In this document: piece after piece, positions 1 through 61,023 of the stretch
How positions within the stretch are numbered: the stretch's first letter is position 1
Layout of the letters: the number at the start of each line of letters is the position of its first letter
The notes under the pieces: generated by a model
Databases searched by the model: none
Told to the model about the DNA's origin: nothing
What the model saw: the letters and a program-made list of their open reading frames with translations, nothing else
NCBI GenBank assembly: GCA_024232855.1
Contig: JAAEPH010000056.1
Coordinates: forward strand, 1-61,023
Source of the DNA: Gammaproteobacteria bacterium
GTDB lineage: Bacteria > Pseudomonadota > Gammaproteobacteria > GCA-001735895
Direction: 5' to 3'
Length of the DNA: 61,023 nucleotides
Program-made: the position numbers and the translations under genes

Positions 1-141
1 GCGCGCATCTCGCGCAGGGTATTGTTTTCACAAGGAAATTCCCGAAGAAGTCTCGTATCAGTGATTACGAGCGACTGAGGGAATATTTCTTGTGGAATCA
101 ATAGACAAGCGAGATCGTGCATAATTTGTGAATTTTCCGGG
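1..141 (-). mobile_element. Putative IS end (IS1380-like CC-initiated terminus) inserted in the toxin gene; element continues beyond the left edge
   Basis: Minus strand reads CTAT|CCCGGAAAATTCACAAAT exactly where the toxin ORF stops resembling HigB. The CCCG..TCAC pattern loosely matches the MITE ends in this window. No transposase visible; family assignment is inference. Confidence 0.45.
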
Positions 142-373
142 ATAGCATTCGAATATGGTGATCATCGACTACCCAGTAGTATATGACTCGAACACCACCG
201 CTTTTAACAATTCCTCTCAATTTCCAACGAACTTTACGTAATCCTCCTGAACCCTGAATTAAATCTCCTAAATCAGGTCGATTTACCAACGCCTCCTGCA
301 GATCTTTACAATGATCGTCATCCATCAGTTCCTGGATGAGTTTGGTAAATACGCTCGTTTCTACAATAATCAC
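142..373 (-). pseudogene. RelE/ParE-superfamily (HigB-2-like) toxin, 3'-truncated
   Basis: MIIVETSVFTK...GDLIQGSGGLRKVRW...KSGGVRVIYY is typical of HigB-2-like toxins. After HIRML the ORF runs into unrelated sequence and stops at 98; no antitoxin follows. Confidence 0.8.
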
Positions 374-382
374 TAATTTATC

Positions 383-407
383 AATTATACGCCATTGGCG
401 TATAATT
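383..407. promoter_or_regulatory. Palindromic operator of the toxin gene
   Basis: AATTATACGCCA-T-TGGCGTATAATT: 12-bp perfect inverted repeat just upstream of the toxin start, containing TATAAT on both strands. Confidence 0.7.
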
Positions 408-691
408 TCCAGTAGACGGAGATCTAATCACGGTGACCAAGAGGCGGACCAAGAGGGACACCCACTTTCCAATTGATCCATCCCAGGCGCTTCAATCGAA
501 TCACCCCACAGCTCGATACCGGCTAGTTTCTACATCACGATCGTCTGCTAGCAGCCCCAAAACACTGGCTACGGGCAGGTATGATTTGAATTCACGAATA
601 TTACGAAATCCGGCGTTTGCTGACTGGCCCCGCCGGTTTCTGTGCCGACTTTACTGAAGAAGGCTCGGCTATCGAAGTGGCCGATTGATTC

Positions 692-711
692 TACTTTCAG
701 GGTGTGTGTCC
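692..711. repeat. 20-bp direct repeat, copy 1 (GTGTGTGTCC REP-like motif)
   Basis: TACTTTCAGGGTGTGTGTCC; 19/20 identical to 2129-2148; contains the stop codon of the phosphoesterase. Confidence 0.7.
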
Positions 712-1624
712 CAGGGGGATGCTCGATGAATACGGTAAAACCCGGGTTTCTTCCCGGCCGTAACCGGTTACCTGGAACGATGAGTTCTGGATATCGAGGC
801 GACTGAATGCATTCTGTTCGGTCTCTACCATTCCTTTCAAAGTCAGGTAATGAACGCCATTTCGCCCGGCATACCGCCCCTTGTGGTCATGTCCGTTGAC
901 ATACAGTTTCACCACATCGTAACTGTCGATCAGCGCCCTCACCTCCGCGGCATTCCACAGGTTGTACTTACTTACCGGATAGACTGGAAAATGACTGAAA
1001 ACGACAACCCCCTGCCCCTCGCGGGTCGCGCTGGCTAACTGGCGATCCAACCACGCAAGTTGCTTCGCGCCAAGCGCACCATTGAAGCGCTCTTTACCCT
1101 TTGCCTGCTGCTCGTAGTATTCGACTACCTGGAGATATTCCGCACTACCTTCCGATAGGCGTAAAAGCTGAGTTCGTTGCCGTCGAGAAACAGGAAGCAC
1201 CAGTCACCATTGATCACCTCGTAATACCTGGCGGGCATATTCAACGCCTTGAACACATTCGGTTTTTGTGTGTCCTTGACCGCATAGTCATGGTTGCCAA
1301 GCACGTGGTACAAGGGTTCCGTCAAGCCGCTGGAAACCGCGTTCAAGTGCTTGATGTTCTTGTACCCTCGCTGGATGAAATCACCCAGGTTCACGCTGAA
1401 ACCGAGGGACATGGAATTGAAAACCGCGACCGCCTCCTCGAGTTTAGCGAGGGAAAGTTCGTAGTGCCTGCCGTTTTTCGCCTTTTTCCGCGCATACTGG
1501 CAGTCTGCAAACAAGCCTATGCTGATCACCGGCGCTGGCGTGGCCGCAGGGACAGAAACACTGGTGGTAGTCAGTACTAGCGCGAGTACCAACGCGTGAG
1601 CCCACGGCTATTAGAAAGGTTCAT
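697..1624 (-). pseudogene. Calcineurin-like metallophosphoesterase (Mn-dependent ADP-ribose/CDP-alcohol diphosphatase-like), frameshifted
   Basis: Motifs FADCQY, NLGDF and GNHD are in ORF 1125-1592; SHFP and NGHDH are in ORF 697-1200. One missing base near 1154 (TAT CGG AAG vs TAT CCG GAA) joins the two frames. A likely ATG at 1624 is also out of frame with the signal-peptide-like N-terminus. Confidence 0.8.
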
Positions 1625-2128
1625 TTGTCATCGACAGGGTTCGAGGCGAGCGTAAATCGAGTGCCCGTTCCCGGTTCACCCGTTGATCGCCATACAATAA
1701 AGGCTGAAATCTTAGCAAAATCAAGTTGGCCAATGAAATGTCTCTCCGGATCAGCTGACTGCGAGCGACTCGACAAACAACCGGCTCGATGTTTAGCGGC
1801 CGCAAAAACTCCCAGGAAGACAGCACTATCACCCGGTTGCCAAAATGGAAACTTCGTCATTGCCCAGTGAAACAATCTGTTGTCAAGCAACGCATTCTAC
1901 CATATTCTCAGGCACGGATATTCGCAATGCTCGAACCACCCGGGCTCAACACCGGCAAACTGGCGCACGAAGGGGAATATCGCGACGTCGGTTAGCCGAC
2001 ACTGCTGCCCGGCCAGGTAAGAGCGCTTGCTCAAGATCTGATTCAAATTTCGGACAAATACCTCGGCACGGGCTCGATGCTCGGGTTGGCGATACTCCCG
2101 GTGCCGATCGGCATACTTGTACTTGTCG

Positions 2129-2148
2129 TACTTTCAGAGTGTGTGTCC
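2129..2148. repeat. 20-bp direct repeat, copy 2
   Basis: TACTTTCAGAGTGTGTGTCC; matches 692-711. Confidence 0.7.
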
Positions 2149-2196
2149 ACGGGAAACACTATCCCGTCTACGGCTGTCACCAGTCGAGTTACGCGC

Positions 2197-2228
2197 AAAA
2201 AAAAAGGGGAAACGATGTTTCCCCTTTT
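2197..2228 (-). terminator. Intrinsic terminator of pnp
   Basis: Minus strand: GGGGAAAC-ATC-GTTTCCCC followed by T9, just after the pnp stop. Confidence 0.9.
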
Positions 2229-2246
2229 ATTTCACTGGCGATTTGC

Positions 2247-4349
2247 CTAGGCCGTGGCGGCCTCTTCCGCACTGACTGCCTTCATGCTCAACCGGATTCG
2301 ACCCTGTCGGTCGACCTCAAGCACCTTGACCTTGACGACATCGCCCTCGGTGAGCTTGTCGCTGACCTGTTCGACGCGCTCATCAGAGATCTGCGAGATG
2401 TGCACCAGTCCATCCTTGCCCGGCAGGATATTGACGAAGGCGCCGAAATCCATGATCTTGGCGACCTTGCCTTCGTATATCACACCGACTTCGACCTCGG
2501 CGGTTACCTGCTCGACACGACGCCTGGCCTCTTCACCCGCCGCCTTTTCGACAGAAGCGATTTTAATGACTCCGTCATCGTCGACTTCGATGGTCGCACC
2601 AGTCTCCTCGGTGATCGCGCGGATGGTGGCGCCACCCTTGCCGATGACGTCGCGAATCTTTTCAGGGTTGATTTTAAAGGTGATCAGACGTGGCGCGTAT
2701 TCGGACATTTCGGCACGGCCTTCGCTGAGCACCTTGGCCATCTCGCCGAGGATGTGCAAACGACCGTCTTTGGCCTGGTCCAGTGCCTGTTGCATGATCT
2801 CGGTCGTAATACCGTCGATCTTGATGTCCATCTGCAGCGCGGTAATGCCATCTGTAGTTCCGGCCACCTTGAAGTCCATGTCGCCGAGATGATCTTCGTC
2901 ACCGAGGATGTCCGACAACACGGCAAAACCGTTGTCTTCCTTGATCAGGCCCATCGCGATACCCGCGACCGGTGCCTTCAGCGGTACGCCCGCGTCCATC
3001 AACGCCAGGCTCGCGCCACAGACGCTGGCCATGGAGGACGAACCATTGGATTCGGTAATCTCGGAGACCACGCGCAGGACGTAGGGAAAATCATCGAGAT
3101 CCGGCATGACGGCCAGCACACCGCGCTTGGCGAGGCGACCATGGCCAATATCACGACGCTTGGGTGAACCAACACGACCCGTCTCGCCTACGCAGGAAGG
3201 CGGGAAGTTGTAATGCATCATGAAGTGTTCCTTGTAGGTGCCTTCAATTGCGTCAATGATCTGTGCGTCGCGGCCGGTGCCGAGCGTAGTAACGACCAGC
3301 GCCTGGGTCTCACCGCGTGTGAACAGGGCTGAACCGTGGGTACGCGGCAGCACTCCGGTACGGATATGAATCGGGCGAACGGTAGTGGTATCGCGACCGT
3401 CGATACGCTTTTCGCCTGCGATGATGCGTCCACGTACAATCGATTTTTCGAGCTTGGCCGTAGCGCCGCGTACATCGCCTTCGGTGGGTGAGTCTTCGGC
3501 ATCGCTAACCAGTGCAGCGACGACATCGTCGCGAATTGCACCGATGCGATCCTGGCGATCCAGCTTGTTGGCGATAGTATAGGCTTCGCTAATTGAGGAG
3601 GAAGCCTCGGCGGCCACCTTGTCGGCGAGACCGGCATCGGCTTCGGGCGCCTGCCATTCCCAGGCTTGCACACCCGTTTCCGCTGCAAATTCGGTAATCG
3701 CCTGGATTGCATTCTGCATTTGCTCGTGACCGTAAACCACTGACCCCAGCATGACTTCCTCGGGCAGGCAATTGGCTTCCGATTCAACCATCAAAACAGC
3801 ATTGCTGGTGCCGGCAACCACGAGGTTGAGTTGTGACTCGGCGAGCTGGGTCGCCGTTGGGTTGAGGACGTATTCACCGTCCAGGTAACCGACGCGACAG
3901 GCGCCGATCGGTCCGCTGAACGGGATTCCGGATACGGCAATCGCCGCTGAGGTTCCGAGCATTGCCGAGATATCGGCATCGATTTCAGGGTCGCTGGATA
4001 ATACGTTGGCTACAACCTGGACTTCGTTCATGAAACCTTTCGGGAACAGCGGACGAATCGGCCTGTCGATGAGGCGGCAGGTCAGCGTTTCCTTCTCGCT
4101 GGGGCGGCCTTCACGCTTGAAAAAGCCACCGGGGATACGGCCCGCGGCATAGGTCTTTTCCTGGTAATCGACGGTGAGCGGAAAGAAGCCGCGTCCGGGG
4201 TCGGCGGTTTTGGAGCCGACCACGGTAACCATGACGACGGTATCGCCCATAGAGGCGATAACCGCGCCGCCGGCCTGGCGGGCGATTTCGCCGGTTTCCA
4301 GCGTTACTTGGTGCGCGCCGTATTGAAATGTCTTTTTAATTGAATTCAC
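2247..4349 (-). CDS. pnp: Polyribonucleotide nucleotidyltransferase
   Basis: Two RNase PH domains ([20 protein letters not shown]) plus KH and S1 domains; downstream of rpsO. Confidence 0.99.
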
Positions 4350-4381
4350 TATTCTCTCACTTGTTTGCCGGCGCGATCGGA

Positions 4382-4651
4382 TTAACGACGCAATCCGAGT
4401 TTTGCTATCAAATCTTTATAACGCTGCTGATTCTTGGATTTCAGGTAATCCAGTAAATTGCGACGCTGGTTGACCATCTTCAGCAAACCGCGGCGCGAAT
4501 GATGATCATGAATGTGTTTCTTGAAATGCTCAGTCAGGTGACTGATCTGATGCGACAACAGTGCAACCTGCACCTCGGGTGACCCGGTGTCACCGCTGCC
4601 TTGCTGATGATCAGCGATAATTGCAGCCTTCTGTTCAGCTGACATTGCCAT
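4382..4651 (-). CDS. rpsO: 30S ribosomal protein S15
   Basis: [12 protein letters not shown]...[13 protein letters not shown]; 89 aa. Confidence 0.99.
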
Positions 4652-4684
4652 TGAATAAACCTCGTGGGCCCGAAAAAGGCAGGT

Positions 4685-4713
4685 ATTCTACCTATCTGTG
4701 CAGGCGGTAACAA
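4685..4713 (-). promoter_or_regulatory. Sigma70-type promoter of rpsO-pnp
   Basis: TTGTTA-17 nt-TAGAAT on the minus strand. Confidence 0.6.
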
Positions 4714-4765
4714 GAACTTTCACCGGAATAATCGGGGTAATTGCCCCGGAGCACCGATAATGAGC

Positions 4766-5692
4766 CTATCTTGCTGTATTCATTAATCTTTTTGCCTTCA
4801 ATTCACCGTCCGCGGCGACTTCCCCAAGGCCTATGAAGACGCCCTCTTCGGAGCTCAGCCGACACAGTCCGGAGACCTTGCAAACACCCGCGTCTACCCG
4901 TTTTCCACGACGTATATCGAGACTGTCGGATACATTCAGTACGACTTCCGGAAAATCCGCCAGGGCCGCGCCGACGGGTAGCAACAACTGCTCGAGCCGA
5001 TCCCCCCCCGGCTGTTGCCGCAGGCTTTGCAAATGCTCCATCGTCACCGCGTCACAATCATCAAACGCGCCGACGCGGGAACGATGCAAGGCGGCGAGAT
5101 GCGCACCGCAACCGAGCTGTTTACCAATGTCTTCGGCGAGGGTGCGAATGTAGGTGCCCTTGGAGCAGGACACGTCGATCTCCATGTTTTCATCATCGAA
5201 CCACAACAGCTCCAGTCGAAAAATTTCGATGCGCCGCGGCTCGCGTTCCACCTGCTTGCCCTCGCGCGCCAGTTGATAAAGGCGTTTTCCCTGGTGTTTG
5301 AGGGCCGAGTACATCGGCGGGATCTGATCGATCTCACCGACAAAGCGCGGCAGTAACTCCTCGACCTGGCCGGCGTCGACACAAACCGCCGCCGTTTTGA
5401 CCACTCCACCTTCGGCATCGCCGGTAGTCGTCGTCTGTCCAAGCCGACAAACCGCGCGATAGGATTTGTCAGCGCCTAGCAGATAGCTGGAAAACTTGGT
5501 GGCCTCACCCAGGCATATCGGTAACACGCCGGTTGCAAGTGGATCGAGGCTGCCGCAATGGCCCGCCTTACGCGCGTTGAACAGTTTGCGCACCCGTTGC
5601 AGGGCCTGGTTGGAACTGACACCAATCGGTTTATCCAGAATCAGGATGCCATCGACGTCGCGGTAGCCCCTGGGCTTGCCCCTAGCCCGCAT
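4766..5692 (-). CDS. truB: tRNA pseudouridine(55) synthase; current ATG lies inside a MITE end
   Basis: GILILDKP, KAGHCGSLDPLATGVL, CSKGTYIRTLA; conserved synteny. Confidence 0.97.
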   Translation of the reverse strand: MRARGKPRGYRDVDGILILDKPIGVSSNQALQRVRKLFNARKAGHCGSLDPLATGVLPICLGEATKFSSYLLGADKSYRAVCRLGQTTTTGDAEGGVVKTAAVCVDAGQVEELLPRFVGEIDQIPPMYSALKHQGKRLYQLAREGKQVEREPRRIEIFRLELLWFDDENMEIDVSCSKGTYIRTLAEDIGKQLGCGAHLAALHRSRVGAFDDCDAVTMEHLQSLRQQPGGDRLEQLLLPVGAALADFPEVVLNVSDSLDIRRGKRVDAGVCKVSGLCRLSSEEGVFIGLGEVAADGELKAKRLMNTAR

Positions 5693-5789
5693 ATCTCACC
5701 GTTTTACGTCGCGAGGGCGTCACAAAGACACTGTGGCACGCCGCAGGGAGCAGTTGCCGAGCAGGAAATCGGTGAGATATGCGAGCTAG
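5682..5789. mobile_element. MITE family A, copy 1 (100 bp plus CTAG duplication)
   Basis: CTAG-CCCGCATATCTCACCG...CGGTGAGATATGCGAG-CTAG; first 29 bp identical to the copy at 50503. Confidence 0.85.
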
Positions 5790-5795
5790 CTCCCA

Positions 5796-6164
5796 TTACT
5801 GGCCGGCTTTGTCCCTGTCGCTGGCCAGCGCCGAGTCGATCAGGTCCGATAGCTGGCGCCCGCGAATATCGGTGTCATCGTAGATAAAGGTAAGCTTCGG
5901 CGTGACTCGGGCCTTGAGGCTCTTGCCGATTTCGCGCTGCAGAAAGCCGCTGGCCCGGGTCAGGGCCGCCAGGCAATCCGCGGCGTCCTGCGGATCCAGC
6001 ACGCTGAAAAAGACACGCGCGTAGGCGAGGTCCTTGCTCACCTGGACTTCCAGTATGCTCGGAGCCGACAGGCCGGGGTCCTTCAGTTCACTTCGAACAA
6101 GGCTTGCCAGTTCACGCTGAATCTGGGAAGCAATCCGTTCGCTGCGCGAGTATTCTTTCGGCAT
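5796..6164 (-). CDS. rbfA: Ribosome-binding factor A
   Basis: RSERIASQIQREL...VSKDLAYARVF...PKLTFIYD; synteny. Confidence 0.98.
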   Translation of the reverse strand: MPKEYSRSERIASQIQRELASLVRSELKDPGLSAPSILEVQVSKDLAYARVFFSVLDPQDAADCLAALTRASGFLQREIGKSLKARVTPKLTFIYDDTDIRGRQLSDLIDSALASDRDKAGQ

Positions 6165-6188
6165 TTTAGCTGGCTCGGTTTAGCGGGC

Positions 6189-8774
6189 TCACTCGAGAGA
6201 ACGCGCCACTTCGGTGCGTTCGAATACTTCGATTTGATCGCCCGGTTTGACATCATTGTAGTTCTTCACCGCGATACCACACTCGGTGCCCATGCGAACT
6301 TCCTCGACCGGGTCCTTGAAACGCCGCAGGGATTCAAGCTCGCCTTCGTAGATAACCACGTTGTCGCGCAGGACCCGGATCGGTTGCCCCTTGCGGACCA
6401 CGCCTTCGACCACGATCGAACCGGCAACGTCGCCGAACTTGGGCGAACGGAATACATCCTTGACTTCGGCCAGACCGATAATCGTTTCCTGGGATTCCGG
6501 TGACAACATTCCCGACATGATGGACTTGACATCATCGATGATGTCGTAAATCACGCTGTAGTATCGAATCTCAATACCGTGTTCGCCAGCGACCCGTTTT
6601 GCCGCCGCATCCGCGCGCACGTTAAAGCCGATTACGATCGCATCCGAGGCAGCCGCCAGGTTGATATCCGACTCGTTGATACCACCGACCCCGGTGGCGA
6701 CCAGTTTGGCGCGCACTTCATCGGTGGACAGCTTTTGCAGGGATTCACGTATCGCCTCGGAACTACCCTGCACATCGGCCTTGATGAGGACGTTGATTTC
6801 AGCGACCTGCCCTTCTTCCATGGCGTCGAACATGCCCTGCAACTTGGCCTTGTGCTGATCGGCCAGTTTGCTTTCACGTATCCTGGAATCGCGCGTGGCC
6901 GCGAATTCACGGGCCTTGCGTTCGTTTTCAACCACGAAAACCTCGTCCCCGGCATTCGGTACGCCGGACAGGCCCAGCACTACGGCCGGCATTGACGGAC
7001 CTGCGGTCTTGATTGAGTTGGAGGATTCATCATACATCGCACGCACCCGGCCAAACTGGGTTCCCGCAAGCAGCATCTGACCCTGTTTCAAACTACCGGA
7101 TTGAACCAGTACCGTGGCAACCGGGCCGCGGCCCTTGTCGAGCGAAGCCTCGACGACGATGCCCTTGGCATTGCCGCTATCGACCGCGGTGAGTTCGAGA
7201 ATCTCTGCCTGCAGCAGTATTGCATCCAACAGGCTGTCGATGCCTTCCCCGGTAATCGCGGAGACGTGCACGAACATGTTCTCGCCACCCCATTCTTCAG
7301 GGATAACCTCGAGCGCCGCAAGTTCATTTTTGGCGCGGTCGGGGTCGGCATTTTCCTTATCGATTTTATTGACCGCAACCACCAGGGGTACGCCCGCGGC
7401 ACGGGCATGCTGAACCGCTTCCTTGGTCTGCGGCATTACGCCGTCGTCTGCCGCGACCACGAGTACAACGATATCGGTTGCCTGGGCGCCACGAGCGCGC
7501 ATTGCCGAGAAGGCCGCGTGCCCGGGGGTGTCGAGGAAAGTAATAATCCCCTTGTCGGTTTCGACGTGATAGGCGCCGATATGCTGGGTAATCCCGCCGG
7601 CTTCACCAGAGGTGACCCGCGAACTGCGAATAAAATCAAGTAGTGAAGTTTTACCATGGTCGACATGACCCATAATGGTGACTACCGGAGGCCGGCCTAC
7701 CTTCGCTTCACCCTGCTGTTCAGCGCTGGCCTTTAACTCCTTTTCGAAGTCATCTTCGCTGGCGGCGGCAACAACATTGTGGCCCAGTTCTTCGACGACC
7801 AGCGTCGCGGTATCGTGGTCGAGAATTTCGTTGATCGTCGCCATGGTTCCCATCTGCATCAGTACCTTGATGACGTCACCGGCCTTGACCGCTACGCGTT
7901 GGGCGAGTTCAGCAACCGTTATCGCATCGGGAATCTCGACATTGCGCACCACGGGCGCCGTGGGTTTTTCGAAACCGTGCAGATTCCTGATCTCGTGAAC
8001 CTGGCGTTGTCCCTTTTTGAACTTCTGCTTTCGGTTCGGTTGATGGGCCGATTCCTTGACGTGAAGTTCCTTGCGCCCGTAACGGGTATGCCTGTCTTCA
8101 TGCTTACCGTGTTTGCCGGTTTTTTCCGGTGCTGCCACAGCTGCGGCGCTAGCGGTGGCGGCTTCCTCGAGGGCGGCGCGCGCCGCCGCTTCAGCGGCTT
8201 CGGCGGCTTCGATCTCGGCGCGTTCGCGTTCGATCACCTTCTGCGCGGCCTCAACTTCCTGCAGGCTCTTTTCATAAGCCTTTTTCTCTAACTCGGCGCG
8301 TGCCGCTTCGGCAACAGCCTGCTGCTCCGCCGCGGCCGCGGCCTGGGCGGTTTCTTCCGCCAGGCGCGCTTCTTCTTCGGCCTGCTGTTGCTGCAAGCGA
8401 CTCTGCTCTTCGATCTCGGCCTCGGCTTGCTGTTGCATCCTGGTCTCTTCGGCAACGACCTCCGAACGCCGCACATAGGTGCGCTTCTTTCGAACTTCGA
8501 CGTTGATCGTCTTGGTCGTCGCATTGCGCCCCGAGGTGCCGGCAACACGCAGCTCACTCTTGCTCTTGCGGCGCAGCGTGATCTTCTTCGGCCCCTCGGC
8601 TTCCTGCTTGCCATGGCTGCTGCGCAGTGACTCCAGCAATTTCATCTTGTCTTCGTCAGAAATCGGATCATCCGTATCCTTGACCTGAACACCCGCGTTT
8701 TTCAGTTGGTCGAGTAATTTGTCGACACTGACGCCGATGACTTCTGAAAGTTGCTTCGCTGTAACATTTGCCAT
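6189..8774 (-). CDS. infB: Translation initiation factor IF-2
   Basis: [17 protein letters not shown] and NKID GTPase motifs; IF2 N- and C-terminal domains. Confidence 0.99.
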
Positions 8775-8779
8775 GATTA

Positions 8780-8831
8780 TCTATCCAGTCGTCCTATCTA
8801 ATCGCCTTATTCAATCGCCCTGTTTAATCGC
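8780..8831. repeat. Degenerate 4 x 13-bp tandem repeat in the nusA-infB spacer
   Basis: TCTATCCAGTCGT|CCTATCTAATCGC|CTTATTCAATCGC|CCTGTTTAATCGC. Confidence 0.7.
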
Positions 8832-8853
8832 TAAATATGCTCGAAGTCGCCCG

Positions 8854-10368
8854 TCAACCCTGCTCGGCTTCAGCCTCGGCAAACCACGGCTCACGCGCCT
8901 TCATGATCAATTTGCCGGCAAATTCGTTATCGATGCCTTCGATTTCTTCAAGTTCGTCGGTTGACTGCTCGGCCAGATCCTCCATGGTGCAAATCCCGTG
9001 GCGCGATAGCTTGTGCGCGAGATCACTGGTCATGTATTCCATGTTAAGCAAATCATCCTGCGGCTCGCCCGCCTCGGCGGTCTCTTCGCGTGCAATCGCC
9101 ATGGTTAACAGGGCGTCGCGTGCGCGACCGCGCAGTTCCTGCACGATCTCCTCGTCGAACTCATTGATTTCGATGAGTTCCTCCTCGGGGATATAGGCGA
9201 CCTCGTCGATCGTGGTCAGTCCTTCCTGTACCAGGATGATTGCAACCTCCTCGTCGACATCGAGCTGGACCATGAAATTTTCGACCAGCCGACGCGATTC
9301 GCCTTCCGATTTCTCTTCGGCAGCGGTCTCGTCCATGACGTTCAGGGTCCAGCCGGTCAACTGGCTGGCGAGCTTGATGTTCTGACCGCCACGCCCGATC
9401 GCCTGCGACAACTTCTCTTCCGGAACCGCAATATCCATCGAATTGGCTTCTTCATCGATGACGATCGATGTGACTTCCGCCGGTGACATTGCGTTGACCG
9501 TAAACTGTGCCGCATTTTCGTCCCATAAAATGATATCGACGCGCTCTCCGGCGAGTTCGTTGGATACCGACTGCACGCGCGAGCCGCGCATACCGACACA
9601 GGCGCCGACCGGATCCATACGCGGGTCGTTACTCTTCACCGCGATCTTGGCGCGCATGCCGGGATCGCGCGCCGCGGAAATGATTTCGATCAGGTCCTGG
9701 CCGACTTCCGGCACTTCGAGCTTGAACAACTCGACCAGGAATTCCGGGGCGGTGCGGCTGATGAACAACTGTGGACCGCGCACTTCCGAGGCGATCTTGT
9801 ACAGGTAACCGCGCACACGGTCACCGGGACGCACCGATTCGCGCGGGATCATTTCCTCGCGCGGGATAAAGCCCTCGGCGTTATCACCGAGATCGACGTA
9901 GACGTTGCCGCGCTCGACACGCTTTACCTGCCCCATGACCAGGCTGTCTTCGCGATCGGTATAGGCGTCGATCACCTTGCGCCGCTCGGCTTCGCGCACC
10001 TTCTGCACGATAACCTGCTTGGCGGTCTGCGCCGCAATGCGACCAAACTCGACGGAATCGATCTGCTCTTCGACGAAATCACCCAGTTCAATTTCGGGTT
10101 GATCGAATTGCGCGGCTTCCAGCGTGATCTGACGCAGTGGTTCCTCGAGGCCGCCTTCTTCACCCGGCTCGGCCACTTCCCAGCGGCGATAGGTATCGTA
10201 GTCACCTGTCATACGATCAATATCAACCCGTACTTCGATATCCTGTTGATGCTTTTTGCGCGTCGCGGATGCGAGCGCCGCCTCGATCGCTTCAAATATG
10301 ATTTCACGATCGACACCCTTCTCGTTGGAGACGGTATCCGCTACTAACAGAATTTCTTTGTTATCCAT
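8854..10368 (-). CDS. nusA: Transcription termination/antitermination factor NusA
   Basis: MDNKEILLV...FGRIAAQTAKQVI...DPVGACVGMRGSRV; start placed at ATG 10368. Confidence 0.99.
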   Translation of the reverse strand: MDNKEILLVADTVSNEKGVDREIIFEAIEAALASATRKKHQQDIEVRVDIDRMTGDYDTYRRWEVAEPGEEGGLEEPLRQITLEAAQFDQPEIELGDFVEEQIDSVEFGRIAAQTAKQVIVQKVREAERRKVIDAYTDREDSLVMGQVKRVERGNVYVDLGDNAEGFIPREEMIPRESVRPGDRVRGYLYKIASEVRGPQLFISRTAPEFLVELFKLEVPEVGQDLIEIISAARDPGMRAKIAVKSNDPRMDPVGACVGMRGSRVQSVSNELAGERVDIILWDENAAQFTVNAMSPAEVTSIVIDEEANSMDIAVPEEKLSQAIGRGGQNIKLASQLTGWTLNVMDETAAEEKSEGESRRLVENFMVQLDVDEEVAIILVQEGLTTIDEVAYIPEEELIEINEFDEEIVQELRGRARDALLTMAIAREETAEAGEPQDDLLNMEYMTSDLAHKLSRHGICTMEDLAEQSTDELEEIEGIDNEFAGKLIMKAREPWFAEAEAEQG

Positions 10369-10430
10369 CGTCGTTACTCGCAATGTGTCATCTGTCCGAA
10401 TGCAGATTTTGGCAAACGGATCAATCCAGT

Positions 10431-10877
10431 TTAAAGTTCGCCGACCAGGTTCGCCCTGGCGATATCGGCATAAGGCAGATCGAATCGTTCGCCATCTACC
10501 TCGATAGCGACCAGTTTAGAGTCAACCACACCCTGTAACCGGCCCTTGAAATTCTTCCTTCCCTGCAGCGCCACCGCGAGCCTGATCTTCGCGGTATTAC
10601 CGGAAAACAGTTCAAAGTCCGCAAGCTTGAACAGCGGTCGATCGATGCCCGGAGACGAAATCTCCAGGTCGTAGGCCTGCTTTATCGGCTCTTCGACATC
10701 CAGGATACCGCTCACCTGGTGGCTGATCGCGGCGCAATCGTCGATGTTCACGCCTGCTTCGCGATCGATGTAAACGCGCAGCGTGCCATGCCCGCCACCC
10801 GCATTGAACTCGACACCGACAAGCTCGTAGCCCATCGACTCTATGACCGGCTCGAATAGCTCCGCCAGATCGCGCAC
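10431..10877 (-). CDS. rimP: Ribosome maturation factor RimP
   Basis: GYELVGVE...LRVYID...YDLEISSPGIDRPL. GTG 10877 has a GGGAG Shine-Dalgarno; TTG 10892 is the alternative start. Confidence 0.97.
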   Translation of the reverse strand: MRDLAELFEPVIESMGYELVGVEFNAGGGHGTLRVYIDREAGVNIDDCAAISHQVSGILDVEEPIKQAYDLEISSPGIDRPLFKLADFELFSGNTAKIRLAVALQGRKNFKGRLQGVVDSKLVAIEVDGERFDLPYADIARANLVGEL

Positions 10878-10898
10878 CAGACTTGCTCCCAAAAACCA

Positions 10899-10924
10899 AT
10901 AAAAAAGGCCCTAAAGGGCCTTTT
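10899..10924 (-). terminator. Intrinsic terminator/attenuator just upstream of rimP
   Basis: AAAAGGCCC-TTTA-GGGCCTTTTTT on the minus strand. Confidence 0.8.
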
Positions 10925-11076
10925 AACTGACTACTGACTGCAAGGATCAGATCCATTGATAGCCAGTTAAATGTGCTTACAACTCCCGGCAGCAGCAAGT
11001 GCTACCTGCGGAAAGCGCTGACACGACTGCCGGATCATCGACCCCTCAGCCTGTCGGCCTGTCCCGCATACTTCGG
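10899..11076 (-). ncRNA. Candidate structured rimP leader or sRNA (~175 nt)
   Basis: Own promoter upstream; stems 11027-11033/10986-10992 and 10960-10970/10923-10933; ends in a terminator. Confidence 0.5.
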
Positions 11077-11082
11077 TGGCGC

Positions 11083-11112
11083 ATAGTACTACAGGCAACT
11101 CAATGATTACAA
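11083..11112 (-). promoter_or_regulatory. Sigma70-type promoter for the leader/rimP operon
   Basis: TTGTAA-18 nt-TACTAT followed by GC-rich GCGCCAC. Confidence 0.55.
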
Positions 11113-11134
11113 GGGTTTGTGTGCTGCGATCAAC

Positions 11135-11179
11135 TTGACGAATGTCGTCAAAAAAAAAGACTAGTCTTTGTCTAGTCTA
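11135..11179. promoter_or_regulatory. Operator palindromes of the TA module
   Basis: TTGACG-N5-CGTCAA (11135-11151) and perfect AAAGACTAGTCTTT (11156-11169), then a second CTAGTCT. Confidence 0.55.
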
Positions 11180-11196
11180 TTTATTGGATTTCCGTT

Positions 11197-11439
11197 ATGT
11201 CAGAAATCGGCACTTTTGAAGCGAAAACCCACCTTCCCAAGCTGCTGGAACGAGTGCAGAAAGGGGAACACTTTGTAATAACGAGACATGGCCACCCTGT
11301 GGCCGAACTAGTGCCTGTAAGATCGCACGACCCCGACAAAATCCGTGCAGCCATCAACAATCTCAAATCATTTCAAAAGAATCATAGCCTCGGCGATTTA
11401 TCAGTTCGAGAATTAATCGACGAAGGACGTAAATACTGA
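11197..11439 (+). CDS. Phd/YefM-family antitoxin
   Basis: IGTFEAKTHLPKLLERVQKGEHFVITRHGHPVAELVP. Confidence 0.93.
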   Translation: MSEIGTFEAKTHLPKLLERVQKGEHFVITRHGHPVAELVPVRSHDPDKIRAAINNLKSFQKNHSLGDLSVRELIDEGRKY

Positions 11440-11852
11440 CGGCATTCGTGCTGGACTGCTCTATGACCATGGCCTGGGTATTTTCTGATAAGACCAATGA
11501 GTTCACCGACGCCTTGCGCGACTCCCTTTTGAAGGAGAACGCAGTAGCTCCAGTGCTCTGGCCGATAGAGGTAGGCAATGTCCTGTTAGTTGCAATGCGT
11601 CGTGGACGAATTACCACGGAAGACTGGATACGAATCCGTGATGATCTTGACGCATTGCCAATTGATATAGATCCGGACTCATATGAGCGCGTACTGGATA
11701 CGGTGCTACCTCTGGCGGACGAGCACGCCTTATCGGTTTACGACGCTATGTACCTTGAACTAGCACTCAGGCGCGGGCTGCCACTCGCAACATTGGACCG
11801 GAAGCTGATCGAGGCTGCGAACGCTGCCGGAATTGAGGCTCTTTGCCCATAA
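11436..11852 (+). CDS. vapC: VapC-family PIN-domain toxin
   Basis: (AFV)LDCS...EVGN...LSVYDAMYLELA...LATLD. Start uncertain: CTG 11436, ACG 11439 or GTG 11448. Confidence 0.92.
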   Translation: MTAFVLDCSMTMAWVFSDKTNEFTDALRDSLLKENAVAPVLWPIEVGNVLLVAMRRGRITTEDWIRIRDDLDALPIDIDPDSYERVLDTVLPLADEHALSVYDAMYLELALRRGLPLATLDRKLIEAANAAGIEALCP

Positions 11853-12063
11853 GAAGAGACAGGTTTCCAGGCCCAGCCGTACTTGTTTGCGAGCACAGGG
11901 ACACATACCAGTCCATTACCGTTTTGTTAACAGTTTTCCCACCACATCAGGATATTCCACCAAAGGGTGTTTATCCGAAATAACCAGATTACTCTTTACC
12001 GGTAGAGACGGTATAGCGCGAAAGCGCCTGGCGAATTTCCTGGAATTTTCCAGGGGGCCGTCC

Positions 12064-12098
12064 GGGACAGACGCCTTTGAATCCGGAGTGTGTGTCCC
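12064..12098. repeat. GGGACAGAC...GTGTGTCCC REP-like inverted repeat
   Basis: Related to 52387-52410 and to half-sites at 455, 701, 2139 and 11898. Confidence 0.55.
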
Positions 12099-12262
12099 AT
12101 GGGACCATGGTTCTCTGCCCCCCCCATTGTGCGCTTTTCAGTGTCTGCTATCTGGAAGCATATCTGCGATGTCAATGCGACTGATAAATCTGAATCTCTG
12201 AAGATGACTATCTAACCATCGGACAATGTATCCGGTGAATTCTTTCAATTTGACCCATAACG

Positions 12263-12315
12263 CAAAAAAAGATCTATACACGCTGGTGCCTTTTGAGCAC
12301 CGTATAGATCTTTTT
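12263..12315 (-). terminator. Long hairpin with U-tract downstream of tRNA-fMet
   Basis: AAAAAGATCTATAC...GTATAGATCTTTTT with inner GGTGC/GCACC stem. Confidence 0.65.
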
Positions 12316-12324
12316 CGCTGTGTT

Positions 12325-12401
<77 letters not shown>

Positions 12402-12414
12402 TCAGAGGCGCGGA

Positions 12415-12443
12415 ATGATAGCCAGCTTTACGGGGTTTTACAA
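12415..12443 (-). promoter_or_regulatory. tRNA promoter with GC-rich discriminator
   Basis: TTGTAA-17 nt-TATCAT-TCCGCGCC. Confidence 0.7.
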
Positions 12444-12475
12444 GAGGTGTACGGGCTATTTCGAACTATTTTTCA

Positions 12476-12579
12476 TCATTCCCGCGCAAGCGGGAACCCG
12501 TTGGCGGCGGCGCGACGAAAAGATTGCTTCGTCGCTTAGCTCCTCGCAATGACGGAGGGGTATCGGGCGCGGGGATGAC
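12476..12579. repeat. Composite palindromic REP/RPE-like repeat
   Basis: TCATTCCCGCGCAAGCGGGAACCC ... AGATTGCTTCGTCGCTTAGCTCCTCGCAATGAC ... CGCGGGGATGAC. Confidence 0.7.
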
Positions 12580-12595
12580 GAGAAATTAGCCTGGG

Positions 12596-14047
12596 CTAGC
12601 TGAATGCGAGAATACAGTAAGCCATCAGTATCGACGGGAAGACACCGAGCAGAATCAGGCTCAGGCTGTTGGCGCTGAGCAGTATTTTGACATCGAGCGC
12701 CTCCTTGATAGTGGTGGTTTGTTCGGCCATCGGCTTGTCGAAATACATGACCTTGATGATACGCAGGTAGTAGAACAGGCCGATCACCGAAAACAGCACC
12801 GCAACGATTGCGAGCCAGACCATGTCCACCTGAATGACGGCCTGGAGTACGCTCAGCTTGGCGTAGAATCCCACCGTCGGCGGCACTCCGGCCATCGAAA
12901 ACATGGCGATGGCGAGCAGGGCCGCATACCAGGGATTACCGTCGTTCAAACCCGACAGATCGCTGATTTCCTCGGCCTCGAATCCCTTGCGGTTGAGCAC
13001 CAGTAAAACACCGAAGGCGACCGATGCAGTGATCGCGTAGGTGATGGTATAAAACATGGCCGAGGCATAACCGTTAGCGCTGGTCGAGAGGATACCGAGC
13101 AGGATGAAGCCGACATGGGAGATGGTCGAATAGGCGAGCATGCGTTTGAAGTTGGTCTGCGCGATGGCGATGACATTACCCAGCGCCATCGATGCGATGG
13201 CAAGCGCCGTCAGCATTTGCGACCAGTCGACCTGCAGATCACCCAGCCCATCGACCAGCAGTCGAATGGCCATGGCGAAACCGGCAATCTTCGGCGCCGT
13301 GCCGATGAACAGGGCTACCGAGGTCGGCGCGCCCTGGTAAATGTCGGGCATCCACATGTGGAACGGTACCGCACCGAGCTTGAAACACAGCCCGACGACG
13401 ATAAAGGTGAGCGCAAATCCGAGCGCGACCGGGTGCTCGGCCATCTGCCCTTTCACCGAGGCGGATAACTGGGTAAGGTCGAGCGTGCCGGTGATGCCGT
13501 AAAAGATGGAGATGCCATACAGCAACAGGCCCGATGCCATGGCGCCAAGCACGAAATACTTCATCGCCGATTCCGAGGAACGCAGCGAGTTGCGATTGAA
13601 TGCGATCATCGCGTACAGCGACAGCGACAGCAACTCCAGTCCGAGGTACACCAGCAGAAACGAATGCGCCGAAATCATGACCATCATGCCGAGCGTCGCA
13701 AACAGGCCGAGCACGTAGTATTCACCCTTGTAAATATCGTGATCGGCGAGGTAATCGCGCGAGTAGACGAACACCATTATGGTGATTGCGCAAACCGCGA
13801 TCTTCAACACCACCGCCAGCTGATCGAGCACGAAGGAGCCGCCGAAACTGCTAACCGCCGACGCCGGCGCGACCAGGGCTACGGCGCCGATGGCAAGCGC
13901 CAGCGTCAGCACCGACAACAGCAGCGTGAAACCGCGTTTTTCCTGGGGCAGGAACAGGTCGACCACCAGCACCAGGCAGGTCATCGCAAGCATCACCATC
14001 TCGGGCAATGCGGGCATCAGGTCGGGTTGTACGAACTCGGCGGTCAT
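12596..14047 (-). CDS. nuoN: NADH-quinone oxidoreductase subunit N
   Basis: ESAMKYFVLGA, FKLGAVPFHMW; last gene of the operon. Confidence 0.98.
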   Translation of the reverse strand: MTAEFVQPDLMPALPEMVMLAMTCLVLVVDLFLPQEKRGFTLLLSVLTLALAIGAVALVAPASAVSSFGGSFVLDQLAVVLKIAVCAITIMVFVYSRDYLADHDIYKGEYYVLGLFATLGMMVMISAHSFLLVYLGLELLSLSLYAMIAFNRNSLRSSESAMKYFVLGAMASGLLLYGISIFYGITGTLDLTQLSASVKGQMAEHPVALGFALTFIVVGLCFKLGAVPFHMWMPDIYQGAPTSVALFIGTAPKIAGFAMAIRLLVDGLGDLQVDWSQMLTALAIASMALGNVIAIAQTNFKRMLAYSTISHVGFILLGILSTSANGYASAMFYTITYAITASVAFGVLLVLNRKGFEAEEISDLSGLNDGNPWYAALLAIAMFSMAGVPPTVGFYAKLSVLQAVIQVDMVWLAIVAVLFSVIGLFYYLRIIKVMYFDKPMAEQTTTIKEALDVKILLSANSLSLILLGVFPSILMAYCILAFS

Positions 14048-15558
14048 ATCTTTGGATTCGCAATGTGATTGAGCAGGTTTTCGATGGTCGGATGCATGAC
14101 TTCAACCAGTGGGTCTGGCCACAGGCCAAGTGCGAGCACGGCAATCGCGAGGAGCGCCAGGAACAGAAATTCACGTTTGTTGATATCGGTCAGGGCGCGC
14201 ACATTGTCGTTGGCGATATCACCGAAGACGACGCGCTTTACCATCCACAGGGTATAGGCCGCGCCCAGGATCAGCGTGGTCGCGGCGAGGAATGCGATCC
14301 AGAAACTGGCCTTGAAACTGGCCAGGATAACCATGAACTCGCCCACAAAACCCGAAGTACCGGGCAGCCCGGCATTGGCCATGGCGAAAAACACCATGAA
14401 GGCGGCGAATACCGGCATGGTATTGACGACACCGCCGTAATCGGCGATCTGGCGACTGTGCATGCGGTCGTACATCACGCCGACACAGAGGAACAGCGCG
14501 CCGGAGATGAAACCGTGCGATACCATTTGCACCATGCCGCCTTCGAGTGCCAGCGCCGCACCCTGTTCGCCATATTCGGAATTGACGATACGAAATACGA
14601 TGAAAAAGCCGAGCGTGACGAAACCCATGTGCGCGATCGACGAGTAGGCGATCAGTTTCTTCATATCGCGCTGCACCAGCGCGACAAAACCGATGTAGAC
14701 GACCGCGGTCAGCGACATGGTGATGATCAGCCAGTCGAGTTCGGCGCTGGCGTCCGGCGTGATCGGCAGACTGAAGCGCAGAAAGCCGTAGCCGCCGATT
14801 TTCAACATGATCGCGGCCAGGATAACCGAGCCGCCGGTGGGCGCCTCGACGTGCGCATCCGGTAACCAGGTGTGCACCGGCCACATCGGCACCTTGACCG
14901 CGAAGGCGACCAGCATGGCGAGGAAAATCAGCACCTGCTCGGTCATCGACAGCCTCAGGTGATGGAAGTCGAAGATGGCGAAACTGCCGGATTGCGAGTA
15001 CATGTAGATCAACGCCACCAGCATCAACACCGAGCCGATGAAGGTATAGAGGAAGAACTTGAGCGTTGCGTAAATGCGGTTGGCGCCGCCCCAGATACCG
15101 ATTATCAGGAACATTGGAATCAGCATCGCTTCAAACATGATGTAGAACAGGATCGAATCGAGCGCGGAGAAAGTGCCGATCATGAAACCTTCCATGATCA
15201 GAAACGCGGCCATGTATTGCGAGGCGCGGTACTGGATCACTTCCCAGGCCGAGATAACCACGATCACCGTGGTGAACGAGGTCAGCAGTATCAACGGCAT
15301 CGAGATTCCGTCGATACCGAGGTAGTACTCGATGTTGAAGGCAGCAATCCACTCGTGGCGTTCGACGAACTGCATCAGATGCGTTTGCGTATTGAATTGG
15401 GTGTACAGCGGCAGCGTCAACAGGAGGGTGATAATCGACACCAGCAGCGCAATCTTACGCGCCCCCGAAGGTTCCCTGTCACCCGCGAACAACACCAGGA
15501 TACCGCCGAATATCGGCGTCCAGATCGCAAGGCTCAGTAATGGCCAGTCAGCATACAT
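14044..15558 (-). CDS. nuoM: NADH-quinone oxidoreductase subunit M
   Basis: KVPMWPVHTWLPDAHVEAPT. Confidence 0.98.
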   Translation of the reverse strand: MYADWPLLSLAIWTPIFGGILVLFAGDREPSGARKIALLVSIITLLLTLPLYTQFNTQTHLMQFVERHEWIAAFNIEYYLGIDGISMPLILLTSFTTVIVVISAWEVIQYRASQYMAAFLIMEGFMIGTFSALDSILFYIMFEAMLIPMFLIIGIWGGANRIYATLKFFLYTFIGSVLMLVALIYMYSQSGSFAIFDFHHLRLSMTEQVLIFLAMLVAFAVKVPMWPVHTWLPDAHVEAPTGGSVILAAIMLKIGGYGFLRFSLPITPDASAELDWLIITMSLTAVVYIGFVALVQRDMKKLIAYSSIAHMGFVTLGFFIVFRIVNSEYGEQGAALALEGGMVQMVSHGFISGALFLCVGVMYDRMHSRQIADYGGVVNTMPVFAAFMVFFAMANAGLPGTSGFVGEFMVILASFKASFWIAFLAATTLILGAAYTLWMVKRVVFGDIANDNVRALTDINKREFLFLALLAIAVLALGLWPDPLVEVMHPTIENLLNHIANPKI

Positions 15559-15592
15559 AATTTTAAGCTTTATCCATTTTCGTTATTCTGCC

Positions 15593-17545
15593 CTAGCCCA
15601 GCACGGCCCAACCCAACAACAGGATCAGCCCGGATATCATCGCGAACGCGTAGTGGTTCAGGTAACCGGTTTGTACGTGGCGCGCCACGCCCGCAAACCA
15701 GCCCACCAGGCGCACGCTGCCGTTGACGATGAGACCGTCGATCACGAGCGCATCGCCGAGCCGCCACAGCACCTGCCCTACCGCGCGCGCCGTCCCGGCA
15801 AAGACGATTTCATTGAAACGATCGAAGTAGTACTTGTTGTCGAGCAGTTGGTAAATCCACTCCATGCGCTGTCGGATAGCGCTGGCGAGCTGTGGTTTAC
15901 GCAGATAAATGTACCAGGCGCTGATGACACCGGCGGCGGCGAGCCAGGTCGGGCCGGGCGCGAGACCGTGTACAACGAAACTGGCCGGACCATGAAATGC
16001 TTCAGCCACCGCGGCCATCGCGCCATGCTCGCGGAATATAATGATCGCCTGGTCGAAGAAATCGGTGAACAACACGGTTTCGATGGTAAGCCAGCCGATG
16101 ATCGCCGAGGGAATCGCCAGCAGAATCAATGGCACGGTGACCACGGGCGCGGTTTCGTGCAGGTGCTCGCGCGTGTGCTCGTCCATGCGTTCCTCTCCGT
16201 GGAATACCAGGAAGAACATGCGGAAGGAATAAAACGCTGTGACGAACACGCCCAGCAGAACGGCAAGGTAAGCGTAACCGGCGCCCCAGACATCAGCGTT
16301 TTTGGTCGCGATCAGGATCGCATCCTTGGAAAAATAGCCCGAGCTTCCCGGGAAGCCGATCAGCGCCAGCGAACCCACCAGCGACACCCAGTAGGTGATC
16401 GGCATGTATTTCTTGAGACCGCCCATCTTGCGGATATCCTGCTCATGGTGCATGGCGATGATTACCGAGCCGGCAGCGAGGAACAGCAACGCCTTGAAGA
16501 ATGCGTGCGTCATCAGGTGGAAAATCGCGGCCGAGTAAGCCGAAGCGCCGAGCGCCACCGTCATGTAACCCAGCTGCGACAGCGTCGAGTAGGCGACCAC
16601 GCGCTTGATGTCGTTTTGCACGATGCCGATCAGGCCCATGAAAAAGGCCGTGGTCGCACCGATGACGATAACGAAGGACAGCGCGGTTTCTGATAATTCG
16701 AACAGCGGCGACATGCGCGCCACCATGAAGATGCCGGCGGTTACCATGGTCGCCGCGTGGATCAACGCCGAGATCGGGGTCGGGCCTTCCATCGAATCGG
16801 GCAGCCACACGTGCAGCGGCACCTGCGCCGATTTACCCATGGCGCCGATAAACAGCAGAATACAGGCGAGCGTGATCACCGACCAGTCCATTCCCGGAAT
16901 CACCTGCATGGTCGCCGTCACCATGCTGTCGGCGCGATCGAAGACTTCGTAGTAATCGAGCGAACCGGTAAACATCAGCAACACGGCGATGCCGAGCAAA
17001 AAGCCGAAATCACCGACACGGTTGACGAGAAAAGCCTTCATGTTGGCGTAAATCGCGGTTTCCTTCTTGAACCAGAAACCGATCAGTAAGTATGACACCA
17101 GCCCCACCGCTTCCCAGCCGAAGAACAGTTGCAGGAAGTTGTTCGACATGACCAGCATCAGCATCGAGAAGGTAAACAGCGAGATATAGCTGAAGAAACG
17201 CTGGTAGCCATCATCGTCATGCATGTAGCCGATGGTATAGATGTGCACCATCAACGAGACCCCGCTCACCACCGCTATCATCAACGCGGTCAGGCCATCG
17301 ATAAGGAAACCGATTTCGAAGCGGATGCCGTCGCTGATCATCCAGGTATACACGGAATAGTTGTAGATCGGTGCGCCGTCGACGGCGACGTTCTTGAGCA
17401 CCAGCAGGGACAGGACAAAGGATACGGCGACGCCGATAATGGTGACGCAATGCGCGCCCGAGCGGCCGATCTGTTTGCCGAAGAAACCGGCGATAATCGC
17501 ACCCAACAGCGAAGCCAGTGGAATAGCGAGGTATACGAGTTCCAT
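15593..17545 (-). CDS. nuoL: NADH-quinone oxidoreductase subunit L
   Basis: GKSAQVPLHVWLPDSMEGPTPISALIHAATMV; start ATG 17545 (or GTG 17551). Confidence 0.98.
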   Translation of the reverse strand: MELVYLAIPLASLLGAIIAGFFGKQIGRSGAHCVTIIGVAVSFVLSLLVLKNVAVDGAPIYNYSVYTWMISDGIRFEIGFLIDGLTALMIAVVSGVSLMVHIYTIGYMHDDDGYQRFFSYISLFTFSMLMLVMSNNFLQLFFGWEAVGLVSYLLIGFWFKKETAIYANMKAFLVNRVGDFGFLLGIAVLLMFTGSLDYYEVFDRADSMVTATMQVIPGMDWSVITLACILLFIGAMGKSAQVPLHVWLPDSMEGPTPISALIHAATMVTAGIFMVARMSPLFELSETALSFVIVIGATTAFFMGLIGIVQNDIKRVVAYSTLSQLGYMTVALGASAYSAAIFHLMTHAFFKALLFLAAGSVIIAMHHEQDIRKMGGLKKYMPITYWVSLVGSLALIGFPGSSGYFSKDAILIATKNADVWGAGYAYLAVLLGVFVTAFYSFRMFFLVFHGEERMDEHTREHLHETAPVVTVPLILLAIPSAIIGWLTIETVLFTDFFDQAIIIFREHGAMAAVAEAFHGPASFVVHGLAPGPTWLAAAGVISAWYIYLRKPQLASAIRQRMEWIYQLLDNKYYFDRFNEIVFAGTARAVGQVLWRLGDALVIDGLIVNGSVRLVGWFAGVARHVQTGYLNHYAFAMISGLILLLGWAVLG

Positions 17546-17547
17546 AC

Positions 17548-17859
17548 TCACCACTTTAACTCCTTGATATCTTCGACGTTTATCGAGCCCCTGTTACGGA
17601 ACAGCACCACCAGGATGGCAAGCCCGATGGCGGCCTCCGCTGCAGCCACCGTGAGGATGAAGAACACGAATACCTGTCCAGCGAGATCATTGAGATAGTG
17701 CGAAAAGGCGAGGAAATTCAGGTTGACCGACAGCAGCATCAACTCGATCGACATCAACAGGATGATGATGTTCTTGCGATTGATGACGATACCGGCGATC
17801 GAGATGCTGAACAGCACCGCGGCCAGGATCAGGTAATGGCTTAGCGTCAGCGTCATCAT
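17548..17859 (-). CDS. nuoK: NADH-quinone oxidoreductase subunit K
   Basis: LMSIELML...[12 protein letters not shown]. Confidence 0.98.
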
Positions 17860-18458
17860 CACTCCTCGCTACTCGGCATCTTGACGATACGCAGGCGATC
17901 CGCCTTGCGCACCGAAATCTGCGCCGCCGGGCTCTGGTACTTGGTTTTGCCGCGTTTGCGCAGGGTCAGCGAAATCGCCGCAATGATGGCGACCAACAGA
18001 ATTACCGCGGCAATTTCGAAGGCAAACACGTAATCGGTATACAGTACGCCCCCGAGCGCCTTGGTATTGCTGTAGTCAGCCGCCCTGGCAACCGGCTCGG
18101 AGCCCACATCCATGAAGAAGACGTCACTGGTCACCACGCTCAGCATGATGCCCAGCATGATCACCGCGACCGCGAGGCCCAGCGGCAGGTGACGTACAAA
18201 ACCCTCGCGCATGCGCGCAACATTGATATCGAGCATCATCACCACGAAAATAAACAACACCATCACCGCGCCGACATACACCAACACCAGGCTGATGGCG
18301 AGAAATTCGGCTTCCAGCGTCATCCATATCACCGCACTGGTGAAAAAGGTCAGCACCAGGAACAGCGCCGCGTGCACCGGGTTCCTGACGGTGACGACCG
18401 CGCAGGCGCTGACGACCGTTGTGACCGCGAAAACGTAAAATATGATGGTTTCTATCAT
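17859..18458 (-). CDS. nuoJ: NADH-quinone oxidoreductase subunit J
   Basis: [10 protein letters not shown]...[10 protein letters not shown]. Confidence 0.98.
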
Positions 18459-18477
18459 TGTCGAATTTTCTTCATGA

Positions 18478-18969
18478 TTACCGGTAAGGGGCGTCAGCGG
18501 CTTTATCCGCGGCCAGTTGTGCTTCGTAGCGATCCCCGATCTCGAGCAGTTTTTCCTTGGTCATGATGTTTTCACCCCGGTTTTCGAAGTGATATTCAAA
18601 CACATTGGTTTCCACGATCGAATCGACCGGGCAGGCCTCTTCGCAGAATCCACAATAAATGCACTTGAACAAATCGATGTCATAGCGCGTGGTGCGACGG
18701 CTTCCGTCCTCGCGCTGTTCCGATTCGATGGTGATCGCAAGCGCCGGGCACACCGCCTCGCAAAGCTTGCAGGCGATACAGCGTTCTTCGCCGTTGGCGT
18801 AGCGGCGCAAGGCGTGCAGGCCACGAAAGCGCGGGCTGATCGGCGTCTTCTGTTCCGGGTACTGAATGGTGAACTTGCGGCGGAAAAAGTAACGTCCGGT
18901 CACGCTCAATCCCTTTAGCAACTCGAGAAAGAGGAAGCTTTTGAGATATAAATTTATTTTCGCGAGCAT
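18478..18969 (-). CDS. nuoI: NADH-quinone oxidoreductase subunit I
   Basis: Two CxxCxxCxxxCP motifs; start ATG 18969. Confidence 0.98.
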
Positions 18970-18973
18970 AAGC

Positions 18974-20026
18974 TTAACCGAACCAGGGGCCGATCTTGAA
19001 GTAAACCGCGACACCCTCGACCGCGAGCCAGAATATCGTCACCGGCAACAACACCTTCCAGCCGAGGCGCATGATCTGATCATAGCGATAGCGTGGAAAC
19101 GTCGCCCTGAACCACAGCAGCAACAACATGAAAAACGCGGTCTTGCCGAACAACCAGCCGATACTGTCCCCGGCCAATTCGGGCACGGGGCTCAACCATC
19201 CGCCGAAAAACAACAACGAGCACAGCATCGCGATGAGAATCATGTTGGCGTATTCGGCGAGGAAAAATACCGCGAAGGTCATGCCCGAATATTCGACGTG
19301 GAAGCCGGCGACGATTTCCGATTCGCCCTCGGCGACATCGAAGGGCGCGCGGTTGGTCTCGGCAACGCCCGAAATCAGGTAGACGAAGAACAACGGCAGC
19401 AAGGGAATGAAAAACCAGTGGCCGATGCCGCCGGACTGTTTGGCGACGATTTCACCGAGGTTGAGACTGCCGCCCACCATCAGTACGCCGACCAGCGCAA
19501 AGCCCATCGCGATTTCATAGGCGACGATCTGCGCGGCCGAGCGCATCGCCCCGAGCAGGGCATACTTCGAATTCGAGGCCCAACCGGCGATGATGACGCC
19601 ATAAACCCCGACCGAGGTCATCGCCAGGATGTAAAGCAGGCCGGCGTTGATATCGGCGAATACCAGCGTGTCGGTAAACGGGATTACCGCCCAGGCGGCC
19701 ATGGCCGGGGCGAAGGTGATTATCGGAGCGATAATGAAGAGGTAGCGATTCGAGTTGGTCGGAATGATGATTTCCTTGAACATCAGCTTGAACATATCCG
19801 CAAACGGCTGCAACAGTCCCTTGGGACCGACCCGGTTGGGGCCCTTGCGAACTTGCATGTAACCGATGACCTTGCGTTCCGCATAGGTGTAATAGGCGAC
19901 CACGATAAACAGCGGCAACAGGATGATCAGCGCCTTGACGCCGCTGAAGATCGTGTACTGCACGTACTCGTGCAGCCACTCCCAGATCGGCATCAGAAAT
20001 TCAGGTATCCAGGATTCTCCTATCAC
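18974..20026 (-). CDS. nuoH: NADH-quinone oxidoreductase subunit H
   Basis: ERKVIG...GPNRVG...AETNRAPFD; GTG overlapping the nuoG stop. Confidence 0.98.
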
Positions 20027-22389
20027 GACACCTTCTCCAGCTTTATCTTGCCGTAGGCGGCGGACAGGTCCCTGACCGCGTCGACACCGCTGGGAACCCA
20101 GGCGCAACCCGCGGGCACACCCTCATCGATGTGCAATGGCAACACCGCGGTACCCTTGTCCTGCGTCACCTGCACCTGGTCACAGCCGAGCAGCTTCGCG
20201 TCCTCGGCCATTTGCCGGTTCATGATCACGGCAGACTGGAGTTGCATCAGCGGGGTCTTCTGCAGTGGCGCCGACAGGCGTGTCATATCATCACAGGCAT
20301 AGATGGGCGAGCAACCGACCTTTTCGATCTTGCCATCCGCTTGCGGCAGGCCGCCTGCCTTCGATTGAATCCCGCAGAGATTGTGTAGCTCGACATCGCT
20401 GCACAGCGTCTTGAGTTCGTTTCTGACGGCCAGCGAATCGGAATAGGTGAATTCGTCGGGGCACAGCACCTGGCCGAGCGCAGCCAGAATTTTCCAGCCC
20501 TGACGGCTTTCGCCGCGGCTGTGTACGCAACCGTTAAAGCTCTGCCACAAACCCTCGACATTGACATAGCTGCCCGAGGATTCGACCACCGCGGCGAGCG
20601 GCAGCACGAGGTCGGCCTGCCGGCGGATGAAATCATTATCGAAACTGCTGATGGCGATAATCGAATCGTTGTTATCGGCGAGAGAACCGGCCTCGGGCGC
20701 ATCGAGCAGCGGGTTAGCGGCGAAGGTCAATAATACCTTGTGCCGGGCTGATAGTATCTCGCCCGCATTTTCCCCCGGAGCATCCACGGCGACACCGGCG
20801 GCGGCGCGATGCGGCAGCGCACCGGCAAGACAGGCGCCCGCGCTGTTCGCCGAAACCGACAGGTATCCGAGGGTTGCTTCGGCGGCGACGGCTATGGCTT
20901 CACAAAGTTCCTGCAACAACGCCAGCTGCGGGTTTGGCAGGGCATCTGTGCCGACGATAATCGCCACGTTGGCGGCTTTTGCGAGCGAACTCGCGATGGC
21001 GCGATGCTGATCGCTGACCTCACAATCCGCGGTAACTTTGGCGAGACGCGGACTCAGGGCCTTGCCGCTGACCCCGGCGAGCGCGGAAGCGATCGAGGCG
21101 AGGTCATGAATCACCCGCGACGCGGAACCCGCCAATTCACTGTGCATGTCAAAATTGTATTGTCCGGCAACGTGGCCAATGGACGAGATCGCGGCATTGT
21201 TTTTGAGTACTGCCTTGCGTAAGCGATGCGATAGCATTGGCTGCTGGTAGCGCAGACTACCGGCGACGATGAGAGCGGCATCGAGTGTCTCCAGCGACGC
21301 CAGCGAGCGCCCCAGCCAGGGCATCACCGGCGCGTTCTGCTGGGCCGAAAAATCGACCTGGGTGAGACGATGGTCGATATTGCTGGAGCCCAGTGCACGC
21401 GTCAGCTTTTGCGCGAGATAGTGTTCTTCGAGGGTCGCCTGCGGGCTGACCAGGGTCGCCACGCTGCCGCCGGCTTCATTCAGTTTTGCGGCGGCGGCGT
21501 TGAGCGCCGTTTCCCAGTCGACCGGCTTGAGATCGCCATTTTCGCGCATCAGCGGCTGCGTGAGGCGTTGCTCGGACTTGATCGCGGTGTAGCTGAAACG
21601 ATCGCGGTCGGATATCCAGGATTCGTTGATGGACTCGTTTTCGCGCGGCACCACGCGGATGACGTCGTTGTGGCGGGTATGCACCCAGGTGTTGGAACCG
21701 ACGCAATCATGCGCCGATACCCCGGCATGCCGGGTCAGTTCCCAGGGCCGCGCGGTGTAACGCGACGGCCTGGCGGTGAGGGCGCCAACCGGGCAAATGT
21801 CGATGACGTTACCGGACAGTTCGGAGACGATCGATTTTTCGATATAGGTGCCTATTTCCATGTGTTCGCCGCGCCCGGTCGCACCCAGTTCGGGCATGCC
21901 GGCAATTTCGTCGCCGAAACGCACGCAGCGGGTGCAATGAATGCAGCGCGTGAAATCGGTCGCGATCAACGGGCCGATATTCTTGTCCATGACGACGCGC
22001 TTCTGTTCGGTATAGCGGGACACGCCATCGCCGAAACCCATCGCCACGTCCTGCAATTCGCATTCGCCGCCCTGGTCGCAAATGGGGCAATCGAGCGGGT
22101 GGTTGATCAACAGGAATTCCATAGTCGCCTTTTGCGCGGCGATCGCCTTTTGCGAACGCGTCTGCACCACCATGCCGTCCATGCACTGGGTGGCGCAGGC
22201 CGGCATCGGTTTCGGCGCGCGCTCGACTTCCACCAGGCACATGCGGCAACTGGCGGCAACCGAGAGGCGCTTGTGATAGCAGAAACGCGGGATCACAATA
22301 TCGTTTTCGTCCGCCACGTCGATCAACAGGCGACCCGGCTGGGTTTCGATCTCCTGACCGTTGATGGTGACTTTTATGTTATCGCTCAT
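20023..22389 (-). CDS. nuoG: NADH-quinone oxidoreductase subunit G
   Basis: PRFCYH...[26 protein letters not shown]. Confidence 0.98.
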
Positions 22390-22407
22390 TGCTAACCCAT
22401 TTCCCGA

Positions 22408-23688
22408 TCAGGCTGCGTTATCGACAATCGAGCGCTTATGCTCGACGTAGTATTCAAATTCATGACGGAAATGCTTGATGAAGCTCCACACCGGCATCGC
22501 CGCGGCATCCCCCAGCGCGCAAACGGTGCGCCCCTCGATCTTGTGCGAGACTTCTACGAGCAGATCGATATCTTCCGTTCGGCCCTTGCCCTCGACGATT
22601 CGAGTCAGCATGCGGTATAGCCAGCCGGTGCCCTCGCGGCAGGGTGTGCACTGCCCGCAGGACTCGGAATAATAAAACCGCGAGATGCGCCGCAGCGCCA
22701 GCACCATGTCGGTGGTTTCATCCATGACGATGACCGCGCCCGACCCCAGCATCGAGCCGGCCTTGGCGATCGAGTCGTAATCCATGGTGCATTCCATCAT
22801 CACCTCACCCGGCAGCACCGGCACCGAGGAGCCGCCTGGAATCACCGCCTTGAGCTTGTGCCCGTCGCGCACGCCGCCGGCCATTTCCAGCAGATCCCTG
22901 AACGGGGTTCCCATCGAAATTTCGAAATTGCCGGGCTTGTTCAAATGTCCCGACATGGAGAAGCATTTGACCCCGCCGTTATTCGGAATCCCCAGGTCGG
23001 CAAACCATTCTGCGCCATTGCGGATGATCGAAGGCGTGGAGGCGAGCGACTCGGTGTTGTTGATCGTCGTCGGCTTGCCGTAGAGCCCGAAATTCGCCGG
23101 GAACGGAGGCTTGTAGCGCGGTTGACCTTTTTTCCCTTCCAGCGATTCGAGCAATGCCGTCTCCTCCCCGCAGATATAGGCGCCGGCGCCGAGCGCCGGG
23201 TAAAGGTCGAAGTCGACCCCGCTGCCGAGAATATTTTTACCCAGGTAACCCGCCTCGTAGGCTTCCCGAACCGCCGCTTCGAAATGCTGGGCGGGTTCAT
23301 CCATGAATTCACCGCGCATGTAGTTGTAACCGACGGTTGCGCCAATCGCGTAACCGCAAATGACCATGCCCTCCACCACAGCATGCGGATTGAAACGCAG
23401 GATATCGCGATCCTTGCAGGTGCCGGGCTCCGATTCGTCCGAGTTGCAGACGATGTACTTCTGCACCGGCGCGCTGCGTGGCATGAAACTCCACTTCAGC
23501 CCGGTCGGGAAACCGGCGCCGCCGCGGCCGCGCAGACCCGATGCCTTGACTTCCTCGATCACATCCTCGGGCGTCATGCCCTCCACCAGAACCTTTTTAA
23601 GCGCCTCGTAACCACCTGTTTTCAAATAGGTTTCCATCGACCATGGTTGATCGTACTGCAGGGTTGCATAACAGACTTCGTTAGCCAT
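22408..23688 (-). CDS. nuoF: NADH-quinone oxidoreductase subunit F
   Basis: [34 protein letters not shown]. Confidence 0.98.
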
Positions 23689-23690
23689 TT

Positions 23691-24191
23691 CTACTCCAGC
23701 GCGTCGAGGATTTCATCGACCTTTTGAGGGGTCAGATTTTCATGATAAACGTGATCGACCTGCATCATCGGTCCGCCGGCACAGGCGGCGAGGCATTCTT
23801 CCTCGCATTTTAAATAGATGCGGCCATCTTCGGTGCTTTCGCCGATCTTGATGCCGAACTTGTCTTCGACATGTTCGACTATGCTTCCCGAGCCCATCAA
23901 CATGCAGCAGATATTGGTGCAGATGGCGACGTTGTGGCGCGCCACCGGCTTTGTCTCGAACATCGAATAAAACGAGGCGACTTCATAGACGTGGATCGGC
24001 GCCAGGCCGAGGTACTCGGCGACCGCATCCATCAAGTCGTTGGTCAGGAAACCCTGGTTCTGGTGTTGCGCCGCGACCAGAGATTGCAGCAATGCGGAAC
24101 GCTTGCGCTCCTCGGGAAAGCGCGCCACCCAGTGGTCGATCTCGGCGCGCGTGTGATCGTTCAACAAATCGATTTTTGATCCGCTTTGCAT
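23691..24191 (-). CDS. nuoE: NADH-quinone oxidoreductase subunit E
   Basis: CTNICC...ECLAAC 2Fe-2S ligands. Confidence 0.97.
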
Positions 24192-25444
24192 TACCTGTCG
24201 ATCTCCCCAAATACGATATCCTGGGTACCGATAATCGCGACCACGTCGGCGAGCATGTGGCCCTGCGCCATCTCGTTCATGCTCGACAGGTGGGCGAAGC
24301 CGGGCGCGCGCACCTTGACCCGGTAAGGCTTGTTGGCGCCATCGGAGATCAGGTAGACGCCGAATTCACCCTTGGGGTGCTCGATGGCGGTATAAACCTC
24401 GCCCGGAGGCAGCGTGTAACCCTCGGTAAACAGTTTGAAATGATGGATCAATCCCTCCATGTCGGCCTTGATTTCCTCGCGCCGCGGCGGCGCGACCTTG
24501 TGGTTGTCGGTCAGAACGAGGCCGGGATTGCCGCGCAGCCAGTCGATGCACTGCTTGATGATGTGATTGGACTGGCGCATTTCCTCGATGCGTACCAGGT
24601 AGCGGTCGTAACAGTCGCCATTGGTACCCACCGGGATATCGAAATCGACGCGGTCGTAGACTTCGTAGGGTTGTTTCTTGCGAATATCCCATTCCACGCC
24701 CGAACCGCGCAGCATCGGGCCGGTAAAGCCAAGTTGATAGGCGCGTTCCGGAGAGACGACGCCGATATCCACGGTGCGCTGCTTCCAGATTCGATTGTCG
24801 GTCAGCAGGGTTTCGTATTCGTCGACATAACCCGGGAAGCGGCGCACGAAATCCTCGGCAAAATCGAGCAGACTGCCCTGGCGGTTCTGGTTGAGGCGGT
24901 CGGCTTCCTTCTTGCTGCGCCAGCGGCTTTCCAGGTATTGCGGCATCGTCTCCGGCAGGTCGCGGGCGACACCACCGGGACGATAATAGGCCGCGTGCAT
25001 GCGCGCGCCCGACACCGCCTCGTACATGTCCATCAAGTCTTCGCGTTCGCGGAACGCGTACAGGAACATGGTCATGGCGCCAACATCGAGCGCATGGGTG
25101 CCGATCCACATCAGATGGTTGAGGATACGCGTGATTTCATCGAACATGACGCGGATATATTGCGCGCGTTCGGGGATTTCGACGCCGAGCAGCTTTTCGA
25201 TCGCGAGTACATAACCGTGCTCGTTGCACATCATCGAGACGTAATCGAGACGATCCATGTAGCCGATGGTCTGGTTGTAAGGCTTGGTTTCGGCTAGTTT
25301 CTCGGTGCCGCGATGCAGCAGACCGATGTGCGGGTCTGCGCGTTCGATGACTTCGCCATCCATTTCCAGGACCAGTCGCAGGACACCGTGGGCCGCTGGA
25401 TGCTGTGGTCCGAAGTTGAGCGTGTAATTCTTGATGTCGGGCAT
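24191..25444 (-). CDS. nuoD: NADH-quinone oxidoreductase subunit D
   Basis: [15 protein letters not shown]...DIVFGEIDR. Confidence 0.98.
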
Positions 25445-26166
25445 CAGTTTTGCGCCTCGTCAGGCTCGTCGGCCAGGTAACGATGGTCTTCGCGTTTCAC
25501 GCGCGGCACCAGCACCCTCGGTTCGATCGTAACCGGCTCGTAAACGACGCGCTCGCGCTCGGGGTCATAACGCATTTCAACATTCCCCACCAGCGGAAAA
25601 TCCTTGCGGAACGGATGCCCGACAAAGCCGTAGTCGGTGAGAATCCGGCGCAAATCGGGGTGATCGCTGAAGAGGATGCCGAACAGGTCGAAGGCTTCGC
25701 GCTCATACCAGTCGGCTGACGCCCAGACGCCGGTCAAGGTGGGGACGATGGGGAAATCGTCATCGGCGGCAAACACGCGCAGCCGCAGGCGGCGGTTCAA
25801 CGAATAGGAAATCAGATGGGATACTGCGGCAAAGCGTCTGCCCTGGTTTACCAGTGACTCCAGTTCGTCGCCAAACTGTAATCGTCCCATGGTCGCGCCT
25901 TCCTCGACACCGCGACAGAAGCCGGCGCGACTGGCGTCCTCGGTTTGCCATTCGACACGGCCGTACTGGGAGTAGTCGACCCCGGAAAGGTCGACCAGCT
26001 GTTCAAACCGGAAGGCGTCGTCATCGCGCAGACCGGTGGCCACCTCGATCAGGTTTTGCGCCGAGACATCCGCGTTGACCTCGTCGTATGCAACCGTTAC
26101 CGCTTCCAGTTTGTCCACGAACGCGGCGCGCAGGGCATCGGCCAGTTGCTGTGTGGAATTCGACAT
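25444..26166 (-). CDS. nuoC: NADH-quinone oxidoreductase subunit C
   Basis: [12 protein letters not shown]...[13 protein letters not shown]; start ATG 26166. Confidence 0.97.
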
Positions 26167-26167
26167 G

Positions 26168-26644
26168 TCAGCGCGCGATGGTGTTGGTACGTTTGATTTT
26201 GTTTTGCAACTGCAATATCCCGTATAACAGCGCTTCCGCGGTCGGCGGGCAACCCGGCACGTAAACATCTACCGGCACCACTCGATCACAACCGCGCACT
26301 ACCGCGTAGGAATAGTGGTAATAGCCGCCGCCGTTGGCGCAGGAGCCCATCGAAATAACCCAGCGCGGCTCGGCCATCTGGTCATAGACCTTGCGCAATG
26401 CCGGCGCCATCTTGTTAACCAGCGTGCCGGCGACGATCATGACGTCCGACTGGCGCGGACTGGGCCGGAATATGATGCCGAATCGATCCAGGTCGTAGCG
26501 CGCCGCGCCCGCCTGCATCATTTCCACCGCGCAACAGGCCAGTCCGAAAGTCATCGGCCACATCGATCCGGTGCGCGCCCAGTTGATCAGCTTATCGGCG
26601 GTGGTGGTGACGATGCCCTGCTCGAATACACCCTCTATTCCCAT
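26168..26644 (-). CDS. nuoB: NADH-quinone oxidoreductase subunit B
   Basis: [10 protein letters not shown]...PGCPP. Confidence 0.98.
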
Positions 26645-26991
26645 TCAAGCGCTCCTTTCTTCCACTCGAAGATAAAGCCGATTACGAGTACACCGAGAAA
26701 TATCGCCATCGAGGCGAGGCCGAAAGTCCCGATCTGATCGAGGACGATAGCCCAGGGAAAAAGGAAGGCGATTTCGAGGTCGAAAATGATGAACAGTATC
26801 GCCACCAGGTAGTAGCGAACATCAAATTTCATGCGGCTGTCTTCGAAGGCTTCGAAGCCGCACTCGTAAGGAGAGTTTTTTTCCGCATCGGGGCGCGAGG
26901 GGCCCAGCAATTTGCCGAGAATGATGAAAACAGATCCCATCATGAGGGTGATAAACATGAAAATCAGGATCGGTAGATAGTTACCTAACAT
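26635..26991 (-). CDS. nuoA: NADH-quinone oxidoreductase subunit A
   Basis: KNSPYECGF...[11 protein letters not shown]. Confidence 0.98.
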
Positions 26992-27050
26992 GGATTACCT
27001 AACATAGATAAATCTGCCCCCGGGAATCTGTACTTCAGCTGCGTGGCGCC

Positions 27051-27079
27051 AGTCTATTGTGGCACCTATATAGTGTCAA
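27051..27079 (-). promoter_or_regulatory. nuo operon promoter
   Basis: TTGACA-17 nt-TAGACT. Confidence 0.7.
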
Positions 27080-27202
27080 GGAATCTGCGAGGGACACCCT
27101 GTTTTACAATCCAAACTATAAAATTTCGGTTGGGATAGGAATCCATTTCAGGCACAACAGCAGCTTATAAATCCCGCCCGTCAAGGGCCGAATTTCAAAA
27201 TA

Positions 27203-27287
27203 TGGTGCCGATGGCCGGACTCGAACCGGCACAGCTTTCGCCACTACCCCCTCAAGATAGCGTGTCTACCAATTCCACCACATCGGC
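27203..27287 (-). tRNA. leuU: tRNA-Leu (GAG)
   Basis: GCCGATGTGGTGGAATTGGTAGACACGCTATCTTGAGGGGGTAG...GGTTCGAGTCC...GGCACCA; long variable arm; follows secG. Confidence 0.97.
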
Positions 27288-27298
27288 ATGACTCCAGC

Positions 27299-27676
27299 TT
27301 ACTCGGCTGGAGGTAAATCTGATTCCTGCACGTCGGCGCTGCCACCGTCGACGGGCGGCATATCGCTCTCCTGCTGCAGCGGCGCCGTCTCGATTTCCTG
27401 CGCGGTCACGCTGCCGGTGACGCTGTCGGGCGTTGCCCGATTACTCGTTACATAGGCCAGCGACAGGCACACGAGGAAAAACAGGATCGCGATGACCGTC
27501 GTCGCCCGGGTCATGAAATTACCCGACCCGCGCGCGCCGAACACGGTCGCCGAGGCGCCACTGCCGAAAGCCGCGCCGGCATCGGCGCCCTTGCCGTGTT
27601 GCATCAGGATGAGGACGATCAGCGAGATCGACAATAAGACCTGTACAACCAATAAAATACTGGTGATGTTTTGCAT
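27299..27676 (-). CDS. secG: Preprotein translocase subunit SecG
   Basis: QHGKGADAGAAFGSGASATVFGARGS. Confidence 0.98.
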   Translation of the reverse strand: MQNITSILLVVQVLLSISLIVLILMQHGKGADAGAAFGSGASATVFGARGSGNFMTRATTVIAILFFLVCLSLAYVTSNRATPDSVTGSVTAQEIETAPLQQESDMPPVDGGSADVQESDLPPAE

Positions 27677-27703
27677 ATACTTTCCTATTTCACCTGGCCT
27701 GTT

Positions 27704-28456
27704 TCACCTGGCCTGAACCGCCTGGGCGATGGCGAGAAAATCGTCGGCCTCGAGCGCAGCGCCGCCGATCAGACCACCATCGATATCGGGTTGCGACAAC
27801 AGCTGCGCCGCATTCGCGGGGTTCATGCTGCCGCCGTATAAAATCTGTAAACCTTGCGCTACATCGCTATCCAGTTGCGCAAGCCGGCTGCGAATAAAAG
27901 CGTGCACCGCCTGCGCCTGTTCGGGTGTCGCCACCTGGCCGGTACCGATAGCCCACACCGGCTCGTAGGCGATAACCGCCTGCGCAAGGCTGGCAATCCC
28001 GCTACTGTCGAGCACGGCATCGATCTGGCGCGCAACCACATCCTCGGTAACGCCACTTTCACGCTCGTCGAGGGTTTCACCAACGCACAGGATCGGTATC
28101 AGGCCGGCCTGTACCGCCATGGCGTAGCGCGCCGCCACCAGCTGATCCGATTCGCCATACAGGGCGCGGCGCTCGGAGTGCCCGACAATCGCGTAGCGAC
28201 AGCCGCTTTCCATCAGCATGGCCGCGGATACCTCGCCCGTGAAAGCGCCGCTCTGCTGGTCGCAGACGTTTTGCGCACCGAGCGCTATATCGCTCCCGGA
28301 GAGCATGCCGCCGACCTTCATCAAATAGATGGCGGGCGGGCAAACGGCCAGTTGAGCCTTGCCGGCGTCACCGGCCTTGATGCCCTCAACCAGATCGATG
28401 ACAGACTGCAGGCTGCCATTCATTTTCCAGTTGCCTGCGATAAGGCTAGTGCGCAT
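27704..28456 (-). CDS. tpiA: Triosephosphate isomerase
   Basis: AGNWKMN, GHSERR, AYEPVWAIGTG. Confidence 0.99.
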   Translation of the reverse strand: MRTSLIAGNWKMNGSLQSVIDLVEGIKAGDAGKAQLAVCPPAIYLMKVGGMLSGSDIALGAQNVCDQQSGAFTGEVSAAMLMESGCRYAIVGHSERRALYGESDQLVAARYAMAVQAGLIPILCVGETLDERESGVTEDVVARQIDAVLDSSGIASLAQAVIAYEPVWAIGTGQVATPEQAQAVHAFIRSRLAQLDSDVAQGLQILYGGSMNPANAAQLLSQPDIDGGLIGGAALEADDFLAIAQAVQAR

Positions 28457-28487
28457 GTTCGTTACCGGTCATTTTAAAAGGCGCCAA

Positions 28488-28516
28488 AGAGTACTCACCT
28501 ACGCCCAATAAATCAA
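28488..28516 (-). promoter_or_regulatory. tpiA promoter
   Basis: TTGATT-17 nt-TACTCT. Confidence 0.5.
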
Positions 28517-28554
28517 TCTGGAATTGGTGAAATCGGGCAATTTAATGGCAGAAG

Positions 28555-29895
28555 TCAGGCTTGTGCGGCATCGGTGACGGTTTTCGCCAGCCGCGCCGCC
28601 AGATCTTCCACCTGGCTCGCGTCCCGCCCCTCGACCATGACCCGGATCAGCGGCTCGGTTCCGGAGGGGCGTAACAGCACGCGGCCGGATTGCGCCAGCT
28701 CTTTTTCGGCCGCTTGCAGCGCATCCTGTATCTGCGGGGACCGATTCAGATCGAGGGGTTTCGAGATCGGCACATTGATCATGGTCTGCGGATAAACAAC
28801 CATCTCGCTGCAGGCTTCGGTAAGCGTCTGTTTATTCCTGATCAGCGCATCCAGTACCTGTAGCGAAGCAATGATGCCGTCACCGGTGGTGGTTTTATCC
28901 AGGCAGATGATGTGCCCCGAGGATTCCCCGCCCAGCTGCCAGTCATTCTGCACCAGTTTTTCCATGACATGGCGATCGCCGACCGCCGCGCGCACGAAGG
29001 GGATATCGGCTTCCTGCAACGCGTGTTCAAAGCCGAGATTGCTCATCACGGTACCAACCACGCCTCCTTTCAGCTGGCCACCGGCGAGCCTGGCGCGGGC
29101 GATGATGAAAAGCAGTTGATCGCCGTTTTTTACCTCGCCGTGTGCATCCATCATCATCACGCGATCGCCGTCACCGTCGAAAGCGATTCCCATATCCGCG
29201 CCATTTTCGAGCACATGGGTGCGCATGCTTTCGGGATGCAGGGCGCCAACCTGATGATTGATGTTCATTCCATTCGGGCTGGTACCGACTTCGATGACCT
29301 CGGCGCCGAGTTCGCGGAACACGGCCGGCGCAATGTGATAGGTTGCCCCGTTGGCGCAGTCGACGACGAGTTTCATGCCGCGCAGGCTGGTATGAAAATC
29401 AATGGAGCTTTTGCAAAACTCGACGTATCGCCCCTTGGCGTCGTCCATGCGGGTGGCCTTGCCGATCTGCTCCGGCTCCACCATGACCAGCGATTGCTCG
29501 AGCACCGCCTCGATCTCGGCCTCGGTTTCATCCGGTAACTTGAAACCATCGCCGTTGAAAAACTTGACACCATCGTCGTGGTAGGGATTGTGCGATGCGC
29601 TGATGACGATACCGGCACTGGCGCGTTGTGACTGCGTAATGTAAGCGATAGCCGGCGTCGGCATGGGTCCCAGTAACATTACATCGAGGCCCGCGGCCGC
29701 GAGCCCGGCTTCGAGAGCCGACTCGAACATGTATCCCGATATCCGCGTATCCTTGCCGATTACCACCTGCCCGTGACTGGACTGTGACAGCACCTTACCC
29801 GCGGCCCAGCCGAGTTTCATGATGAAATCGACCGTCATCGGCGCCTGTCCGACACGCCCGCGGATACCGTCCGTTCCAAAATATTCTCGACTCAT
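28555..29895 (-). CDS. glmM: Phosphoglucosamine mutase
   Basis: [22 protein letters not shown]. Confidence 0.99.
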
Positions 29896-30710
29896 GCTTC
29901 CACCTCGCGCAGTGCCCCGACCATGGCCAGGGCGTCAACGGTTTCCGCGACATCGTGCACGCGCAGGATATCCGCGCCCAGCATCGCCGCCATCACCGCC
30001 ACCGACAGGCTGCCGTAGAGACGCTGATCCGCCGGCTTGTCGAGAATCGCGCCGATCATACCCTTGCGCGACATGCCGACCAGCACGGGCGCTCCGAGCT
30101 TGCGAAATTCCGGCAGCGATTTCAACAATATCAGATTATGCTCGAGGGTTTTACCGAAACCAAACCCGGGATCGATAATGATATTATGTTCTGCGATGCC
30201 GGCATCGAGGGCGGCATCGATGCGGGCGCGTAAGAAACCCAGAACCTCGCCGACGATGTCGTCATAGCTCGGCTTGTGCTGCATGGTTTCGGGCGAACCC
30301 TGCATGTGCATCAAGCAGACCGGAACCGAGAGCTCCGCCGCGACCTGCAGCGAATCTTCCAGTTGCAGGGCCCAGATACTGTTGATGATGTTTGCGCCGG
30401 CATCTACCGCCGCCCGCATTACCACCACCTTATTGGTGTCGATGGAAATCGGAATATCGGAAACCTGCCGAATCGCCTGTATCAAGGGAATGGTGCGTGC
30501 CAGTTCCTGTTGCGGACCTACCGGCAACGAGCCGGGGCGCGTCGATTCACCACCGATGTCGAGGATGTCGGCACCCGCGGCAATCATTTGACGCGCGCCG
30601 GCGAAGGCTTTTTCGATGCTGTCGAATTTACCGCCGTCGGAAAAAGAATCGGGGGTCGTGTTGATGACCCCCATAACCTGAAGTTGGCTGGATATCGTCA
30701 ACTGTGACAT
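29892..30710 (-). CDS. folP: Dihydropteroate synthase
   Basis: [31 protein letters not shown]. Confidence 0.99.
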
Positions 30711-30730
30711 CGCCTTGCCAGGGCAGAATC

Positions 30731-30744
30731 AAAATGCGGGCTAG
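30731..30744. repeat. Solo MITE terminal-repeat remnant at the ftsH stop
   Basis: AAATGCGGGCTAG, identical to the right end of the element at 41824-41836. Confidence 0.55.
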
Positions 30745-32663
30745 TGCAGTTTGGCCGGATCGAGATCCGGGTCGTCACCGGAACTGACATCCCCCGAAGG
30801 CTCATTCGAAGCAGGTCCCGTTGGCCCATCGTCCGACCAGTCGTCGGGCGGACCCGGCTCCTTGCCATGCATGATCGAATCGATCTGGCCGGCATCGATG
30901 GTTTCGTACTTCATCAACGCGTCCGCCATCAGGTGCAGCTTATCCTCGTTCTTATTGAGGATGTCGACGGAGCGCTGATAATTACGGTCGATGATGGTGC
31001 GAATCTCGGAATCGATCGCCTGCGCGGTCTGGTTGGAAACGGTCTTTTGCTTGCCGTAAGACTTTCCGAGGAAAACCTCACCCTCTTCCTCGCTGTAGGA
31101 TAGCGGACCCATGCGGTCCGACAAACCCCACTGAGTCACCATACTGCGCGCGATGCTGGTGGCGCGTTCTATGTCGTTAGACGCACCCGTGGTCACCGCC
31201 TCGGCGCCAAAAATCAATTGCTCGGCGATGCGCCCGCCAAACAGGCTCGACAGCTGGCTTTCCAGGTGTTGCTTGCTATAGCTGTAGCGGTCGTCTTCGG
31301 GTAAAAACATGGTCACCCCGAGCGCACGCCCCCGTGGAATGATGCTGACCTTGTATACCGGGTCGTGATCGGGCACCAGGCGTCCGACGATGGCATGGCC
31401 CGCTTCGTGGTACGCGGTCAGCTTTTTCTCGTCTTCCTTCATGATCATCGAGCGGCGCTCCGCGCCCATCATGATCTTGTCCTTGGCGCGTTCGAACTCG
31501 GCCATGGTCACCAGTTTCTTGTTGGCGCGCGCGGCAAACAACGCGGCCTCGTTAACCAGGTTGGCCAGATCGGCGCCGGAAAAACCGGGGGTGCCTCGCG
31601 CGATGACCATCGGGTCGACATTCTCTGCCGCCGGCACCTTGCGCATGTGCACCTTGAGAATGTGGGAACGGCCACGCACGTCGGGAAGCGGAACCACCAC
31701 CTGGCGGTCGAAGCGACCGGGACGCAGTAAGGCGGGATCGAGCACATCGGGACGGTTGGTGGCGGCAATCACGATGACGCCTTCGTTGCCTTCGAATCCG
31801 TCCATTTCGACGAGCAGCTGGTTCAGGGTCTGCTCACGCTCGTCATGGCCACCGCCGAGCCCGGCGCCGCGGTGACGCCCGACCGCATCGATTTCGTCGA
31901 TGAATATGATGCAGGGCGAATGTTTTTTCGCCTGATCGAACATATCGCGCACCCGCGACGCACCGACACCGACGAACATTTCGACAAAGTCGGAGCCCGA
32001 AATAGTGAAAAACGGAACCTTTGCCTCACCGGCAATGGCCTTGGCGAGCAGCGTCTTACCGGTACCGGGAGCACCGACCATCAACACGCCGCGCGGAATC
32101 TTACCGCCGAGTTTCTGAAACTTGGAAGGTTCGCGTAAAAATTCGACCAGTTCAGCCACCTCTTCCTTGGCTTCATCGACACCCGCAACATCGTTAAAGG
32201 TGATGTTGATCTGGTCTTCGCCGAGCAGGCGCGCCTTGCTTTTACCGAACGACATCGCGCCGCGGCCACCGCCACCGCCCTGCATCTGGCGCATGAAAAA
32301 TATCCACAGGCCGATCAGTACGACAAACGGGAACCAGCTGATAAACATGTGACCGAGCAAGGAAGGCTGCTCAGGTGGTTTTCCGAGGATGGCGACGTTG
32401 GCGCGCTCCAGGTCACCGATCAGGGCGCTGTTATTGGTTTCGGGGCTGTAGGTGGAAAACGGCGATCCAGAGACCAGTTTACCATCGATATTCTGCCCTT
32501 CGATGGTGACTTCACGTACCTGGCCCTGCTTGACCTGGGTCAGGAAATCCGAGTAAATCAGGGTTTGCGCACTGGAGCTGCGATCACCAAAACTGTGGAA
32601 CACGGATAGCAGCACCACCGCGATGACAGCCCACAATACTAAATTCTTGACTACGTCGTTCAC
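30741..32663 (-). CDS. ftsH: ATP-dependent zinc metalloprotease FtsH
   Basis: Two TM helices, GAPGTGKT Walker A, HEAGH zinc site. Confidence 0.99.
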
Positions 32664-32756
32664 TTATTAAACACCTGTTTGGCTCGTTTACAGCCTTATC
32701 CGGTTCATTATTACCGCTATTATCTGCAGATACTAGCGCATTTTCCCTGTGCCGGC

Positions 32757-33374
32757 CTATCTAAGGCCGTCACAAATCGCATAAATTTCACGCGATCTCG
32801 ACCTCGATGCATCGGGCTTGCGTAACTTGACTGTCTTGAATCGACGTCGAAATGACGAAATCAGGTCATCGCAACCCGCACCCTGAAATATTTTGACCAC
32901 GAATACACCGTTTGCATTCAAAAAATCTCCGGCAAGGTCAAAGGCGAGTTCCGCCAGGTAGATTGACTTCGGCTGGTCGACGCTGTCCATTCCACTCAAG
33001 TTGGGGGCCATATCCGATAAAACAAGATCAAATCGACTCTCGCCGACAATCGCCAGCAAGCGATCGAGTGTTTCCTGCTCGGTAAAATCGCCCTGCTGGA
33101 ACTCGACGCCAGCGATGGGTTCTATCGGCAACAGGTCGAGCGCGATGATCCTGCCGCGGTCACCGACTATGCGACTCGCATACTCGCTCCATCCCCCGGG
33201 CGCCGCGCCAAGGTCGAGCACCAGCTGTCCCGGTTTCAAAACATGGTCCCGACGCTGGATTTCCTCGAGCTTGAAGACCGCGCGCGAGCGAAAGCCCTGC
33301 GCGCGCGCCTTCAGCACATACTCGTCCTGGTGATGTTCCTGCAACCAGCGTTTGCTAGATTTCGAACGTGACAT
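32757..33374 (-). CDS. rlmE: 23S rRNA Um2552 methyltransferase
   Basis: RSRAVFKL, DLGAAPGGWS, SDMAPN. Confidence 0.98.
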   Translation of the reverse strand: MSRSKSSKRWLQEHHQDEYVLKARAQGFRSRAVFKLEEIQRRDHVLKPGQLVLDLGAAPGGWSEYASRIVGDRGRIIALDLLPIEPIAGVEFQQGDFTEQETLDRLLAIVGESRFDLVLSDMAPNLSGMDSVDQPKSIYLAELAFDLAGDFLNANGVFVVKIFQGAGCDDLISSFRRRFKTVKLRKPDASRSRSREIYAICDGLR

Positions 33375-33487
33375 GGCCTGAATTTTGCCTCATCCCGTGG
33401 GTATCCCGCAATCGACCCGGGACCAACCGTTGCGCTGTGCTAACATGCGCGTTTTCGGCTGCCGCCAGCGCAACGATAATGGATGAA

Positions 33488-33817
33488 ATGGAACTAAGTA
33501 ACGCACAGATCAAAAGGCTACGCGGGGAGGGCCATCGGCTTAAGTTGAAGCCGGTCGTCACCATCGGTCAGAAGGGCCTCGGCGAGAATCTGCATAACGA
33601 AATCGAAATGGCGTTGAATCATCATGAATTGCTCAAACTGCGCATCCCGGGCGACGACAAGTCCGGCAAGCGAGAACTGGCCAAATTGCTGTGCGAGCAT
33701 CACCAGGCGAACCTTGTCGAAGCCATTGGCAACGTCATCGTGATTTACCGCTGCAATCCCGAAACCGACCGCTTTACGAAACTGCTGGGCCTGGCTACTT
33801 ATAGTGAATCGCGGTAA
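33488..33817 (+). CDS. yhbY: CRM-domain RNA-binding protein YhbY
   Basis: [29 protein letters not shown]...HELLK; start at 33488 or 33479. Confidence 0.92.
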
Positions 33818-34267
33818 TCGCGTATTCCATGGCGCCGCTGGGCGCTTCGACAACGATATCTTCGCCCTCCTCCTTGCCGATCAGCGCGCGCGCAATCGGC
33901 GAACTGATCGCGATTCGGTTTTCGTTGATATCGGCTTCGATATCGCCGACGATCTGGTAAGCGACCTCGTCATCGGTCGCCATGTTGAGCAGTTCAACGG
34001 TACAGCCAAAGACGACGCGATCGCTCTGGGCGATCCGGGTAATATCGATAATCTGGGCGTTCGACAAGGCCGCTTCGAGTTCGGCAATGCGTCCTTCGAC
34101 GAATCCCTGTTCCTCGCGCGCGGCGTGATACTCGGCATTTTCTTTCAGGTCACCATGCTCCCGCGCCGTCGCTATGGCTTCGATGACGGCCGGTCTCTTC
34201 ACTGACTTGAGTTCTTTCAATTCCGACTTGAGCCTTTCCGAGCCCGCAGCCGTGAGCGGTATTTGAT

Positions 34268-34271
<4 letters not shown>
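33795..34271 (-). CDS. greA: Transcription elongation factor GreA
   Basis: [26 protein letters not shown]. Confidence 0.99.
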
Positions 34272-37494
<3,223 letters not shown>

Positions 37495-37495
<1 letters not shown>

Positions 37496-38640
37496 CAGGT
37501 GCTCCCCGCGCGCGACTGCTGCGCCGCGATCAAATCAAAAAAGCGATCGAACATCGGCGCCACGTCATGCGGCCCTGGACTCGCCTCGGGATGTCCCTGA
37601 AAGCTGAAGGCGGCTTTGTCGGTTCGCTCCACGGCCTGCAGACTGCCATCAAACAGGGACCTGTGTGTCGCCTTCAGGGTCTGCGGGAGGCTGTCTTCAT
37701 CGACGGCGAAACCGTGGTTCTGACTTGTGATCATGACTTCTCCAGTCGCCAGCTCCTGCACCGGGTGATTTGCGCCATGGTGGCCGAACTTCATCTTCAT
37801 CGAGCGCGCGCCACTGGCGAGCGCAAGCAACTGGTGACCCAGGCAGATACCGAAAATCGGTATATCGGTCTGCAATATCCTGCCGATCGCTTCGATGGCA
37901 TAACCACAAGGTTCCGGATCGCCGGGCCCGTTAGACAGGAACACGCCGTCCGGATTCATTGCCAGCACCTCGTCCGCCGGGGTTTTGGCGGGCACCACGG
38001 TAACTCGAGCGCCACGCTCGGCAAGCATGCAGAGGATATTCTTCTTGATGCCGTAGTCATATGCGACGACATGACAATGGATTGTGGAACAGTCCTGATA
38101 TCCACCCTCGAGCGACCAGGTCGATTGCTGCCAGGTGTAATTCTTGTCCGTGCTCACCACCTGCGCCAGATCGCATCCGGCGAGGCCGCCGAAATCGCGC
38201 GCGGCGGCGACGGCCGTATCGGCGGATATCTCGTCGCCGGCGACAATCGCGCCCGACTGCGCACCCTGATCGCGCAACAGACGGGTCAGTTTGCGCGTAT
38301 CGATATCGGAAATCGCGACGACTCCGTGCTTTTTCAGGTAATCCTGCAGGCTGCCCTGGCTGCGCCAGTTACTCGCCAGCAAGGGCAAGTCGCGAATGAT
38401 CAGTCCGCTGGCGTGAATCTGCGTCGCTTCTTCGTCTTCGCTGTTGATACCGGTATTGCCGATATGTGGGTAAGTCAGAGTTATCAGTTGTTGGCAATAG
38501 GACGGGTCGGTCAGAATTTCCTGGTACCCGGTCATCGCCGTGTTGAATACCACTTCGCCGGCCGCTACGCCATCGGCGCCGATTGACCTGCCGCTAAACA
38601 GGGTTCCATCTTGCAGGGCTAATAAGGCTGGTTTAGACAC
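37495..38640 (-). CDS. carA: Carbamoyl-phosphate synthase small subunit
   Basis: GEVVFNT, SNGPGDP, GICLGHQ, QGHPE; GTG 38640 with GGAGA Shine-Dalgarno. Confidence 0.99.
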
Positions 38641-38654
38641 AAAATCTCCATACT

Positions 38655-38787
38655 CAAAAAAATGCGCGCGCACGAAAATTGGGTTGAACCGTCGGTTCCT
38701 CCCATCGATAAATTCGTTAAGAGTCAACGCTGCGAGGGCAGCATCTTCTTGAACGCGCATTCTATGACGATTACCCTTATGAGTCTA
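38655..38787 (-). promoter_or_regulatory. carA promoter and structured leader
   Basis: TAGACT-17 nt-TAGAAT (38787-38759); leader hairpin GGGAGGAACC-GAC-GGTTCAACCC and a downstream T-tract. Confidence 0.5.
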
Positions 38788-38857
38788 CGCTCGCCTTAAA
38801 AATTTGCTAAATTAGGCGGATTCAGCAATGCCGTCACCAACCCACGGGAATACGCTC

Positions 38858-39760
38858 ATGAATCACTTTGCGCGAGCCGTCGCCTACGTGCTGCTCGCGA
38901 TCCTGTTGTTCGATTTACAGGGAGTCTTCATCAAATTCCTGGGGGCGCGTTACCCGGTACAGCAGCTGGCGGGTTTTCGCAATATTTTCGGCCTGATCCC
39001 AAGCCTGCTGGTGCTGCTGCTGTCGCACGACTGGCACTCCCGCGGGCGCATGTTGAAAATCCGCCAATGGCGCCTCGGTTTACTTCGCGGCCTTTTCATC
39101 GCCGTCGCACAGTTCTGCTTTTACCTGTCGATAACCAAAATGGCCCTGGCGACGGCTACAACGCTGACCTATATCAGCCCGGTGCTGATAACGATGCTTT
39201 CGATCCCGATCCTCAGGCACAGCGTCGGCCTGTGGCGATGGCTGGCGGTCGTCGTCGGTTTTGTGGGCGTGCTGATAATCATGGCGCCCGGCAGCGAAGT
39301 CTTCACCCCCTACAGCCTGCTTCCCGTCGTCGCGGCCTTCGGATACTCCCTGTCAACCGTTTGCGTTCGACTTTTCGACGGGCACAATCCGACCGCCCTG
39401 ATCAACATGTACGCCTCCGCGGGGGCGCTGCTCGGGTCACTGGCGATACTGTTCGCCACCAGCGGATACCAGACGGTCGAATCGTTACAGGACTGGGGGA
39501 TGCTGCTGTCCACGGGCATGGTTGGCGGATTCGCGGTACTGGCCCTGATCAACGCCTACCGGCTGGCGCGGCCCTCCAGCCTGTCGCCCTTCGAGTACTT
39601 CGGCATACCCTTCGCCTTTATTCTGGGCTGGCTGTTTTTTGACGAGGCGCCCTTCGAGCAATTGATCCCCGGCGTATTCCTGATCGTGGCGGGCGGCATG
39701 TTGATCGCCTGGCGCGAGCGTAAAAAGCACATCGAAACCACACCCGCCCACACCGAATAA
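38858..39760 (+). CDS. DMT/EamA-family transporter
   Basis: About ten hydrophobic segments in two repeats; SLSPFEY motif; start at 38858 or 38828. Confidence 0.9.
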   Translation: MNHFARAVAYVLLAILLFDLQGVFIKFLGARYPVQQLAGFRNIFGLIPSLLVLLLSHDWHSRGRMLKIRQWRLGLLRGLFIAVAQFCFYLSITKMALATATTLTYISPVLITMLSIPILRHSVGLWRWLAVVVGFVGVLIIMAPGSEVFTPYSLLPVVAAFGYSLSTVCVRLFDGHNPTALINMYASAGALLGSLAILFATSGYQTVESLQDWGMLLSTGMVGGFAVLALINAYRLARPSSLSPFEYFGIPFAFILGWLFFDEAPFEQLIPGVFLIVAGGMLIAWRERKKHIETTPAHTE

Positions 39761-39771
39761 CGTCAATCCAA

Positions 39772-39947
39772 TTGTCACAGCAGGTAGTTAAAAGAGGTTC
39801 TCGGTAGAGTAGGGGCCAGGCGAAACCTGGCCCCTACTCTACCGAGAACCTGTCCGGGAAGCATCCGCGCCTCTGCGCCTCCGCGAGAACCTTCCTGGTA
39901 AATGTCCGCGCCTCCGCGAGAACCTGCCCGGGAGCATCCGCGGTCTA
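39772..39947. mobile_element. Degenerate MITE/REP composite with group II intron DVI palindrome (core 39804-39842) and tandem CGAGAACC units
   Basis: 57-bp palindrome at 39795-39851; flanks resemble both ends of the element at 41589-41836. Confidence 0.8.
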
Positions 39948-41570
39948 ACGCTGCTGCATGCGCCCGCGCAGCTGGGATTCACAGAACTCGATCGAAGTCA
40001 GCATCTGCTGGGCGTCGGCGAATCGCATATAGGCCTTTTTCTGCAGCGCCTTGTTGATCACCTCGACAAGTCCCGGCGGCAGCGTCAGGTGTTTCAGGTC
40101 AGGCTCGTGGTTGACGATATTCTTCTTCAGCTCGGGCAGGTTGTCACCGGCAAAGGGCTGGTGACCGGTGAGTAAATGGCAAAGTGTCACCGCCAGCGAA
40201 AACAGATCGGAACGCCCATCCAGTTTTCTGCCCTCGAGTTGTTCCGGTGACATGTAAGCCGGCGTTCCGACAATCATCTTATCGCTCTGCTGCTGTCGAT
40301 AATCGCTATAGGCGGCGCCGAAGTCGGTCAGGATATAGGTATCACGCCTGCTATCGTACATGATATTGGCGGGCTTTGTGTCACCGTGAATGACGTCATG
40401 ACTGTGCGTCACGGCTAGCGCGCGCAACATATCCTTCGATACCCGAATACACTCCTCAACCGTCAGGTACTCGCGTCTGCGTAAGCGCGACGACATCGAG
40501 TAACCGGAGATATAGTCCATCGCGATGTAAGCGTTATCGCCAAGCATTTCAGCGTCGTGAATCTTGACGATATTGCGGTGTTCCAGCTGGGATACGATCA
40601 CCGCCTCGTGCAGCCAGTGCCTGGCGCGGTCGCGTTCCAGCTTTTCCTCCTTGTGTACGCGCATCACCTTGAGGGCGACGCGATTGTGTGAGCGCTGATC
40701 GGTTGCCTCGTACATGACCGATGTAGAACCCTTGGCGATTTTGCGCAGCAGGCGATAGTTGCCGATCATCGGCAACTCGGGTTCGGCGATCGGCAGCGAT
40801 TTACCCAGCTTGAGCAGAATCGTCCGGTTCCTGTGAATCTCCTCGATGCGAGCGACGAAATCACCGAGCCCCGGATCGTATTTCGACAGCCAGTGATAGA
40901 GGTTGAGGGCACTTGCCCAGTGCTTACCCGATTCCAGCAACATACCCAGCTCGTAACCGACCTCCAGCATGTCGTCACTGTAGGGACATTGCTTGAGCAT
41001 GGTCAGGGCAGTTCGATAATCTTCGCTTTCGATACGCGCCCGCACATCTGCCAGGCTGACGGCATTGCGTTCGACCAGAATTGACATCGCCATGCCCTGG
41101 TAGAGGTCGATCATCCAGTAAAAAATGGAAACCAGCAGCATGACCAGTGCCGGAAACATGACCGGCAGGAAGCGCTGAAAAAATACCGCGAGCATGACTT
41201 CCAGCATTAGCAGGCCGAACAGAATCAGGATCACTGTGAGAATCGAAATCACGTTGGTGCGGGAACGGGTGTAGCAACGCACGTAAACCGCCAGCACCAG
41301 TCCGTAAACCAGCAGCAGAATCCACTGCGGTGCATGCTGGATCGACTGGATCGCGACCAGCTCGCGATCCGCCGGCTGCAATGCGACGATGTGGAGAAAC
41401 AGATCGTACTCGAAGTTCGACACCGTCGAGGTCAGGCTCAGCAGGAAGGTGAAGCCCCACAGAATTGAGGTCAGTCCCAGTTGCCAGGCTCTGGATTTGA
41501 AACTAAACAAGGCGTGTCGGTCAGGTTGATTCGGGAATGAGATCATGCGATAGATCGGCAATCGACGCAA
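39945..41570 (-). CDS. Membrane-anchored Hanks-type Ser/Thr protein kinase
   Basis: VALK, HRNIV, HGDTKPAN, DFG, GTPAYMSPE, DGRSD; four N-terminal TM segments; start TTG 41570 or ATG 41546. Confidence 0.93.
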   Translation of the reverse strand: MRRLPIYRMISFPNQPDRHALFSFKSRAWQLGLTSILWGFTFLLSLTSTVSNFEYDLFLHIVALQPADRELVAIQSIQHAPQWILLLVYGLVLAVYVRCYTRSRTNVISILTVILILFGLLMLEVMLAVFFQRFLPVMFPALVMLLVSIFYWMIDLYQGMAMSILVERNAVSLADVRARIESEDYRTALTMLKQCPYSDDMLEVGYELGMLLESGKHWASALNLYHWLSKYDPGLGDFVARIEEIHRNRTILLKLGKSLPIAEPELPMIGNYRLLRKIAKGSTSVMYEATDQRSHNRVALKVMRVHKEEKLERDRARHWLHEAVIVSQLEHRNIVKIHDAEMLGDNAYIAMDYISGYSMSSRLRRREYLTVEECIRVSKDMLRALAVTHSHDVIHGDTKPANIMYDSRRDTYILTDFGAAYSDYRQQQSDKMIVGTPAYMSPEQLEGRKLDGRSDLFSLAVTLCHLLTGHQPFAGDNLPELKKNIVNHEPDLKHLTLPPGLVEVINKALQKKAYMRFADAQQMLTSIEFCESQLRGRMQQR

Positions 41571-41588
41571 ATCCTGCCTGTATGCGGG

Positions 41589-41836
41589 CTAACCCGCACA
41601 TCTCACCGATTTCCTGCTGCGGACGCTTCCTTGGAGGGGTTCTCGCAGAGGCGCGGAGAGCGCAGGGCGCGCGGAGGGTATTTTGCAGGGTGTGTGCCTG
41701 GGCATCTCTGACGCAGACTTCGATAACTTCTTTATCCCCCGCCCCCCCGGCGCTCACTGCGCTCTCCGCGTCTCTGCGAGAACCTTTACTGAAGTAGTCC
41801 CGCGTCGTGGACCTGCTGGTGACAAATGCGGGCTAG
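41589..41836. mobile_element. MITE (family A-type ends) carrying an intact inverted REP pair; empty intron target
   Basis: CTAA-CCCGCACATCTCACC...GGTGACAAATGCGGG-CTAG; 28-bp inverted arms at 41638-41665 and 41757-41784 (one mismatch). Confidence 0.8.
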
Positions 41837-41940
41837 ACATCGCTAACAGGATTTCCGACTATAACGTTCTGGTCCCAGGCCGGTGGCTAACCTGGAATGG
41901 CAAACCACTCCACATTCATCGCAGACTAGAGTTTCGGATT

Positions 41941-42507
41941 ATGGGAAATCGTTTAACCAAAGTAATAACCCGCACCGGGGATCAGGGCGGCACCGGCATG
42001 GCCGATGGCAGCAGGCGCGACAAAAACGATGTGCGTGTGCACTGCCTCGGTGAAGTCGACGAGCTCAACGCGCATATTGGTATCGTCCTAAGCCTGCTGG
42101 AAGACGGGGCGGCGCAACAATTACTGTTTGCGATTCAACACGATCTCTTCGATATCGGCGCGGAACTGTGCCAACCAGGCAAGCAGCTCATCAGCGAAGA
42201 GTATGTCAGCGCTCTCGAAAAGGGTGTCGACGAGTTGAATGCCGGGCTCCCCGCCCTGGAAGAGTTTATCCTGCCCGGCGGGACTCATGCGGTCGCCGCT
42301 ATCCAGCTCGCGCGCACCGTTTGCCGTCGTGTCGAGCGCGGACTGGTGGATTTGAATCAACAGGAGCCGTCAAACCCGGTCACCTGTCGCTACCTCAACC
42401 GGCTATCCGATCTGTTGTTTGTTCTCGGCAGGTGGCAGGCGCATGAGGATGGCAGCGGTGAAGTCTACTGGAACTCGAAGCATTCGCGCCTGAATCGCGG
42501 ACAATGA
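41941..42507 (+). CDS. PduO-type ATP:cob(I)alamin adenosyltransferase
   Basis: MGNRLTKVITRTGDQG, GEVDELN, FILPGG, RTVCRRVER, YLNRLSDLLF. Confidence 0.96.
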   Translation: MGNRLTKVITRTGDQGGTGMADGSRRDKNDVRVHCLGEVDELNAHIGIVLSLLEDGAAQQLLFAIQHDLFDIGAELCQPGKQLISEEYVSALEKGVDELNAGLPALEEFILPGGTHAVAAIQLARTVCRRVERGLVDLNQQEPSNPVTCRYLNRLSDLLFVLGRWQAHEDGSGEVYWNSKHSRLNRGQ

Positions 42508-42527
42508 CCAAACATCGGGTAATTGAG

Positions 42528-42628
42528 GGTTCTCAGCTAAGGTTCTCGGTAGAGTAGGGGCCAGGTTTCGCCTGGCCCCTACTCTACCGCCTCTGCGAGA
42601 ACATTACCGGGGAAGCATCCGCGGGCTA
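42528..42628. mobile_element. Degenerate MITE/REP composite with second DVI palindrome (core 42549-42587)
   Basis: GGTTCTCG|GTAGAGTAGGGGCCAGG-TTTCG-CCTGGCCCCTACTCTAC|CGCCTCTGCGAGAAC. Confidence 0.8.
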
Positions 42629-43402
42629 ACGTCGCATGAAATCGAGCACCAGCTGACTGAATTCCTGCGGTTTTTCGGCGTGCAACCAGTGTCCCGCCGC
42701 GGCGATCGTAGCGATACTGGCGTTTTCGAAATGACGCTCGATGACTTCGATTCCGTTATCGTCGATGTAGTCGGAACTGGCGCCGCGAATGAACAATGTC
42801 GGCAATTTACCGAGCCAGTCCCGCGGCAATTCGTCGAAGCCGGTAAGCGCATCCATATCGCGCTGAATCACCCGCCAGTTGATACGCCAGCGCCAGGACG
42901 CTGATTCTCGCACCAGGTTTTGCAGTAGAAAGGCACGCAGCTGATCTTCGGGGATATTGGGACGCAAGGCATGATCGACCTGGGTACGCGACTCGAAGCT
43001 GTCGAGGTCGAGAGCGAGAATCGGCTCGATCAAATCATCGTAGTGGTGATAATAGGCAAGCGGTGCGATATCGGCGACCACCATTCGCGAAACCAGTCCG
43101 GGATATTGAATCGCCAGCGTCATCGCGACCTTGCCACCCATGCTGTGGCCGAGTACTCGACAATGGTTCAGACCCAACCGCTCCAGTAAGCGCGCCACGT
43201 CCTCGGCCATGGCCGCGTAACTCATTTCGTCCGCATGAAAAGACTGCCCGTGATTGCGCAGATCGATGGCGAACACCTCGTAGCTTTCCGCAAGACGGCG
43301 CAGCTGCGAGTGCCAGTTCCGGCTCGAACCGAACAAACCGTGCATGACGATCAGCGGAGATCCGCTACCCGCCTTGCTGTAGTACAGATCGGGCTCCGCC
43401 AT
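42626..43402 (-). CDS. Alpha/beta-fold esterase (YbfF-like)
   Basis: HGLFGS, DLRNHG, GHSMGG, GHWLHAE. Confidence 0.93.
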   Translation of the reverse strand: MAEPDLYYSKAGSGSPLIVMHGLFGSSRNWHSQLRRLAESYEVFAIDLRNHGQSFHADEMSYAAMAEDVARLLERLGLNHCRVLGHSMGGKVAMTLAIQYPGLVSRMVVADIAPLAYYHHYDDLIEPILALDLDSFESRTQVDHALRPNIPEDQLRAFLLQNLVRESASWRWRINWRVIQRDMDALTGFDELPRDWLGKLPTLFIRGASSDYIDDNGIEVIERHFENASIATIAAAGHWLHAEKPQEFSQLVLDFMRR

Positions 43403-43420
43403 GCCGCTTCCGCTTAACCG

Positions 43421-45151
43421 CTATTTCTTTTTGCGTGGAATATAGAGATCGGTGATCGTGCCCTCGGCCATTTCCGCGGCAAAGTTGAATGTCTCCGACA
43501 GTGTCGGATGGGGATGGATAGTCAAACCTATATCTTCGGCATCGGCGCCCATCTCCAGCGCCAGAACCGCCTCGGCGATCAATTCACCCGCATTGGGCCC
43601 GACAATTCCGGCGCCCAGAATGCGCATGCTTTCCTTATCGAACAACACCTTGGTCATACCCTCATCGCGATCGATACCCAGCGAACGACCGCTGGCCGCC
43701 CACGGAAAGGCGCCCTTCTCGTACTCGACTCCCTGTTCCTTGGCCTCGATTTCGTTCAGCCCCATCCAGGCCACCTCGGGATCGGTATAGGCGACCGACG
43801 GTATCGTCAGCGGTTCGAAAGTGGACTTCATGCCGGAAATGACCTCGGCCGCCACCTTGGCTTCGTGCGTCGCCTTGTGCGCCAGCATCGGGTTACCGAC
43901 GATATCGCCAATCGCGAAAATATTGGGGACGTTGGTGCGCATTTGTTTGTCGACTGCGATGAAACCGGCGTCATCGACATTGACGCCAGCCTTGTCCGCG
44001 CCGACGCGGTGGCCGTTGGGGCGTCGTCCGACCGCAACCAGAACCTTGTCAAACAAGGTCGGTTCGGGCGCCTTGGCGCCTTCGAAGCTGACCTTCAAGC
44101 CATTTTTCTGCGCCTTGATTGCAGACACCTTGGTTTTCAACAGAATCGCCTTGTAGCGCTTCGAAATGATCCTGTTCAGGGCCCGCACCAGGTCCTTGTC
44201 GCAACCCGGTATCAGGCTATCCATGAATTCCACAACCGTGATTTCAGAGCCCAGGGCGTGGTAGACGGTGGCCATTTCGAGGCCGATGATGCCGCCGCCG
44301 ACGATGAGCAGCTTTTTCGGCACGTCCTTTAACTCGAGCGCATCGGTCGAATCCATCAGGCGTGCGTCGTCATTCGGAAATGACGGGATCGCGGTCGCCT
44401 GTGATCCGGCGGCGATAATGCAATGTTCGAACTTGACCAGTGTTGACTGGCCATCTTTATCCACGCGGATGTTGTTGGCGTCGACGAATTCTCCGACCCC
44501 GTGAACCACGGTCACCTTGCGCCGTTTGGCAAGACCCGCGAGTCCGCCGGTGAGCTTGCCGACGACCTTGCTTTTGAAACCGTTGATGCCGTCGAGATCG
44601 AATTTTGGCTTGCCGAAATCGACGCCGTTGGCCTTCATATGCGCGGCTTCATTGATGATTTGCGCGGTATGCAACAGGGCCTTGGACGGAATGCAGCCGA
44701 CATTCAGGCAGACGCCGCCGAGCGAGTCGTAACGCTCGATCAGGACTACCTTCTTGCCCAGGTCGGCGGCTCGAAAAGCCGCGGTATAACCTCCGGGCCC
44801 CGCCCCGAGCACCGCGACATCAGCGGTGATATCGGCAACGCCGGCGGGAACCGCTGGCTGTTGCGCCGTGTCGGGCTGGGCTTGTTGCTCTGGCGGCGGC
44901 ACAGCGGCGCTGTCTTCGCTCTCGATCTGGCCGAGTAAATCGCCCTGCGAAATTTTGTCGCCGACGGCGACACTTAGCGACTTGATGGTGCCGGAAAAAG
45001 GCGAAGGTATGTCCATGGTCGCCTTTTCCGATTCCAGGGTTAATAAAGCGTCTTCGGCTTTCACCGAGTCGCCAACGGAGACCAGCAATTCGATGACTTC
45101 GACGTTTTCAAAATCACCGATGTCCGGCAATAGCAGGTTTTTTTCACTCAT
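43421..45151 (-). CDS. lpdA: Dihydrolipoamide dehydrogenase with N-terminal lipoyl domain
   Basis: ESEKA lipoyl motif, GAGPGG, GGVCLNVGCIPSK, HPTLSE. Confidence 0.98.
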   Translation of the reverse strand: MSEKNLLLPDIGDFENVEVIELLVSVGDSVKAEDALLTLESEKATMDIPSPFSGTIKSLSVAVGDKISQGDLLGQIESEDSAAVPPPEQQAQPDTAQQPAVPAGVADITADVAVLGAGPGGYTAAFRAADLGKKVVLIERYDSLGGVCLNVGCIPSKALLHTAQIINEAAHMKANGVDFGKPKFDLDGINGFKSKVVGKLTGGLAGLAKRRKVTVVHGVGEFVDANNIRVDKDGQSTLVKFEHCIIAAGSQATAIPSFPNDDARLMDSTDALELKDVPKKLLIVGGGIIGLEMATVYHALGSEITVVEFMDSLIPGCDKDLVRALNRIISKRYKAILLKTKVSAIKAQKNGLKVSFEGAKAPEPTLFDKVLVAVGRRPNGHRVGADKAGVNVDDAGFIAVDKQMRTNVPNIFAIGDIVGNPMLAHKATHEAKVAAEVISGMKSTFEPLTIPSVAYTDPEVAWMGLNEIEAKEQGVEYEKGAFPWAASGRSLGIDRDEGMTKVLFDKESMRILGAGIVGPNAGELIAEAVLALEMGADAEDIGLTIHPHPTLSETFNFAAEMAEGTITDLYIPRKKK

Positions 45152-45153
45152 AA

Positions 45154-46509
45154 CTATAAAAGCACCCTTCTGATGTCTGATATGACTTGGCTCAGGAAAC
45201 TGGAAAAGCGCGCGGCCTGCGCACCATCGATAACACGATGATCGTATGACAGACCCAGCGGCAAGATCAAGCGTGCTACAAATTCACCATCGATGTAAAC
45301 CGGCTGCATTTTCGAACGCGACACCCCGAGAATGGCAACCTCGGGCGCATTGACGATCGGCGTAAAGTTGGTTCCCCCGATGCCACCGAGGCTCGAAATC
45401 GTAAAACAACCGCCCTGCATATCGCCGGGTGACAGCCTACCGTCACGCGCGCGAATCGAAACTTCACCCAGTTCGGCTGCCAGTTCGAACAAACCCTTGC
45501 GATCGACGTCGCGCACCACCGGTACCACCAGCCCGTTCGGCGTATCCACGGCAATACCGATATGAAAATACTTTTTCATAACCAGGTTTTCTCCGCTGGC
45601 ATCGAGCGAGGCATTGAAAATCGGGTACTCCTGCATGGCGGCGACGACCGCCTTCATCAGAAATATCAACGGGGTGAGACGCAGTCCTTTCTTTTCAGCC
45701 TCTTTCGCCAGGGATTTTCGGAAAGCTTCGAGTTCGGTGATATCGGCTTCGTCGAACTGAGTGACGTGGGGCACCGTAACCCAGCTGCGATGCAGGTGAG
45801 CTCCGGAAATTTTCTTGATTCTGCCGAGTGCGACGGTTTCGATTTCACCAAACCTGGAATGATCGATTTCAGGCATGCTGCTGATGCTGAATGCAGCGCC
45901 CGCGGCCGCACCCGTGGCGCCGCCGGAGATGGCGGTCTTGACGAAGGCCTTGACGTCGGACTTGGCGATTCGGCCCTTGGGTCCACTACCGATAACCCGC
46001 TGCAGGTCGACTCCGAGTTCCCGGGCATACCTGCGAATCGACGGACTGGCATGGACCATCTTGGTGCTGGCGGTTGCCGGATCACCGGCAGCGGCGCCCG
46101 GATGAGGGCGCAGCGGTTTCCCCGGGGCCGCATCGCTCTTCGGTGAGCTCGCCGTAGCAGGCTCGGGAACAGCAGGGCTCGCCGGTGGTGGCGCCGCCTC
46201 GACGGCCGCCGGCAGTGATTCGACCGGCTTTGCCTGCTGCGCCGAAGCTTCGCTTTTCGAAGAATCACCAGCGGCAGACAGGATTGCAATTTTGTCACCC
46301 TCGTTGAGGCGGTCACCGACACTGACATCGATCGACTCGATCTTGCCGGCAAAGGGGCTCGGAATTTCCATCGTCGCCTTGTCGGATTCGAGCACGATGA
46401 TCGACTGCTCCTGCTCGATCACATCACCCACCGCAACGAGGATCTCGATGATCTCGATATCGTTAAAGTCGCCGACGTCCGGAAGCGTTACTGTCTTGTT
46501 TTCTGCCAC
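45154..46509 (-). CDS. aceF: Pyruvate dehydrogenase E2
   Basis: One lipoyl domain (ESDKA), HASPSIRR, DHRVIDG. Confidence 0.98.
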   Translation of the reverse strand: MAENKTVTLPDVGDFNDIEIIEILVAVGDVIEQEQSIIVLESDKATMEIPSPFAGKIESIDVSVGDRLNEGDKIAILSAAGDSSKSEASAQQAKPVESLPAAVEAAPPPASPAVPEPATASSPKSDAAPGKPLRPHPGAAAGDPATASTKMVHASPSIRRYARELGVDLQRVIGSGPKGRIAKSDVKAFVKTAISGGATGAAAGAAFSISSMPEIDHSRFGEIETVALGRIKKISGAHLHRSWVTVPHVTQFDEADITELEAFRKSLAKEAEKKGLRLTPLIFLMKAVVAAMQEYPIFNASLDASGENLVMKKYFHIGIAVDTPNGLVVPVVRDVDRKGLFELAAELGEVSIRARDGRLSPGDMQGGCFTISSLGGIGGTNFTPIVNAPEVAILGVSRSKMQPVYIDGEFVARLILPLGLSYDHRVIDGAQAARFSSFLSQVISDIRRVLL

Positions 46510-46525
46510 TGAAATACTCCTCTGC

Positions 46526-49183
46526 CTAAACCGTCACCGGGTTGGGCTTTTCGGGGTCGATACCGTATTTGGCAATCGCCTGCTGCACGACCTTGCTGTC
46601 AATCTCGCCCTCGTCGCAGAGTGCTTTCAAAGCGGCGACTACGATGTAGTAACGATTGACCTCGAAGAAGATACGCAGGTTTTCGCGGGTATCACTACGA
46701 CCGAAACCGTCGGTACCGAGACTGACAAAGCGTGATGGCACAAATTCCCTGATCTGCTCGGCATAGGCGCGAATGTAGTCGGTGGAGACAATTACTGGCC
46801 CCTTGCGGCCCTGCAACTGGGTTTCCAGGTAACTGCAGCGCGCCTTCTTGGTGGGGTGCAGCTGATTCCAGCGGGTGCAGGCTTTTGCCTCGCGCGCCAG
46901 TTCGTTGATACTGGTCGCGCTCCAGACATCGGCGTTGATTTCGAAATCCTGCTTCAGGAGTTCGGCGGCCTCGATCACTTCGCGCAGAATCGTACCCGAT
47001 CCCATGAGTTGCACCTTGTGGCCTTTTTCCTCACCCTCATCGAGACAGTAAATGCCCTTGACGATACCCTCTTCCGAACCCTTCGGCATAGCCGGCTGAC
47101 GGTAGTTTTCATTCATCAGCGAGATGTAATAAAACACGTTTTCCTTCAACTGGTACATGCGCTTGAGGCCGCTGTGGATGATGACAGCGAGTTCGTAGGC
47201 AAAGCTGGGGTCATAGGAAATACAGTTGGGGATGGTGCCGGCAACGATCAGGCTGTGGCCGTCCTGATGCTGCAAACCTTCACCGGCGAGCGTGGTGCGC
47301 CCGGCGGTGCCGCCCATGAGGAAGCCGCGAACCTGCATGTCGCCAGCCGCCCAGGCCAGGTCTCCGATGCGCTGAAATCCGAACATCGAATAGTAAATGT
47401 AAAACGGGATCATGCTGACGCCGTGCGCGCTATAGGCCGAGCCCGCCGCAATCCACGATGACATCGCGCCCGCCTCGTTGATGCCTTCTTCGAGAATCTG
47501 TCCCTTGATATCCTCGCGATAATACATCACCTGGTCGGAGTCCATCGGCTCGTAAAGCTGGCCCTTGAATGAATAAATACCCAGTTGCCGAAACATGCCT
47601 TCCATGCCGAAAGTCCTGGCCTCGTCCGGCACGATCGGAACAATGTTATTGCCGATATTCTTGTCACGCGCCAGGCTCGAAAGCATGCGTACAAACGCCA
47701 TGGTGGTCGAGATTTCCCGTTCTCCACTGTCCTTCAACAAGGCATCGAACACCTCGAGCCCGGGGACGATCAGCGGTTCCGCGCTATCGCTGCGAACCGG
47801 CATGTAACCACCCAGCTTCTCGCGACTATTTCGCATGTACTTCATTTCCTCGCTGTCTTCGGGAAACCTGTAAAATGGTGTTTCGGAAATGTCGTCATCG
47901 CTGATCGGGATGTTGAAACGATCGCGAAATGCCTTGAGTGCATCCTCGCCCATCTTCTTTTGCGAATGCGTGATGTTCTGGCCCTCGCCGGCTTCACCCA
48001 TGCCATAACCCTTGACCGTCTTGGCGAGGATAACGGTTGGCCGGCCGGTGTATTCGACCGCCTCGGCATAGGCGGCAAATACCTTGTGCGGATCGTGACC
48101 GCCGCGATTCAGACGCCAGATATCCTGGTCCGACATATCGGCGACCATTTCGCGGGTTTCGGGATACTTGCCGAAGAAATGCTCGCGCGTGTATGCCCCG
48201 CCCTTCGCCTTGCAGGCCTGGTACTCGCCGTCTACGGTTTCTTCCATGAGACGCTGCAAGGCGCCATTATGATCCTTGGCGAGCAGGTGGTCCCAGTAGG
48301 AACCCCATACCACTTTTAAAACATTCCAGCCGGCGCCGCGAAACACGGCCTCCAGTTCCTGGATAATCTTGCCGTTACCGCGTACGGGACCATCGAGCCG
48401 CTGCAGGTTACAGTTAATGACGAAAATCAGGTTATCGAGTTTTTCGCGCGCCGCCAGCGAAATCGCGCCGAGGGATTCCGGTTCATCCATTTCTCCATCG
48501 CCCATGAATGCCCACACCTTGCGGTCCTGCTGCGGCTGGATACCACGGTTTTCGAGATACTTCATGAACCGCGCCTGGTAGATCGCCATTATCGGGCCCA
48601 GGCCCATCGATACCGTCGGGAATTGCCAGAAATTCGGCATCAGCCACGGATGCGGATAAGACGACAGGCCGTTTTCGTTGAGCGCCTCCTGGCGAAATGA
48701 CTTCAGCTGCTCTTCGGAAATGCGCCCTTCGAGGAAGGCGCGAGCGTAGATACCCGGCGCCGAGTGGCCCTGGAAAAAAACCAGATCGCCCTTGTTATCT
48801 TCGGTCGGCGCCCTGAAAAAGTGCATGAATCCGACATCGTAGAGCGTCGCAGCAGAGGCAAAGCTGGCAATGTGGCCACCCAGTTCACTCGACCTGCGAT
48901 TGGCGTGCACCACCATTGCCGCGGCATTCCAGCGAATCACCGAACGGATACTGTGCTCGATTGCCTGATCTCCGGGGATCGGGCGCTGCTGCGGGAGCGG
49001 TATGGTATTGACGTAGGCGGTGGTCGCCGAGAACGGCAGATAGACGCCGGAGCGGCGCGTCTTGTCGATCAGGCGCTCGAGCAGAAAATGCGCACGCTGT
49101 GGACCCTCGCGTTCCAGCACCGAATCGAGCGATTCTATCCATTCCTGGGTTTCTTCCGGATCAATGTCGGTTTCATCTACCAC
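46526..49183 (-). CDS. aceE: Pyruvate dehydrogenase E1 (homodimeric)
   Basis: DPEETQEW, LSSYPHP, GDGEMDEPES. Confidence 0.99.
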   Translation of the reverse strand: MVDETDIDPEETQEWIESLDSVLEREGPQRAHFLLERLIDKTRRSGVYLPFSATTAYVNTIPLPQQRPIPGDQAIEHSIRSVIRWNAAAMVVHANRRSSELGGHIASFASAATLYDVGFMHFFRAPTEDNKGDLVFFQGHSAPGIYARAFLEGRISEEQLKSFRQEALNENGLSSYPHPWLMPNFWQFPTVSMGLGPIMAIYQARFMKYLENRGIQPQQDRKVWAFMGDGEMDEPESLGAISLAAREKLDNLIFVINCNLQRLDGPVRGNGKIIQELEAVFRGAGWNVLKVVWGSYWDHLLAKDHNGALQRLMEETVDGEYQACKAKGGAYTREHFFGKYPETREMVADMSDQDIWRLNRGGHDPHKVFAAYAEAVEYTGRPTVILAKTVKGYGMGEAGEGQNITHSQKKMGEDALKAFRDRFNIPISDDDISETPFYRFPEDSEEMKYMRNSREKLGGYMPVRSDSAEPLIVPGLEVFDALLKDSGEREISTTMAFVRMLSSLARDKNIGNNIVPIVPDEARTFGMEGMFRQLGIYSFKGQLYEPMDSDQVMYYREDIKGQILEEGINEAGAMSSWIAAGSAYSAHGVSMIPFYIYYSMFGFQRIGDLAWAAGDMQVRGFLMGGTAGRTTLAGEGLQHQDGHSLIVAGTIPNCISYDPSFAYELAVIIHSGLKRMYQLKENVFYYISLMNENYRQPAMPKGSEEGIVKGIYCLDEGEEKGHKVQLMGSGTILREVIEAAELLKQDFEINADVWSATSINELAREAKACTRWNQLHPTKKARCSYLETQLQGRKGPVIVSTDYIRAYAEQIREFVPSRFVSLGTDGFGRSDTRENLRIFFEVNRYYIVVAALKALCDEGEIDSKVVQQAIAKYGIDPEKPNPVTV

Positions 49184-49253
49184 GCGCGTTGCCTTTACTG
49201 TAAATTGGCGGGATTATACAGCAAATTAATTCATAGCCTGTTGCAATTATTAT

Positions 49254-49416
49254 CCTAGAAAACGCAATAGGGCGCGAAAAAGATGTGCAAGCGATTGATT
49301 TAGATAGCGTAATGAAAAAATGCGTGGTCACCTTATTGGTGATAAGCACTTTTTTCATATAGCTAAATGAATCAATCGCTTGTGCAGACTTTCGTGATCC
49401 TACTGCGTTTTCTAGG
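49254..49416. mobile_element. 163-bp fully palindromic AT-rich MITE with ATTAT duplication
   Basis: ATTAT-CCTAGAAAACGCAATAGG...CCTACTGCGTTTTCTAGG-ATTAT; arms pair over most of their length around the loop at 49333-49337. Confidence 0.8.
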
Positions 49417-49465
49417 ATTATTATTAATAACTCTATAAATATTTCATATCGGATAATCGGTACCG

Positions 49466-50506
49466 ATGAATAAATTGACCATCATCAAACCCGACGACTG
49501 GCATCTGCACTTACGCGACTCGCCGTACCTGGAAGCGGTCGTGCGCGACAGCGCTCGCCAGTTCGGGCGTGCGATCATCATGCCCAATCTGAATCCACCG
49601 GTACGCAGCTGTGCCGATGCGATGGCCTATCGCAAACGTATCATGGCCGCGCTCGCCGACGAAAGTGACTTCGAGCCGCTGATGACCCTGTACCTGACGG
49701 ATAACACCAGTGTCGAGGATATCCGCGCCGCCAGCAAATCCACCAGCATACACGGCGCCAAACTTTACCCCGCGGGCGCAACCACGAACTCCGATGCCGG
49801 GGTTACCGACCTGGCGAAACTCGCGCCCGTGTTCGAGGCGATGCAAGACTCCGGGCTGATGCTGCAGGTGCACGGTGAATCGACCGCGAGCGATGTGGAC
49901 GTATTCGATCGAGAGAAGGTCTTTATCGATAAAAGCCTGCAGCGTATTCGTGCGGACTACCCCGAACTACGCATCGTTTTTGAACATATCACGACGAAGG
50001 AAGCGGTCGACTTCGTGCGCGCCGGCGATGTTAATCTCGCTGCCACGATCACGCCCCATCACCTTTTGATCAATCGCAACGCGATTTTCCAGGGCGGCAT
50101 TCGGCCGCATCATTACTGCCTGCCGATCGTCAAACGCGAGCATCACCGACGCGCCCTGGTGGAGGCGGCTGTCAGCGGCGAGACGCGTTTCTTCAGTGGC
50201 ACCGACAGTGCGCCGCACAGCCGCGTCGCCAAGCAATCCGCCTGCGGCTGCGCCGGTATTTACTCGGCCCACAGCGCGCTCGAACTCTATGCCGAGGCCT
50301 TCGATGAACTCGGTGACTTTACCCATTTCGAATCCTTCGTGAGTCTCAATGGCGCCCATTTTTACCGGCTACCGCCAAACCGGGATTCGGTAACGCTACA
50401 GCGGCTTCAGTGGACTGTTCCGGACTCCTTGCCCTACCCCGAATCCTGCTTGATCCCGTTCCGCGCCGGGGAGACATTAAACTGGAAACTCATCCACGAT
50501 GACTAA
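49466..50506 (+). CDS. pyrC: Dihydroorotase (type II)
   Basis: PDDWHLHLRD, KLYPAGATTNS, GTDSAPH. Confidence 0.99.
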   Translation: MNKLTIIKPDDWHLHLRDSPYLEAVVRDSARQFGRAIIMPNLNPPVRSCADAMAYRKRIMAALADESDFEPLMTLYLTDNTSVEDIRAASKSTSIHGAKLYPAGATTNSDAGVTDLAKLAPVFEAMQDSGLMLQVHGESTASDVDVFDREKVFIDKSLQRIRADYPELRIVFEHITTKEAVDFVRAGDVNLAATITPHHLLINRNAIFQGGIRPHHYCLPIVKREHHRRALVEAAVSGETRFFSGTDSAPHSRVAKQSACGCAGIYSAHSALELYAEAFDELGDFTHFESFVSLNGAHFYRLPPNRDSVTLQRLQWTVPDSLPYPESCLIPFRAGETLNWKLIHDD

Positions 50507-50609
50507 CCCGCATATCTCACCGTTTTACGTCGCGATATGCACATGGATATGCAGTAGTAGAGCAATGCAGGAGCAATTGCCGAGGAAATCGGTGAGATAT
50601 GCGGGCTAA
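50503..50609. mobile_element. MITE family A, copy 2 (99 bp plus CTAA duplication)
   Basis: CTAA-CCCGCATATCTCACCG...CGGTGAGATATGCGGG-CTAA; perfect 16-bp terminal inverted repeats. Confidence 0.88.
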
Positions 50610-51213
50610 TATAACCCCGATGTCGCAGCGGTTTCGCGGCTACCTGCCCGTCGTCGTCGATGTCGAGACCGGCGGATTCAACGAAGCCACCGATGCATTG
50701 TTGCAGGTCGCCGCGGTGCTGATCGACATCGATGAACAGGGGCAGTTTTACTGCTGCGACACCGTTTCCTGCCACGTAACGCCGTTTGCCGGCGCCAACC
50801 TCGACCCGAAATCGATGGAAGTGAATGGCATCGATGTCGATCACCCCTTCCGCCTCGCAGTCGATGAAAAGCAGGCATTGCCAAAAATTTTCAAACCGGT
50901 TCGTGAAGCGATCAAGCAGCACGCCTGCAACAAGGCGATCCTGGTCGGGCACAATGCGCACTTCGATCTCAAGTTCATCAACGCGGCGGCCGCCAGGACC
51001 GGCATAAAGCGCAATCCGTTTCACCCCTTCAGTACCTTTGACACGGTAACCCTGGCGGGCCTGGCCTACGGCCAGACGGTGCTCGCGCGCTCGATAAAAT
51101 CGGCCGGTATGGAATGGGATCCAGAGGAGGCGCATTCGGCGATCTACGATGCCGAAATGACGGCAATGCTGTTTTGCAAGATCGTCAACGAAATCGGATT
51201 TGTGCAGCCCTAG
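50599..51213 (+). CDS. rnt: Ribonuclease T
   Basis: [31 protein letters not shown] (DEDDh). Confidence 0.98.
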
Positions 51214-51309
51214 CCAGGAAACCTCCGCACAAGTCAGAAACGAATCAGCTGTCCCCCGGCAATAGAATTCATCTATACTTGAATCCACTCCACACGGCCC
51301 GCCAACGCT

Positions 51310-52215
51310 TTGCGCAAAGAAGATATCCCCATAATAGTTGTCGATGACCTGCAGTTCAGTCGCGAGGTGGTTAAATCCGGCCTCGGTAAGTCGGGTTACA
51401 CGGACATCCGCACCGCCTCTTCGGCGGACGAAGCGCTCTACCTGCTCAACCAGCGGCGCGCGCTCGTGGTGCTCGCGGATTTCTGGATGCCGGGCATGAA
51501 CGGTCTTGAAATGACCGACCTGATACGCCGCTGGGATGAAAACAACGATCGCTATACCGGCATCGTGCTGCTAACCGCGGAAGACACCGCGTCCAGCATC
51601 GTCGTGGCCTTCGATCGCGGCGTCGATGATTTTATTTCCAAATCGGCGAGCCAGTTTGAGCTCGCGGCACGCGTGTTCGGTGCGGGCCGCTACGCTTTCC
51701 AGCAAAACAGCTTACGCGAACGCATGCGTCACCTGAGTAACCAGTTCCTCAAAATGAAGCAGAATAGCCTGCAGGATTCGGAAACCAATCTGCCTAATCG
51801 TGCCCAGCTCGAAGCGCATATCGAATCGATGATTGAACATTGTAATACGCGCGGCGGCGGATTTGGCTTCGCCCTGATCGAGGTGAGCGCGGGGGACAAC
51901 GAGCTGCGTCCCGGGACCCTCAAGACCATCGCCAACTCCCTTCAACTTTCGCTGCGCCCGATGGACATGGTCTCGAGGTACAGCATGAGCACCTTCGCGG
52001 TTTCAGTACATTATCAGGATCCGCAGGCATTCAGTATCGAACTGTTTGATCGCCTCATCGAAAACATCAGGCGTCACACCAGGCAAACCACCGACCAGGG
52101 CAAAACGCTGGGTATTTCCATCGGTGTCTGGCATGGCCACGAATTAGATCCGGTGCCCACGGTTGCCGAAATCGTCGCCCATGCTCACCAGGCGAGCGCA
52201 CCGATCCACCAATAG
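51310..52215 (+). CDS. Response regulator: receiver domain plus degenerate GGDEF-like domain
   Basis: VVDD...DFWMPGMNG...LTA...DDFISK, then DSETNLPNR and SRYSMSTF in place of RxGGDEF. Confidence 0.85.
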   Translation: MRKEDIPIIVVDDLQFSREVVKSGLGKSGYTDIRTASSADEALYLLNQRRALVVLADFWMPGMNGLEMTDLIRRWDENNDRYTGIVLLTAEDTASSIVVAFDRGVDDFISKSASQFELAARVFGAGRYAFQQNSLRERMRHLSNQFLKMKQNSLQDSETNLPNRAQLEAHIESMIEHCNTRGGGFGFALIEVSAGDNELRPGTLKTIANSLQLSLRPMDMVSRYSMSTFAVSVHYQDPQAFSIELFDRLIENIRRHTRQTTDQGKTLGISIGVWHGHELDPVPTVAEIVAHAHQASAPIHQ

Positions 52216-52386
52216 GCTCACCAATTATCCCATCACCGGCGCGGCCACCTGAACAAACACCGCCCCAAAAAATCGAAGCCTCGATAGGTAAGGCGAGAAC
52301 ACTTTTAAGGCGCGGGCGCCGTCGAAGGCAACACTTACAAAGGCCTGAAAACGCTTGTAGCTGGAGTGTCCGGTCCGTGCTTCGAT

Positions 52387-52410
52387 GGGGACAGACTGAA
52401 GTCTGTCCCC
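52387..52410. repeat. REP-like hairpin between convergent genes
   Basis: GGGGACAGACT-GA-AGTCTGTCCCC. Confidence 0.7.
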
Positions 52411-52429
52411 GGGGGTCCGGGGTTCGGGG

Positions 52430-52753
52430 TTAGCTGGCTTTTTCGAGGGCGGCCGTGGTTATTTTTTCGAGGTCGCCGGAATCGTGCATTTCCAGCGTAA
52501 TATCGCAACCGCCGATCAATTCCCCATCGACGTACACCTGGGGGAAAGTTGGCCAGTCGGCGAAGCGCGGCAGGTTTTGAAAAATTTCAGGGTCGGCCAA
52601 TACGTTGACATAAGCAAACTCGATACCCAGGGATTTCAGTGCTTCAGCAGTACGGCTGGAAAAGCCACATTGCGGCAACTGCGGGGTACCCTTCATGTAA
52701 ATGATGACGGGATAGGTTTCGACTTGCTGTTTAATACGGTCCAGGACGTCCAT
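52430..52753 (-). CDS. grxD: Monothiol glutaredoxin Grx4
   Basis: MKGTP...CGFS...WPTFPQ...GGCD. Confidence 0.98.
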   Translation of the reverse strand: MDVLDRIKQQVETYPVIIYMKGTPQLPQCGFSSRTAEALKSLGIEFAYVNVLADPEIFQNLPRFADWPTFPQVYVDGELIGGCDITLEMHDSGDLEKITTAALEKAS

Positions 52754-52899
52754 TCATTACCTCAAAAAATAACCAAGTAAAATACTAAGGTATTATCATA
52801 ACCATTTTTTTCAATATTGAAAGCACGTTTATGTTGAAATCAGCCACCTTCGAAATACCAGCTCAGGCAATGTGTAAATCACGGCGGCTCCAGTCCCGC

Positions 52900-54675
52900 T
52901 CAGCTATCGATATGCTGCTGCAACCAGTACTCGAGCAGAGCGCTATGCCAGAGCTTGCTGCCGTTGAGCCGTGTAAAATGCTGCTCCGGTTCGGACAGCA
53001 GGCGATCGATGTAGCTGCGATTGAACAGGCCCCGCTCGAGACTGCGCTGACTGTTGAGCGTATCCGCCATGAATTGATAAAAATCGCCGCGCACGAATTT
53101 TAACGCCGGCATCGGGAAATAACCTTTGGGCCGGTCTATTACCGCGTCGGGAATGCGGCCGCGCGCGATTTCCTTGAGTACGCCCTTGCCGTGGTGCTTC
53201 AGCTTCAATTCCACGGGGCAGGAAGCCGCCAGTTCTACCAGCTGATGATCGAGGAAAGGTACGCGCGCCTCCAGGCCCCAGGCCATCGTCATGTTGTCCA
53301 CCCGTTTGACAGGATCGTCCACGATCAGCGTGGTGATATCAAAACGCAGCACCGCGTCAATAAAACTGTCGGCCTCGTCGGTATGCAAATGTTCCTCGAT
53401 CAGGTCGGCGGTATAATCCTCGGCATGGTACTGCGCGCTCACGGTTTCGCAAAACTCGTCATGGTCCCGATCGACATAGCGGCTTGCAAAGCGCTCTAGC
53501 ACCGGGCCCTCGGCCCTCGCCATCTGCTCATACCAGAAATACCCGGCGAATACCTCATCCGCGCCCTGCCCGCTCTGCACCACCTTGACCGACCTCGAGA
53601 CCTGTTCGGAAAGCAGGTAAAAAGCGACTGCGTCCTGACCGAACATGGGTTCCGCCATGGCCGTGACCGCCTCCGGCAGACGCGTCAGGACCTCGGCATT
53701 CGGAATCAGAAATTTTTGATGGTCACTGGAATAACGCGCAGCGACCGGATCGGAGAACTCGAACTCGTTACCGCGTTCTTCCGGCTGATCCTCGAAGCCG
53801 ATGCTGTAGGTGCGGATATCGCGCTGCCCGGCTTCGGCGAGCAGCGCTACCAGCAGGCTCGAATCGAGCCCTCCCGATAACAGCACGCCGACCGGGACGT
53901 CGGCTATCGTCAGGCGCTTTTTCACCGCCTGCATCAGCGCATCGTGGATGGCATTGTTCCAGTCCTGATCTGACATCGCCTCTGCCGGGCGTTTCGCAAT
54001 CAGTGTCCAGTAACGCTCGACGTCGACCCTGCCTTCGGAACCGACATTCATGTAATGCGCCGGGCGACACTTCCTGATCGACTTGATGAGCGTGCGCGGC
54101 GCCGGAATGACGGCGTGCAGGCTTAGCTGGTGGTGTAATCCGACAGCATCGATATCGCTCGCAAACAAGCCCGTGGCAAGCAGCGCCTGCGGGTTCGACG
54201 CAAAATAAAATCCCTTTTGCGACTGCGCATAGTAAAGCGGCTTGATGCCCATGCGATCGCGCGCCAGAAACAGGTTCTGTTTTACCGAGTCCCAGATGGC
54301 GAAGGCAAACATACCGTGCAGGCGCTCGACGCAGGCGTCTCCCCAACAGGCGTATGCATTTATGATGACTTCGGTATCGCTGTGCGAATTGAAGCGATAA
54401 CCCTTCTCCAGCAAAACCTCACGCAGTTCCGGGTAGTTGTAAATGGTGCCATTGAATACGATCGTATAGCGTCCGGCGACGTCCTGCATCGGCTGGTGCC
54501 CGGCCGGCGACAGGTCGATAATCGCCAGCCGCCGGTGTCCCAGCATCACCGGCCCGTCGAAAAACTCACCCTTGTCGTCGGGCCCGCGCTGTGCAACCCG
54601 CTGCGACATCCTGGTGGCGTGGTCAGGGCTGATCGCGCTTGCATCGAAACTCAAAGCACCAAATAAGCCGCACAT
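52900..54675 (-). CDS. AsnB-like Ntn glutamine amidotransferase (NAGGN amidotransferase AsnO type)
   Basis: N-terminal MCG, HRRLAIID, LSGGLDS; VVQSGQGADE and DDPVKRVDNMTMAWGLE resemble the AsnO subfamily. Confidence 0.85.
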   Translation of the reverse strand: MCGLFGALSFDASAISPDHATRMSQRVAQRGPDDKGEFFDGPVMLGHRRLAIIDLSPAGHQPMQDVAGRYTIVFNGTIYNYPELREVLLEKGYRFNSHSDTEVIINAYACWGDACVERLHGMFAFAIWDSVKQNLFLARDRMGIKPLYYAQSQKGFYFASNPQALLATGLFASDIDAVGLHHQLSLHAVIPAPRTLIKSIRKCRPAHYMNVGSEGRVDVERYWTLIAKRPAEAMSDQDWNNAIHDALMQAVKKRLTIADVPVGVLLSGGLDSSLLVALLAEAGQRDIRTYSIGFEDQPEERGNEFEFSDPVAARYSSDHQKFLIPNAEVLTRLPEAVTAMAEPMFGQDAVAFYLLSEQVSRSVKVVQSGQGADEVFAGYFWYEQMARAEGPVLERFASRYVDRDHDEFCETVSAQYHAEDYTADLIEEHLHTDEADSFIDAVLRFDITTLIVDDPVKRVDNMTMAWGLEARVPFLDHQLVELAASCPVELKLKHHGKGVLKEIARGRIPDAVIDRPKGYFPMPALKFVRGDFYQFMADTLNSQRSLERGLFNRSYIDRLLSEPEQHFTRLNGSKLWHSALLEYWLQQHIDS

Positions 54676-54833
54676 AAAACCTCACTAGAACCGTAGTTTT
54701 TTCACACCGAAACCTTGCCATACAATGCGTTACACCCCTCAGGGAAGGTCCATATACTGCGCCGCCTGTAAAGGGCCGGTGCACACTGTAAATCAGGCCC
54801 CGTATTCTAAACGTTTAAAATTCGGAGTCACCA

Positions 54834-55060
54834 ATGAATCCAATTAAATCGATACGGGGGTACGATTGTCTTCGGTTTCGTGCTGGCGTTGGTGCTCACG
54901 TTTATTCTGGACGCAAGCGGCACGGTTAATCTGTTGGAATTCTGGGTGTGGATGCACGTGCTGGTCGGCATCACCTGGGTTGAGCTGGTTTACTATTTCA
55001 ACTTCATACAGATTCCCGGCGTCGCAAAAGCGTTGGCTGAAGCCAACGACGGCGGGGCCT
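54834..55060 (+). pseudogene. Frameshifted, truncated PuuD/urate-oxidase-N-terminal-like membrane protein
   Basis: GGAG Shine-Dalgarno and ATG 54834; extra G in the run at 54856-54860; WMHVLVGITWVELVYYFNFIQIP motif; similarity appears to end near 55057. Confidence 0.6.
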
Positions 55061-55130
55061 TTTTTCCCGAAAGGCTTGTATTCGCCGAAAATCACTGTAT
55101 GTTTGAGCGTTTTTTTCACGCAGCCAGCCA

Positions 55131-56303
55131 ATGTCAGACCATATTGTCCACGCCTATCAATCCCTGCCTGTCGAATTCAGTCACGGAGACGGATGCTATC
55201 TGTGGGACAAGGAAGGCAATCAGTACCTGGACGCGCTCTGCGGCATATCGGTAACCAGCCTGGGGCACAACTACCCGGCGTTGACCGCGGCCATCCAGCA
55301 GCAGGCGGCAACGCTACTGCACACCTCTAATCTGTACTCGATTACCTGGCAGCAAAAGCTGGCCGACCTGCTTTGTGAAAGCGCCGCCATGGATCGGGTA
55401 TTCTTCGCCAATTCCGGCGCAGAAGCTAACGAGGCGGCCATCAAACTGGCGCGCCTGTACGGTCACCGGCAAGGCATCAGGAATCCACAGATCGTCGTCA
55501 TGCAGCATGCGTTCCACGGACGCACCATGGCCACGCTCAGCGCGACCGGCAGCCGCAAGGTTCAGGCAGGCTTCGAACCACTGGTCTCCGGCTTCGTGCG
55601 TGCGCCCTACAATGACATCGCTTCGCTCAAAGCCATTGCGGAAAATAACCGTAATGTTGTCGCCATCCTGGTGGAGCCGGTGCAGGGAGAGGCCGGAATC
55701 GTTATCCCCGACCCGGGCTACCTGGGCGCATTGCGGCGTATCTGCGATGAAAATGGCTGGTTGTTGATGCTCGACGAAATTCAAACCGGCATGGCGCGCA
55801 GCGGCAAGATGTTTGCCTGTCAGCATGAGGCGGTGCTGCCCGATGTCATGACCCTGGCCAAGGCGCTGGGCAACGGCGTACCGATCGGCGCCTGTGTTAC
55901 CCGGGGACACGCCGCCGATGTAATCAAACCCGGCAACCACGGCTCCACCTTTGGCGGAAACCCCCTGGCCTGCCGCGCTGGATATACCGTACTGCAAAGC
56001 ATGATCGAATCAGGCGTTGCCGAAAACGCGGCGCTGCGCGGCAGGCAGTTGGCCGAAGCTCTGCGCAAGGGGCTGGCAGACACACGGTGTGTCGCCGAAG
56101 TTCGTCATCTGGGTTTGCTGCTGGCAATACAGATGAATATCCCCTGTCAGGGTCTAGTTGTGCAAGCGCTGGAACAGGGACTGCTGATCAATGTCACCGC
56201 GGAATCGGTTATCCGCCTGTTACCCCCGCTGATCATCAGCGAGACTGAAACCATCGAAATTGCCGATAAGTTAATCGCCTGTATCAACCACTTCACAGAA
56301 TAA
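55131..56303 (+). CDS. argD: Acetylornithine aminotransferase
   Basis: [33 protein letters not shown]; adjacent to argF. Confidence 0.95.
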
Positions 56304-56307
56304 CACC

Positions 56308-57219
56308 ATGCCTATGCGTCATTTTTTAAGCGTGCTGGATTTAAACAGCGACGAACACCGGTCATTGATCGCACATGCCATCGATGTCAAACAAAAACTC
56401 GGGCAGGGAATTTCGCACAACCCTCTGAGCGGCAAGTTGCTGGCCATGATTTTTGAAAAGTCATCGACGCGAACCCGGGTTTCCTTCGAGGCGGGAATGT
56501 ACCAGCTTGGCGGGCATGCCATGTTCATGTCGCCGCGCGACAGTCACCTGGGGCGCGGTGAACCCATCGAAGACAGCGCACGCGTTATATCGAGCATGGC
56601 GGACGGCATCCTCATACGCACCTTCGGGCATGATCGTATCGAAACCCTGGCGCAGCACTCCTGCGTGCCGGTCATCAACGGCCTCAGCGATCGGTTACAC
56701 CCCTGCCAGTTGCTGGCCGACATGCAGACCTGGTTCGAGCAGCGCGGCGATATCGCCGGCGCCAGCGTCGCCTGGATCGGCGACGGCAACAATATGTGCC
56801 ACTCCTACATCAATGCCGCGATACGTTTTGGTTTTGATCTCAGTATCGCCTGCCCGTCCGGCCACGAACCCGATGCCGGTCTGGTGCAAAGCGGCGGTCA
56901 TCGTATCAGCCTGCATGAATCGGCGTCGGACGCCGCCCGCGGCGCGGATCTGGTGGTCACGGATGTCTGGGCGAGCATGGGTCAGGAACAGGAACAGGAG
57001 CAGCGCCTGCAAACCTTCGCCGACTATCAGGTTAACCGGCAGGTCATGCAACAGGCCCATAACGACGCCCTGTTCATGCATTGCCTGCCCGCACACCGTG
57101 AAGAAGAAGTCACCACCGAAGTTCTCGAAAGCGCACAATCGGTAGTCTGGCAGGAAGCGGAAAATCGCCTGCATGCGCAGAAAGCGCTGCTCGAGTTTTT
57201 GATCGCCGGAGGGCTTTAA
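56308..57219 (+). CDS. argF: Ornithine carbamoyltransferase
   Basis: SSTRTR, HPCQ, WASMG, HCLP. Confidence 0.98.
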
Positions 57220-57220
57220 C

Positions 57221-57278
57221 CCTAAAATCCTCAGTTGAACCTACTGCGGTCGTCTACGATTCAACTGAGGATTTTAGG
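57221..57278. mobile_element. 58-bp minimal MITE with TTAAC duplication
   Basis: TTAAC-CCTAAAATCCTCAGTTGAA-N20-TTCAACTGAGGATTTTAGG-TTAAC; perfect 19-bp terminal inverted repeats. Confidence 0.8.
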
Positions 57279-57314
57279 TTAACCAGCTCATCACAAGGCC
57301 CGGGACCGGCCGGG

Positions 57315-58517
57315 TTAACCTTCCATAACTTCGAGGCGGTCCCGGCCCCGTTCCTTGGCCAGCTTTAATGCGGCATCGACCCTGACCAGGAGTTCGCGCG
57401 AGTAGCTTCCCGGCGCTACCGTCTGGCTACCGAGACCGATGCTCAGTGTGAGGTGGTCGGCACAGGCCGATTTGACGTGTTCAATTTTATCCTGTGCGAA
57501 TGCCTGCCTGATTCCGAGTGCGATCTCGCGCGCATCCTCGCAGCTGAGGCCCGGCAACAGCAACGCGAACTCGGCGCCGTGCAGGCGCGCCACCATCTGG
57601 TTCTTGTGCGATAGCTGCTTGCCGAGAAGACGGGCAAGCTGTTGCAGGTGACGGTCCCCTGCCTCTTGCCCGTAATGGGCATTGAACTCATGGTAGTAAT
57701 CGATATTCAGCTTGATCAGCGAAACCTGCTCCTGGCTGCCTCGATACTGGCGCCAGATATCTTCCAGCTGCACGCGGAAGGCGCGGTAGTTGGAAACCCC
57801 GGTCAATTCGTCGCTGGTCGATATTTTCTCCAGCGCCTTGTTGCTCTGCGAGACCGATTGCAGCAGGCGCTGCAGGTCATCGATCAGGGTTTCATTGTCG
57901 TAGCGATAGTAAAGTGCGTCGTTGACCAGTTCATGCATGCGTTTGACGCTGATGAACCCGGCCACCATGAAGAACAGGTAGAGCGAACTGAGCGCATAGG
58001 TTGCCGAACTCTGCTGCAAGAACAGCCACAGGGTTACCGGCATCATGATCGTGACCATGTAGCCGATGTAAGCGCGTAACGAGGTCGAAAGATAAGCGAT
58101 CGCTCCGGCGACCATGATCAGCAGCATCGAATGCAGAATTATCTGCATATTCGTAGTGATATATGGCATCAACAAGGCGGCGCCGCATCCGAGCATCAAG
58201 CCCGTCACGACGACACCGACGAGAAAGCGATCGTGCCATTGCTGATACGGGAAATAGCCGCTGTCGCGAATTGCCAGGAACTGGTGCAGCTGCCGAGCAC
58301 GCACCAGCATGACCAGACACAGGAGCGCGAACCATCCGATCACCCAGTGTTCACGCCCCTGTATCGACAGTTCCACGTAAGCCAGTAACGACGCCACGGC
58401 TGATACGAAAAGGGTGATATGCCGGCCCAGGCGAAAGCGCTCATACAGAAAAATCACGAGCTCCTGCTGCTGCAGGTGGTGACTGCTGACTGGCGGGCCT
58501 TCGGTATTAATCGTCAA
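57315..58517 (-). CDS. Membrane protein with non-canonical GGDEF domain (HGAEF)
   Basis: Five to six TM segments, coiled linker, DELTGVSN, FNAHYG, RLHGAEF, AKERGRDR. Confidence 0.88.
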   Translation of the reverse strand: MTINTEGPPVSSHHLQQQELVIFLYERFRLGRHITLFVSAVASLLAYVELSIQGREHWVIGWFALLCLVMLVRARQLHQFLAIRDSGYFPYQQWHDRFLVGVVVTGLMLGCGAALLMPYITTNMQIILHSMLLIMVAGAIAYLSTSLRAYIGYMVTIMMPVTLWLFLQQSSATYALSSLYLFFMVAGFISVKRMHELVNDALYYRYDNETLIDDLQRLLQSVSQSNKALEKISTSDELTGVSNYRAFRVQLEDIWRQYRGSQEQVSLIKLNIDYYHEFNAHYGQEAGDRHLQQLARLLGKQLSHKNQMVARLHGAEFALLLPGLSCEDAREIALGIRQAFAQDKIEHVKSACADHLTLSIGLGSQTVAPGSYSRELLVRVDAALKLAKERGRDRLEVMEG

Positions 58518-58547
58518 ACCCCTGTGTGGTCTATATTAGTTTATTGA

Positions 58548-58575
58548 CCCGGCGACAATATATATTGTCGCCGGG
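58548..58575. promoter_or_regulatory. Perfect 28-bp palindrome in divergent promoter region
   Basis: CCCGGCGACAATAT|ATATTGTCGCCGGG. Confidence 0.55.
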
Positions 58576-58626
58576 CCAGAACGATTATTATATAGTGCGT
58601 TTCGAGTTTAGCGGACAACGGCAGAA

Positions 58627-59937
58627 ATGAGCAATACGCAGGACCATGTACGGTGGTTTCGGGATGCGGCGCCTTATATAAAGGCGCATCGCAAGAAAAC
58701 CTTTGTCGTCATGATTTCGGACGAGGTGATTTACTCGGAGCGATTCATCGGCCTGGTGCACGATATTGCGCTGCTCAACCATCTCGGTATCAAGCTTGTT
58801 ATTCTGCACGGCAGCCGCAGCAGCATCGATTCCCATCTCGCCAGCAATAACCTGGAAGCGCATTATCATCAGAACATACGCATTACCGATATCGAATCGC
58901 TGCCCTACGTGGTGCAGGCGATCAATGCCGTCAAAACCCACTTAGAGTCGCAACTTTCCACGGGCCTGCCAAATACACCGATGTCCGGTTCGGAAATAGC
59001 CCTGGCCAGCGGCAATTTTGTAACCGGCATGCCGCTCGGTGTCATCGACGGCGTCGACATGCAGCATTCCGGCAAAGTACGCTATATCAGGCACGAGGCG
59101 ATAAAGGAATTGCTCGATCTCAACCACGTGGTGCTGTTGTCAAACCTGGGGTACTCTCGCACCGGCGAAGTTTTCAATTTACCGACCGAGGAACTGGCCG
59201 GGGAGGTCGCGCGCGCGCTCAGGGCCGACAAGCTGATTTACATCCATGAAGGCGCGCGCAACGGCGAAAAACAGGCCTCTACCCTGTCGACCGCCGACTG
59301 CGAGGCATTGCTGCAACAGCCGGACACGAGCGATGACCTGAAAAGCCTTTTGCACCAGGCAAAGCTGGCGATTCAGGCGCAGGTCAAACGGGTCCACCTC
59401 ATCGATCAGCAGGTCGATGGCGGTTTGCTGCTGGAACTGTTTACCCGTGACGGCTATGGAACCATGATCACGAACCTGTTTTACGAGGGTAACAGGCCGG
59501 CCAGCATAGAGGATATCGGCGGCATCGTCAGCCTCATAGAGCCGCTCGAAAACAGCGGTGTACTGGTGGCCAGATCACGCGAACAAATGGAACTGCAAAT
59601 CAGGCATTTCCAGGTTATCGAAAAAGACGGCATGATTATCGCCTGCATCGCCTGCATTCCCGATGAAGAAGCAAAGGTTGCCGAAATTGCCTGCCTGGCG
59701 GTACACCAGGGCTATCAGCGCACCGGGTTGGCCAGCCAATTACTGCAAATCGCAGAGGATCGGGCGCTGAAACAGGGCGTGAATCGACTTTATACCCTGA
59801 CGACTCGCACCTCGCACTGGTTTATCGAACACGGTTTCAATGAAGACCGTAACTTCGAGATACCGGCCGCCAAACGCGGTAGCTACAACCCCAAACGAGG
59901 TTCGAAGATACTCTTGAAGTCACTAAATGTCTTATGA
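58627..59937 (+). CDS. argA: Amino-acid N-acetyltransferase (N-acetylglutamate synthase)
   Basis: WFRDAAPYIKAHR, LLELFTRDG, C-terminal GNAT domain (LTTRTSHWF, YNPKRGSK). Confidence 0.97.
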   Translation: MSNTQDHVRWFRDAAPYIKAHRKKTFVVMISDEVIYSERFIGLVHDIALLNHLGIKLVILHGSRSSIDSHLASNNLEAHYHQNIRITDIESLPYVVQAINAVKTHLESQLSTGLPNTPMSGSEIALASGNFVTGMPLGVIDGVDMQHSGKVRYIRHEAIKELLDLNHVVLLSNLGYSRTGEVFNLPTEELAGEVARALRADKLIYIHEGARNGEKQASTLSTADCEALLQQPDTSDDLKSLLHQAKLAIQAQVKRVHLIDQQVDGGLLLELFTRDGYGTMITNLFYEGNRPASIEDIGGIVSLIEPLENSGVLVARSREQMELQIRHFQVIEKDGMIIACIACIPDEEAKVAEIACLAVHQGYQRTGLASQLLQIAEDRALKQGVNRLYTLTTRTSHWFIEHGFNEDRNFEIPAAKRGSYNPKRGSKILLKSLNVL

Positions 59938-60835
59938 TCTGACCAATTACCTGGTAATAGGCGTCTCCTCGCGCGCACTGTTCGACCTCAGTCTCGAGAA
60001 CGAAATCTACGAGAATGAAGGCCTGGAGGCCTACTGCCAGTATCAGCTTGAGCATGAAAACGACGTTCTCAAACCCGGCACCGGGTTCGCCCTGATCGAG
60101 GCAATGCTCGCCATCAACAACATCGATCCCGGGGTACGCCGCACTGAGGTCGTCATTATTTCTCGAAACTCGGCAGACACCAGTTTGCGCATTTCCAATT
60201 CGATCGACGATCACAAGCTCGATATTACGCGCGCCGCCTTCACCGGTGGGGAACCGGTTGCCAAGTACCTGAATGCCTTTGAGGTCGACCTCTTTCTATC
60301 CGCGACCGAGGAGGATGTTCAGGCGGCGGTGGAGTCGGATGTTGCGGCTGGCCTGATCTACGACGGCCCCAGCCGCGACCGAAGCGATCCGTTACAACAG
60401 ATCAGAATTGCCTTCGACGGCGATGCGGTACTTTTTTCCAAGGAGTCGGAAATGATTTACCAGCAACAGGGGCTCGAGGCTTTTATCGACCACGAGCAAA
60501 AAAACGCCCAGAAGCCGTTACCCGAAGGCCCCTTCGCAAAACTGCTGAAGACGCTGTCATTTCTACAATTCGACCTCAACAGCAGCAACCGGCAATCCAG
60601 TCCGCCCATCCGTACCGCGCTGGTCACCGCCCGCAACAGCCCCGCTCACGAGCGGGTCATCCGCACCCTGCGCACCTGGAAGGTGCGCATCGATGAAACC
60701 TTTTTTCTCGGCGGCGTTCCCAAGCACAAGATCCTTGAGTCTTTCTCGCCGCATATCTTTTTCGATGATCAACATCAACATTGCGAAGGGGCATCCCGGG
60801 TAGTGCCGACGGCGCGCGTGCCGCACAAGGACTAG
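59927..60835 (+). CDS. 5'-nucleotidase (cN-I-like HAD family)
   Basis: LVIGVSSRALF, RIAFDGDAVLF, ALVTARN, PHIFFDDQ. Confidence 0.93.
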   Translation: MSYDLTNYLVIGVSSRALFDLSLENEIYENEGLEAYCQYQLEHENDVLKPGTGFALIEAMLAINNIDPGVRRTEVVIISRNSADTSLRISNSIDDHKLDITRAAFTGGEPVAKYLNAFEVDLFLSATEEDVQAAVESDVAAGLIYDGPSRDRSDPLQQIRIAFDGDAVLFSKESEMIYQQQGLEAFIDHEQKNAQKPLPEGPFAKLLKTLSFLQFDLNSSNRQSSPPIRTALVTARNSPAHERVIRTLRTWKVRIDETFFLGGVPKHKILESFSPHIFFDDQHQHCEGASRVVPTARVPHKD

Positions 60836-60891
60836 CCCCGCATTTCTCACCACCGGATCGACGGCGCGGGACTACTCAATAAAGGTTCTCG
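60832..60891. mobile_element. End of a MITE/REP composite forming the intron 3' exon
   Basis: Reverse complement closely matches 41777-41836; starts at the CTAG containing the nucleotidase stop. Confidence 0.8.
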
Positions 60892-61023
60892 GTAGAGTAG
60901 GGGCCAGGCGAAACCTGGCCCCCCTCGTCAAACGCAGCATGCGGCTTTCCCGCACTACGCTTTCCTGCTGCCTTCACAATAGAGCTATCGCAAGGGAATT
61001 TAGCAGTCAGAGCTGCAACAAGC
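60892..61023 (-). mobile_element. Group II intron 3' end (domains V and VI); remainder outside the window
   Basis: DV AAGCGTAGTGCGGGAAAGCCGCATGCTGCGTTT has the AGC triad, GAAA loop and 2-nt bulge. DVI GAGGGGGGCCAGG-TTTCG-CCTGGCCCCT-A-CTC has the bulged A and ends in AC. Confidence 0.92.

Follow-up and report, generated by a model that had tools for sequence, protein, structure and literature searches.

A MITE inserted in the first codons of truB appears to supply the gene's start codon in a gammaproteobacterial genome

The DNA analysed here (the window) comprises 61,023 nucleotides, positions 1-61,023 of contig JAAEPH010000056.1, and belongs to a Gammaproteobacteria bacterium MAG of the GCA-001735895 lineage (GCA_024232855.1), which consists of 550 contigs, many of them with ends inside the repeat described below. 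On the minus strand, the ORF list places rbfA (5796..6164, 122 aa) upstream of truB (4766..5692, 308 aa, beginning MRARGK). RbfA proteins 61-80% identical to this one adjoin truB in 23 loci of the same genus, and RbfA lies directly upstream of truB in all 30 loci examined. The rbfA stop TAA (5796-5798, minus strand) shares one base with an ATG at 5794..5796 on the same strand, so that the junction reads TAATG. This overlap and the junctions of relatives mark that ATG as the old, ancestral start of truB, coupled to the rbfA stop. At present it opens a leader ORF of 30 codons (5704..5796, minus strand), which is a product of an insertion, being made up of the old ATG, 2.3 old codons and element sequence, and which closes at a TAA (5704-5706), 11 nt before the ATG from which the 308-aa truB ORF now runs (5690-5692, minus strand).

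The inserted element is 102 bp long (5685..5786, minus strand) and is recognised by its repeat arms, its matches elsewhere in the genome and its predicted hairpin fold (-54.5 kcal/mol, z = -4.9). Its terminal inverted repeats, both on the minus strand, are a distal arm (5769..5786) and a truB-proximal arm (5685..5702), which differ by a single mismatch that becomes a G-U pair in the mRNA; taken more widely (5682-5705 and 5766-5789), the arms span 24 nt and are 92% complementary. The sequence and the genome-wide comparison of copies identify a duplicated TA as the target site, with one copy distal to truB (5787..5788) and one proximal to it (5683..5684), the T of the latter being base 3 of the new codon 3 and the A base 1 of codon 4. 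The insertion amounts to 104 bp because the 102-bp element is accompanied by one TA, and the frame is rebuilt because the repeat ATG is phased so that the duplicated TA falls on codon positions 3 and 1. Within the truB-proximal arm (minus strand) lie a GGTGA (5696-5700), an in-frame TGA two codons upstream of the new truB start (5696-5698) and the new ATG itself. The arm thus reads GGTGA-N3-ATG in frame with truB and gives MRARGK, the ATG of the 308-aa ORF being located inside ...GGTGAGATATGCGGGC/TA. GGTGA is called SD-like; the 3′ end of the 16S rRNA was not found in the MAG. The gap of 3 nt between GGTGA and ATG is short for an SD.

The original prediction, made from the letters alone, had placed a MITE in codons 3-4 of truB, with the old ATG at 5796 yielding a 30-aa peptide that stops at 5704 and the element end supplying an in-frame ATG for MRARGK. 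The sequence and the ORF list agree with each of these statements, the element lying at a CTAG. Its figure of 104 bp for the insertion also stands, although the CTAG that it took to be duplicated has been dropped in favour of TA, since the flanking tetranucleotides on the left and right often differ among copies (e.g., TTAG...CTAG) while TA is invariant.

In a MAG with so many contigs ending in the repeat, a repeat misplaced between rbfA and truB during assembly has to be considered, the more so as contigs from the probable source run (X1) end inside the element, with none crossing it. Those contigs, however, run into the element from either flank, differing at 0-1 positions, and none joins across an empty site, while rbfA and truB flank the element in synteny, the TA duplication at CTAG is exact and an identical architecture recurs at a dozen other loci. 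An artefact of this kind is scarcely credible.

Comparison with relatives was set as a check of the original prediction, according to which the empty site encodes MGARGK, and the predicted architecture was found. Removal of the element and one TA restores the MGARGK reading, and the closest TruB proteins begin with MG in 11 of 13 cases and with MR in none. Among rbfA-truB junctions of the same genus, 15 of 23 show a T[AG]ATG stop/start overlap and an equally long N-terminus (counted by manual reading of the junction listing), and the architecture of relatives combines a TAATG overlap with an MG.RGK N-terminus. Two metagenome loci (L071 and L073) carry cagTAATGGGC at the junction, read as TAATGGGC, and in a sister sample (run X2) a contig from a relative diverged by approximately 13% joins 5675 directly to 5792, with the element absent. 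The best TruB identities were 72% among species representatives of the genus and 82% in the metagenome scan (150-residue query), and neither search recovered an empty or filled truB site of the same species. Taken as sequence comparison, these data support MGARGK as the ancestral N-terminus of truB.

The element belongs to a sizeable family. The repeat core is present in 7 copies in the window against 0.58 expected (none of 100 shuffles reaches 7). Throughout the genome, a 115-nt query of the element gives 103 matches and the repeat core 267, and within the genus 25 of 61 genomes carry the repeat. The terminal repeat can be written as RCC-CGCATATCTCACC, and each element end reads outward as ...GGTGA-GAT-ATG-CGG-GC/TA. 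TA flanks the element on both sides at truB and, across the genome, adjoins 257 of 316 repeat ends, where the following base is G in 177 of 257 and A in 69 of 257, a palindromic pattern that points to CTAG as the preferred target; the genome contains 2,236 CTAG sites. Family members are approximately 100-330 bp long, and the truB copy is an internal-deletion derivative of a member of approximately 225 bp. Short non-coding length (a transposase ORF is impossible at 102 bp), inverted repeats, TA duplication, multiple copies, and filled and empty sites in relatives identify the family as a MITE, and the 2-bp TA duplication and CTAG preference are those of the IS630/Tc1-mariner type. An autonomous parent IS with this repeat was not found in the MAG, where long repeat pairs flank ordinary genes and three DDE_3 transposase fragments (on C178, C10 and C211) are not bordered by the repeat, although the MAG may miss IS copies; because no repeat-bearing DDE_3 transposase was found, the element is called IS630-like rather than a member of that group. 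Neither a sigma-70-like promoter nor a terminator-like site was detected in or beside the element, and no Rfam family matched it at E <= 1. Overall, the element is probably a non-autonomous cut-and-paste transposon of the IS630/Tc1-mariner type that entered truB codons 3-4 at the TA of a CTAG.

The gene downstream of the element appears intact. TruB residues 13-219 match positions 1-208 of the 210 of TIGR00431 with 264.8 bits (cut-off 151.45), and no frameshift or stop interrupts the ORF across this full-length match. The homologues carry the precomputed Pfam domains PF01509, PF09157 and PF16198, and a genome-wide search found truB in a single copy. The next canonical start, a GTG at codon 34, would remove the segment aligned to roughly the first 20 positions of TIGR00431 and is dismissed because the match begins earlier, at residue 13; between the repeat ATG and that residue there is no canonical start. 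We propose that insertion at a TA of suitable phase recreated the truB frame, changing only residues 2-3 (MGARGK to MRARGK), and that TruB now starts at the repeat ATG.

An intact ORF may also belong to a gene that has only recently been switched off. TruB is dispensable in E. coli, and truB alone could therefore have been silenced recently, its ORF not yet decayed and its in-frame ATG a one-in-three accident. No closer relative has the insertion, which would make it young on that scale (a protein 92% identical to this TruB starts MGVRGK), and the SD-like sequence and AUG are buried in a strong predicted hairpin. The intact, full-length match speaks against inactivation or strong down-regulation, as does the divergence of the truB copy from its nearest family copies (~7% or more), which indicates that this copy is not brand new. 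Further evidence against it comes from the rest of the genome.

In a frame test applied to the 257 TA-flanked repeat ends of the same genome, ORFs of at least 100 aa leaving each end were sorted by frame and compared with NCBIfam families. The ATG frame holds 40 such ORFs, 29 of which match an NCBIfam family, and in approximately 17 the family N-terminus lies no more than 10 codons from the ATG. Frame +1 holds 33, of which only nine match a family, all nine with a downstream start of their own; here, one has its N-terminus within 10 codons according to every model, and YjeF has it according to one of its two models. Old starts are located 7 nt before the element in 11 cases and 10 nt before it in 8, against 2-4 cases at each of the neighbouring distances of 6, 8, 9, 11 and 12 nt. 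An old start is linked to an ORF of 100 aa or more from the repeat ATG in 12 of 34 in-phase but 0 of 45 out-of-phase cases, an excess that may be inflated if codon usage favours CTAG as xCT-AGx over CTA-Gxx, and the linked old starts lie 7 or 10 nt upstream of the element. The repeat ATG matches the N-terminus of many conserved genes, and does so only in the restoring frame. No gene was found interrupted in a non-restoring frame among the 33 long frame +1 ORFs, compared with 12-15 in the restoring frame, and no mid-gene insertion was seen among ORFs with family matches. In other genomes, a similar pattern is modest (by hand count among the matches listed). Such frame-specific survival argues that the start codon of the repeat works.

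Could the pattern reflect where the transposase prefers to insert, near starts and in one CTAG phase, rather than which genes survive as functional? The target is strongly CTAG, with the limited number of sites given above, CTAG within genes is restricted to two phases of which codon usage may favour one, and 4 of 11 sites with the old start at 7 nt read ATGACTA, which hints at a wider target motif. Reading frame, however, is invisible to a transposase, frame +1 (the other phase allowed) is devoid of interrupted genes, and the genes that are interrupted are conserved and intact downstream, mid-gene insertions being absent as noted. It is very improbable that site preference accounts for the family-wide pattern.

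The 12 linked elements include those at lpxD, folA, ispE, hemD and rnt. For four further genes (lpxD, folA, rnt and hemD) the predicted empty sites were compared with orthologues and matched in all four, and ispE was confirmed as an additional case. The gene lpxD, which is normally essential, is present in a single copy in the genome. In the rnt (RNase T) instance, which lies within the window on the plus strand (50499..51213; TIGR01298, 314.9 bits), a 101-bp MITE occupies codons 2-3 (50506-50606) between TA copies at 50504-05 and 50607-08, the old ATG of the predicted empty site is at 50499-50501, and the repeat ATG at 50599 opens an ORF of 204 aa; the protein predicted from the empty site matches the orthologue MTEFTPMAERFRG. 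Since single-copy lpxD, folA, ispE and hemD share the truB layout and cannot be silent, and the restoring frame is the only one in which interrupted genes were found, inactivation of truB is improbable. The original idea of a portable SD+ATG has gained from this frame-controlled pattern and from the four matching empty sites.

How ribosomes would reach the repeat ATG is a separate question. In the mRNA, the two repeats are predicted to form a nearly perfect stem of 20 bp (duplex -35.3 kcal/mol), and freeing the SD-like sequence and AUG would cost +24.4 kcal/mol, which bears out, as far as a predicted fold can, the earlier suggestion of a hairpin over the initiation site. Because the hairpin buries both, the truB start is probably leader-dependent; because the base of the stem is only 7-10 nt after the old ATG, initiation there would also be hindered. 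The layout for leader coupling is present, namely a leader with its own start, a stop 11 nt before the ATG and GGTGA 3 nt before it. The repeat end has built-in stops, frame 0 being closed by TGA at -3 and frame +2 by TAG/TAA at +11, to which the truB-type end adds an internal TAA. In all paired cases inspected, the leader ORF from the old start closes near the repeat ATG, at a distance of -41 to +16 nt. We suggest that ribosomes ending rbfA would restart at the overlapping old ATG, that translation of the 30-codon leader through the element would melt the stem, and that termination at the TAA would allow reinitiation at the new ATG, aided by GGTGA. This link between leader ORF and reinitiation is a refinement absent from the original prediction.

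The repeat ATG might instead be exposed by RNase III cleavage of the stem, by initiation on the nascent transcript while the second arm is still to be transcribed, or by ribosome standby. RNase III cleaves comparable stems in Neisseria Correia elements, and the length and near-perfection of the stem, the hindered position of the old ATG and the fact that several rescued genes lack an upstream-gene overlap able to deliver ribosomes would all suit such routes. On the other hand, a restart device would require just such closure of the old-start frame near the new ATG, truB and ispE retain stop/start overlaps with the upstream gene that would feed ribosomes into the leader, and relief of hairpin barriers by short ORFs is documented at integron attI/attC sites, in the passages of PMC8876359 considered here. 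Exposure by one of these other routes is hence unlikely, if by no means far-fetched, and the relay through the leader ORF is, as a model, the most likely route.

Taken together, the best explanation of the locus is a MITE insertion at the TA of a CTAG, with TruB probably made from the repeat ATG and the leader relay as the likeliest route, to which, from sequence and predicted RNA structure, we assign a probability of roughly three in four. More tentatively, and with some doubt, the repeat end could be regarded as an evolved portable restart cassette (stops, GGTGA and a TA-phased ATG) that would allow the element to colonise CTAG sites in the first codons of essential genes, where approximately one-sixth of its complete copies sit, with no lethal effect on the host, the genes hit becoming leader-coupled and hairpin-gated. 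If so, such sites would offer the transposon a refuge in which imprecise loss is lethal, and the host would gain a new layer of translational control.

MITEs are usually viewed as intergenic passengers or gene disruptors. In this genome the reverse is seen on a large scale, with start codons apparently supplied by a transposon in no fewer than 12-15 conserved genes, among them the normally essential lpxD, folA, ispE and hemD. If this is true, a transposon has a route to make insertions into coding sequence harmless, the unusual N-termini (MRA/MRV/MQA) annotated in this clade would be accounted for, and gene callers and pseudogene callers should be used with caution at such junctions. It would also become testable how ribosomes deal with a start site covered by a -35 kcal/mol stem. 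In synthetic bicistronic designs, an engineered leader ORF ends beside the downstream start and termination-reinitiation relieves hairpins; the junctions described here might be a natural counterpart.

In the open-access literature, supplements aside, we found no description of a MITE family that systematically replaces start codons. The nearest likeness is MITEAba12 of Acinetobacter, which has start codons at its termini, three records of which could supply the MQQS of an adjacent CDS (PMC6382973); there too, a repeat end reading outward may supply the start of the neighbouring gene. However, that case is predicted only ("data not shown") and anecdotal, its terminal repeat and parent IS are different, and the passages of the report considered here give no frame statistics, empty sites in conserved housekeeping genes or SD/stop/ATG arrangement. 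The truB element shares TA duplication and CTAG preference with IS630/ISY100 and their MITEs, cut-and-paste elements that target TA, duplicate 2 bp and have short terminal repeats (PMC2170065, whose reference list includes Tenzen and Ohtsubo 1991, a paper that names the CTAG preference of IS630 in its title), whereas no start-codon-donating repeat is described in those passages of PMC2170065. Three types of repeat are treated in the relevant parts of PMC3184786. Neisseria REP2 carries a promoter, RBS and ATG upstream of 14 genes, but it is devoid of terminal repeats and does not interrupt coding sequence. Correia elements are TA-flanked hairpin MITEs, co-transcribed with genes and carrying promoters and IHF sites; the role given to them there is modulation at the level of transcription or RNA, not the replacement of start codons. 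Rickettsia palindromic elements and other repeats (cited in the same work) lie in-frame within genes and likewise exemplify mobile repeats tolerated through frame preservation; they are translated into protein, while the truB element is left out of it and alters 2-3 N-terminal residues. For the proposed relay, the closest parallel is found in integrons, in which termination-reinitiation at leaders (attI1 ORF-11/ORF-17 and short ORFs in attC) relieves hairpin barriers (PMC8876359, in part). In both systems, a short ORF with its own start ends beside the start of the real gene; integron leaders are fixed features of the platform, whereas a truB-type leader would arise afresh with every transposon insertion into the opening codons of a gene.

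In the minus-strand gene set infB, rbfA, truB, rpsO and pnp, RbfA and TruB were confirmed via homology, and the names infB, rpsO and pnp come from reading ORF translations. The TAA stop of rbfA (6164..5796) overlaps the ancestral truB start (old ATG, 5796-5794) as TAATG, and a 102-bp MITE (5685-5786) now separates this old ATG from the remaining truB. Its inverted repeat arms (5682-5705 and 5766-5789) are 24 nt long with flanks counted and 92% complementary. A leader ORF of 30 codons runs from the old ATG to a TAA at 5706-5704, and the 308-aa truB ORF (5692..4766) begins at an ATG within the truB-proximal repeat, which reads GGTGA-GAT-ATG-CGG-GC/TA-GG (slash, element end). Because an in-frame TGA lies two codons upstream, this repeat ATG is the earliest possible truB start. 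On re-reading of the sequence and the ORF listing, the sequence statements of the original prediction were all correct, including a 30-aa peptide from the old ATG and an element end that supplies the in-frame ATG of MRARGK. The claimed duplication of CTAG was not upheld: left and right tetranucleotides vary across copies and are often unlike (TTAG...CTAG) while TA is constant, so that the duplication is TA and the repeat begins RCC-CGCAT. A MITE with TA duplication at the truB start is confirmed.

Without the element and one TA, the sequence becomes TAATG-GGA-GCT-AGG-GGC-AAG (MGARGK), and relatives bear out the predicted empty site of this type. The truB gene is present in all 41 genomes searched. 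By hand reading of the junction listing, 15 of 23 same-genus loci have the T[AG]ATG stop/start overlap of rbfA and truB, and the closest have TruB N-termini of equal length, such as MGKRGRSRDYRDVDG and MGNRGKSRNYREVDG. Among the 13 closest TruB proteins in a large protein database (92% to 71% identity), 11 have an MG start, including MGVRGK, MGFRGK and MGSRGK, and none has an MR start. Two metagenome loci (82% and 77% identity over a 150-residue N-terminal query) read cagTAATGGGC. In a sister sample run, one contig belongs to an organism whose DNA differs by about 13%; it connects positions 5675 and 5792 of the window directly and is therefore without the element. Contigs of the probable source run reach into the element from both sides and then stop. 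In view of the relatives' empty sites, the insertion is lineage-specific and younger than the split from the 92% relative.

Other truB loci carry traces of their own. In one genome of the genus (G005, locus L032) and one metagenome locus (L072), truB begins ATGCAGGCTA..., identical to a repeat-end variant plus TA. This motif directly follows the rbfA stop in G005 and could be the fossil of a since-deleted element, and in L072 the upstream sequence is not rbfA-like and MQANRGKS is one residue longer than a relative's MGNRGKS; judged from these sequences, the start of truB seems to have been hit independently in the two lineages. A further genome (G013) has a 299-nt spacer exactly between the rbfA stop and the truB start, whose ends are long inverted repeats of a different sequence; apparently an unrelated element, likewise MITE-like, occupies this position.

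The repeat core occurs seven times in the window against 0.58 expected from shuffling. In the genome carrying the window (G000; 4.15 Mb, 550 contigs), a 115-nt element query gave 103 matches and a 14-nt core search 267 matches with 56 paired copies. The 18-nt repeat end (at most one mismatch) was found in 25 of 61 genomes of the genus, with 149 occurrences in G000, 92 in G022 and 35 in G005, and its reversed control pattern in none of the 61. Of 257 ends, 177 have G and 69 have A as the base outside TA, which gives a target of YTAR, mostly CTAG. There are only 2,236 CTAG sites in G000, compared to 6,473 TTAA and 139,776 TA, so a noticeable share of CTAG sites must be junctions made by the family. 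TA duplication and CTAG preference are hallmarks of IS630 (PMC2170065); the element is named IS630-like only, because none of the three DDE_3 transposase fragments of G000 carries the MITE repeat and no autonomous copy with that repeat was found in this genome. The truB copy is an internal-deletion derivative of copies of about 225 bp, and no Rfam match, promoter-like site or terminator-like site was detected in its region. A third window copy of 243 bp (41592-41834, region 41582-41836), TA-flanked on both sides, has a minus-strand membrane-protein gene on one side and, on the other, a plus-strand gene for a PduO-type adenosyltransferase, whose own Met follows 39 codons downstream, in frame +1; a solitary ATGCGGGCTA immediately to the left of this copy looks like a remnant of another repeat end. 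Repeat cores also lie about 35-290 nt from many G000 contig ends, one of them near the window contig end (60839-60852), and the fragmentation of this MAG therefore owes much to the family or its parent IS.

Start-codon replacement is supported far beyond the truB locus. A second window MITE of 101 bp (50506-50606, locus 50499-51213) lies in codons 2-3 of rnt, with the old ATG at 50499 and a repeat ATG at 50599 that opens the RNase T ORF. The left junctions of the rescued genes retain the old start codon: they read ATGacTA in rnt, folA and the gene of a PQQ-system binding protein, ATGatTA in mpaA and the gene of an ABC-2 permease, ATGagtctTA in lpxD, GTGgccttTA in hemD and TGATGgcggcTA in ispE, the identity of IspE being confirmed with an equivalog model. 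The truB copy is opposite in orientation to those at rnt, lpxD, folA, rluC and hemD, and thus either end can face the gene. Predicted empty sites matched orthologues from the five closest genomes in all four genes tried: LpxD (MSLSLQQLA; orthologues MSLSLKQLA, MSLNLQQLA), DHFR (MTNISLIV; MTHLSLIV), HemD (GTG-AFRLQGQV; GTG-TCHLQGQV) and RNase T (orthologue MTEFTPMAERFRG; orthologues read MTEFTPMAERF...). In the 97%-complete G000, truB and lpxD each occur as a single copy. The ispE locus (C480:3941-4190) has the full truB-type layout, in which the old ATG overlaps the upstream stop as TGATG and a 241-bp element follows codon 3; of the two flanking TA copies the right-hand one has decayed to TC, and the product from the repeat ATG is MQARLQLPSPAKLNL. 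At C525:19210 (minus), an 835-aa ORF that looks like a membrane protein opens at a repeat ATG (MRTSGIFWVLK...), with an in-phase GTG 7 nt before the element and no NCBIfam match to its first 220 residues.

Since one insertion would restore the frame by chance in one case out of three, the whole family was examined for selection. Outward from the 257 TA-flanked repeat ends of G000, the ATG frame has 40 ORFs of 100 aa or more, frame +1 has 33 and frame +2, where a TAG is formed by TA plus G, has one. An NCBIfam family (E ≤ 1e-6) was assigned to 29 of the 40 ATG-frame ORFs, about 17 of them with the N-terminus of the family at most 10 codons from the element end, and to nine of the 33 frame +1 ORFs, with one such case (RapA, own Met at residue 6); for YjeF, also in frame +1 and with its own Met at 15, the two models give offsets of 0 and 15, and only one of them thus falls within 10 codons. 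In about 14 ATG-frame cases the conserved N-terminus would be truncated if translation began at the next possible start; LpxD, the ABC-2 permease, RluC, DHFR, UbiX, HemD, XdhB, GpmI, an OmpR-type regulator and PilW are among them. All nine frame +1 genes with a family have their own downstream start (offsets 0-15 for YjeF, 6, 14, 44, 46, 59, 62 and 63 codons), and no gene interrupted in the non-restoring frame was found among the 33 frame +1 ORFs.

The old starts display the same phase. When the two ends of each element were linked, 34 old starts (ATG, GTG or TTG) were in phase, at a distance of 7 or 10 nt, and 12 of these lead to an ORF of 100 aa or more from the repeat ATG; the 45 out-of-phase starts gave no such link. 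Counting ATG codons by their distance upstream of the element over the 257 flanks gave 11 at 7 nt and eight at 10 nt, one to three of these eight being abutting repeats and not gene starts, compared to 4, 3, 4, 2 and 3 at 6, 8, 9, 11 and 12 nt. A rough replicate outside G000, counted by hand among the rows listed with 59 further rows outside the count, gave at least about 17 at 7 nt, at least about 20 at 10 nt and at least 8-15 at each out-of-phase distance, G022 alone having 6 of its 18 listed rows at 7 nt. Part of this raw bias could be availability, since CTAG occurs within genes only as xCT-AGx (restoring) or CTA-Gxx (frame +1) and codon usage may favour the former; the absence of frame +1 interruptions still stands despite this caveat. 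Surviving first-codon insertions are confined to the phase in which the repeat ATG re-establishes the reading frame, and they are present in genes indispensable to the cell; if the repeat ATG did not function as a start, this would be difficult to account for. The original proposal of a portable SD and ATG is thereby supported family-wide (12/34 versus 0/45; 4/4 empty sites), and from these comparisons the repeat ATG is probably the working TruB start, with a probability of roughly 0.75.

GGTGA in the repeat corresponds to the 3' portion of the extended Shine-Dalgarno consensus (the general consensus, the 16S 3' end being absent from the MAG), and its 3-nt spacing presumably corresponds to about 6 nt from the GGAGG core. 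As predicted, a modelled hairpin covers the initiation site: taken as mRNA, the element has a computed folding energy of -54.5 kcal/mol (z = -4.9; equalled by 0 of 200 shuffles), with the same predicted fold in a 171-nt context, and its predicted 20-bp repeat stem (duplex -35.3 kcal/mol) fully pairs SD and AUG. Forcing both open would cost a predicted +24.4 kcal/mol, and therefore unassisted initiation at the repeat ATG is unlikely. With its start so paired truB might be silent here, which we consider improbable. RNase III cleavage of the repeat stem, as in the stems of Correia elements, is a live alternative by which the start could be exposed. The other route, a relay through the leader ORF, is tentatively proposed from the layout and the modelled fold, at somewhat less than even odds. 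The old truB start lacks its own SD and is coupled in its native state to rbfA through TAATG; since the insertion it heads the leader ORF, which runs across the element to a stop 11 nt before the new ATG. At other rescued genes the leader ends at -3 (TGA inside GGTGAG), +11 (TAG/TAA from the duplicated TA) or -38 to -41, depending on element length. In such a relay, rbfA-coupled ribosomes would start at the old ATG, melt the repeat stem while translating the leader, terminate at the restart site and reinitiate at the repeat ATG. Ribosome loading at the old ATG would be hindered by the stem, which begins 7-10 nt further on, unless ribosomes come from the upstream gene (truB, ispE) or load on the nascent RNA. 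Termination-reinitiation by short ORFs that relieve hairpin barriers is documented at integron attI/attC (PMC8876359).

Several known repeats approach this arrangement. Fusion of MITEs to ORFs, at either the 5' or the 3' end, is mentioned in reviews, and Neisseria REP2 repeats carry a promoter, RBS and ATG (PMC3184786); the repeat of MITEAba12 could give the first four residues (MQQS) of the neighbouring CDS in three records (PMC6382973), and boxC can supply the start codon of short unvalidated ORFs (PMC3049150). In the open-access literature searched, no MITE family was found described as repeatedly replacing start codons of conserved housekeeping genes. Compared to MITEAba12, REP2, boxC and the reviewed fusions, as these sources describe them, the truB MITE family is set apart by repeated start-codon replacement in conserved housekeeping genes, by a frame-specific survival signature and by a stop/SD/ATG layout with a leader ORF.

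Follow-up and report, generated by a model that had tools for sequence, protein, structure and literature searches.

The window, a stretch of 61,023 nt that makes up the entire contig C56 (one of 550 contigs in a short-read, MAG-like assembly of a gammaproteobacterial genome), contains a perfect palindrome, P1 (39795–39851), in which two 3′ ends of a group II intron are joined head to head. Palindromes of this design are found at five loci in the genome, and we hold it slightly more probable than not (about 0.55) that such a palindrome is the dead-end scar of a single copy of an endonuclease-less, hairpin-targeting intron, left when a strand folded back on itself at domain VI.

P1, which has no strand of its own, consists of two 26-nt arms (39795–39820 and 39826–39851) that are 100% complementary and enclose a 5-nt loop (39821–39825) reading CGAAA on the plus strand; a perfect 26-nt inverted repeat in 61 kb is far beyond chance. 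Its central 39 nt (39804–39842, likewise without strand) are intron-derived, as judged by sequence match, and form a core common to all five palindromes. Within this core, positions 39826–39842 correspond, in plus-strand sense, to the last 17 nt of the intron and match the terminal 17 nt of the minus-strand intron end at 60892–60964 exactly, and positions 39804–39820 are the reverse complement thereof. The loop is that of domain VI, in sense for the minus-strand (left) half of the palindrome: the intron loop reads TTTCG in sense, so that CGAAA on the plus strand is the antisense form. On either side of the core, the arms continue into CGAGAACCT, which is also the 9-nt sequence found directly after the intron (60883–60891). 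This 3′ exon forms the outer 9 nt of the right arm of the repeat (39843–39851, plus strand) and, as AGGTTCTCG, that is, on the minus strand, the outer 9 nt of the left arm (39795–39803). Read from the left, P1 is identical to the genuine intron end over 40 nt, comprising the 9-nt exon, the 17-mer, the loop (5 nt) and 9 nt from the opposite arm of domain VI; beyond that point it turns into its own complement without continuing into the intron. The anatomy outlined in the original prediction, with two head-to-head intron 3′ ends, an antisense loop and a common 3′ exon, is thus borne out by the matches of the 17-mer, the loop and the 9-mer, and the same applies to the position between convergent genes: an EamA-family transporter gene (38828–39760, plus strand) and a Ser/Thr protein kinase gene (39945–41570, minus strand) both converge on P1.

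Folded as RNA, P1 reaches −57.2 and −57.6 kcal/mol on the two strands (z about −11, equalled by none of 200 shuffles), and the native domain VI region with its bulged A folds at −26.6 kcal/mol. Only 31 nt of P1 match the intron, and the branch-point A that is bulged in domain VI is now paired. There is no Rfam match at 39795–39851, and P1 itself does not have the domain V, catalytic core or splicing ability of a group II intron. The left flank of P1 (39761–39794, no strand assigned) resembles, by eye, positions 41786–41836 and probably represents a truncated version of the outer flank seen in the repeat element described below; it is absent from the orthologous spacer in nine relatives. The right flank (39852–39944, plus strand) consists of the outer flank of the repeat and two more partial arm units (families D1, D2 and D4), and includes intact 18-nt targets at 39875–39892 and 39908–39925, 24 and 57 nt away from P1, respectively. 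A test of the hairpin for terminator activity had been suggested, and P1 looks like a terminator on the minus strand only, where the stem is followed by the tail AACCTCTTTT downstream of the kinase gene. The second palindrome in the window, P2, has no such tail, and terminator-like sites are not in excess in the region (2 versus 2.8 expected from shuffles).

The 3′ end of the parent intron (domains V–VI) lies on the minus strand at 60892–61023 and runs off the contig end; its 3′ exon CGAGAACCT (60883–60891, minus strand) is followed by the outer flank of the repeat. The segment at 60892–60964 on the minus strand matches the Rfam family RF00029 with 40.1 bits, above the gathering score of 40, and is one of seven RF00029 ends in the genome (40.1–40.6 bits). 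Intron 3′ ends with domain V upstream are located in C6, C32, C40, C49, C56 (at 60892), C536 and C515. The last of these is an 87-nt 3′ fragment joined via TGT to the centre of the repeat, with the loss of about 30 nt of the 5′ exon; in addition, C194 carries a mini-intron of 32 nt that results from a deletion across CAGGTT. Domains I–IV yield a weak match to RF02003 (27.8 bits versus a gathering score of 49). The assembly includes no complete copy of the intron, the copy in C174 being internally deleted, and the single GIIM-bearing ORF in the assembly (C15) belongs to another, damaged intron. Two other intron families are represented in this genome, and no palindromes derived from them were detected there.

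The closest full-length relative is an intron in the Terriglobia chromosome L148, with which the first ~250 nt of the parent intron align and to the 450-aa protein of which a 45-aa reverse transcriptase fragment from the present genome is 67% identical. The L148 intron is inserted at the foot of a comparable hairpin, on its 3′ side (...GCGTCTCTG|GTGCG), and its protein contains, at E ≤ 0.01, RVT_1 and GIIM only, with no endonuclease domain. By extension from this relative, the parent intron would be endonuclease-less. Its targeting of hairpins, an IIC-like behaviour, is observed in this genome, where insertions lie on the 3′ side of a DNA stem-loop and show the orientation bias of lagging-strand-template homing; the 3′-arm position is found in L148 as well. 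Introns with the same domain VI base (GAGGGG...CCCCTACTCTAC) were detected in at least 115 stretches; the 80 of these loci that were fetched and read come from many phyla and often occupy CGYCTCTG|CGGTGAAA sites.

In three contigs, the 5′ junction of the intron reads GCGYCTCTG|GTGTG, which defines the homing site as ...GCGYCTCTG|CGAGAACCT. This site belongs to a repeat that forms a hairpin and lies in its 3′ arm, at a distance of 9 nt from the stem base, and the CTCTG of the 5′ exon is complementary to CAGAG in domain I of the intron. The repeat is laid out as a long hairpin, AGGTTCTCGCAGAGGCGC ... GCGCCTCTGCGAGAACCT, with further conserved outer flanks. Because its arms are inverted, each repeat offers one homing site per strand. 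The original prediction, which spoke of insertion into the arms of a REP, was essentially correct: the targeted repeat forms a hairpin, and each of its inverted arms contains a homing site. REP and REPIN sequences are extragenic inverted doublets present in high copy number (hundreds). The targeted repeat resembles them as a high-copy extragenic palindromic unit that forms inverted doublets and a long hairpin; the scar, which is not counted as such a unit, is similar to them as a GC-rich extragenic hairpin but differs in having five copies rather than hundreds and in its intron-derived sequence.

Exact 18-mers of the homing site occur 79 times in this genome, as opposed to once or twice in three of 60 genus relatives, and 41 strict inverted doublets of the repeat, 117–210 nt in length, were identified. 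Genome-wide, 72 CTCTG-type and 65 CTCCG-type sites are empty. Hence, the proposal that the conversion of the intron into a hairpin removes the homing site holds for the two sites of the invaded repeat itself, but two CTCCG 18-mers adjoin P1 and many sites elsewhere remain vacant. Given that all four known 5′ exons end in CTCTG, the CTCCG sites beside P1 may be poorer targets. An intact, uninvaded repeat is present in the window at 41584–41836 (no strand; inner hairpin unit 41639–41783), with empty homing sites at 41776|41777 on the plus strand and 41646|41645 on the minus strand. The spacer between the EamA and kinase genes is 8–60 nt long in nine genus relatives (277 nt in one of them) and does not contain the repeat, indicating that the repeat, and then the intron event, are specific to this lineage. 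Four Y1_Tnp matches were found in the genome, and only at one of them (C28) does the repeat lie within 2.5 kb, approximately 350 nt to one side; among these four Y1 genes, a link of the repeat to a RAYT (Y1 transposase) is not established.

The terminal 17-mer of the intron has 18 matches in the genome, of which ten belong to the five palindromes, seven to intron 3′ ends and one to the mini-intron. The palindromes start at C56:39795 (P1), C56:42540 (P2), C61:5148, C64:5047 and C312:1470, and each is made up of the two outer 9-mers of a repeat and the 39-nt core, the interior of the repeat having been lost. No repeats with a lost interior but without the intron core exist in this genome. The five cores are identical, and the flanks are as diverged as those of unrelated repeat copies; the plus-strand loop reads CGAAA in two palindromes and TTTCG in three, and in two of the five, one 9-mer has a C/T difference. 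Combined with the one unusual junction, that of P2, these features indicate independent events rather than the copying of a single locus. The search for the 39-mer recommended in the original prediction therefore yields five copies in the genome, so that P1 is not a one-off, and none elsewhere: the 39-mer, with up to three mismatches, is missing from 60 other genomes (36 of the same genus and 24 of the same class), and the exact palindrome has no match in a collection of species-representative genomes from which the genome analysed here is possibly left out. The last 132 nt of the intron are likewise missing from all 60 genus genomes; with neither the 39-mer nor the intron in relatives, there is no orthologous intermediate to look for.

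P2 (42540–42605, no strand; core 42549–42587, loop TTTCG, perfect arms 42547–42589) is located between a cobalamin adenosyltransferase gene on the plus strand and an alpha/beta hydrolase gene on the minus strand. Its left junction is at the canonical site (AGGTTCTCG), and its right junction is displaced by 8 nt further in, leaving CGCCTCTGCGAGAAC. The latter junction corresponds to an upstream position, CTCTG|CGCCTCTG, that is also used by the copies in C40 and C194. Past the intron end, the two flanks are complementary over 9 nt in four of the five palindromes and over 2 nt in P2.

Under the favoured reading, a strand made against the intron would start in the 3′ exon, either as cDNA synthesized by the intron reverse transcriptase during homing or as the host lagging strand after insertion; the copying enzyme may be either the reverse transcriptase or a host polymerase, both of which are compatible with the sequence. 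Synthesis of this strand would proceed through the terminal 17 nt and the 5-nt loop and then for about 9 nt into the 5′ arm of domain VI. The 3′ end of the new strand would now read CCTGGCCCC, complementary to the GGGGCCAGG just made, and could snap back, whereupon the strand would copy itself outward through CTCTAC into the exon. It would then re-pair with the template upstream, in this genome through the outermost 9 nt of the opposite repeat arm and elsewhere through a microhomology of 0–7 nt. The outcome would be the loss of the intron body together with the interior of the repeat, with a perfect, bulge-free domain VI left between the outer ends of the repeat. Quasipalindrome template-switch mutagenesis of the Ripley type is a comparable process, in which the strand returns to the same template position and few bases are changed. 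In both cases, an imperfect hairpin (here, domain VI with its bulged A) is made perfect because the nascent strand copies itself; the return would occur here ~135 nt plus the length of the intron upstream, producing a large deletion. L1 twin priming offers a further comparison.

Several observations count in favour of fold-back. The palindromes recur, repeats are occupied by one intron at a time, insertions are biased in orientation, and no core-less collapsed repeats were found; the joining through short homologies in other scars of the same intron (TGT and CAGGTT) and the endonuclease-less protein of the L148 relative point in the same direction. The sense strand of the intron is the G-rich strand of the contig at all eight intron 3′ ends (C6, C32, C40, C49, C56, C515, C536 and C194) and also in the three 5′-junction contigs, which possibly represent the other sides of the same copies; GC skew is an imprecise guide in short contigs, with C32 having a skew of only −0.011 and C295 a length of only 1.2 kb. 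A bias of this kind is predicted by lagging-strand-template homing of endonuclease-less introns (PMC4615759), and could reflect the direction of transcription instead of replication. Both informative 5′-junction contigs (C174 and C295) have one intron per repeat and an empty second site, and in C174 the vacant site in the opposite arm is a perfect target.

The most serious competing explanation, which we regard as unlikely overall, invokes two complete introns that inserted in opposite orientations, one into each arm of the repeat, creating a near-palindrome of ~4 kb that the host could not keep and that collapsed. Replication would slip between 9-nt direct repeats (GGGGCCAGG or CCTGGCCCC) from the domain VI stem, so that the bodies of both introns are deleted along with the repeat interior; in a milder variant, two homing attempts would be simultaneous and the short cDNAs would anneal through the domain VI stem. 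The original prediction named both recombination between two introns and fold-back after the copying of domain VI; both are possible and fit the junction equally well, so that the choice between them, which goes to fold-back, depends on other evidence. A valid site is available in both arms of the repeat, and the two pairs of slippage repeats predict both loop orientations, which are both observed. There is also a precedent, as RmInt2 uses both inverted repeats of ISRm17 (PMC4615759; PMC5894124). Only three 5′-junction contigs were recovered, compared to at least five full-looking 3′ ends, such that two to three 5′ junctions are missing and are possibly in short contigs that were dropped: a doubly invaded repeat would give rise to a contig of <500 nt, so that such intermediates could have escaped assembly.

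Against two introns stands the requirement for five insertions contrary to a bias observed in eight of eight cases, each beside a copy that follows the bias and none surviving alone, and the second site is empty in both informative repeats. If 16–18 insertions are distributed at random over 40–80 two-site repeats, with orientation ignored, 0.75–1.9 double hits are expected on average and the probability of five or more is 0.0001–0.012. A hand estimate for five against-bias insertions, with ~13 of ~70 repeats invaded, gives (13/70)^5, or about 2 × 10^−4. Random double hits are thus unlikely, and the orientation bias and the empty second sites also favour fold-back from a single intron. Furthermore, two introns do not account for the palindromes in other phyla described below, in which the second flank lacks the target signature or differs at the +1 position, a property that counts for fold-back. 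Four of the five palindromes have a loop that reads in sense for an intron in the favoured orientation, as fold-back would have it, a proportion not significantly different from 50:50. A double template switch, first at the 9-mer of the arm and then at the 9-mer of domain VI, with antisense loops, was also considered and rejected, as it would put four of the five primary introns in the disfavoured orientation.

The slippage mechanism has a counterpart in the nearly precise excision of Tn10 and the deletion of long palindromes, in which short direct repeats are brought together and slippage leaves a short palindromic remnant. This process requires two inverted copies beforehand, which is unlikely for most of the palindromes in view of the orientation and occupancy data. 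No intermediate of the fold-back event was seen, and P2 is the case that fold-back accommodates poorly. Its loop is in the disfavoured orientation, both of its junctions are exactly at homing-type sites, one canonical and one upstream, and under fold-back the strand would have rejoined via CG alone although homology of 7–15 nt was available. A genuine two-intron origin is quite plausible for P2, and chance alone would allow for one event of this kind.

Hairpins built in the same way also occur in other phyla. A scan of metagenomes with the 17-mer returned 15 stretches, ten of which are unrelated chance or coding matches, and a scan of the genome collection for inverted pairs of the 12-nt base of the stem returned seven, each with its own complementary upper stem. 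The latter come from a Gemmatimonadaceae MAG, two Chamaesiphon MAGs, two Verrucomicrobia, one cyanobacterium and one member of the Chlamydiales; there are thus seven such loci in the whole species collection versus five in the single genome studied here. Separately, the occurrence of the 12-mer GTAGAGTAGGGG in tRNA-like genes (L105 and L111) was judged to be a chance overlap. Imperfect versions with two arm mismatches are present in a Chromatiaceae MAG and in three metagenome contigs. The flanks of the seven loci are complementary over 0, 0, 2, 3, 4, 4 and 7 nt, and two of the foreign loci differ between flanks even at +1. On seven foreign loci submitted to Rfam, nothing reached the gathering score.

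For two of the seven, a matching intron was identified. The palindrome of the Gemmatimonadaceae MAG is perfect, with 21-nt arms, and shares its loop (ACAAC) and upper stem with the MAG's own intron, which is found at a contig end of the same MAG. The right flank of the palindrome is the normal 3′ exon of the repeat, its left flank shares only CGT, and about 85 nt away the opposite strand has a canonical site that is unoccupied. The palindrome at L095, in a Verrucomicrobiales MAG (G091), is identical, base for base, to domain VI of an intron in the Rubritalea MAG L172. G091 has a second, slightly imperfect copy, as well as a domain V with half of a domain VI, which has a similar 5′ arm and a loop starting with GTAA, as in the second copy. 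In five of the palindrome-bearing MAGs, no intron with a matching 3′ end was found. It had been proposed that the presence of the palindrome in genomes lacking the intron would count against an intron origin; the exact 39-mer was found neither in the 60 relatives nor in the species-representative collection, and the hairpins in these five MAGs share its design. Given that MAGs lose multicopy elements, a missing parent intron is weak evidence, yet two of the five are long-read assemblies. A related intron is present in at least 17 copies in one MAG that showed no palindrome, implying that the pathway is rarely taken when the target lies outside an inverted repeat.

That the hairpin is instead an independent element, REP-like or a small mobile palindrome, which spread or was kept for a function such as termination and only resembles domain VI, seems to us very improbable. 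The same 12-bp base with covarying upper stems in the five MAGs without a detected parent is what such an element would produce, and the foreign hairpins lie just downstream of genes; the terminator-like tail of P1 and the Y1 transposases encoded in the genome can be cited on the same side. However, the loop and upper stem match the local intron in both this genome and G085, and L095 matches the L172 intron. There are only one to five copies per genome, and in the present genome identical cores are set within flanks that have diverged like unrelated repeat copies. In addition, P2 is devoid of the tail, just one of the four Y1 genes has the repeat nearby, and the absence of a parent carries little weight in MAGs, which often lose multicopy introns.

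An assembly error was assessed at the level of contigs. The contigs overlap by 141 nt, from which we infer an assembly k of 141, and all contigs that enter the intron end 132 nt inside it (141 nt with the shared 9-nt exon). The Logan k = 31 contigs of run X1 are a separate assembly, probably of the source sample and hence not independent data. They include a 47-nt unitig identical to 39805–39851, with no differences, which spans the loop, both arms and the right 9-mer, and two flanking contigs (2405 and 1833 nt, with depths of 38.7 and 37.1) that both reach position 39822; no single Logan piece covers the whole P1 stretch. The unitig has a depth of 70.9, about twice that of the flanks, where five copies would predict a fivefold excess. 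No bridge over the palindrome was found in Logan runs X2–X4, which are from related strains at low depth. The junction (loop, CCTGGCCCC, TACTC) is absent from the genuine intron in either direction, so that a graph artefact would be hard to build, and as far as the contigs show, P1 is not an assembly collapse. The idea that the assembler collapsed one or two full introns into a hairpin can draw on a short-read, MAG-like assembly broken at every intron copy and on the lower than expected unitig depth, but we give it almost no credence, given that, by the above reasoning, no k-mer path leads to this junction, that at five loci the contig is continuous and has unique sequence on each side of the palindrome, that the separate k = 31 assembly contains the junction, and that the same design is present in long-read MAGs of other phyla.

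With assembly error set aside and fold-back from one intron preferred, the closest biochemical parallel is provided by the intron-like G2L4 reverse transcriptase, for which snap-back DNA synthesis has been described, and microhomology-mediated end joining has been reported for G2L4 and for a group II intron reverse transcriptase (PMC11761039). According to the parts of that study considered here, a 3′ DNA end folds on short complementarity and extends itself, and ends are joined through 2–5 nt or more, similar to the steps proposed for P1; those are in vitro and repair activities, for which the parts considered name no natural genomic product, whereas the evidence in the present case is genomic and indirect, and a host polymerase could do the same. 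With respect to the target, the nearest system is RmInt2, an endonuclease-less intron that homes into both inverted repeats of ISRm17 (PMC4615759), which gives one site per replication strand, with a homing preference for the lagging-strand template. RmInt2 targets an entire insertion sequence in that case, as opposed to a ~135-nt hairpin repeat here, and the portions of the RmInt2 account drawn upon do not mention palindromic remnants. A full-text search, to which subscription journals and supplements were external, retrieved no published description of palindromised domain VI remnants. As far as the literature searched goes, a recurrent, sequence-defined genomic product that links intron remnants with snap-back and microhomology joining is new.

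If fold-back is the correct explanation, the scars would be a record of failed homing that can be counted in any genome, offering a handle on the rate at which retrohoming is aborted and on the effect of an inverted-repeat target on its outcome. The scars would likewise illustrate how a retroelement can generate, de novo, an extragenic hairpin that is stable and persists once the element itself is gone, which bears on the origins of REP-like sequences. In a broader and distinctly tentative version, which we consider doubtful, the hairpins would be the first natural snap-back footprints of a group II intron reverse transcriptase, abortive homing would regularly make hairpins that outlive the intron, and this route would seed REP-like and terminator-like palindromes across phyla. 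CTCYGCG-like hairpin repeats carry the homing site of this intron class in Gammaproteobacteria, Gemmatimonadota and Acidobacteriota, and may travel with the introns or be shaped by them. For annotation, hairpins of this type mark former intron sites and should not be confused with REPs or terminators.

Fragmented group II introns have been described in bacteria (PMC5894124). Like 5′-truncated and fragmented introns, the scar is a non-functional 3′-end remnant at a bona fide homing site; the difference is that the remnant is inverted and duplicated into a perfect hairpin, always at the same point of domain VI, and that this is coupled with loss of the 5′ exon side. Ordinary intron remnants are also present in this genome, represented by the 87-nt fragment in C515 and the 32-nt mini-intron in C194.

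The second palindrome, P2 (42540-42605), contains the same 39-nt core as the first palindrome, P1 (39795-39851), and lies 2.7 kb from it, between a cobalamin adenosyltransferase gene and an alpha/beta hydrolase gene. Compared to P1, its loop is in the opposite orientation and its right junction is asymmetric. To the right of P1 (39843-39933), there are three direct partial repeats consisting of an arm end and outer flank (CGAGAACCT followed by YCCNGG...CCGCG), a pattern that looks as if it had been produced by slippage between CCGCG motifs. The same window includes an intact and uninvaded hairpin repeat (41584-41836), in which both homing sites are empty; its outer ends are mutually inverted (CCCGCACATCTCACC ... 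GGTGACAAATGCGGG) and adjoin CTAA/CTAG.

Besides the palindromes, the Gammaproteobacteria assembly contains several damaged copies of the parent intron. One of these is a mini-intron of 32 nt (C194:3213-3244, minus strand), which retains both intron ends intact. The 5' end of the intron bears a domain-VI-like hairpin (CAGGTTAAGCCTGG), and the deletion in the mini-intron runs from the CAGGTT at this 5'-terminal hairpin to the CAGGTT of domain VI. An 87-nt 3' fragment comprising domains V and VI (C515:5215-5301) is joined to the centre of the repeat via TGT and lacks roughly 30 nt of 5' exon sequence. In a third, internally deleted copy (C174:1-395), domain I is followed, right after the EBS1 region, directly by RT domain 2, such that the remainder of the 5' half of the ribozyme and the start of the ORF are missing. 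Across all intron-bearing contigs of the assembly, the sense strand corresponds to the G-rich strand of the contig for all eight intron 3' ends, a strong orientation bias that is consistent with homing into the lagging-strand template. At C15:16134-16976 and in C186, C93, C265 and C59, the assembly further carries two other group II intron families, with weaker matches to RF00029, and an RT/maturase ORF that is 5'-open and internally deleted; neither the two families nor this ORF have palindromic derivatives.

A very abundant terminal repeat, CGATTTTTGCGCATATTTATGAATTCTCCGGGCTAGG, recurs near many contig ends, at a distance of approximately 100-140 nt (C6:1-37 is one example), and for dozens of these ends the distance is fixed. 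This repeat, which probably represents one terminus of a high-copy IS, is the main reason for the fragmentation of the assembly; one of its copies interrupts the intron in C6. Four matches to Y1 transposases (PF01797) were identified in the assembly (C28:32065-32388, C185, C252 and C410), of which only the one in C28 has a copy of the hairpin repeat nearby, at a distance of about 350 nt, so that a RAYT/REPIN relationship is no more than a possibility.

The 12-mer GTAGAGTAGGGG is also present at two other loci (L105 and L111), in apparent tRNA genes, at the junction of the D-arm and the anticodon stem, an occurrence that we judged to be coincidental. Introns of the same class in Acidobacteriota, Gemmatimonadota, Planctomycetota and other phyla reside inside repeats composed of similar CTCYGCG / CTTCCGCG units, as exemplified by the landing sites ...GCGTCTTCCG|CGGATTCCGGTGTGA and CGYCTCTG|CGGTGAAA. 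Judging from the sequences compared, namely, L060-L089 (a Gemmatimonadaceae MAG), L126-L205 and L148:5349-5420 (from a Terriglobia chromosome carrying a full-length related intron), a landing pad of the same kind recurs across phyla for this intron class.

Follow-up and report, generated by a model that had tools for sequence, protein, structure and literature searches.

A group II intron with its junctions in a high-copy inverted repeat pair: probable homing into the repeat arms and collapse of double insertions to a 39-nt hairpin

The persistence of group II introns in bacteria is commonly ascribed to insertion at places where little harm results. The locus analyzed here raises the question of what such a landing site may look like and what becomes of it when each element offers it twice. 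A 248-nt element in a gammaproteobacterial contig carries two inverted arms, one of which continues into sequence similar to the 3' exon of a group II intron at the end of the same contig, and two further loci of this contig carry a palindrome composed of intron ends. According to the reading that we consider probable, the intron retrohomes to CTCTG/CG in the arms of the repeat (here and below, the slash in a motif marks the insertion point) and head-to-head double insertions collapse to a 39-nt hairpin. The window, that is the whole stretch of DNA analyzed (61,023 nt), represents an entire contig and is part of a 550-contig genome bin.

The focal element and the repeat family

The focal copy is empty and combines a TIR element with an inverted repeat pair in its interior. 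The features of the window were:

41589-41836, no strand assigned: composite element, empty copy, 248 nt, TIR element with the inverted repeat pair inside
41638-41678, minus strand: left arm; empty putative minus-strand homing site between 41645 and 41646, where the plus strand reads GGTTCTCG/CAGAGG
41744-41784, plus strand: right arm; empty putative homing site TCTCTG/CGAGAACC between 41776 and 41777
60832-61023, minus strand: intron-bearing copy, with only the final 132 nt of the intron on the contig
60832-60891, minus strand: 3' exon of the intron, consisting of outer wing and TIR of another element copy, 85% identical over 61 nt to 41777-41836
60892-61023, minus strand: group II intron 3' end with domains V and VI, last 132 nt, truncated by the contig end
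39796-39850, no strand assigned: scar 1, composed of GGTTCTCG, a 39-nt perfect palindrome (39804-39842) and CGAGAACC
42541-42602, no strand assigned: scar 2, composed of GGTTCTCG, the same 39-nt palindrome (42549-42587) and CGCCTCTGCGAGAAC
39851-39935, plus strand: array of two extra right-arm fragments with empty CCTCCG/CGAGAACC sites between 39883 and 39884 and between 39916 and 39917
50503-50609, no strand assigned: TIR element copy without repeat pair, 107 nt

The TIRs of the focal element (CTAACCCGCACATCTCACC at 41589-41607 and its inverted partner at 41818-41836) agreed at 15 of 19 positions as judged by eye. On both sides the element ends read CTAA, CTAG or TTAG, which could be a target-site duplication or a piece of the TIR. 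The arms are 41 nt long, separated by a 65-nt gap and 88% complementary. Their outer 28 nt (GGTTCTCGCAGAGGCGCGGAGAGCGCAG and CTGCGCTCTCCGCGTCTCTGCGAGAACC) correspond to the inverted arms described in an earlier sequence-only reading of the window, and the match it reported between the 60 nt right of the insertion point and positions 60891-60832 was recovered as well. Both arms are composed of 8-nt YCTCYGCG units; the right one has the sequence CTGCGCTCTCCG CGTCTCTG CGAGAACC and a second register 8 nt upstream (CTCTCCG/CGTCTCTG). As single-stranded DNA the 248 nt fold with -66.3 kcal/mol (z = -6.17), and none of 200 shuffled sequences was as stable.

The focal element is located between genes for a Ser/Thr kinase (minus strand) and a cobalamin adenosyltransferase (plus strand). 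The remaining copies of the window are likewise intergenic, and the 3' exon at 60832-60891 overlaps the stop codon of an ORF (59927-60835). Contigs of related strains lacked the stretches 41587-41908 and 42510-42632 (the region of scar 2), which fits insertion polymorphism, though the boundaries are inexact and the related-strain contigs break at repeat arms. All four family members that had been listed for the window are real, namely one empty copy, one with an intron and two scars, whereas the two empty right-arm sites adjoining scar 1 and the armless TIR copy at 50503-50609 were absent from that account.

Genome-wide, the site motif YCTCYG/CGARAAYC was found 122 times, compared with 0.6 occurrences expected from base composition, and formed 32 exact convergent pairs. 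With a profile of the repeat core 105 loci were identified, and 77 of these are near full length. In a comparison with 60 further genomes of the genus, the motif was found 11 times in one and 0-3 times in each of the others, as against 121 times here. The 19-nt TIR end gave 289 matches with at most 3 substitutions and none for the reversed control. These include 76 convergent pairs in size classes of about 108, 168, 184, 214 and 230-300 nt, an arrangement of TIRs as in MITEs, and the focal element is one of them. Since the 107-nt copy of the window is armless and only 6 of the 76 TIR pairs, the focal one included, enclose two arms, the TIR element is a tier of its own, separable from the repeat pair and sometimes carrying it.

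The sequence-only reading had proposed that the MITE spreads the sites, and this was shown only in part. Some pairs are indeed found inside the TIR element, and 30 of the 77 near-full pairs kept a recognisable element end within 90 nt, compared with 32 of 2000 random places (~24-fold enrichment); however, both end motifs were present in 7 pairs, one in 23 and none in 47. Alternatively, the pairs may spread themselves in a REPIN-like manner via a Y1/RAYT transposase, with the TIR miniature element as an occasional carrier rather than the vehicle, which would leave two working tiers and an incidental third. Besides the 47 pairs without end motif and the few TIR pairs that hold two arms, this is favored by tandem arrays of arms (window 39851-39935, C48 and L013), by repeat pairs flanked by a second type of sequence (C334, C206 and the end of C515), and by a Y1 gene on C28 followed by a pair 30-50 nt on. 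The pairs also show the REP/REPIN layout of inverted units with a spacer in high copy number and extragenic position (105 loci, window copies between genes). On the other hand, the arms are tandem 8-nt units and not self-palindromic REPs, the end motifs are clearly enriched, the short wings resemble deletion forms of the long TIR wing, and only one of four Y1 transposase-like genes has a repeat pair just downstream (none upstream). We regard autonomous spread of the pairs as a serious possibility, albeit on the less likely side.

The Y1 gene mentioned above (C28:31990-32700) codes for a 232-aa, IS200-like transposase-like protein with HVH motif and C-terminal extension, and the repeat pair that follows within about 50 nt is enclosed by TIR wings. 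This gene is a candidate for the RAYT of the repeat family.

Other small repeats were present as well. Small TIR elements at window 49254-49420 and 57217-57278 have the ends CCTAGAAAACGCAGTA... and CCTAAAATCCTCAGTTGAA..., which recur at many contig breaks, each after (A/T)A(A/T)CCTA; these recurrences point to a minimum of two additional insertion-sequence families with miniature derivatives of their own. A perfect palindrome (GACCCGGCGACAATATATATTGTCGCCGGGCC) spans 58525-58576 and, given a summed contig depth of about 930 in the bin holding it against a baseline of about 40 (source-sample run), is another high-copy hairpin repeat. Furthermore, a 105-nt repeat ending in CTAG occurs in 64 copies at ≥95% identity, 50 of them within 60 nt of a contig end. 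It was located at contig ends, at C334:10186-10290 and internally, e.g. at C272:3318-3423 and C122:4254-4359. It apparently represents the end of a larger insertion sequence, missing from the assembly, that is present in solo copies too, and is probably the main cause of the fragmentation into 550 contigs, much of which is explained by nested repeats. The window also contains two tRNA genes on the minus strand, at 12328-12401 (62.5 bits) and at 27206-27287 (51.3 bits), the latter with a long variable arm.

The intron and its target site

Positions 60892-60964 (minus strand) matched the Rfam model RF00029 for domains V-VI with 40.1 bits at a gathering score of 40, and the model was above threshold at 7 places genome-wide. 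Elsewhere in the genome the 132-nt intron end was found with 100% identity on C536, C49 and C32, with 99.2% on C40 and with 98.5% on C6; C515 retains just the last 87 nt. The 5' end (GTGTGTCAGG...) was present on C174, C465 and C295, and GTGTG, in agreement with the GUGYG start of group II introns, was found at three junctions and one remnant.

BLAST with a full-length relative detected end fragments alone in the genome bin, in which the intron body is absent; the ORF is represented by one fragment on C174. With a 31-nt pattern taken from the 5' part, four contigs from metagenomes and one from a genome were recovered. Two metagenome contigs (L013 and L015) carry a complete intron of 2012 nt, identical in both, with 96% identity to this genome in the 5' part and 92% in the 3' part. 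Positions 60892-61023 are 92% identical to its positions 1880-2012. Recovery of the full intron, a step suggested by the sequence-only reading, was thus achieved with the metagenome relative but not within this bin. The protein of L015 has 457 aa, a TIGR04416 score of 377 bits (cut-off 300), RVT_1 and GIIM domains and a YADD motif, and is devoid of an endonuclease domain. Protein and domains II-IV were read from this 92-96% identical relative and not from the copy of this genome. Judged by the RF00029 copies, the GTGTG start, the full-length relative and the RT-maturase, the intron of this genome is genuine.

Searches in other genomes of the genus and class gave few relatives. The 395-nt 5' part had no real match in 40 other genomes of the same genus or class. 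The intron junction pattern gave two single matches in 60 other genomes of the same genus, both chance on reading, and no intron junction. By a protein search of 400 genomes of the same class an intron of 48% identity was found in one genome only. Its sites (…CTGTCC/GTATG…CTAC/CCG) are not evidently in palindromic repeats, and it was set aside as uninformative about the close clade. Many proteins of 75-91% identity were detected as well. A variant of 86% identity, found on the contigs L012 and L014, resides in a different palindromic repeat with 9-nt arm units. Its host repeat (L012:1405-1700 and L014:1-260) reads GGCCACGGAATCCACGGAA ... TTCCGTGGATTCCG/TGGATTCCGTGGCC, and the intron lies exactly between two tandem 9-nt units, mimicking a target duplication.

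Fragments of at least two or three unrelated group II introns were also noted (C231:3-983, C15:16308-16973, C345:7-138 and the starts of C186, C93 and C59), so that the genome hosts several intron lineages. The C231 fragment reached 311 bits with TIGR04416, the C15 copy has a gap inside the RT domain, and three sub-threshold domain V matches were present in the genome.

In the domain V loop (GAAAN) only the fifth base varied among the three variants (GAAAG, GAAAC and GAAAA), while the GCGG-CCGC stem was invariant. With a five-nt domain V loop, an RNA of 638 nt without ORF and a protein lacking an endonuclease domain, the intron shows the features of IIE/IIF introns, and we provisionally class it as IIE/IIF-like, by RNA features and protein domains rather than by protein phylogeny.

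In total, 18 intron/3'-exon junction sides were obtained by genome-wide pattern search. All of them lay within the repeat and began with CG, with CGARAAYC at the start or up to 17 nt in (one mismatch in one case). Matching of the wings by short BLAST recognised 13 of the 18 junction flanks; the other five have short or divergent wings with the arm motif at the start or near it. The four 5' exons that could be recovered in this genome (C174, C465, C295 and C194) all end in CTCTG and the two of the metagenome contigs L013 and L015 in CTCCG. The uniform CTCTG is weak evidence when taken alone, as empty sites carry CTCTG in 64 and CTCCG in 58 of 122 cases (p ~0.08). The sequence-only reading had named 5' exons with other endings, or a majority of intron copies outside the repeat, as observations that would contradict it; neither was encountered, and its overall interpretation largely holds. 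At C40, C194 and window 42588 the insertion is located 8-17 nt deeper, one or two registers in, at another CTCYG/CG unit, as would be expected if any such unit can serve.

The Rfam D1-D4 model RF02005, which reached 48 bits compared with a gathering score of 49, aligned a hairpin of the intron as the EBS1 stem-loop. Loops and exons of the three variants were:

This genome (C174): EBS1 loop CAGAGA; 5' exon TCTCTG or CCTCTG
L013 and L015: EBS1 loop CGGAGA; 5' exon CCTCCG
L012 and L014: EBS1 loop CGGAAT; 5' exon ATTCCG, in the different palindromic repeat

Each loop matches the exon of its own variant, which amounts to two compensatory changes and indicates EBS1-IBS1 pairing. The complementarity that had been predicted was therefore found in the aligned EBS1 stem-loop and covaries with the exon. 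The loop was assigned by the Rfam alignment and, for this genome, read from a single, internally deleted copy (C174). Minimum free energy folds of 37-nt EBS1 segments gave three different, mutually inconsistent structures and were set aside. Homing at YCTCYG/C, as originally proposed, agrees with the CTCTG sites, but CAGAG of this genome pairs fully only with CTCTG and would form an A-C mismatch on CTCCG, the site used by the CGGAG variant elsewhere.

An internal loop adjacent to EBS1 has the sequence AACGCAA in combination with a 3' exon beginning with C and GACACAA with one beginning with T, although other loop bases differ too. The G of this loop is a tentative candidate for EBS3, for which a G had been predicted; it is replaced by A where the 3' exon begins with T and not with C. 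Comparison by eye of the loops upstream of EBS1 with the exons revealed no covarying EBS2-IBS2 pairing.

Origin of the 39-nt scars

The identical palindrome was found at five loci, i.e. at 39804-39842 and 42549-42587 of the window and on C312, C64 and C61. A scar consists of GGTTCTCG, GTAGAGTAGGGGCCAGG, a 5-nt loop and CCTGGCCCCTACTCTAC, followed by CGAGAAYC (in scar 2 by CGCCTCTGCGAGAAC). In its right half, the intron's final 17 nt run into the 3' exon; the left half reproduces an intron/3'-exon junction exactly, in reverse-complement orientation. Scar 1 matches the terminal 31 nt of the intron with 100% identity, and the pattern search detected its two junction sides. Nothing is left of the inner repeat and the spacer between the two homing sites. 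This anatomy calls for one intron/exon junction on each strand and thus for one insertion in each arm. Over 50 nt the scar flanks are mutually unlike (best identity 0.60, median 0.36), so that they represent five independent events rather than copies of one scarred element. Scar 2 is asymmetric, with the outer register on the left and the right-hand insertion 8 nt further in.

We consider the scars best read as the result of inverted double insertions with subsequent deletion across the stems of domain VI. In the proposed course of events, an intron of ~2.0 kb whose RT-maturase lacks an endonuclease domain would retrohome into CTCTG/CG, a motif that recurs with an 8-nt period along the arms of the highly repeated inverted-repeat pair. 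The EBS1 loop CAGAGA would pair through 5-6 nt with the terminal bases of the 5' exon, and the candidate EBS3 G would read C, the first base of the 3' exon. Some of the repeat pairs would ride inside the TIR-bounded miniature element, so that intron, repeat pair and TIR element would be nested at three levels. With one site per strand in each pair, two introns could insert head to head and form a palindrome of ~4 kb. This would be lost by deletion between 9-nt direct repeats (GGGGCCAGG and CCTGGCCCC) that the self-complementary domain VI stems supply near the outer ends of the palindrome. The remnant would be the 39-nt hairpin flanked by GGTTCTCG and CGAGAACC, with the homing site gone.

Resolution of double occupancy by deletion had already been suggested from the window alone. 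The scar anatomy fits at five loci; the doubly occupied state and the deletion, however, are deduced from the scars themselves. No undeleted double insertion was encountered, but as contigs were cut off at 500 nt, the central piece of a doubly occupied element would fall below this limit, so that a double insertion could not appear in this fragmented assembly. A rough count gives five doubles among about a dozen ever-occupied loci out of 105, which looks like more than chance placement would yield, but singles are under-counted by the assembly and we base no conclusion on the count.

Further derivatives show that the intron is prone to deletion at microhomologies. The copy on C174 lacks positions 270-920 and is joined at ATCCGTGA, C194 carries a 32-nt remnant joined at CAGGTT, and C515 is the truncated end mentioned above. 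At the C334-C6 locus about 220 nt of the 3' part are left, abutted at a TTAG by the 105-nt repeat described above.

A one-step origin of the scars from a single insertion was considered as well. Here the nascent strand, in reverse transcription or replication, would copy domain VI, snap back and copy itself, and the perfect 9-bp hairpin of domain VI, which could prime such synthesis, as well as the same end point in all five scars would agree with it. Snap-back would, however, yield a second, inverted copy of the 3' exon with its wing, while each scar is flanked by two different wing types (a long and a short wing in scar 1; only 0.43 identity between the sides of the C64 scar), and the two registers of scar 2 are impossible for a symmetric copy. 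Thus, we disfavor this origin as improbable. It is still less probable that the palindrome is an independent small hairpin repeat which the 3' end of the intron merely resembles or has captured. A perfect hairpin in intergenic DNA is certainly like many small bacterial repeats, but the identity to the intron's own terminus is 31 of 31 nt, including the Rfam-aligned branch-site region and the 3' splice site, and all copies are located exactly at homing-site boundaries. Moreover, the relatives have lineage-specific versions of domain VI (GGGGCCAGGGTTCGCCTGGCCTC in L015 and GGGGACCAAGG... in L012), which makes the hairpin an ancestral part of the intron. Finally, an assembly artefact by mis-joining of contigs at repeats, as the 550 contigs breaking at repeats and the four of seven 3' junctions exactly 132 nt from a contig end might suggest, is hardly credible, since the scars and the junctions of C194, C515, C40 and C6 are inside contigs with unique sequence on either side, two metagenome contigs of other data sets hold the complete intron between the same half-sites, and contigs of the source sample match the window through 60908.

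Double insertion followed by deletion is therefore the origin that we retain. The junctions, the EBS1-IBS1 covariation and the anatomy of the scars can be read directly from the sequences; anatomy and site recognition are well supported and the origin of the scars reasonably so, by inference. Among one another the intron ends share at least 98.5% identity, whereas the repeat copies share 69-81% with the focal copy; the invasion is thus recent relative to the repeat. Near-identical intron copies at different sites are the sole indirect sign of activity, and the intron may still be active; this, as well as which insertion came first and by what mechanism the deletion proceeded, we infer from sequence.

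Implications and relation to known systems

To our knowledge, a sequence footprint of past insertion is not usually expected of group II introns. The 39-nt scars would be such a footprint and would allow the history of an intron to be counted from genomes alone; they also suggest that copy number is limited by the instability of palindromes. Three target strategies are described for group II introns in the available part of a review, namely specific homing sites, terminators and attC sites (PMC4424553). In the genome analyzed here the homing site would be embedded in a high-copy non-coding palindromic repeat with about 120 intact targets in one genome, and the EBS1 of a close relative is re-aimed at a different repeat family. 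Homing into repeats would explain how the intron multiplied without damage to genes.

Taking these points together, an endonuclease-less IIE/IIF-like clade may specialise on palindromic repeats of its hosts and retune EBS1 to the arm motif of each host. Paired inverted sites would make the invasion self-limiting, as a second, head-to-head insertion would lead to palindrome-driven deletion of both introns and of the homing sites. The domain VI hairpin left behind would protect the locus from re-invasion and serve as a countable fossil of retrohoming. We see the chances of this joint proposal as close to balanced, with a slight lean against it.

Introns that home into repeated mobile DNA are already known, i.e. 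RmInt1, IIC introns at terminators or attC sites and a REP-associated intron of P. putida. The open-access papers that we searched contained no description of an intron with every junction inside a pair of inverted repeats, or of double insertions that had left palindromic remnants. The comparisons below refer to the available sections of the cited papers.

The closest agreement in RNA features is with the IIE/IIF introns. The Ge.ur.I1-1 paper describes these with a five-nt domain V loop, 450-700 nt without ORF, a range that includes the 638 nt found here, and no endonuclease domain (Nagy et al. 2013, PMC3753933). [quoted passage not shown] In contrast, a palindromic-repeat target and scars, both present here, are not mentioned in the sections available to us (PMC3753933), and no convincing EBS2-IBS2 pairing was found in our intron.

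Targets of the IIC introns are intrinsic terminators, behind which they insert, and integron attC sites (Zimmerly & Semper 2015, PMC4424553). A shortened EBS1 and the lack of EBS2 are further traits of this group. IIC introns share with our intron the endonuclease-less protein and a target DNA that can form a hairpin (PMC4424553), and the solved structures nearest to the intron protein are IIC reverse transcriptases (GsI-IIC RT, E = 7e-57). However, the insertion analyzed here is inside the 3' arm, at least 8 nt before its end, and not past the stem, the site is chosen by 5-6 bp of EBS1 pairing that covary with the exon, and the RNA without ORF has 638 nt compared with about 410 nt for IIC (PMC3753933). 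Membership in group IIC was rejected on these grounds.

RmInt1 of Sinorhizobium meliloti homes into the repeated insertion sequence ISRm2011-2 and, like our intron, combines the lack of an endonuclease domain with a homing site in a repeated mobile element (PMC1802570). In both cases the spread of the host element would multiply the targets of the intron. Here, however, the host is a non-coding inverted repeat with two inverted sites per element, which makes head-to-head double insertion and palindromic remnants possible.

REP sequences are targeted by insertion sequences (Tobes & Pareja 2006, PMC1525189; ISPpu9 preprint), and a group II intron of Pseudomonas putida KT2440 is REP-associated in two of nine copies (PMC1525189). 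The likeness consists in a high-copy extragenic palindromic repeat that serves as a safe landing site (PMC1525189). The differences are that here every recoverable junction lies in the repeat and that recognition would be achieved by RNA-DNA pairing and not by a transposase or a bridge RNA.

The scars finally resemble the products of nearly precise excision of Tn10, in which a deletion between short direct repeats within long inverted repeats leaves a small palindromic remnant. Here the inverted repeats would be two independent intron insertions, with the direct repeats derived from the domain VI stem.

Follow-up and report, generated by a model that had tools for sequence, protein, structure and literature searches.

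How the extreme 3' end of a group II intron can come to lie in a bacterial genome as a perfect inverted duplicate of itself is the question raised by positions 42549-42587 of the DNA studied here. The stretch that was analysed, referred to as the window, is 61,023 nt long and makes up the entire contig C56 of a draft genome of 550 contigs (G000). A second palindrome of the same kind is present at 39804-39842. The two share their arms and differ in the loop and in one junction, so that any account of their origin has to cover both the common design and the unequal flanks.

Structure of the palindromes

The sequence at 42549-42587 is a perfect palindrome: a 17-nt arm, the domain VI loop, and the same arm again in exact reverse complement. 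The right arm, CCTGGCCCCTACTCTAC (42571-42587, plus strand), represents the last 17 nt of the intron, including the branch-site TA, which is unpaired in the real domain VI. The left arm, GTAGAGTAGGGGCCAGG (42549-42565), is the exact reverse complement of these 17 nt. Between them lies the loop TTTCG (42566-42570), which has the sense of a plus-strand intron and is flipped with respect to the CGAAA at 39821-39825. When the flanking G and C are added, the arms extend to 18 nt (42548-42588). This 18-mer arm occurs five times in the window, against 0.01 occurrences expected from shuffles. Since the portion of domain VI that is present amounts to 17 nt plus the loop, the palindrome is a remnant and not an intron.

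The flanks belong to the terminal repeats of a repeat-derived element (42510-42632) that consists of outer arms and this palindrome. On the left is GGTTCTCG (42541-42548), the outer 8 nt of the B-side terminal repeat and the reverse complement of the usual 3' exon CGAGAACC. On the right, CGCCTCTG followed by CGAGAAC (42588-42602, plus strand) is the 3' exon of the parent intron and part of the A-side terminal repeat, which is cut at 42588 one 8-nt unit further in than at 39843. The right flank retains an intact homing site, CCTCTG/CGAGAAC (slashes mark insertion points throughout), between 42595 and 42596. The complete reading of 42541-42602 is GGTTCTCG-GTAGAGTAGGGGCCAGG-TTTCG-CCTGGCCCCTACTCTAC-CGCCTCTGCGAGAAC. 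In the first palindrome (39804-39842), the arms at 39804-39820 and 39826-39842 are identical to those of the second, the loop is CGAAA and both junctions are standard, with GGTTCTCG at 39796-39803 and CGAGAACC at 39843-39850; the reading of 39796-39850 is GGTTCTCG-GTAGAGTAGGGGCCAGG-CGAAA-CCTGGCCCCTACTCTAC-CGAGAACC. An earlier note on this DNA had described the palindrome at 42549-42587 as having the same arms, a flipped loop, the usual left exon and a different right junction compared with 39804-39842, and the sequence bears out all four statements. Its wording of exons and REP arms is also appropriate, as the arms come from the 3' end of a group II intron, with REP-like terminal repeats carrying the homing site on either side. 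To the right of the first palindrome, at 39843-39944, the A-side terminal repeat together with outer arm occurs as three incomplete copies in tandem, which read CGAGAACC...CATCCGCG, CCTCTGCGCCTCCGCGAGAACC... and CCTCCGCGAGAACC..., respectively.

As single-stranded DNA, 42540-42603 folds with -27 kcal/mol (z -8.9) and 39795-39851 with -34.1 kcal/mol (z -13.9). A test for an intrinsic terminator failed, as no T run follows the hairpin on either strand; the sequence 3' of the hairpin is CGCCTCTGCGAGAAC at the second palindrome and CGAGAACCTGTCC at the first. An Rfam search gave no match at 42549 or 39804, and no ribozyme core was found in the palindrome 42549-42587. Elsewhere in the window, the same database recognises two tRNA genes on the minus strand (RF00005), at 12328-12401 (62.5 bits) and 27206-27287 (51.3 bits).

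Both palindromes were also compared with the Logan contigs of run X1, an independent assembly that possibly derives from the same data. Records in this set end or start at 39822, and others end at 42568 and start at 42561; no single X1 contig spans either palindrome. Palindrome-specific words are nevertheless present, namely the left arm plus TTT at 42568 and CGAAA-CCTGGCCCC-TACTC from 39822. The breaks are presumably a property of k=31 graphs at hairpins. Other loop letters are not listed among the X1 contigs, which by their nature cannot reveal rare variants or loop mixtures.

The parent group II intron

The window contains one end of the intron from which the arms are derived. The 3' end of an intron copy occupies 60892-61023 on the minus strand, with domains V-VI at 60892-60964 and its 3' exon CGAGAACC at 60884-60891, and the contig end cuts the intron off. 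Domains V-VI match the Rfam family RF00029 at 40.1 bits against a gathering score of 40, and seven copies in the genome score at or above this cut-off. The fifth copy of the arm in the window, at 60891, forms no palindrome and runs on into the RF00029 match. By synteny, the 5' half of this copy is located on contig C295. The real domain VI reads GAGGGGGGCCAGG-TTTCG-CCTGGCCCC-TA-CTC-TAC/, followed by the 3' exon CGAGAACC, and its stem is a stable 9-bp GC helix according to DNA folding. The palindrome arms are built from the perfect complement of the domain VI 3' strand and not from the bulged 5' strand GAGGGGGGCCAGG of the intron.

The 5' ends of the intron, GTGTGTCAGGTTAAGCC..., are found at the ends of contigs C174, C295 and C465, each preceded by ...YCTCTG. 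At four junctions, ...YCTCTG is followed by GTGTG, which matches the GUGYG expected of a group II 5' end, and about 6 nt of the 5' exon are common to these four junctions. Within the intron, CAGAGA is complementary to the TCTCTG of the 5' exon. The closest full-length relative, which was found in a Gemmatimonadales genome (L004, about 1,962 nt), carries CAGATT at the homologous stretch, and its 5' exon ends in AATCTG. This covariation of CAGAGA and CAGATT with the 5' exons supports a putative EBS1-IBS1 assignment.

The L004 protein, of 453 aa, combines RVT_1 and GIIM domains but has no endonuclease domain. Among solved structures, its closest relatives are the IIC enzymes 6AR1 (1.4e-49) and 7UIM (8.6e-45), so that a IIC-type protein is judged here on the L004 protein and not on the copy in the present genome. 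The intron body is absent from this assembly, in which contigs below 500 nt were filtered out, and the reverse transcriptases (RTs) on C231, C37 and C15 are other ones. Evidence for an RT in this assembly consists of a 395-nt deleted variant with an RT motif on C174; the full RVT_1 plus GIIM protein is seen in L004 alone. In this variant (C174:1-395, minus strand, together with C40:6767-6934), an internal deletion fuses domain I, just past the EBS1 region, to the RT reading frame. The same C174/C40 copy shares with C6 a C-to-G substitution in the 5' strand of domain VI. Additionally, a fragment of a second, unrelated group II intron, with RT and GIIM domains, is found at C15:16100-16976 (minus strand), and domain V-VI matches below the cut-off (33.5-34 bits) are located at C186:56-130, C93:56-130 and C59:508-581. 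The genome therefore harbours more than one intron family.

The target element

The intron invades a repeat element of about 320 nt that has a homing site, YCTCTG/CG, in each of its terminal inverted repeats. These repeats, GGTTCTCGC[A/G]GAGGCGC and the complement GCGCCTC[T/C]GCGAGAACC, form 59 left-right pairs with a spacing of mostly 104-133 nt. With its many copies, its terminal inverted repeats and its presence or absence between strains, the element has the features of a REP-like MITE. An intact copy of 322 nt lies at 41587-41908, with terminal repeats at 41638-41652 and 41770-41784 whose homing sites are both unoccupied; it is missing in contigs of related strains (runs X2 and X3), where 41586 joins 41909. 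The intron is positioned between ...CTCTG and CGAGAACC of one terminal repeat, and either repeat and either strand is used. Empty sites left in the genome comprise 71 of the type CTCTG/CGAGAA and 67 of the type CTCCG. Further homing sites occur one or two units further in, because the repeat is built of 8-nt units (CGCCTCYG). Such shifted sites are in use at C194 (3' exon CGCCACCGCGAGAACC) and C40 (3' exon CGCTCCCCGCGTCTCCGCGAGAACC). Words resembling GGGCTAG mark the ends of the repeat element and are also found in the empty sites of related strains.

Both the element at 42510-42632 and that at 39761-39870 can be aligned with the intact element along their two outer arms, the B arm on the left and the A arm on the right. 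In both of them, the outer 8 nt of each terminal repeat are left, and the palindrome takes the place of all that lay between. The possibility that the palindrome was inserted into an empty palindromic site made of GGTTCTCG plus CGAGAACC (GGTTCTCGCGAGAACC) was rejected, as this sequence has no match in the genome at one mismatch or fewer.

Contigs of the related strains X2, X3 and X4 from the same study join 42509 to 42633 by 13 other letters. Moreover, the intron 17-mer is found in none of 24 genomes of the same genus. As the related strains lack the element at this site and the same-genus genomes searched lack the intron, the element, the intron invasion and the scar are taken to be recent and lineage-specific. 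At 39760-39945, same-genus relatives have intergenic regions of about 40-90 nt, and these short regions therefore provide no pre-insertion state. For 42549-42587, the emptiness of 42510-42632 in the related strains supports a recent event, and probably one independent of the first scar. The earlier note had proposed such independence, and the comparison upholds it: the two elements have the same orientation yet opposite loops, the right junctions differ, and the copies are separate, lying 2.7 kb apart.

A different repeat is seen at the contig ends of this assembly. A 36-nt motif ending in ...TTCTCCGGGCTAG is located about 105-140 nt from the end of around 100 contigs (e.g., C6:1-36 and C334:10556-10591). 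It is probably the terminus of a very high-copy insertion sequence (IS), which would account for an assembly of 550 contigs.

Intron ends and scars in the genome

The intron 17-mer has 18 matches in the genome on both strands. Seven of them are intron 3' ends, on C6, C32, C40, C49, C56, C515 and C536, and since the intron is a collapsed repeat, most of these are found some 130 nt from the end of a contig. Five palindromes, each matched twice by the 17-mer, are distributed over C56 (two), C61, C64 and C312. The remaining match is a direct-repeat scar on C194. Among the five palindromes, the arms and the loop (in either polarity) are 100% identical, while the outer arms diverge far more. The left flank is GGTTCTCG or GATTCTCG in all five, and the right flank is CGAGAA[C/T]C in every case except on the 42588 side. 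All ten junctions are at homing-type positions (YCTCYG/CG). A tabulation of loop orientation and exon register, which the earlier note had suggested, was thus obtained: relative to the element arms, the loops appear by our classification to be divided 2:2 with one ambiguous case, and the shifted right junction is confined to 42588. At single copies, six junctions have the standard register and two (C40 and C194) are further in.

Two of the matches are products of other kinds. The scar at C194:3198-3229 (minus strand) is 32 nt long, reads GTGTGTCAGG/TTTCGCCTGGCCCCTACTCTAC and is located at the 8-nt-shifted site of an otherwise intact element; in it, the first 10 nt of the intron are joined to domain VI at a CAGGTT repeat. 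The copy at C515:5215-5301 is a 5'-truncated intron, the last 87 nt of which are joined to the element core at a TG microhomology, with the loss of about 25 nt of the 5' exon and with CGAAAACC as 3' exon.

As judged by synteny with relatives, the 3' ends on C56, C40 and C49 belong with the 5' ends on C295, C174 and C465, and the 3' end on C32 adjoins the end of an IS. A doubly occupied element was seen at none of these four 3' ends resolved by synteny, C536 not being among them. In four of six singly occupied elements with a visible partner repeat, the partner site is competent and empty (CTCTG).

Palindromes in other genomes

A perfect palindrome of the same design is present in a Gemmatimonadaceae genome (locus L018 in genome G057), and its loop, GACAACC, is that of the intron copy of that genome (L016). 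The right junction coincides with the standard homing site of a 32-copy repeat, ...TCTTCCG/CG[G/T]NTTCCGGTGTGA. The left junction, as read from a MAFFT alignment of this heterogeneous repeat family, falls within the repeat, about 66 nt beyond the partner terminal repeat, which is intact, and the symmetry of the flanks extends over 3 nt (ACG and CGT). The left flank is not repeated in G057, where it gives background-level matches. This layout fits what would be expected of a single fold-back event joined by microhomology. In the family of this genome, one of 73 genomes has the palindrome, namely G057 itself. The 5' part of the L004 intron has no match in G057, and 5' junctions were not seen there. 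The 32-copy REP-like element, ...CCTTCCGCGTGCTGTCCTTCCGCGTCTTCCG/CGGATTCCGGTGTGAGAGGCTGTTCCCC... (e.g., L073, L079 and L090), is the homing target of the related intron, and it shares periodic repeats of the CGCGGAGG type with the gammaproteobacterial element.

Two degenerate palindromes occur in other gammaproteobacterial and metagenome contigs, at L011 (the same as L031 and L032) and L042, and these are devoid of flanking inverted repeats. The exact palindrome has no match in JGI metagenome contigs. The 17-mer alone is found at 15 metagenome loci, 10 of them outside an intron context, and at 18 loci of the genome contig collection, 8 of them outside such a context. For instance, it occurs by chance in a conserved coding stretch, ...GAAGCCTACAAAGAAG/CCTGGCCCCTACTCTAC/AAAAGCC..., at L035, L036, L038, L043 and L006 (acidobacterial-type contigs). 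These matches are unrelated to introns and call for caution in surveys based on the motif alone.

Origin of the palindrome

The reading that we prefer, with a probability of roughly 0.45, is that the palindrome is the footprint of one abortive retrohoming insertion in which the cDNA snapped back on itself at domain VI. It is favoured because the left junction of the Gemmatimonadaceae palindrome falls inside the repeat and not at the mirrored homing site. The intron RNA would reverse-splice at a point in the A-side repeat that lies one 8-nt unit inward of the usual one, and the nascent DNA strand would copy the 3' exon and next the 3' strand and loop of domain VI. After a few bases of the 5' strand had been copied, the cDNA could pair with itself, GGGGCCAGG with CCTGGCCCC, and self-templated extension would reach the end of the intron and the first exon bases (CG). 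The cDNA end would then pair again upstream, and continued synthesis would bypass both the intron RNA and the element core. For the four symmetric scars, the partner repeat would offer at least 8 nt of complementarity; at 42549, there would be just CG and a weak CG.AGAG match. This weak match, which may have favoured the landing, would consist of CG, a small internal loop and AGAG, with the CGCAGAG of the partner repeat facing the reverse complement of ...CTCTACCG.

Several lines of evidence are in line with snap-back of the cDNA. The anatomy of the arms, which follows the complement of the domain VI 3' strand, is exactly what a self-copied cDNA yields. Other aborted products, the truncation on C515 and the scar on C194, exist in the same genome, the two degenerate palindromes are found without inverted repeats at their flanks, and the L004 intron protein is free of an endonuclease domain. 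Furthermore, group II intron RTs carry out snap-back synthesis and microhomology end joining in vitro, as described in the accessible portion of bioRxiv 10.1101/2022.03.14.484287. On the other side, a search of the open-access literature returned no report of in vivo snap-back products of group II introns. A fold-back that lands in register after copying the exon should also yield a symmetric product, GGTTCTCGCAGAGGCG/.../CGCCTCTGCGAGAAC. The left junction at 42548 is without the 8-nt unit, and a landing on the 2-nt CG is therefore required. This landing would have to hit exactly the mirrored homing position despite the 16 CG dinucleotides of an intact element. Moreover, the homing-type positions of all ten junctions are explained by two insertions with no extra assumptions.

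Two inverted insertions followed by a deletion between the 9-nt repeats of the domain VI stem are a possible, though somewhat doubtful, origin. A plus-strand intron would sit in the A-side repeat at the 8-nt-shifted site and a minus-strand intron in the B-side repeat at the standard site, giving an intermediate with two inverted copies of about 2 kb around a core of about 105 nt. GGGGCCAGG and CCTGGCCCC would form direct repeats between the inverted copies, and replication slippage between either of them would leave the observed 17 + 5 + 17 nt, a product that cDNA snap-back yields just as exactly. In a one-step variant, the cDNA of a second incoming intron would switch template into domain VI of a resident inverted copy. 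The strength of a double insertion is its uniform account of all ten junctions, the unequal ones included, each at YCTCYG/CG. Both registers are known from the single copies listed above, both terminal repeats serve as targets on either strand, and the 2:2 division of the loops (with one ambiguous) would be set by which 9-nt repeat was used. The scar on C194 attests deletion at short direct repeats in this genome, three of the four element loci in the 61-kb contig have been touched by the intron, which hints at local preference, and it is established, according to the accessible portions of PMC12524634 and PMC4134008, that inverted repeats stimulate copy-choice deletion between short repeats.

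The numbers are less favourable to a double insertion. Random placement of 18 insertions in 45-90 elements gives 0.85-1.7 doubly hit elements, compared with five seen against eight single hits; P for at least five is 0.0065 with 45 elements and 0.0002 with 90. Hence, a 2-4-fold coupling or 'hot' elements would be needed, and the partner site stays competent and empty in four of the six singly occupied elements. The doubly occupied intermediate is absent from the four resolved ends, although a short-lived precursor would escape view. In addition, the Gemmatimonadaceae palindrome has a left junction away from the mirrored site, next to an intact partner repeat. The earlier note had argued that unequal exons favour two separate insertions over simple fold-back. 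The logic is valid, as in-register fold-back predicts a symmetric product and the left junction is exactly at the mirrored homing position, but the argument is not decisive: chance would produce too few double hits, none of the resolved elements was doubly occupied, and the Gemmatimonadaceae left junction lies inside the repeat.

It is unlikely that the fold-back took place after integration, on intron DNA already in the chromosome. The product would be the same as that of an abortive insertion, the 9-bp GC helix of the domain VI stem is stable, and hairpin-promoted slippage of replicative polymerases is known (PMC4134008, in the accessible text). However, the realignment would have to leap the element core and about 2 kb of intron DNA at all five loci by means of short homology, and this jump distance is all that separates such a course from snap-back during an abortive insertion.

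Copying of one founding palindrome-bearing element to five loci, by transposition or gene conversion, is very improbable. Compared with related strains, the element is itself an insertion, and the arms and loop are 100% identical in five copies. Nevertheless, the arms are equally identical to the extant intron, and from copy to copy the outer arms vary far more than the palindrome. That one scar was copied is rendered unlikely by the loop polarity, which varies relative to the unlike A and B arms, by the different right junction of the 42549 copy and by the separate element copies involved. The earlier note's case against plain copying of the first scar is strengthened by the intact, unoccupied element that lies between the two palindromes.

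An assembly artefact, in the form of a graph shortcut through the collapsed intron repeat, is scarcely credible: the intron is collapsed and missing in a 550-contig draft with contigs that end about 130 nt into it, and the Logan contigs of X1 break within the palindromes, but words made of the loop, CCTGGCCCC and TAC occur in no real intron copy and yet are present in those contigs, the five loci have unique, syntenic flanks, and a sixth example comes from an unrelated genome. Fold-back during assembly was likewise rejected, as the flanks are different unique DNA that is adjacent in related genomes.

Relation to known systems and significance

Truncated copies of group II introns resemble the palindromes in being non-functional 3'-end remnants at a bona fide homing site with full-length copies alongside, and C515 is a classic 5'-truncated copy in the same genome. 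Unlike these, the remnant described here is reduced to 17 nt plus the loop and is an inverted duplicate that forms a perfect hairpin. In RmInt1, fragmentation is mainly a loss of the 3' terminus, as stated in the accessible portion of PMC4496777. The in vitro snap-back of group II RTs provides a further parallel, in that the 3' end of a strand pairs upstream on itself, is extended and is joined via short homologies. That study used oligonucleotides in vitro and DNA repair in cells, whereas snap-back is proposed here solely from genomic scars; its accessible text does not treat intron-insertion products (bioRxiv 10.1101/2022.03.14.484287).

When Tn10 undergoes nearly precise excision, a small palindrome stays behind. 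The palindromes are comparable in being small palindromes at a former inverted-repeat site, with the 9-nt domain VI repeats as crossover points. In contrast to Tn10, two inverted copies would be required and none were observed, and the repeats are retroelement copies, not IS arms. The copy-choice mechanism for such deletions is outlined in the accessible portion of PMC12524634.

Introns of group IIC, such as B.h.I1, GsI-IIC and the E.r. IIC intron, insert beside inverted repeats or terminator stem-loops. The location of IIC introns downstream of inverted repeats is also given in the accessible portion of PMC1702495. The present intron is similar in the L004 protein, which is devoid of an endonuclease domain and has IIC enzymes as nearest solved relatives, in the approximately 6 nt of shared 5' exon and in the use of inverted-repeat elements as targets in two phyla, a likeness judged from the protein of a relative and the target site and not from ribozyme structure. 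It differs in inserting within the 3' arm of the long stem of the element, 8 nt from the end, and not just past a stem-loop. REPs are reportedly targets of IS elements, and REP, REPIN and MITE targets of mobile elements resemble the multi-copy intergenic inverted-repeat element described here. In this case, unlike that of REPs and IS elements, the invader is a retroelement that relies on RNA-DNA pairing, and the core of the repeat is replaced by the hairpin of the invader.

No description of a palindromic domain VI remnant at homing sites was found in open-access papers or bioRxiv, and PMC8742464 does not mention palindromes or hairpins. Each of the ingredients is known separately: truncated introns, repeats as targets, in vitro snap-back and the palindromic remnants that inverted-repeat transposons leave. 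A perfect hairpin made from the last 17 nt of an intron and left at its homing sites appears to be new.

The integration of cDNA by endonuclease-less introns in vivo is known mostly from selected full-length products, and the scars would record the failures. They provide base-level data on where the cDNA left its template, within the 9-bp domain VI stem, and on how it was rejoined. Such scars recur in at least two phyla and can easily be searched for as the last N nt of an intron, the loop and the reverse complement. A far-reaching and rather improbable proposal is that, during the mobility of endonuclease-less, hairpin-seeking group II introns in vivo, cDNA snap-back has domain VI palindromes as its general signature, and that these feed back on the intron. 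The hairpin at 42549-42587 is located 2 nt upstream of the intact CCTCTG/CGAGAAC site; a hairpin followed by a short IBS1 is the layout preferred by IIC-type introns, and scars could therefore create or protect homing sites. If the two-insertion route is true, elements with mirrored homing sites would be traps that turn active introns into inert hairpins. The scars also show how a retroelement remodels a bacterial repeat family by swapping its core for a very stable hairpin between convergent genes, and they are relevant to work on retroelement integration and on bacterial repeats.

Follow-up and report, generated by a model that had tools for sequence, protein, structure and literature searches.

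The junction between pyrC and rnt raises the question of how a gene can retain a usable start once a mobile element has entered its first codons. In the window, which is the whole stretch of 61,023 nt that was analysed, a MITE separates most of rnt from the ATG with which the gene used to begin, and a sequence-only reading had claimed that this element, inserted in the 5' codons of rnt, supplies an in-frame ATG from the end of its inverted repeat. The local sequence and the empty sites agree on this point: the MITE landed in the first codons of rnt, and a new in-frame start codon is available at its outer edge, both of which are confirmed. The junction contains the following features.

49466..50506, plus strand: pyrC (dihydroorotase), stop TAA at 50504-50506
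50499..50609, plus strand: displaced ancestral rnt start (ATG 50499-50501) and leader ORF of 36 codons, spanning the entire element, stop TAA at 50607-50609
50506..50606, no strand: MITE of 101 nt, arms at 50507-50522 and 50590-50605, TA at 50504-50505 and 50607-50608
50591..50601, plus strand: outward end of the right arm, with SD-like GGTGAG (50591-50596), in-frame TGA (50593-50595), AT, and ATG (50599-50601)
50599..51213, plus strand: rnt (RNase T) read from the element-borne ATG, 204 aa
50620..50622, plus strand: alternative rnt start, Met7 ('MSQRF'), 197 aa, outside the hairpin, preceded by no SD-like motif, and used in the public record

The insertion totals 103 nt, i.e., the 101-nt MITE and the TA duplication, and falls on the pyrC stop codon and within codons 2/3 of rnt. 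Its arms are 16-nt inverted repeats without a mismatch, and the pyrC stop is composed of the duplicated TA and the first base of the element. Removal of the 103 nt in silico yields M-T-N-I-T-P-M-S-Q with a start that overlaps the pyrC stop, which is exactly the empty site (MTNITP) that had been reconstructed earlier, and the empty loci of relatives agree with it. Two further elements of the sequence-only reading were verified at the same junction: the old ATG now opens a 36-aa peptide that ends at 50609, the last base of its stop lying 8 nt past the end of the new ATG (10 nt past its first base), and the opposite element end carries GGTGAG-AT-ATG in the rnt frame and opens the 204-aa ORF. The encoded protein matches the NCBIfam equivalog profile TIGR01298 for RNase T with 314.9 bits versus a cut-off of 246.2, residues 8-199 being aligned with positions 1-192 of the 200 in the profile.

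A search of 31 genomes allowed the pyrC/rnt junction to be read in 11 same-genus loci. The element is missing from all 11, and each of them has an ATG that overlaps the pyrC stop and precedes the 'MSQ' codon (here Met7) by 18 nt. The codon aligned to Met7 is ATG in six of these loci, CTG in four and TTG in one, and among 80 more distant RNase T loci, a few of which are out of register, it is ATG in 31. Because the upstream ATG is kept throughout the genus loci, while the Met7 codon varies in the genus as well as in the distant loci, the upstream ATG is, on the evidence of these alignments, the ancestral start of rnt, as had been claimed. Moreover, four public DNA runs were compared with the pyrC/rnt stretch by means of their read contigs. 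In two of them (X3 and X4) contigs link 50504 directly to 50609 with one G between, which corresponds to the empty site, and the X3 contig shows 4 differences in 151 nt (approximately 97% identical). A contig of a third run, 85-90% identical, is likewise empty, and no empty form was seen among the contigs of the run closest to the window. The pyrC stop is TGA in near relatives versus TAA in this genome, and it is this TAA that provides the CTAA target used by the element. The locus of one relative (L005, in genome G006) displays CTAG in rnt codons 2-3, at the same place and in the same frame (codons GCT AGC); the site is unoccupied and would lend itself to an insertion of this type.

A second copy of the same MITE is encountered between rbfA and truB, with the following features.

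5685..5786, no strand: second MITE copy, TA at 5683-5684 and 5787-5788
4766..5692, minus strand: truB read from the element-borne ATG (5692-5690), 308 aa
5794..5796, minus strand: former truB start, an ATG displaced by the element and overlapping the rbfA stop; the N-terminus in close relatives is M-G-V-R-G-K

The truB product now begins M-R-A-R-G-K-P, in the same frame relation as at rnt, and three TruB proteins of at least 90% identity begin M-G-V-R-G/C-K. Since this copy opens truB in frame, the statement that both full copies stand in the rescuing frame holds.

The 15-nt arm has 454 matches in the genome when up to three mismatches are allowed, and at 312 of these a TA stands where it is expected; as the TA flank was the selection criterion, it is present at all 312 ends by definition. 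A YTAR flank is found at 291 and the ATG is kept at 274 of these ends, and 75 copies with lengths of 36-388 nt could be paired. Of the 75 pairs, 63 conform unchanged to a 2-bp TA duplication, the type of IS630/Tc1-mariner elements, as compared to 48 for a 4-bp YTAR duplication (IS5-like). The element at rnt is thus short (101 nt), multi-copy and bordered by terminal inverted repeats, with empty sites in relatives, in agreement with its designation as a MITE. Three DDE_3 matches are present in the genome, none of which has the repeat within reach, their contigs ending nearby, and so a parent IS with the same repeats was not found among them. The plasmid collection likewise contained no annotated IS with these repeats, the matches there being only to the element interior.

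For a genome-wide analysis of reading frame, 3523 genes were called with a simple and crude caller that combines ORFs with a codon score. The expectation of a frame bias among copies in 5' coding regions was borne out. A plain count, which covered the 139 ends that have the start of a co-directional gene no more than 200 nt away, was flat (50 in frame b, which is the frame of the ATG, 62 in frame a, and 27 in frame c), but a bias emerged from an empty-site test in which each paired element was removed in silico and a canonical start was sought 1-5 codons upstream, in the gene frame and with no stop between. Such a displaced start was detected at 18 of 30 ends in frame b, at 5 of 33 in frame a, and at none of 18 in frame c, where a stop is present by construction. 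The difference between frames b and a (Fisher p = 2.7e-4) and that between frame b and the chance rate of 22% (binomial p = 8e-6) are to be read in the light of the copies falling in subfamilies, such that events and counts are not fully independent. The five frame-a cases are putative, two of them being interrupted by stops and the rest resembling weak or antisense ORFs. In codons 2-6, YTAR sites number 193 in frame b versus 155 in frame a, and CTAG sites are twice as available in frame a as in frame b; with the latter ratio as null, 18 out of 23 gives p = 0.02. Target availability is therefore nearly equal, with CTAG even favouring frame a, and does not explain the frame asymmetry. At 38 ends the ATG is open into a called gene, including the 18 with a displaced ancestral start, and in four of these 38 frame-b ORFs a Met or Val of the gene itself is evident slightly downstream, so that they represent plain intergenic insertions. 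Relaxed matching of the partner arm added at least three events (rnfG, ubiX, and a response regulator). The earlier caution that two cases cannot exclude chance no longer applies, as the 312 ends analysed genome-wide, with their 18/30 versus 5/33, go beyond a two-case coincidence. The element has likewise entered the first codons of about twenty other genes in this genome and provides them with an in-frame start codon, which suggests that it can occupy gene boundaries at little cost.

The genes involved were further characterized by profile alignment. Within a few residues of the element-borne Met, lpxD aligns at residues 2-336 with profile positions 3-341 of 345, and folA at residues 4-158 with positions 2-155 of 160. 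Full-length alignments that likewise begin near the new Met were obtained for rluC, gpmI, ubiX, hemD, an ABC-2 permease, an OmpR-type regulator, and xdhB. The reconstructed ancestral N-termini of truB, lpxD, and folA were matched in relatives, in five out of five genomes each. Moreover, only one copy each of folA, lpxD, hemD, ubiX, gpmI, truB, and rnt exists in this assembly, which is 97% complete, and several of the affected genes lack another start for 15-33 codons. Downstream of the element-borne Met, a canonical start is first encountered at residue 34 in truB, 32 in rluC, 25 in hemD, and 23 in lpxD, and for these four genes, which lack a nearby alternative, a start at a downstream Met is in practice excluded. 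As judged from these data, the affected genes are real and in need of the new start.

The upstream side of the insertions displays a corresponding pattern. At 97 of 303 testable ends the stop codon of a gene reading toward the element consists precisely of the duplicated TA and the first base of the element; at 17 ends such a gene stops elsewhere, and the remaining 189 have no such gene. The genome contains 967 Y-TAR stops in total, approximately 10% of which (97/967) bear an element end. Among the 75 paired copies, a stop codon coincides with one or both ends of 31, and 18 are first-codon events, five of which are also on a stop (rnt/pyrC included), and 31 are neither, which places 44 of the 75 exactly on a stop codon or a first-codon site. 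The occupancy of Y-TAR stops is far above a rough estimate for other non-coding YTAR sites.

The repeat extends beyond this genome. Of 301 genomes sampled from the class, 32 contain its 19-nt end (two genomes flagged as unpublished, G057 and G159, being counted in), and a reversed control gave 0 everywhere. One genome from another family of the class (G117) contains 339 matches to the 19-nt end with at most one mismatch, 115 of them exact, which is twice the number in the present genome and indicates separate bursts of the element in distant lineages. Two other species of the genus yielded three clean start-replacement events from 45 ends, and no clear event was seen among 47 ends sampled from the 115 exact matches in G117, where roughly three would be expected at the rate of the present genome. 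The interior of the rnt copy without its repeats (50542-50584) matches other genomes of the class and six Pseudoalteromonas secondary replicons (91% identity), and seems to be a separate module.

As RNA, the element region is predicted to fold into a hairpin (-56.5 kcal/mol, z = -3.4), the 16-bp base of which buries both GGUGAG and the new AUG. No Rfam family was matched in 50300-50800 at E up to 1, and in 50350-50750 a simple consensus match detected no sigma-70-like promoter site on either strand and likewise no terminator-like site. With the SD-like motif and the ATG buried in the hairpin and no promoter-like site near, direct initiation on a read-through transcript looks poor. No public RNA run contained more than 0.06 of the words sampled from the stretch. 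The leader ORFs that run from the displaced starts end close to the new ATG, i.e., within 12 nt, in 12 of the 18 events. In seven of these the stop is the TGA within GGTGAG, leaving 3 nt before the ATG, in four, including rnt, it is the TA-plus-purine stop just past the ATG, and in one its last base is 12 nt upstream; the leaders of the other events end 39-61 nt upstream of the ATG (five) or run on for 120 nt (one). Such a proximal stop occurs in 51 of 150 element orientations overall and in 14% with shuffled interiors, and it is enriched in the start-replacement events (12/18 versus 39/132 of the other orientations, p = 0.003), although subfamily structure links these counts too.

In termination-reinitiation at overlapping stops and starts, an upstream stop lies a few nt from an SD-like motif and an ATG, and translation of the upstream frame opens a masking structure. 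The predicted hairpin, the displaced start with its own upstream signals in place, and the leader stops beside the ATG led us to propose this process here. The account as a whole, which combines start replacement with termination-reinitiation coupling and frame-dependent survival, is given a probability of about 0.6 and can be modelled as follows. A TA-duplicating MITE (arms CCCGCATATCTCACC, target YTAR) entered the TAA stop of pyrC, corresponding to codon 2/3 of rnt in the same operon. Each of its ends presents, in outward order, an SD-like GGTGAG that holds a TGA in the ATG frame, the ATG, two codons, and the duplicated TA as a stop in a second frame; the GGTGAG presumably pairs with 16S rRNA, the gene of which is missing from the assembly. 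The outcome for the upstream gene is that its stop is retained, and for the downstream gene that an in-frame start is gained while its first one to four residues are changed to M-R-A/V. Initiation would continue at the displaced ancestral ATG, and ribosomes passing through the short element-encoded leader would melt the hairpin, stop a few nt from the new ATG and, to go by the geometry, reinitiate there. Copies in the ATG frame would then be nearly neutral and survive, and copies in the other frame would be lost. For the locus at hand, ATG 50599 is probably the main start of RNase T, with a product that begins M-R-A-N-I-T-P, or possibly the form from Met7.

Translation from Met7 (ATG 50620) is the main rival at this locus: the element-borne ATG of rnt would be incidental, the insertion would have been tolerated since a second Met pre-existed, and the product would be a 197-aa RNase T without the ancestral six N-terminal residues. 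The predicted fold leaves ATG 50620 beyond the hairpin in an unpaired, A/U-rich stretch, the TIGR01298 match begins at residue 8 of the long form, and RNase T is entered in the public record as the 197-aa form, the 204-aa form being absent from it; the same record gives truB as the form from the element ATG. The codon is ATG in 6 of the 11 genus relatives but not in the other five, and in only 31 of the 80 distant loci, and this variability implies that native RNase T normally extends further upstream. Moreover, no SD-like motif precedes 50620, and the leader stop at 50607-50609 is about equally near both ATGs. A start at Met7 also leaves truB, lpxD, hemD, and rluC unexplained, none of which has such a second start, and at rnt it is considered a real, though less likely, alternative.

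The two other rivals concern the family as a whole. Initiation at the new ATG could be direct if transcripts began inside the element from an outward promoter, in which case the hairpin never forms and coupling is unneeded. Outward promoters have been described for Correia elements. They are described for MITEAba12 too, in the accessible part of the report on that element (PMC6382973), but the same simple consensus match to 50350-50750 that detected no sigma-70-like site on either strand, together with the enrichment of leader ORFs ending beside the ATG, which such a promoter leaves unexplained, makes this improbable. The in-frame ATGs could also be a coincidence or by-product of target choice, the element preferring sites near gene starts, the genes being dead or using other starts, and no selection acting on frame. 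The flat overall frame counts, the very large number of copies in the genome, which fits relaxed selection, and the sample of 47 ends without events in the distant genome G117 speak for this. It does not accommodate the contrast of 18/30 with 5/33 at nearly equal target availability, ORFs that are intact and full length against their profiles, the presence of single-copy lpxD, folA, and hemD among the affected genes, or the one-sided preference for the ATG, which a symmetric element should not show, and is regarded as highly improbable. Start replacement with coupled reinitiation remains the preferred reading.

Donation of start codons by repeats has precedents. The accessible text of Adams and Brown (2019; PMC6382973) describes outward-reading start codons at the terminal ends of MITEAba12 from Acinetobacter, and mentions in passing, as 'data not shown', three cases in which a neighbouring gene takes its first four residues (MQQS) from the inverted repeat. 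MITEAba12 is derived from ISAba12, with a 9-bp duplication and outward promoters, whereas the present element has a TA duplication and no promoter was found; in the parts of that report at hand the fusions are given without displaced ancestral start, frame test, stop regeneration, or leader-ORF geometry, all of which are present here. Neisseria REP2 and upstream inverted-repeat sequences of Borrelia, according to the portions consulted of Delihas (2011; PMC3184786), bring a promoter, an RBS, and an ATG that are fused to genes. The likeness to REP2 lies in an RBS-like motif and ATG at the repeat end, in-frame to unrelated genes (38 ends here). As described in those portions (PMC3184786), the REP2 and Borrelia repeats also carry a promoter and a 5' UTR, whereas a simple scan of 50350-50750 revealed no promoter-like site in the present element; they are not classical elements with TIR and TA duplication, and they lie upstream of genes and not within the first codons, no replacement of an existing start being described there. 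Correia elements, RUP, ERIC, YPAL, and RPE are bacterial MITEs with in-frame ORF fusions in the accessible sections of Delihas (2008; PMC2229807), and share with the present family a small size, terminal inverted repeats, TA termini, and hairpin transcripts. In the same sections (PMC2229807) RUP is tied to IS630 via TA targets and has stops in all six frames, and the fusions of this group are internal or 3'-extending, none being described as a start-codon donor to housekeeping genes.

As compared to termination-reinitiation in general, the junction at rnt is located on a mobile element and was created by insertion, and the process is proposed here on the basis of its geometry. Searches of the full-text literature, subscription journals excepted, found no report of a MITE that systematically replaces start codons or regenerates stops, and none of a MITE with such a coupling geometry. 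Start-codon donation by repeats is thus already known, from the 5' fusions of MITEAba12 and from Neisseria REP2, and what appears to be new here are the replaced ancestral starts, the stop regeneration, and the coupling geometry.

If the proposed account is true, a transposon can enter the coding start of essential genes such as lpxD, folA, and hemD without killing, since it brings its own restart signal along; the tolerance of first-codon insertions is proposed to result from that signal. This would require a different reading of 'disrupted' genes in repeat-rich draft genomes, and would provide the ecology of the element with a concrete explanation for its pile-up on gene boundaries. For annotation, the public start call of truB is placed on the element-borne ATG and that of rnt bypasses it, and start calls near such elements therefore need attention. 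For engineering, the element end is a compact natural stop-restart module and a candidate portable translational coupler. A more far-reaching reading is that the inverted repeat, of a family widespread in gammaproteobacteria, may have evolved as a 'boundary-neutral' cassette that rebuilds the stop, supplies an SD-like motif and an ATG together with two stops of its own, re-couples translation across the insertion, and colonises stop and first codons in operons; selection would then act on the element for harmlessness, and housekeeping N-termini would be rewritten as it spreads. This reading is tentative, and we consider it possible rather than probable.

Besides the two copies described, the window contains several other repeats. 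A third element at 41582-41835 has the same inverted repeats and a different interior of 240 nt, directly preceded by a lone repeat tail at 41582-41592, and looks like abutting or nested insertions. An unrelated family of palindromic repeats of approximately 50-66 nt with perfect inverted arms is present at 39785-39851, 42530-42589, and 60873-60922. Finally, a 76-nt imperfect inverted repeat with 74% complementarity lies at 49245-49425, in the intergenic stretch that separates pyrC from the gene for pyruvate dehydrogenase E1.

Follow-up and report, generated by a model that had tools for sequence, protein, structure and literature searches.

The window, by which we mean the whole 61,023-nt stretch that was analyzed, is the entire contig C56 of a 550-contig genome bin (G000) of a gammaproteobacterium. 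Toward its right end lie a 5′-nucleotidase gene (59927–60835), one arm of a gene-less MITE (roughly 275 bp, its inverted repeats long) and, on the reverse strand, the 3′-most 132 nt of a group II intron (60892–61023). The terminal CTAG of this host MITE (60832–60835) overlaps the TAG stop of the 5′-nucleotidase gene. Elsewhere in the window are two 39-nt palindromes, hereafter called scars, and two tRNA genes on the reverse strand (12328–12401, 62.5 bits; 27206–27287, 51.3 bits, with a long variable arm). The features on which the analysis draws, each followed by the evidence for it, are listed below.

39804–39842, reverse strand: scar 1, a 39-nt perfect palindrome (flanked by inverted 3′-exon motifs)
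42549–42587, forward strand: scar 2, a 39-nt palindrome (its right flank begins one inverted-repeat unit earlier, with CGCCTCTG...)
60832–60891, no strand assigned: outer arm of the host MITE (sequence; absent at the site in relatives)
60883–60891, reverse strand: first 9 nt of the 3′ exon, CGAGAACCT, which form the inner part of the MITE inverted repeat (alignment of copies)
60892–60929, reverse strand: domain VI hairpin and 3′ splice site, the intron ending in ...CUAC (Rfam alignment, MFE fold)
60898, reverse strand: bulged branch-point A, 7 nt before the intron 3′ end (MFE structure)
60930–60962, reverse strand: domain V, with an AGC triad including a G-U wobble, a bulge and a GAAA tetraloop (RF00029 alignment, fold)
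60963–61006, reverse strand: 44-nt spacer from the IEP stop to domain V, the 3′ side of domain IV (alignment to the relative)
61007–61023, reverse strand: end of the RT/maturase ORF, L L Q L followed by TGA, truncated by the contig end (relative's IEP, tblastn)
C295:856–878, on another contig: matching MITE arm, sharing a 16-mer with the arm in the window

The intron terminus and its full-length relative

A preliminary description of the window, made from its letters, had read canonical domains V and VI with a precise 3′ junction at this position, and the Rfam match and the fold bore this out base for base. The covariance-model search that it had suggested returned a match to Intron_gpII (RF00029) at 60964–60892 on the reverse strand, with 40.1 bits and an E-value of 2e-4, which is only barely at the gathering score of 40. 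The 75-nt segment of domains V and VI has a folding energy of −45.5 kcal/mol (z = −5.84), which no sequence among 200 shuffles equaled. Domain V is of normal length, and the stem of domain VI (60926–60895) is perfect apart from the single bulged A. The 9-nt start of the 3′ exon, CGAGAACCT, is kept after almost all copies of the intron.

To place these 132 nt within a whole intron, metagenome contigs were scanned with the intron head, which gave three loci (L055, L056 and L057). The results showed that L056:3001–5012 is a complete intron of 2012 nt, that L057 holds a second copy at a different locus with 0 mismatches to the first, and that L055 holds a third head. The flanks of the three loci are 84–89% identical to contigs of the genome studied here, so we assign the loci to a congener. 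The intron at L056 matches the D1–D4 family RF02005 (D1D4-6) with 48 bits and the model of domains V and VI with 39.4 bits. The 132 nt of the window correspond to its positions 1880–2012 with 91.7% identity, the spacer falling at positions 1897–1940 or thereabouts. The ribozyme part of the full-length intron amounts to 638 nt (522 + 116).

The ORF of this relative (L056:3523–4896) has 457 codons and matches RVT_1 (3.3e-34) and GIIM (9.5e-14) and no other Pfam domain; the RT/maturase thus has no endonuclease domain. Its C-terminus reads ...VSWYAHLYKQLGLLQL-stop (YKQLGLLQL) and lies 44 nt before domain V. In the window, LLQL-TGA stands in frame at 61021–61007, and since the ORF of the relative ends alike and at the same distance from domain V, this frame is the true end of the RT/maturase, as the preliminary description had supposed. 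Two more pieces of the protein could be recognized among the contigs. In tblastn, residues 424–450 of the relative matched the intron copy on C6, which extends further upstream, with 92.6% identity, and C174 carries a 45-aa RT piece that agrees with the protein of the relative at 100% identity. Within this genome, the visible RT/maturase comprises residues 134–178 and 424–457 only. A 457-aa protein from a public metagenome, P0123, has its last 33 residues exactly as in this genome and differs from a 46-residue stretch of the RT piece on C174; in that search no whole IEP exactly matching the lineage of this genome was found. The IEP family is large: of the 8000 candidates that were scored, 5272 had E ≤ 1e-100, and many of its members come from contigs close to 2 kb in length. 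When the 33-aa tail peptide was compared by BLASTP with the C-terminal half of the IEP from Paraburkholderia phymatum, no alignment resulted, a question that the full-length relative later settled.

Contig C231 (992 nt), an open RT frame throughout, was considered as the gene of this intron and rejected, being only 33% identical to the real IEP; its relatives (four loci, among them L028 from genome G219) match D1D4-6 at 91–160 bits and have a different C-terminus. C231 belongs to another intron family and is 63% identical to an RT in G192.

Copies in the genome and the two ends of the window's intron

In the whole genome, RF00029 gave 11 matches, 7 of them at or above the cut-off. All 7 are copies of the tail seen in the window, and the remaining 4 belong to other intron families. 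The 132 nt recur at the ends of contigs C32, C536 and C49 (100% identity) and C40 (99%); a further tail lies 120 nt inside C6 (98%), and the last 87 nt of the intron lie inside C515. Four of the seven tails are 100% identical over the 132 nt. With the 9 conserved exon bases the common stretch is 141 nt, which is the overlap between neighboring contigs, and the window stops at the intron because the assembler was unable to cross a near-identical multi-copy repeat. The tail ends five contigs of the assembly and the head ends two, which explains part of its fragmentation. The occurrence of identical copies at different loci suggests, as far as sequence can tell, recent mobility. The copy on C6 has a 1-nt deletion at C6:141/142 that was seen in no k=31 contig of the source run and is perhaps a minor variant or an assembly error.

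The heads emerged when the sequences directly downstream of each 5′-exon motif GYGCCTCYG were listed. Three such junctions with GUGUGUCAGG... were obtained, on C295, C465 and C174, in which E1 is joined to GUGUG; these heads are identical to each other over 135 nt and 96–97% identical to that of the relative. The D1–D4 match on C174 scores 27.8 bits. A first clustering of contig ends had shown no intron heads among the 40 families listed. A DNA search with the 132 nt matched 0 of the 78 other genomes of the family, and a scan with a 31-mer of domain V gave 0 matches in metagenome contigs and one in genome contigs, L023, which proved to be an unrelated 5′-truncated intron with the same domain V.

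Other group II remains were observed in the genome at C186:56–130, C93:56–130, C59:508–581, C15:16044–16118 and C272:270–440. They include two further tail families (34 and 33.5 bits), a tail on C59 that directly follows a complete copy of an abundant MITE, an intron with RT and GIIM at the end of C15 and, on C272, a fragment of a GUGUG head with a D1D4-4 match of 35 bits. A 14-copy element was also noted at 14 contig ends (e.g., C515 right and C547 left), where it starts with TAGAAAACGCAGTATCG right after ...TTAAACC.

The preliminary description had proposed a search to the right for the GUGYG 5′ end. A GUGUG end was found on another contig, C295, which synteny places adjacent to the window. 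The right end of C295 carries the inner part of the MITE, the 5′ exon and then 135 nt of intron head (GUGUGUCAGG...). In all four congeners compared (G055, G008, G048 and G003), the sequence of C295:853→288, reversed and containing dksA, comes directly after the 5′-nucleotidase gene, and C222 comes after the C295 stretch in the gene order. None of the four has either the MITE or the intron between dksA and the 5′-nucleotidase gene; one of them holds an unrelated repeat at that site. Read on the dksA strand, the order is therefore dksA, MITE arm, ...GCGCGCCTCTG followed by the GUGUG... head, an unassembled gap, the tail ending in ...CUAC followed by CGAGAACC, MITE arm, and the stop codon of the nucleotidase gene. 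The comparison supports the view that the C295 head and the window tail represent two ends of one copy inside one MITE of about 275 bp; the adjacency rests on gene order in the relatives, with no read or contig spanning it. A circularly permuted intron, with domains V and VI upstream of domains I to IV, was rejected, since synteny gives the head and then the tail on one strand, and the standard order in the full-length relative contradicts it as well.

Similar pairings were obtained for other copies, counting only alignments of at least 250 nt for C465 and C174 and of at least 200 nt for the C536 set. C465 was paired with C49 in all three relatives; C174 was paired with C40 in 3/3, with 1.0–1.3 kb of the relatives' DNA unmatched between them; and C137 was paired with C32 in both of two. 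C469 was paired with C536 in one of two relatives and stops about 40 nt short of the expected junction, the second relative giving no alignment of at least 200 nt for the neighbor of C536.

The target site and its recognition

The preliminary description had placed the intron in a non-coding repeat, and this repeat can now be named as the inverted repeat of the MITE. The insertion point separates ...GCGCCTCYG from CGAGAACC some 60 nt inside the MITE end and occurs twice in each MITE, once in either arm. In the MITE, the 3′ strand of the inner stem serves as the 5′ exon, which puts the site at the foot of the inverted-repeat stem. The genome contains 168 free sites (87 with CTCTG and 81 with CTCCG); free sites in which GCGCCTCYG is joined to CGAGAACC number 104.

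The EBS1 hairpin loop at intron position 240 reads CAGAGA in this genome, where the lineage's EBS1 is known from one copy only (C174), and CGGAGA in the congener. All four heads in this genome are preceded by CUCUG and all three heads in the relative by CUCCG. CAGAGA can pair with YCUCUG and CGGAGA with YCUCCG, the pairing extending over 5–6 bp. A one-base change in EBS1 thus tracks a one-base change in IBS1, which, judged from the sequences, is a compensatory change. The idea of a repeat-targeting lineage, put forward in the preliminary description, is sustained by seven tails, three heads, 168 free sites and this EBS1/IBS1 co-variation. Mobility would begin with pairing of the EBS1 loop CAGAGA to the YCUCUG motif in the MITE inverted repeat, after which the intron RNA, by analogy with known group II introns, would reverse-splice between ...GCGCCUCUG and CGAGAACC. 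Since the protein has no endonuclease, we propose that the cDNA may be primed by nascent DNA at the replication fork; reliance on replication-fork primers is described for endonuclease-less introns (PMC4424553). Beside scar 1, window positions 39795–39930 hold tandem pieces of the MITE inverted repeat (GCGCCTCYG units and repeated CGAGAACC) and form a nest of MITE fragments.

Introns of class C (IIC) have a small ribozyme of about 400–450 nt, often a CGC triad, and a short IBS1 after a stem-loop. The intron studied here resembles them in that its protein has no endonuclease domain and in its insertion at the 3′ foot of an inverted-repeat stem; unlike them, it has a ribozyme of 638 nt, EBS1–IBS1 pairing of 5–6 bp, an AGC triad and a domain V of normal length. 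The argument against class C in the preliminary description holds insofar as the AGC triad and the normal-length domain V were observed; it covers that part only. Compared with solved structures, the protein of the relative was nearest to GsI-IIC (7.4e-57), followed by LtrA (1.8e-40) and T.el4h (1.8e-37), a ranking that says little in favor of IIC because the solved set (IIA, IIB, IIC) includes no protein of class D, E or F. According to PMC4424553, IIC introns insert at terminators and attC sites.

The closest parallel in behavior is RmInt2 of Sinorhizobium meliloti GR4, a class D relative of RmInt1 without endonuclease, which the account in PMC4615759 places in the inverted repeats of ISRm17, an element that offers it two sites per copy on opposite strands. 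Measured against that account, both are endonuclease-less introns of about 1.9–2.0 kb that home to the inverted repeats of a multicopy transposable element and choose their target by EBS/IBS pairing; in our case the host is no IS but a gene-less MITE with about 168 free sites. The resemblance to the class D introns RmInt1 and RmInt2 is one of behavior only, that is, homing to transposon inverted repeats. A Pseudomonas putida intron was found at REP sequences in 2 of 9 copies (PMC1525189).

Resemblance in sequence was seen with an intron of about 1.98 kb on plasmid pBPHY02 of P. phymatum STM815 (NC_010627.1, approximately 385395–387371). Its domain V region is 91.7% identical over 59 nt, it shares the 5′ end of GUGUGUC plus hairpin, the first hairpin showing a compensatory change, pairing is seen between its EBS1 loop and the 5′ exon at its own site, and its RT is 69% identical to the C174 fragment over 42 aa. 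Unlike our intron, it has a long domain VI of about 85 nt, and its best D1–D4 family is D1D4-4 (109 bits), whereas that of the full-length relative is D1D4-6 (48 bits). Its insertion point directly follows domain V of a different intron, and its RT gene is split in the annotation. A Sinorhizobium plasmid RT, its identity unverified, matches the N-terminal half of the P. phymatum RT at 38.5%. This junction, at positions 1125–1205 of the locus extracted from NC_010627.1 (L024), represents an intron-in-intron arrangement: the RT C-terminus of the other intron lies upstream, and a hairpin immediately precedes the insertion site on its 5′ side.

State of the copies, scars and significance

Intron positions 270–920 and 1059–1792 are absent from every contig of the genome bin, so no intact RT gene of the lineage is visible in this organism. 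The copy on C174 jumps from position 269 to 921, a deletion of 651 nt. At C334→C6 and C137→C32, a second, abundant MITE stands directly upstream of the last ~220 nt of the intron, with no 5′ part. This MITE is bounded by a TTAG/CTAG that falls at intron position 1792, immediately ahead of codon 424 of the 457; no copy of it lies within 60892–61023 of the window. The abundant MITE (C334:10486–10591 and many contig ends) is about 106–170 bp long with ends CTAG-CCCGGAGAATTCATAAATAT. Within the bin, BLAST gives 148–217 matches along its length, and 120 contig ends carry it; for these reasons we consider it a main cause of the fragmentation into 550 contigs. The abundant MITE and the host MITE of the intron both start with CTAGCCCG, and their similar ends hint that one transposase may serve both.

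In the k=31 contigs of the source run, a 210-nt tail contig has a depth of 201, against 44 for a single-copy flank. It is fed mostly by contigs with an end of the abundant MITE (depths 78 and 91), and a depth of about 36 enters it exactly at the MITE boundary. These values are per-contig k-mer depths among the contig pieces listed, rough and not copy numbers; they suggest that most tails carry the abundant MITE and that perhaps one does not.

We lean toward the view that the copy in the window, although both its ends are present, is defective, with the MITE before codon 424, a deletion or both, and that to move it would need the RT of another copy. About 3.8 of some 4.5 tail copy-equivalents are fed by MITE-end contigs, of which the 5′-truncated loci C334–C6 and C137–C32 account for only two; the only head that extends further, on C174, has the 651-nt deletion, and the bin holds no interior sequence of the intron. 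Against this, the depths are rough and give no copy numbers, about 0.8 copy-equivalent branches off precisely at the boundary of the MITE, as expected of an uninterrupted copy, and the interior may have been binned out as a high-coverage repeat. The alternative that the window's copy is an intact, autonomous intron of 2.0 kb with the full gene of 457 codons, collapsed in the assembly, is considerably less probable. Its head and tail are present and identical to other copies, which fits recent mobility, intact copies exist in the congener, and the public-metagenome protein shares the C-terminal 33 residues of this genome exactly. However, the share free of the MITE at codon 424 is at most about one copy-equivalent, for which four both-ended or unresolved loci compete, and the deletion in the C174 head and the missing interior weigh against this alternative too.

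That the window holds a solitary 3′ fragment and the C295 head is part of something else seems very unlikely. Two other tails, on C6 and C32, are indeed such fragments, but in all four relatives synteny sets the intron-bearing end of C295 against the end of the window, and the two MITE arms match in a 16-mer with only 8 occurrences in the genome, as compared with 163 for the general arm motif. A chance fold of a palindromic repeat unrelated to introns, to which the recurrence of the last 31 nt in palindromic repeats and the borderline Rfam score might have pointed, is refuted by the 91.7% identity to the 3′ terminus of an intron that is complete, having a GUGUG head, a D1–D4 Rfam match, an RT/maturase gene and an in-frame IEP C-terminus.

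The 39-nt palindrome of the scars has three parts, namely the terminal 17 nt of the intron as reverse complement, the domain VI loop, and the same 17 nt in direct orientation. It occurs at five loci, two of them in the window, with outer arms of the MITE inverted on both sides. Two further scars retain both ends of the intron. The one on C194 joins the first 12 and the last 26 bases, overlapping in CAGGTT, between both exons, and the one on C515 fuses GUGUG to the last ~93 nt. Three kinds of footprint can be distinguished, namely those of 32 and of 98 nt that keep both intron ends and the 39-nt palindromes derived from two 3′ ends. The two scars in the window contain the last 31 nt of the intron together with the 3′ exon, in agreement with the earlier suggestion that the intron is their source, and are best read as probable decay products of it. 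The palindromic events appear to be independent, since the subtypes of the MITE arms vary among the scars.

As to their origin, the intron may have invaded both arms of a MITE, a situation known for RmInt2 and ISRm17 (PMC4615759), and slippage between the direct repeat GGGGCCAGG of the two inverted domain VI hairpins would then delete everything between. A tentative and somewhat doubtful scenario is that doubly invaded MITEs repeatedly collapse into 39-nt palindromes by slippage at the 9-nt GGGGCCAGG, while copies with the MITE at codon 424 spread with RT supplied in trans. Snap-back of cDNA was rejected, because the flanks are complementary for 8–9 nt only, with mismatches within this stretch in two scars and arms of different MITE subtypes beyond it. 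One founder mini-MITE transposing five times is unlikely given the different subtypes of the flanking arms. In a limited search of the literature on group II introns with REP or MITE, which is no proof of absence, no such footprints were found.

The family may accordingly be pictured as decaying in this genome, with about four tail copy-equivalents that would carry the abundant MITE before codon 424, one copy without positions 270–920, two tails without 5′ parts, and seven micro-scars. Decay of an intron family by truncation is described for the fragmented RmInt1 copies of S. meliloti genomes in PMC4496777; unlike the decay described there, that seen here also leaves footprints of 32, 98 and 39 nt that retain one or both termini, and involves a nested MITE at a fixed codon. 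MITE nesting in a self-splicing intron is likewise a feature of the "MITEtron", a MITE inside a group I intron in dsrA of Ca. Thiomargarita nelsonii, a repeat-rich gammaproteobacterium (PMC4853749). In contrast to that case, the intron here belongs to group II, its RT/maturase ORF is interrupted by the MITE, and the intron is in turn housed by another MITE.

Taken together, the window very probably ends in the 3′ 132 nt of an endonuclease-less group II retroelement of about 2.0 kb, whose head is on C295, whose site is a MITE between dksA and the 5′-nucleotidase gene, and whose family is decaying. RmInt2 and RmInt1 already provide examples of endonuclease-less introns that live on inverted repeats of a multicopy transposable element, and this finding leaves the accepted view of group II intron function unchanged. 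The present case stands out by its clean EBS1/IBS1 co-variation across two congeners, by the MITE at a fixed RT codon, and by the footprints. A borderline covariance-model match at a contig edge can, as this case indicates at the level of sequence, be a real and recently active retroelement. The co-variation provides a clean natural example of a target-site change, in which one base of EBS1 tracks one base of the repeat. If the slippage scenario is true, new hairpin repeats would be seeded within MITEs by group II introns in decay. Footprints of the three kinds may serve as a marker of past intron invasions in other genomes.
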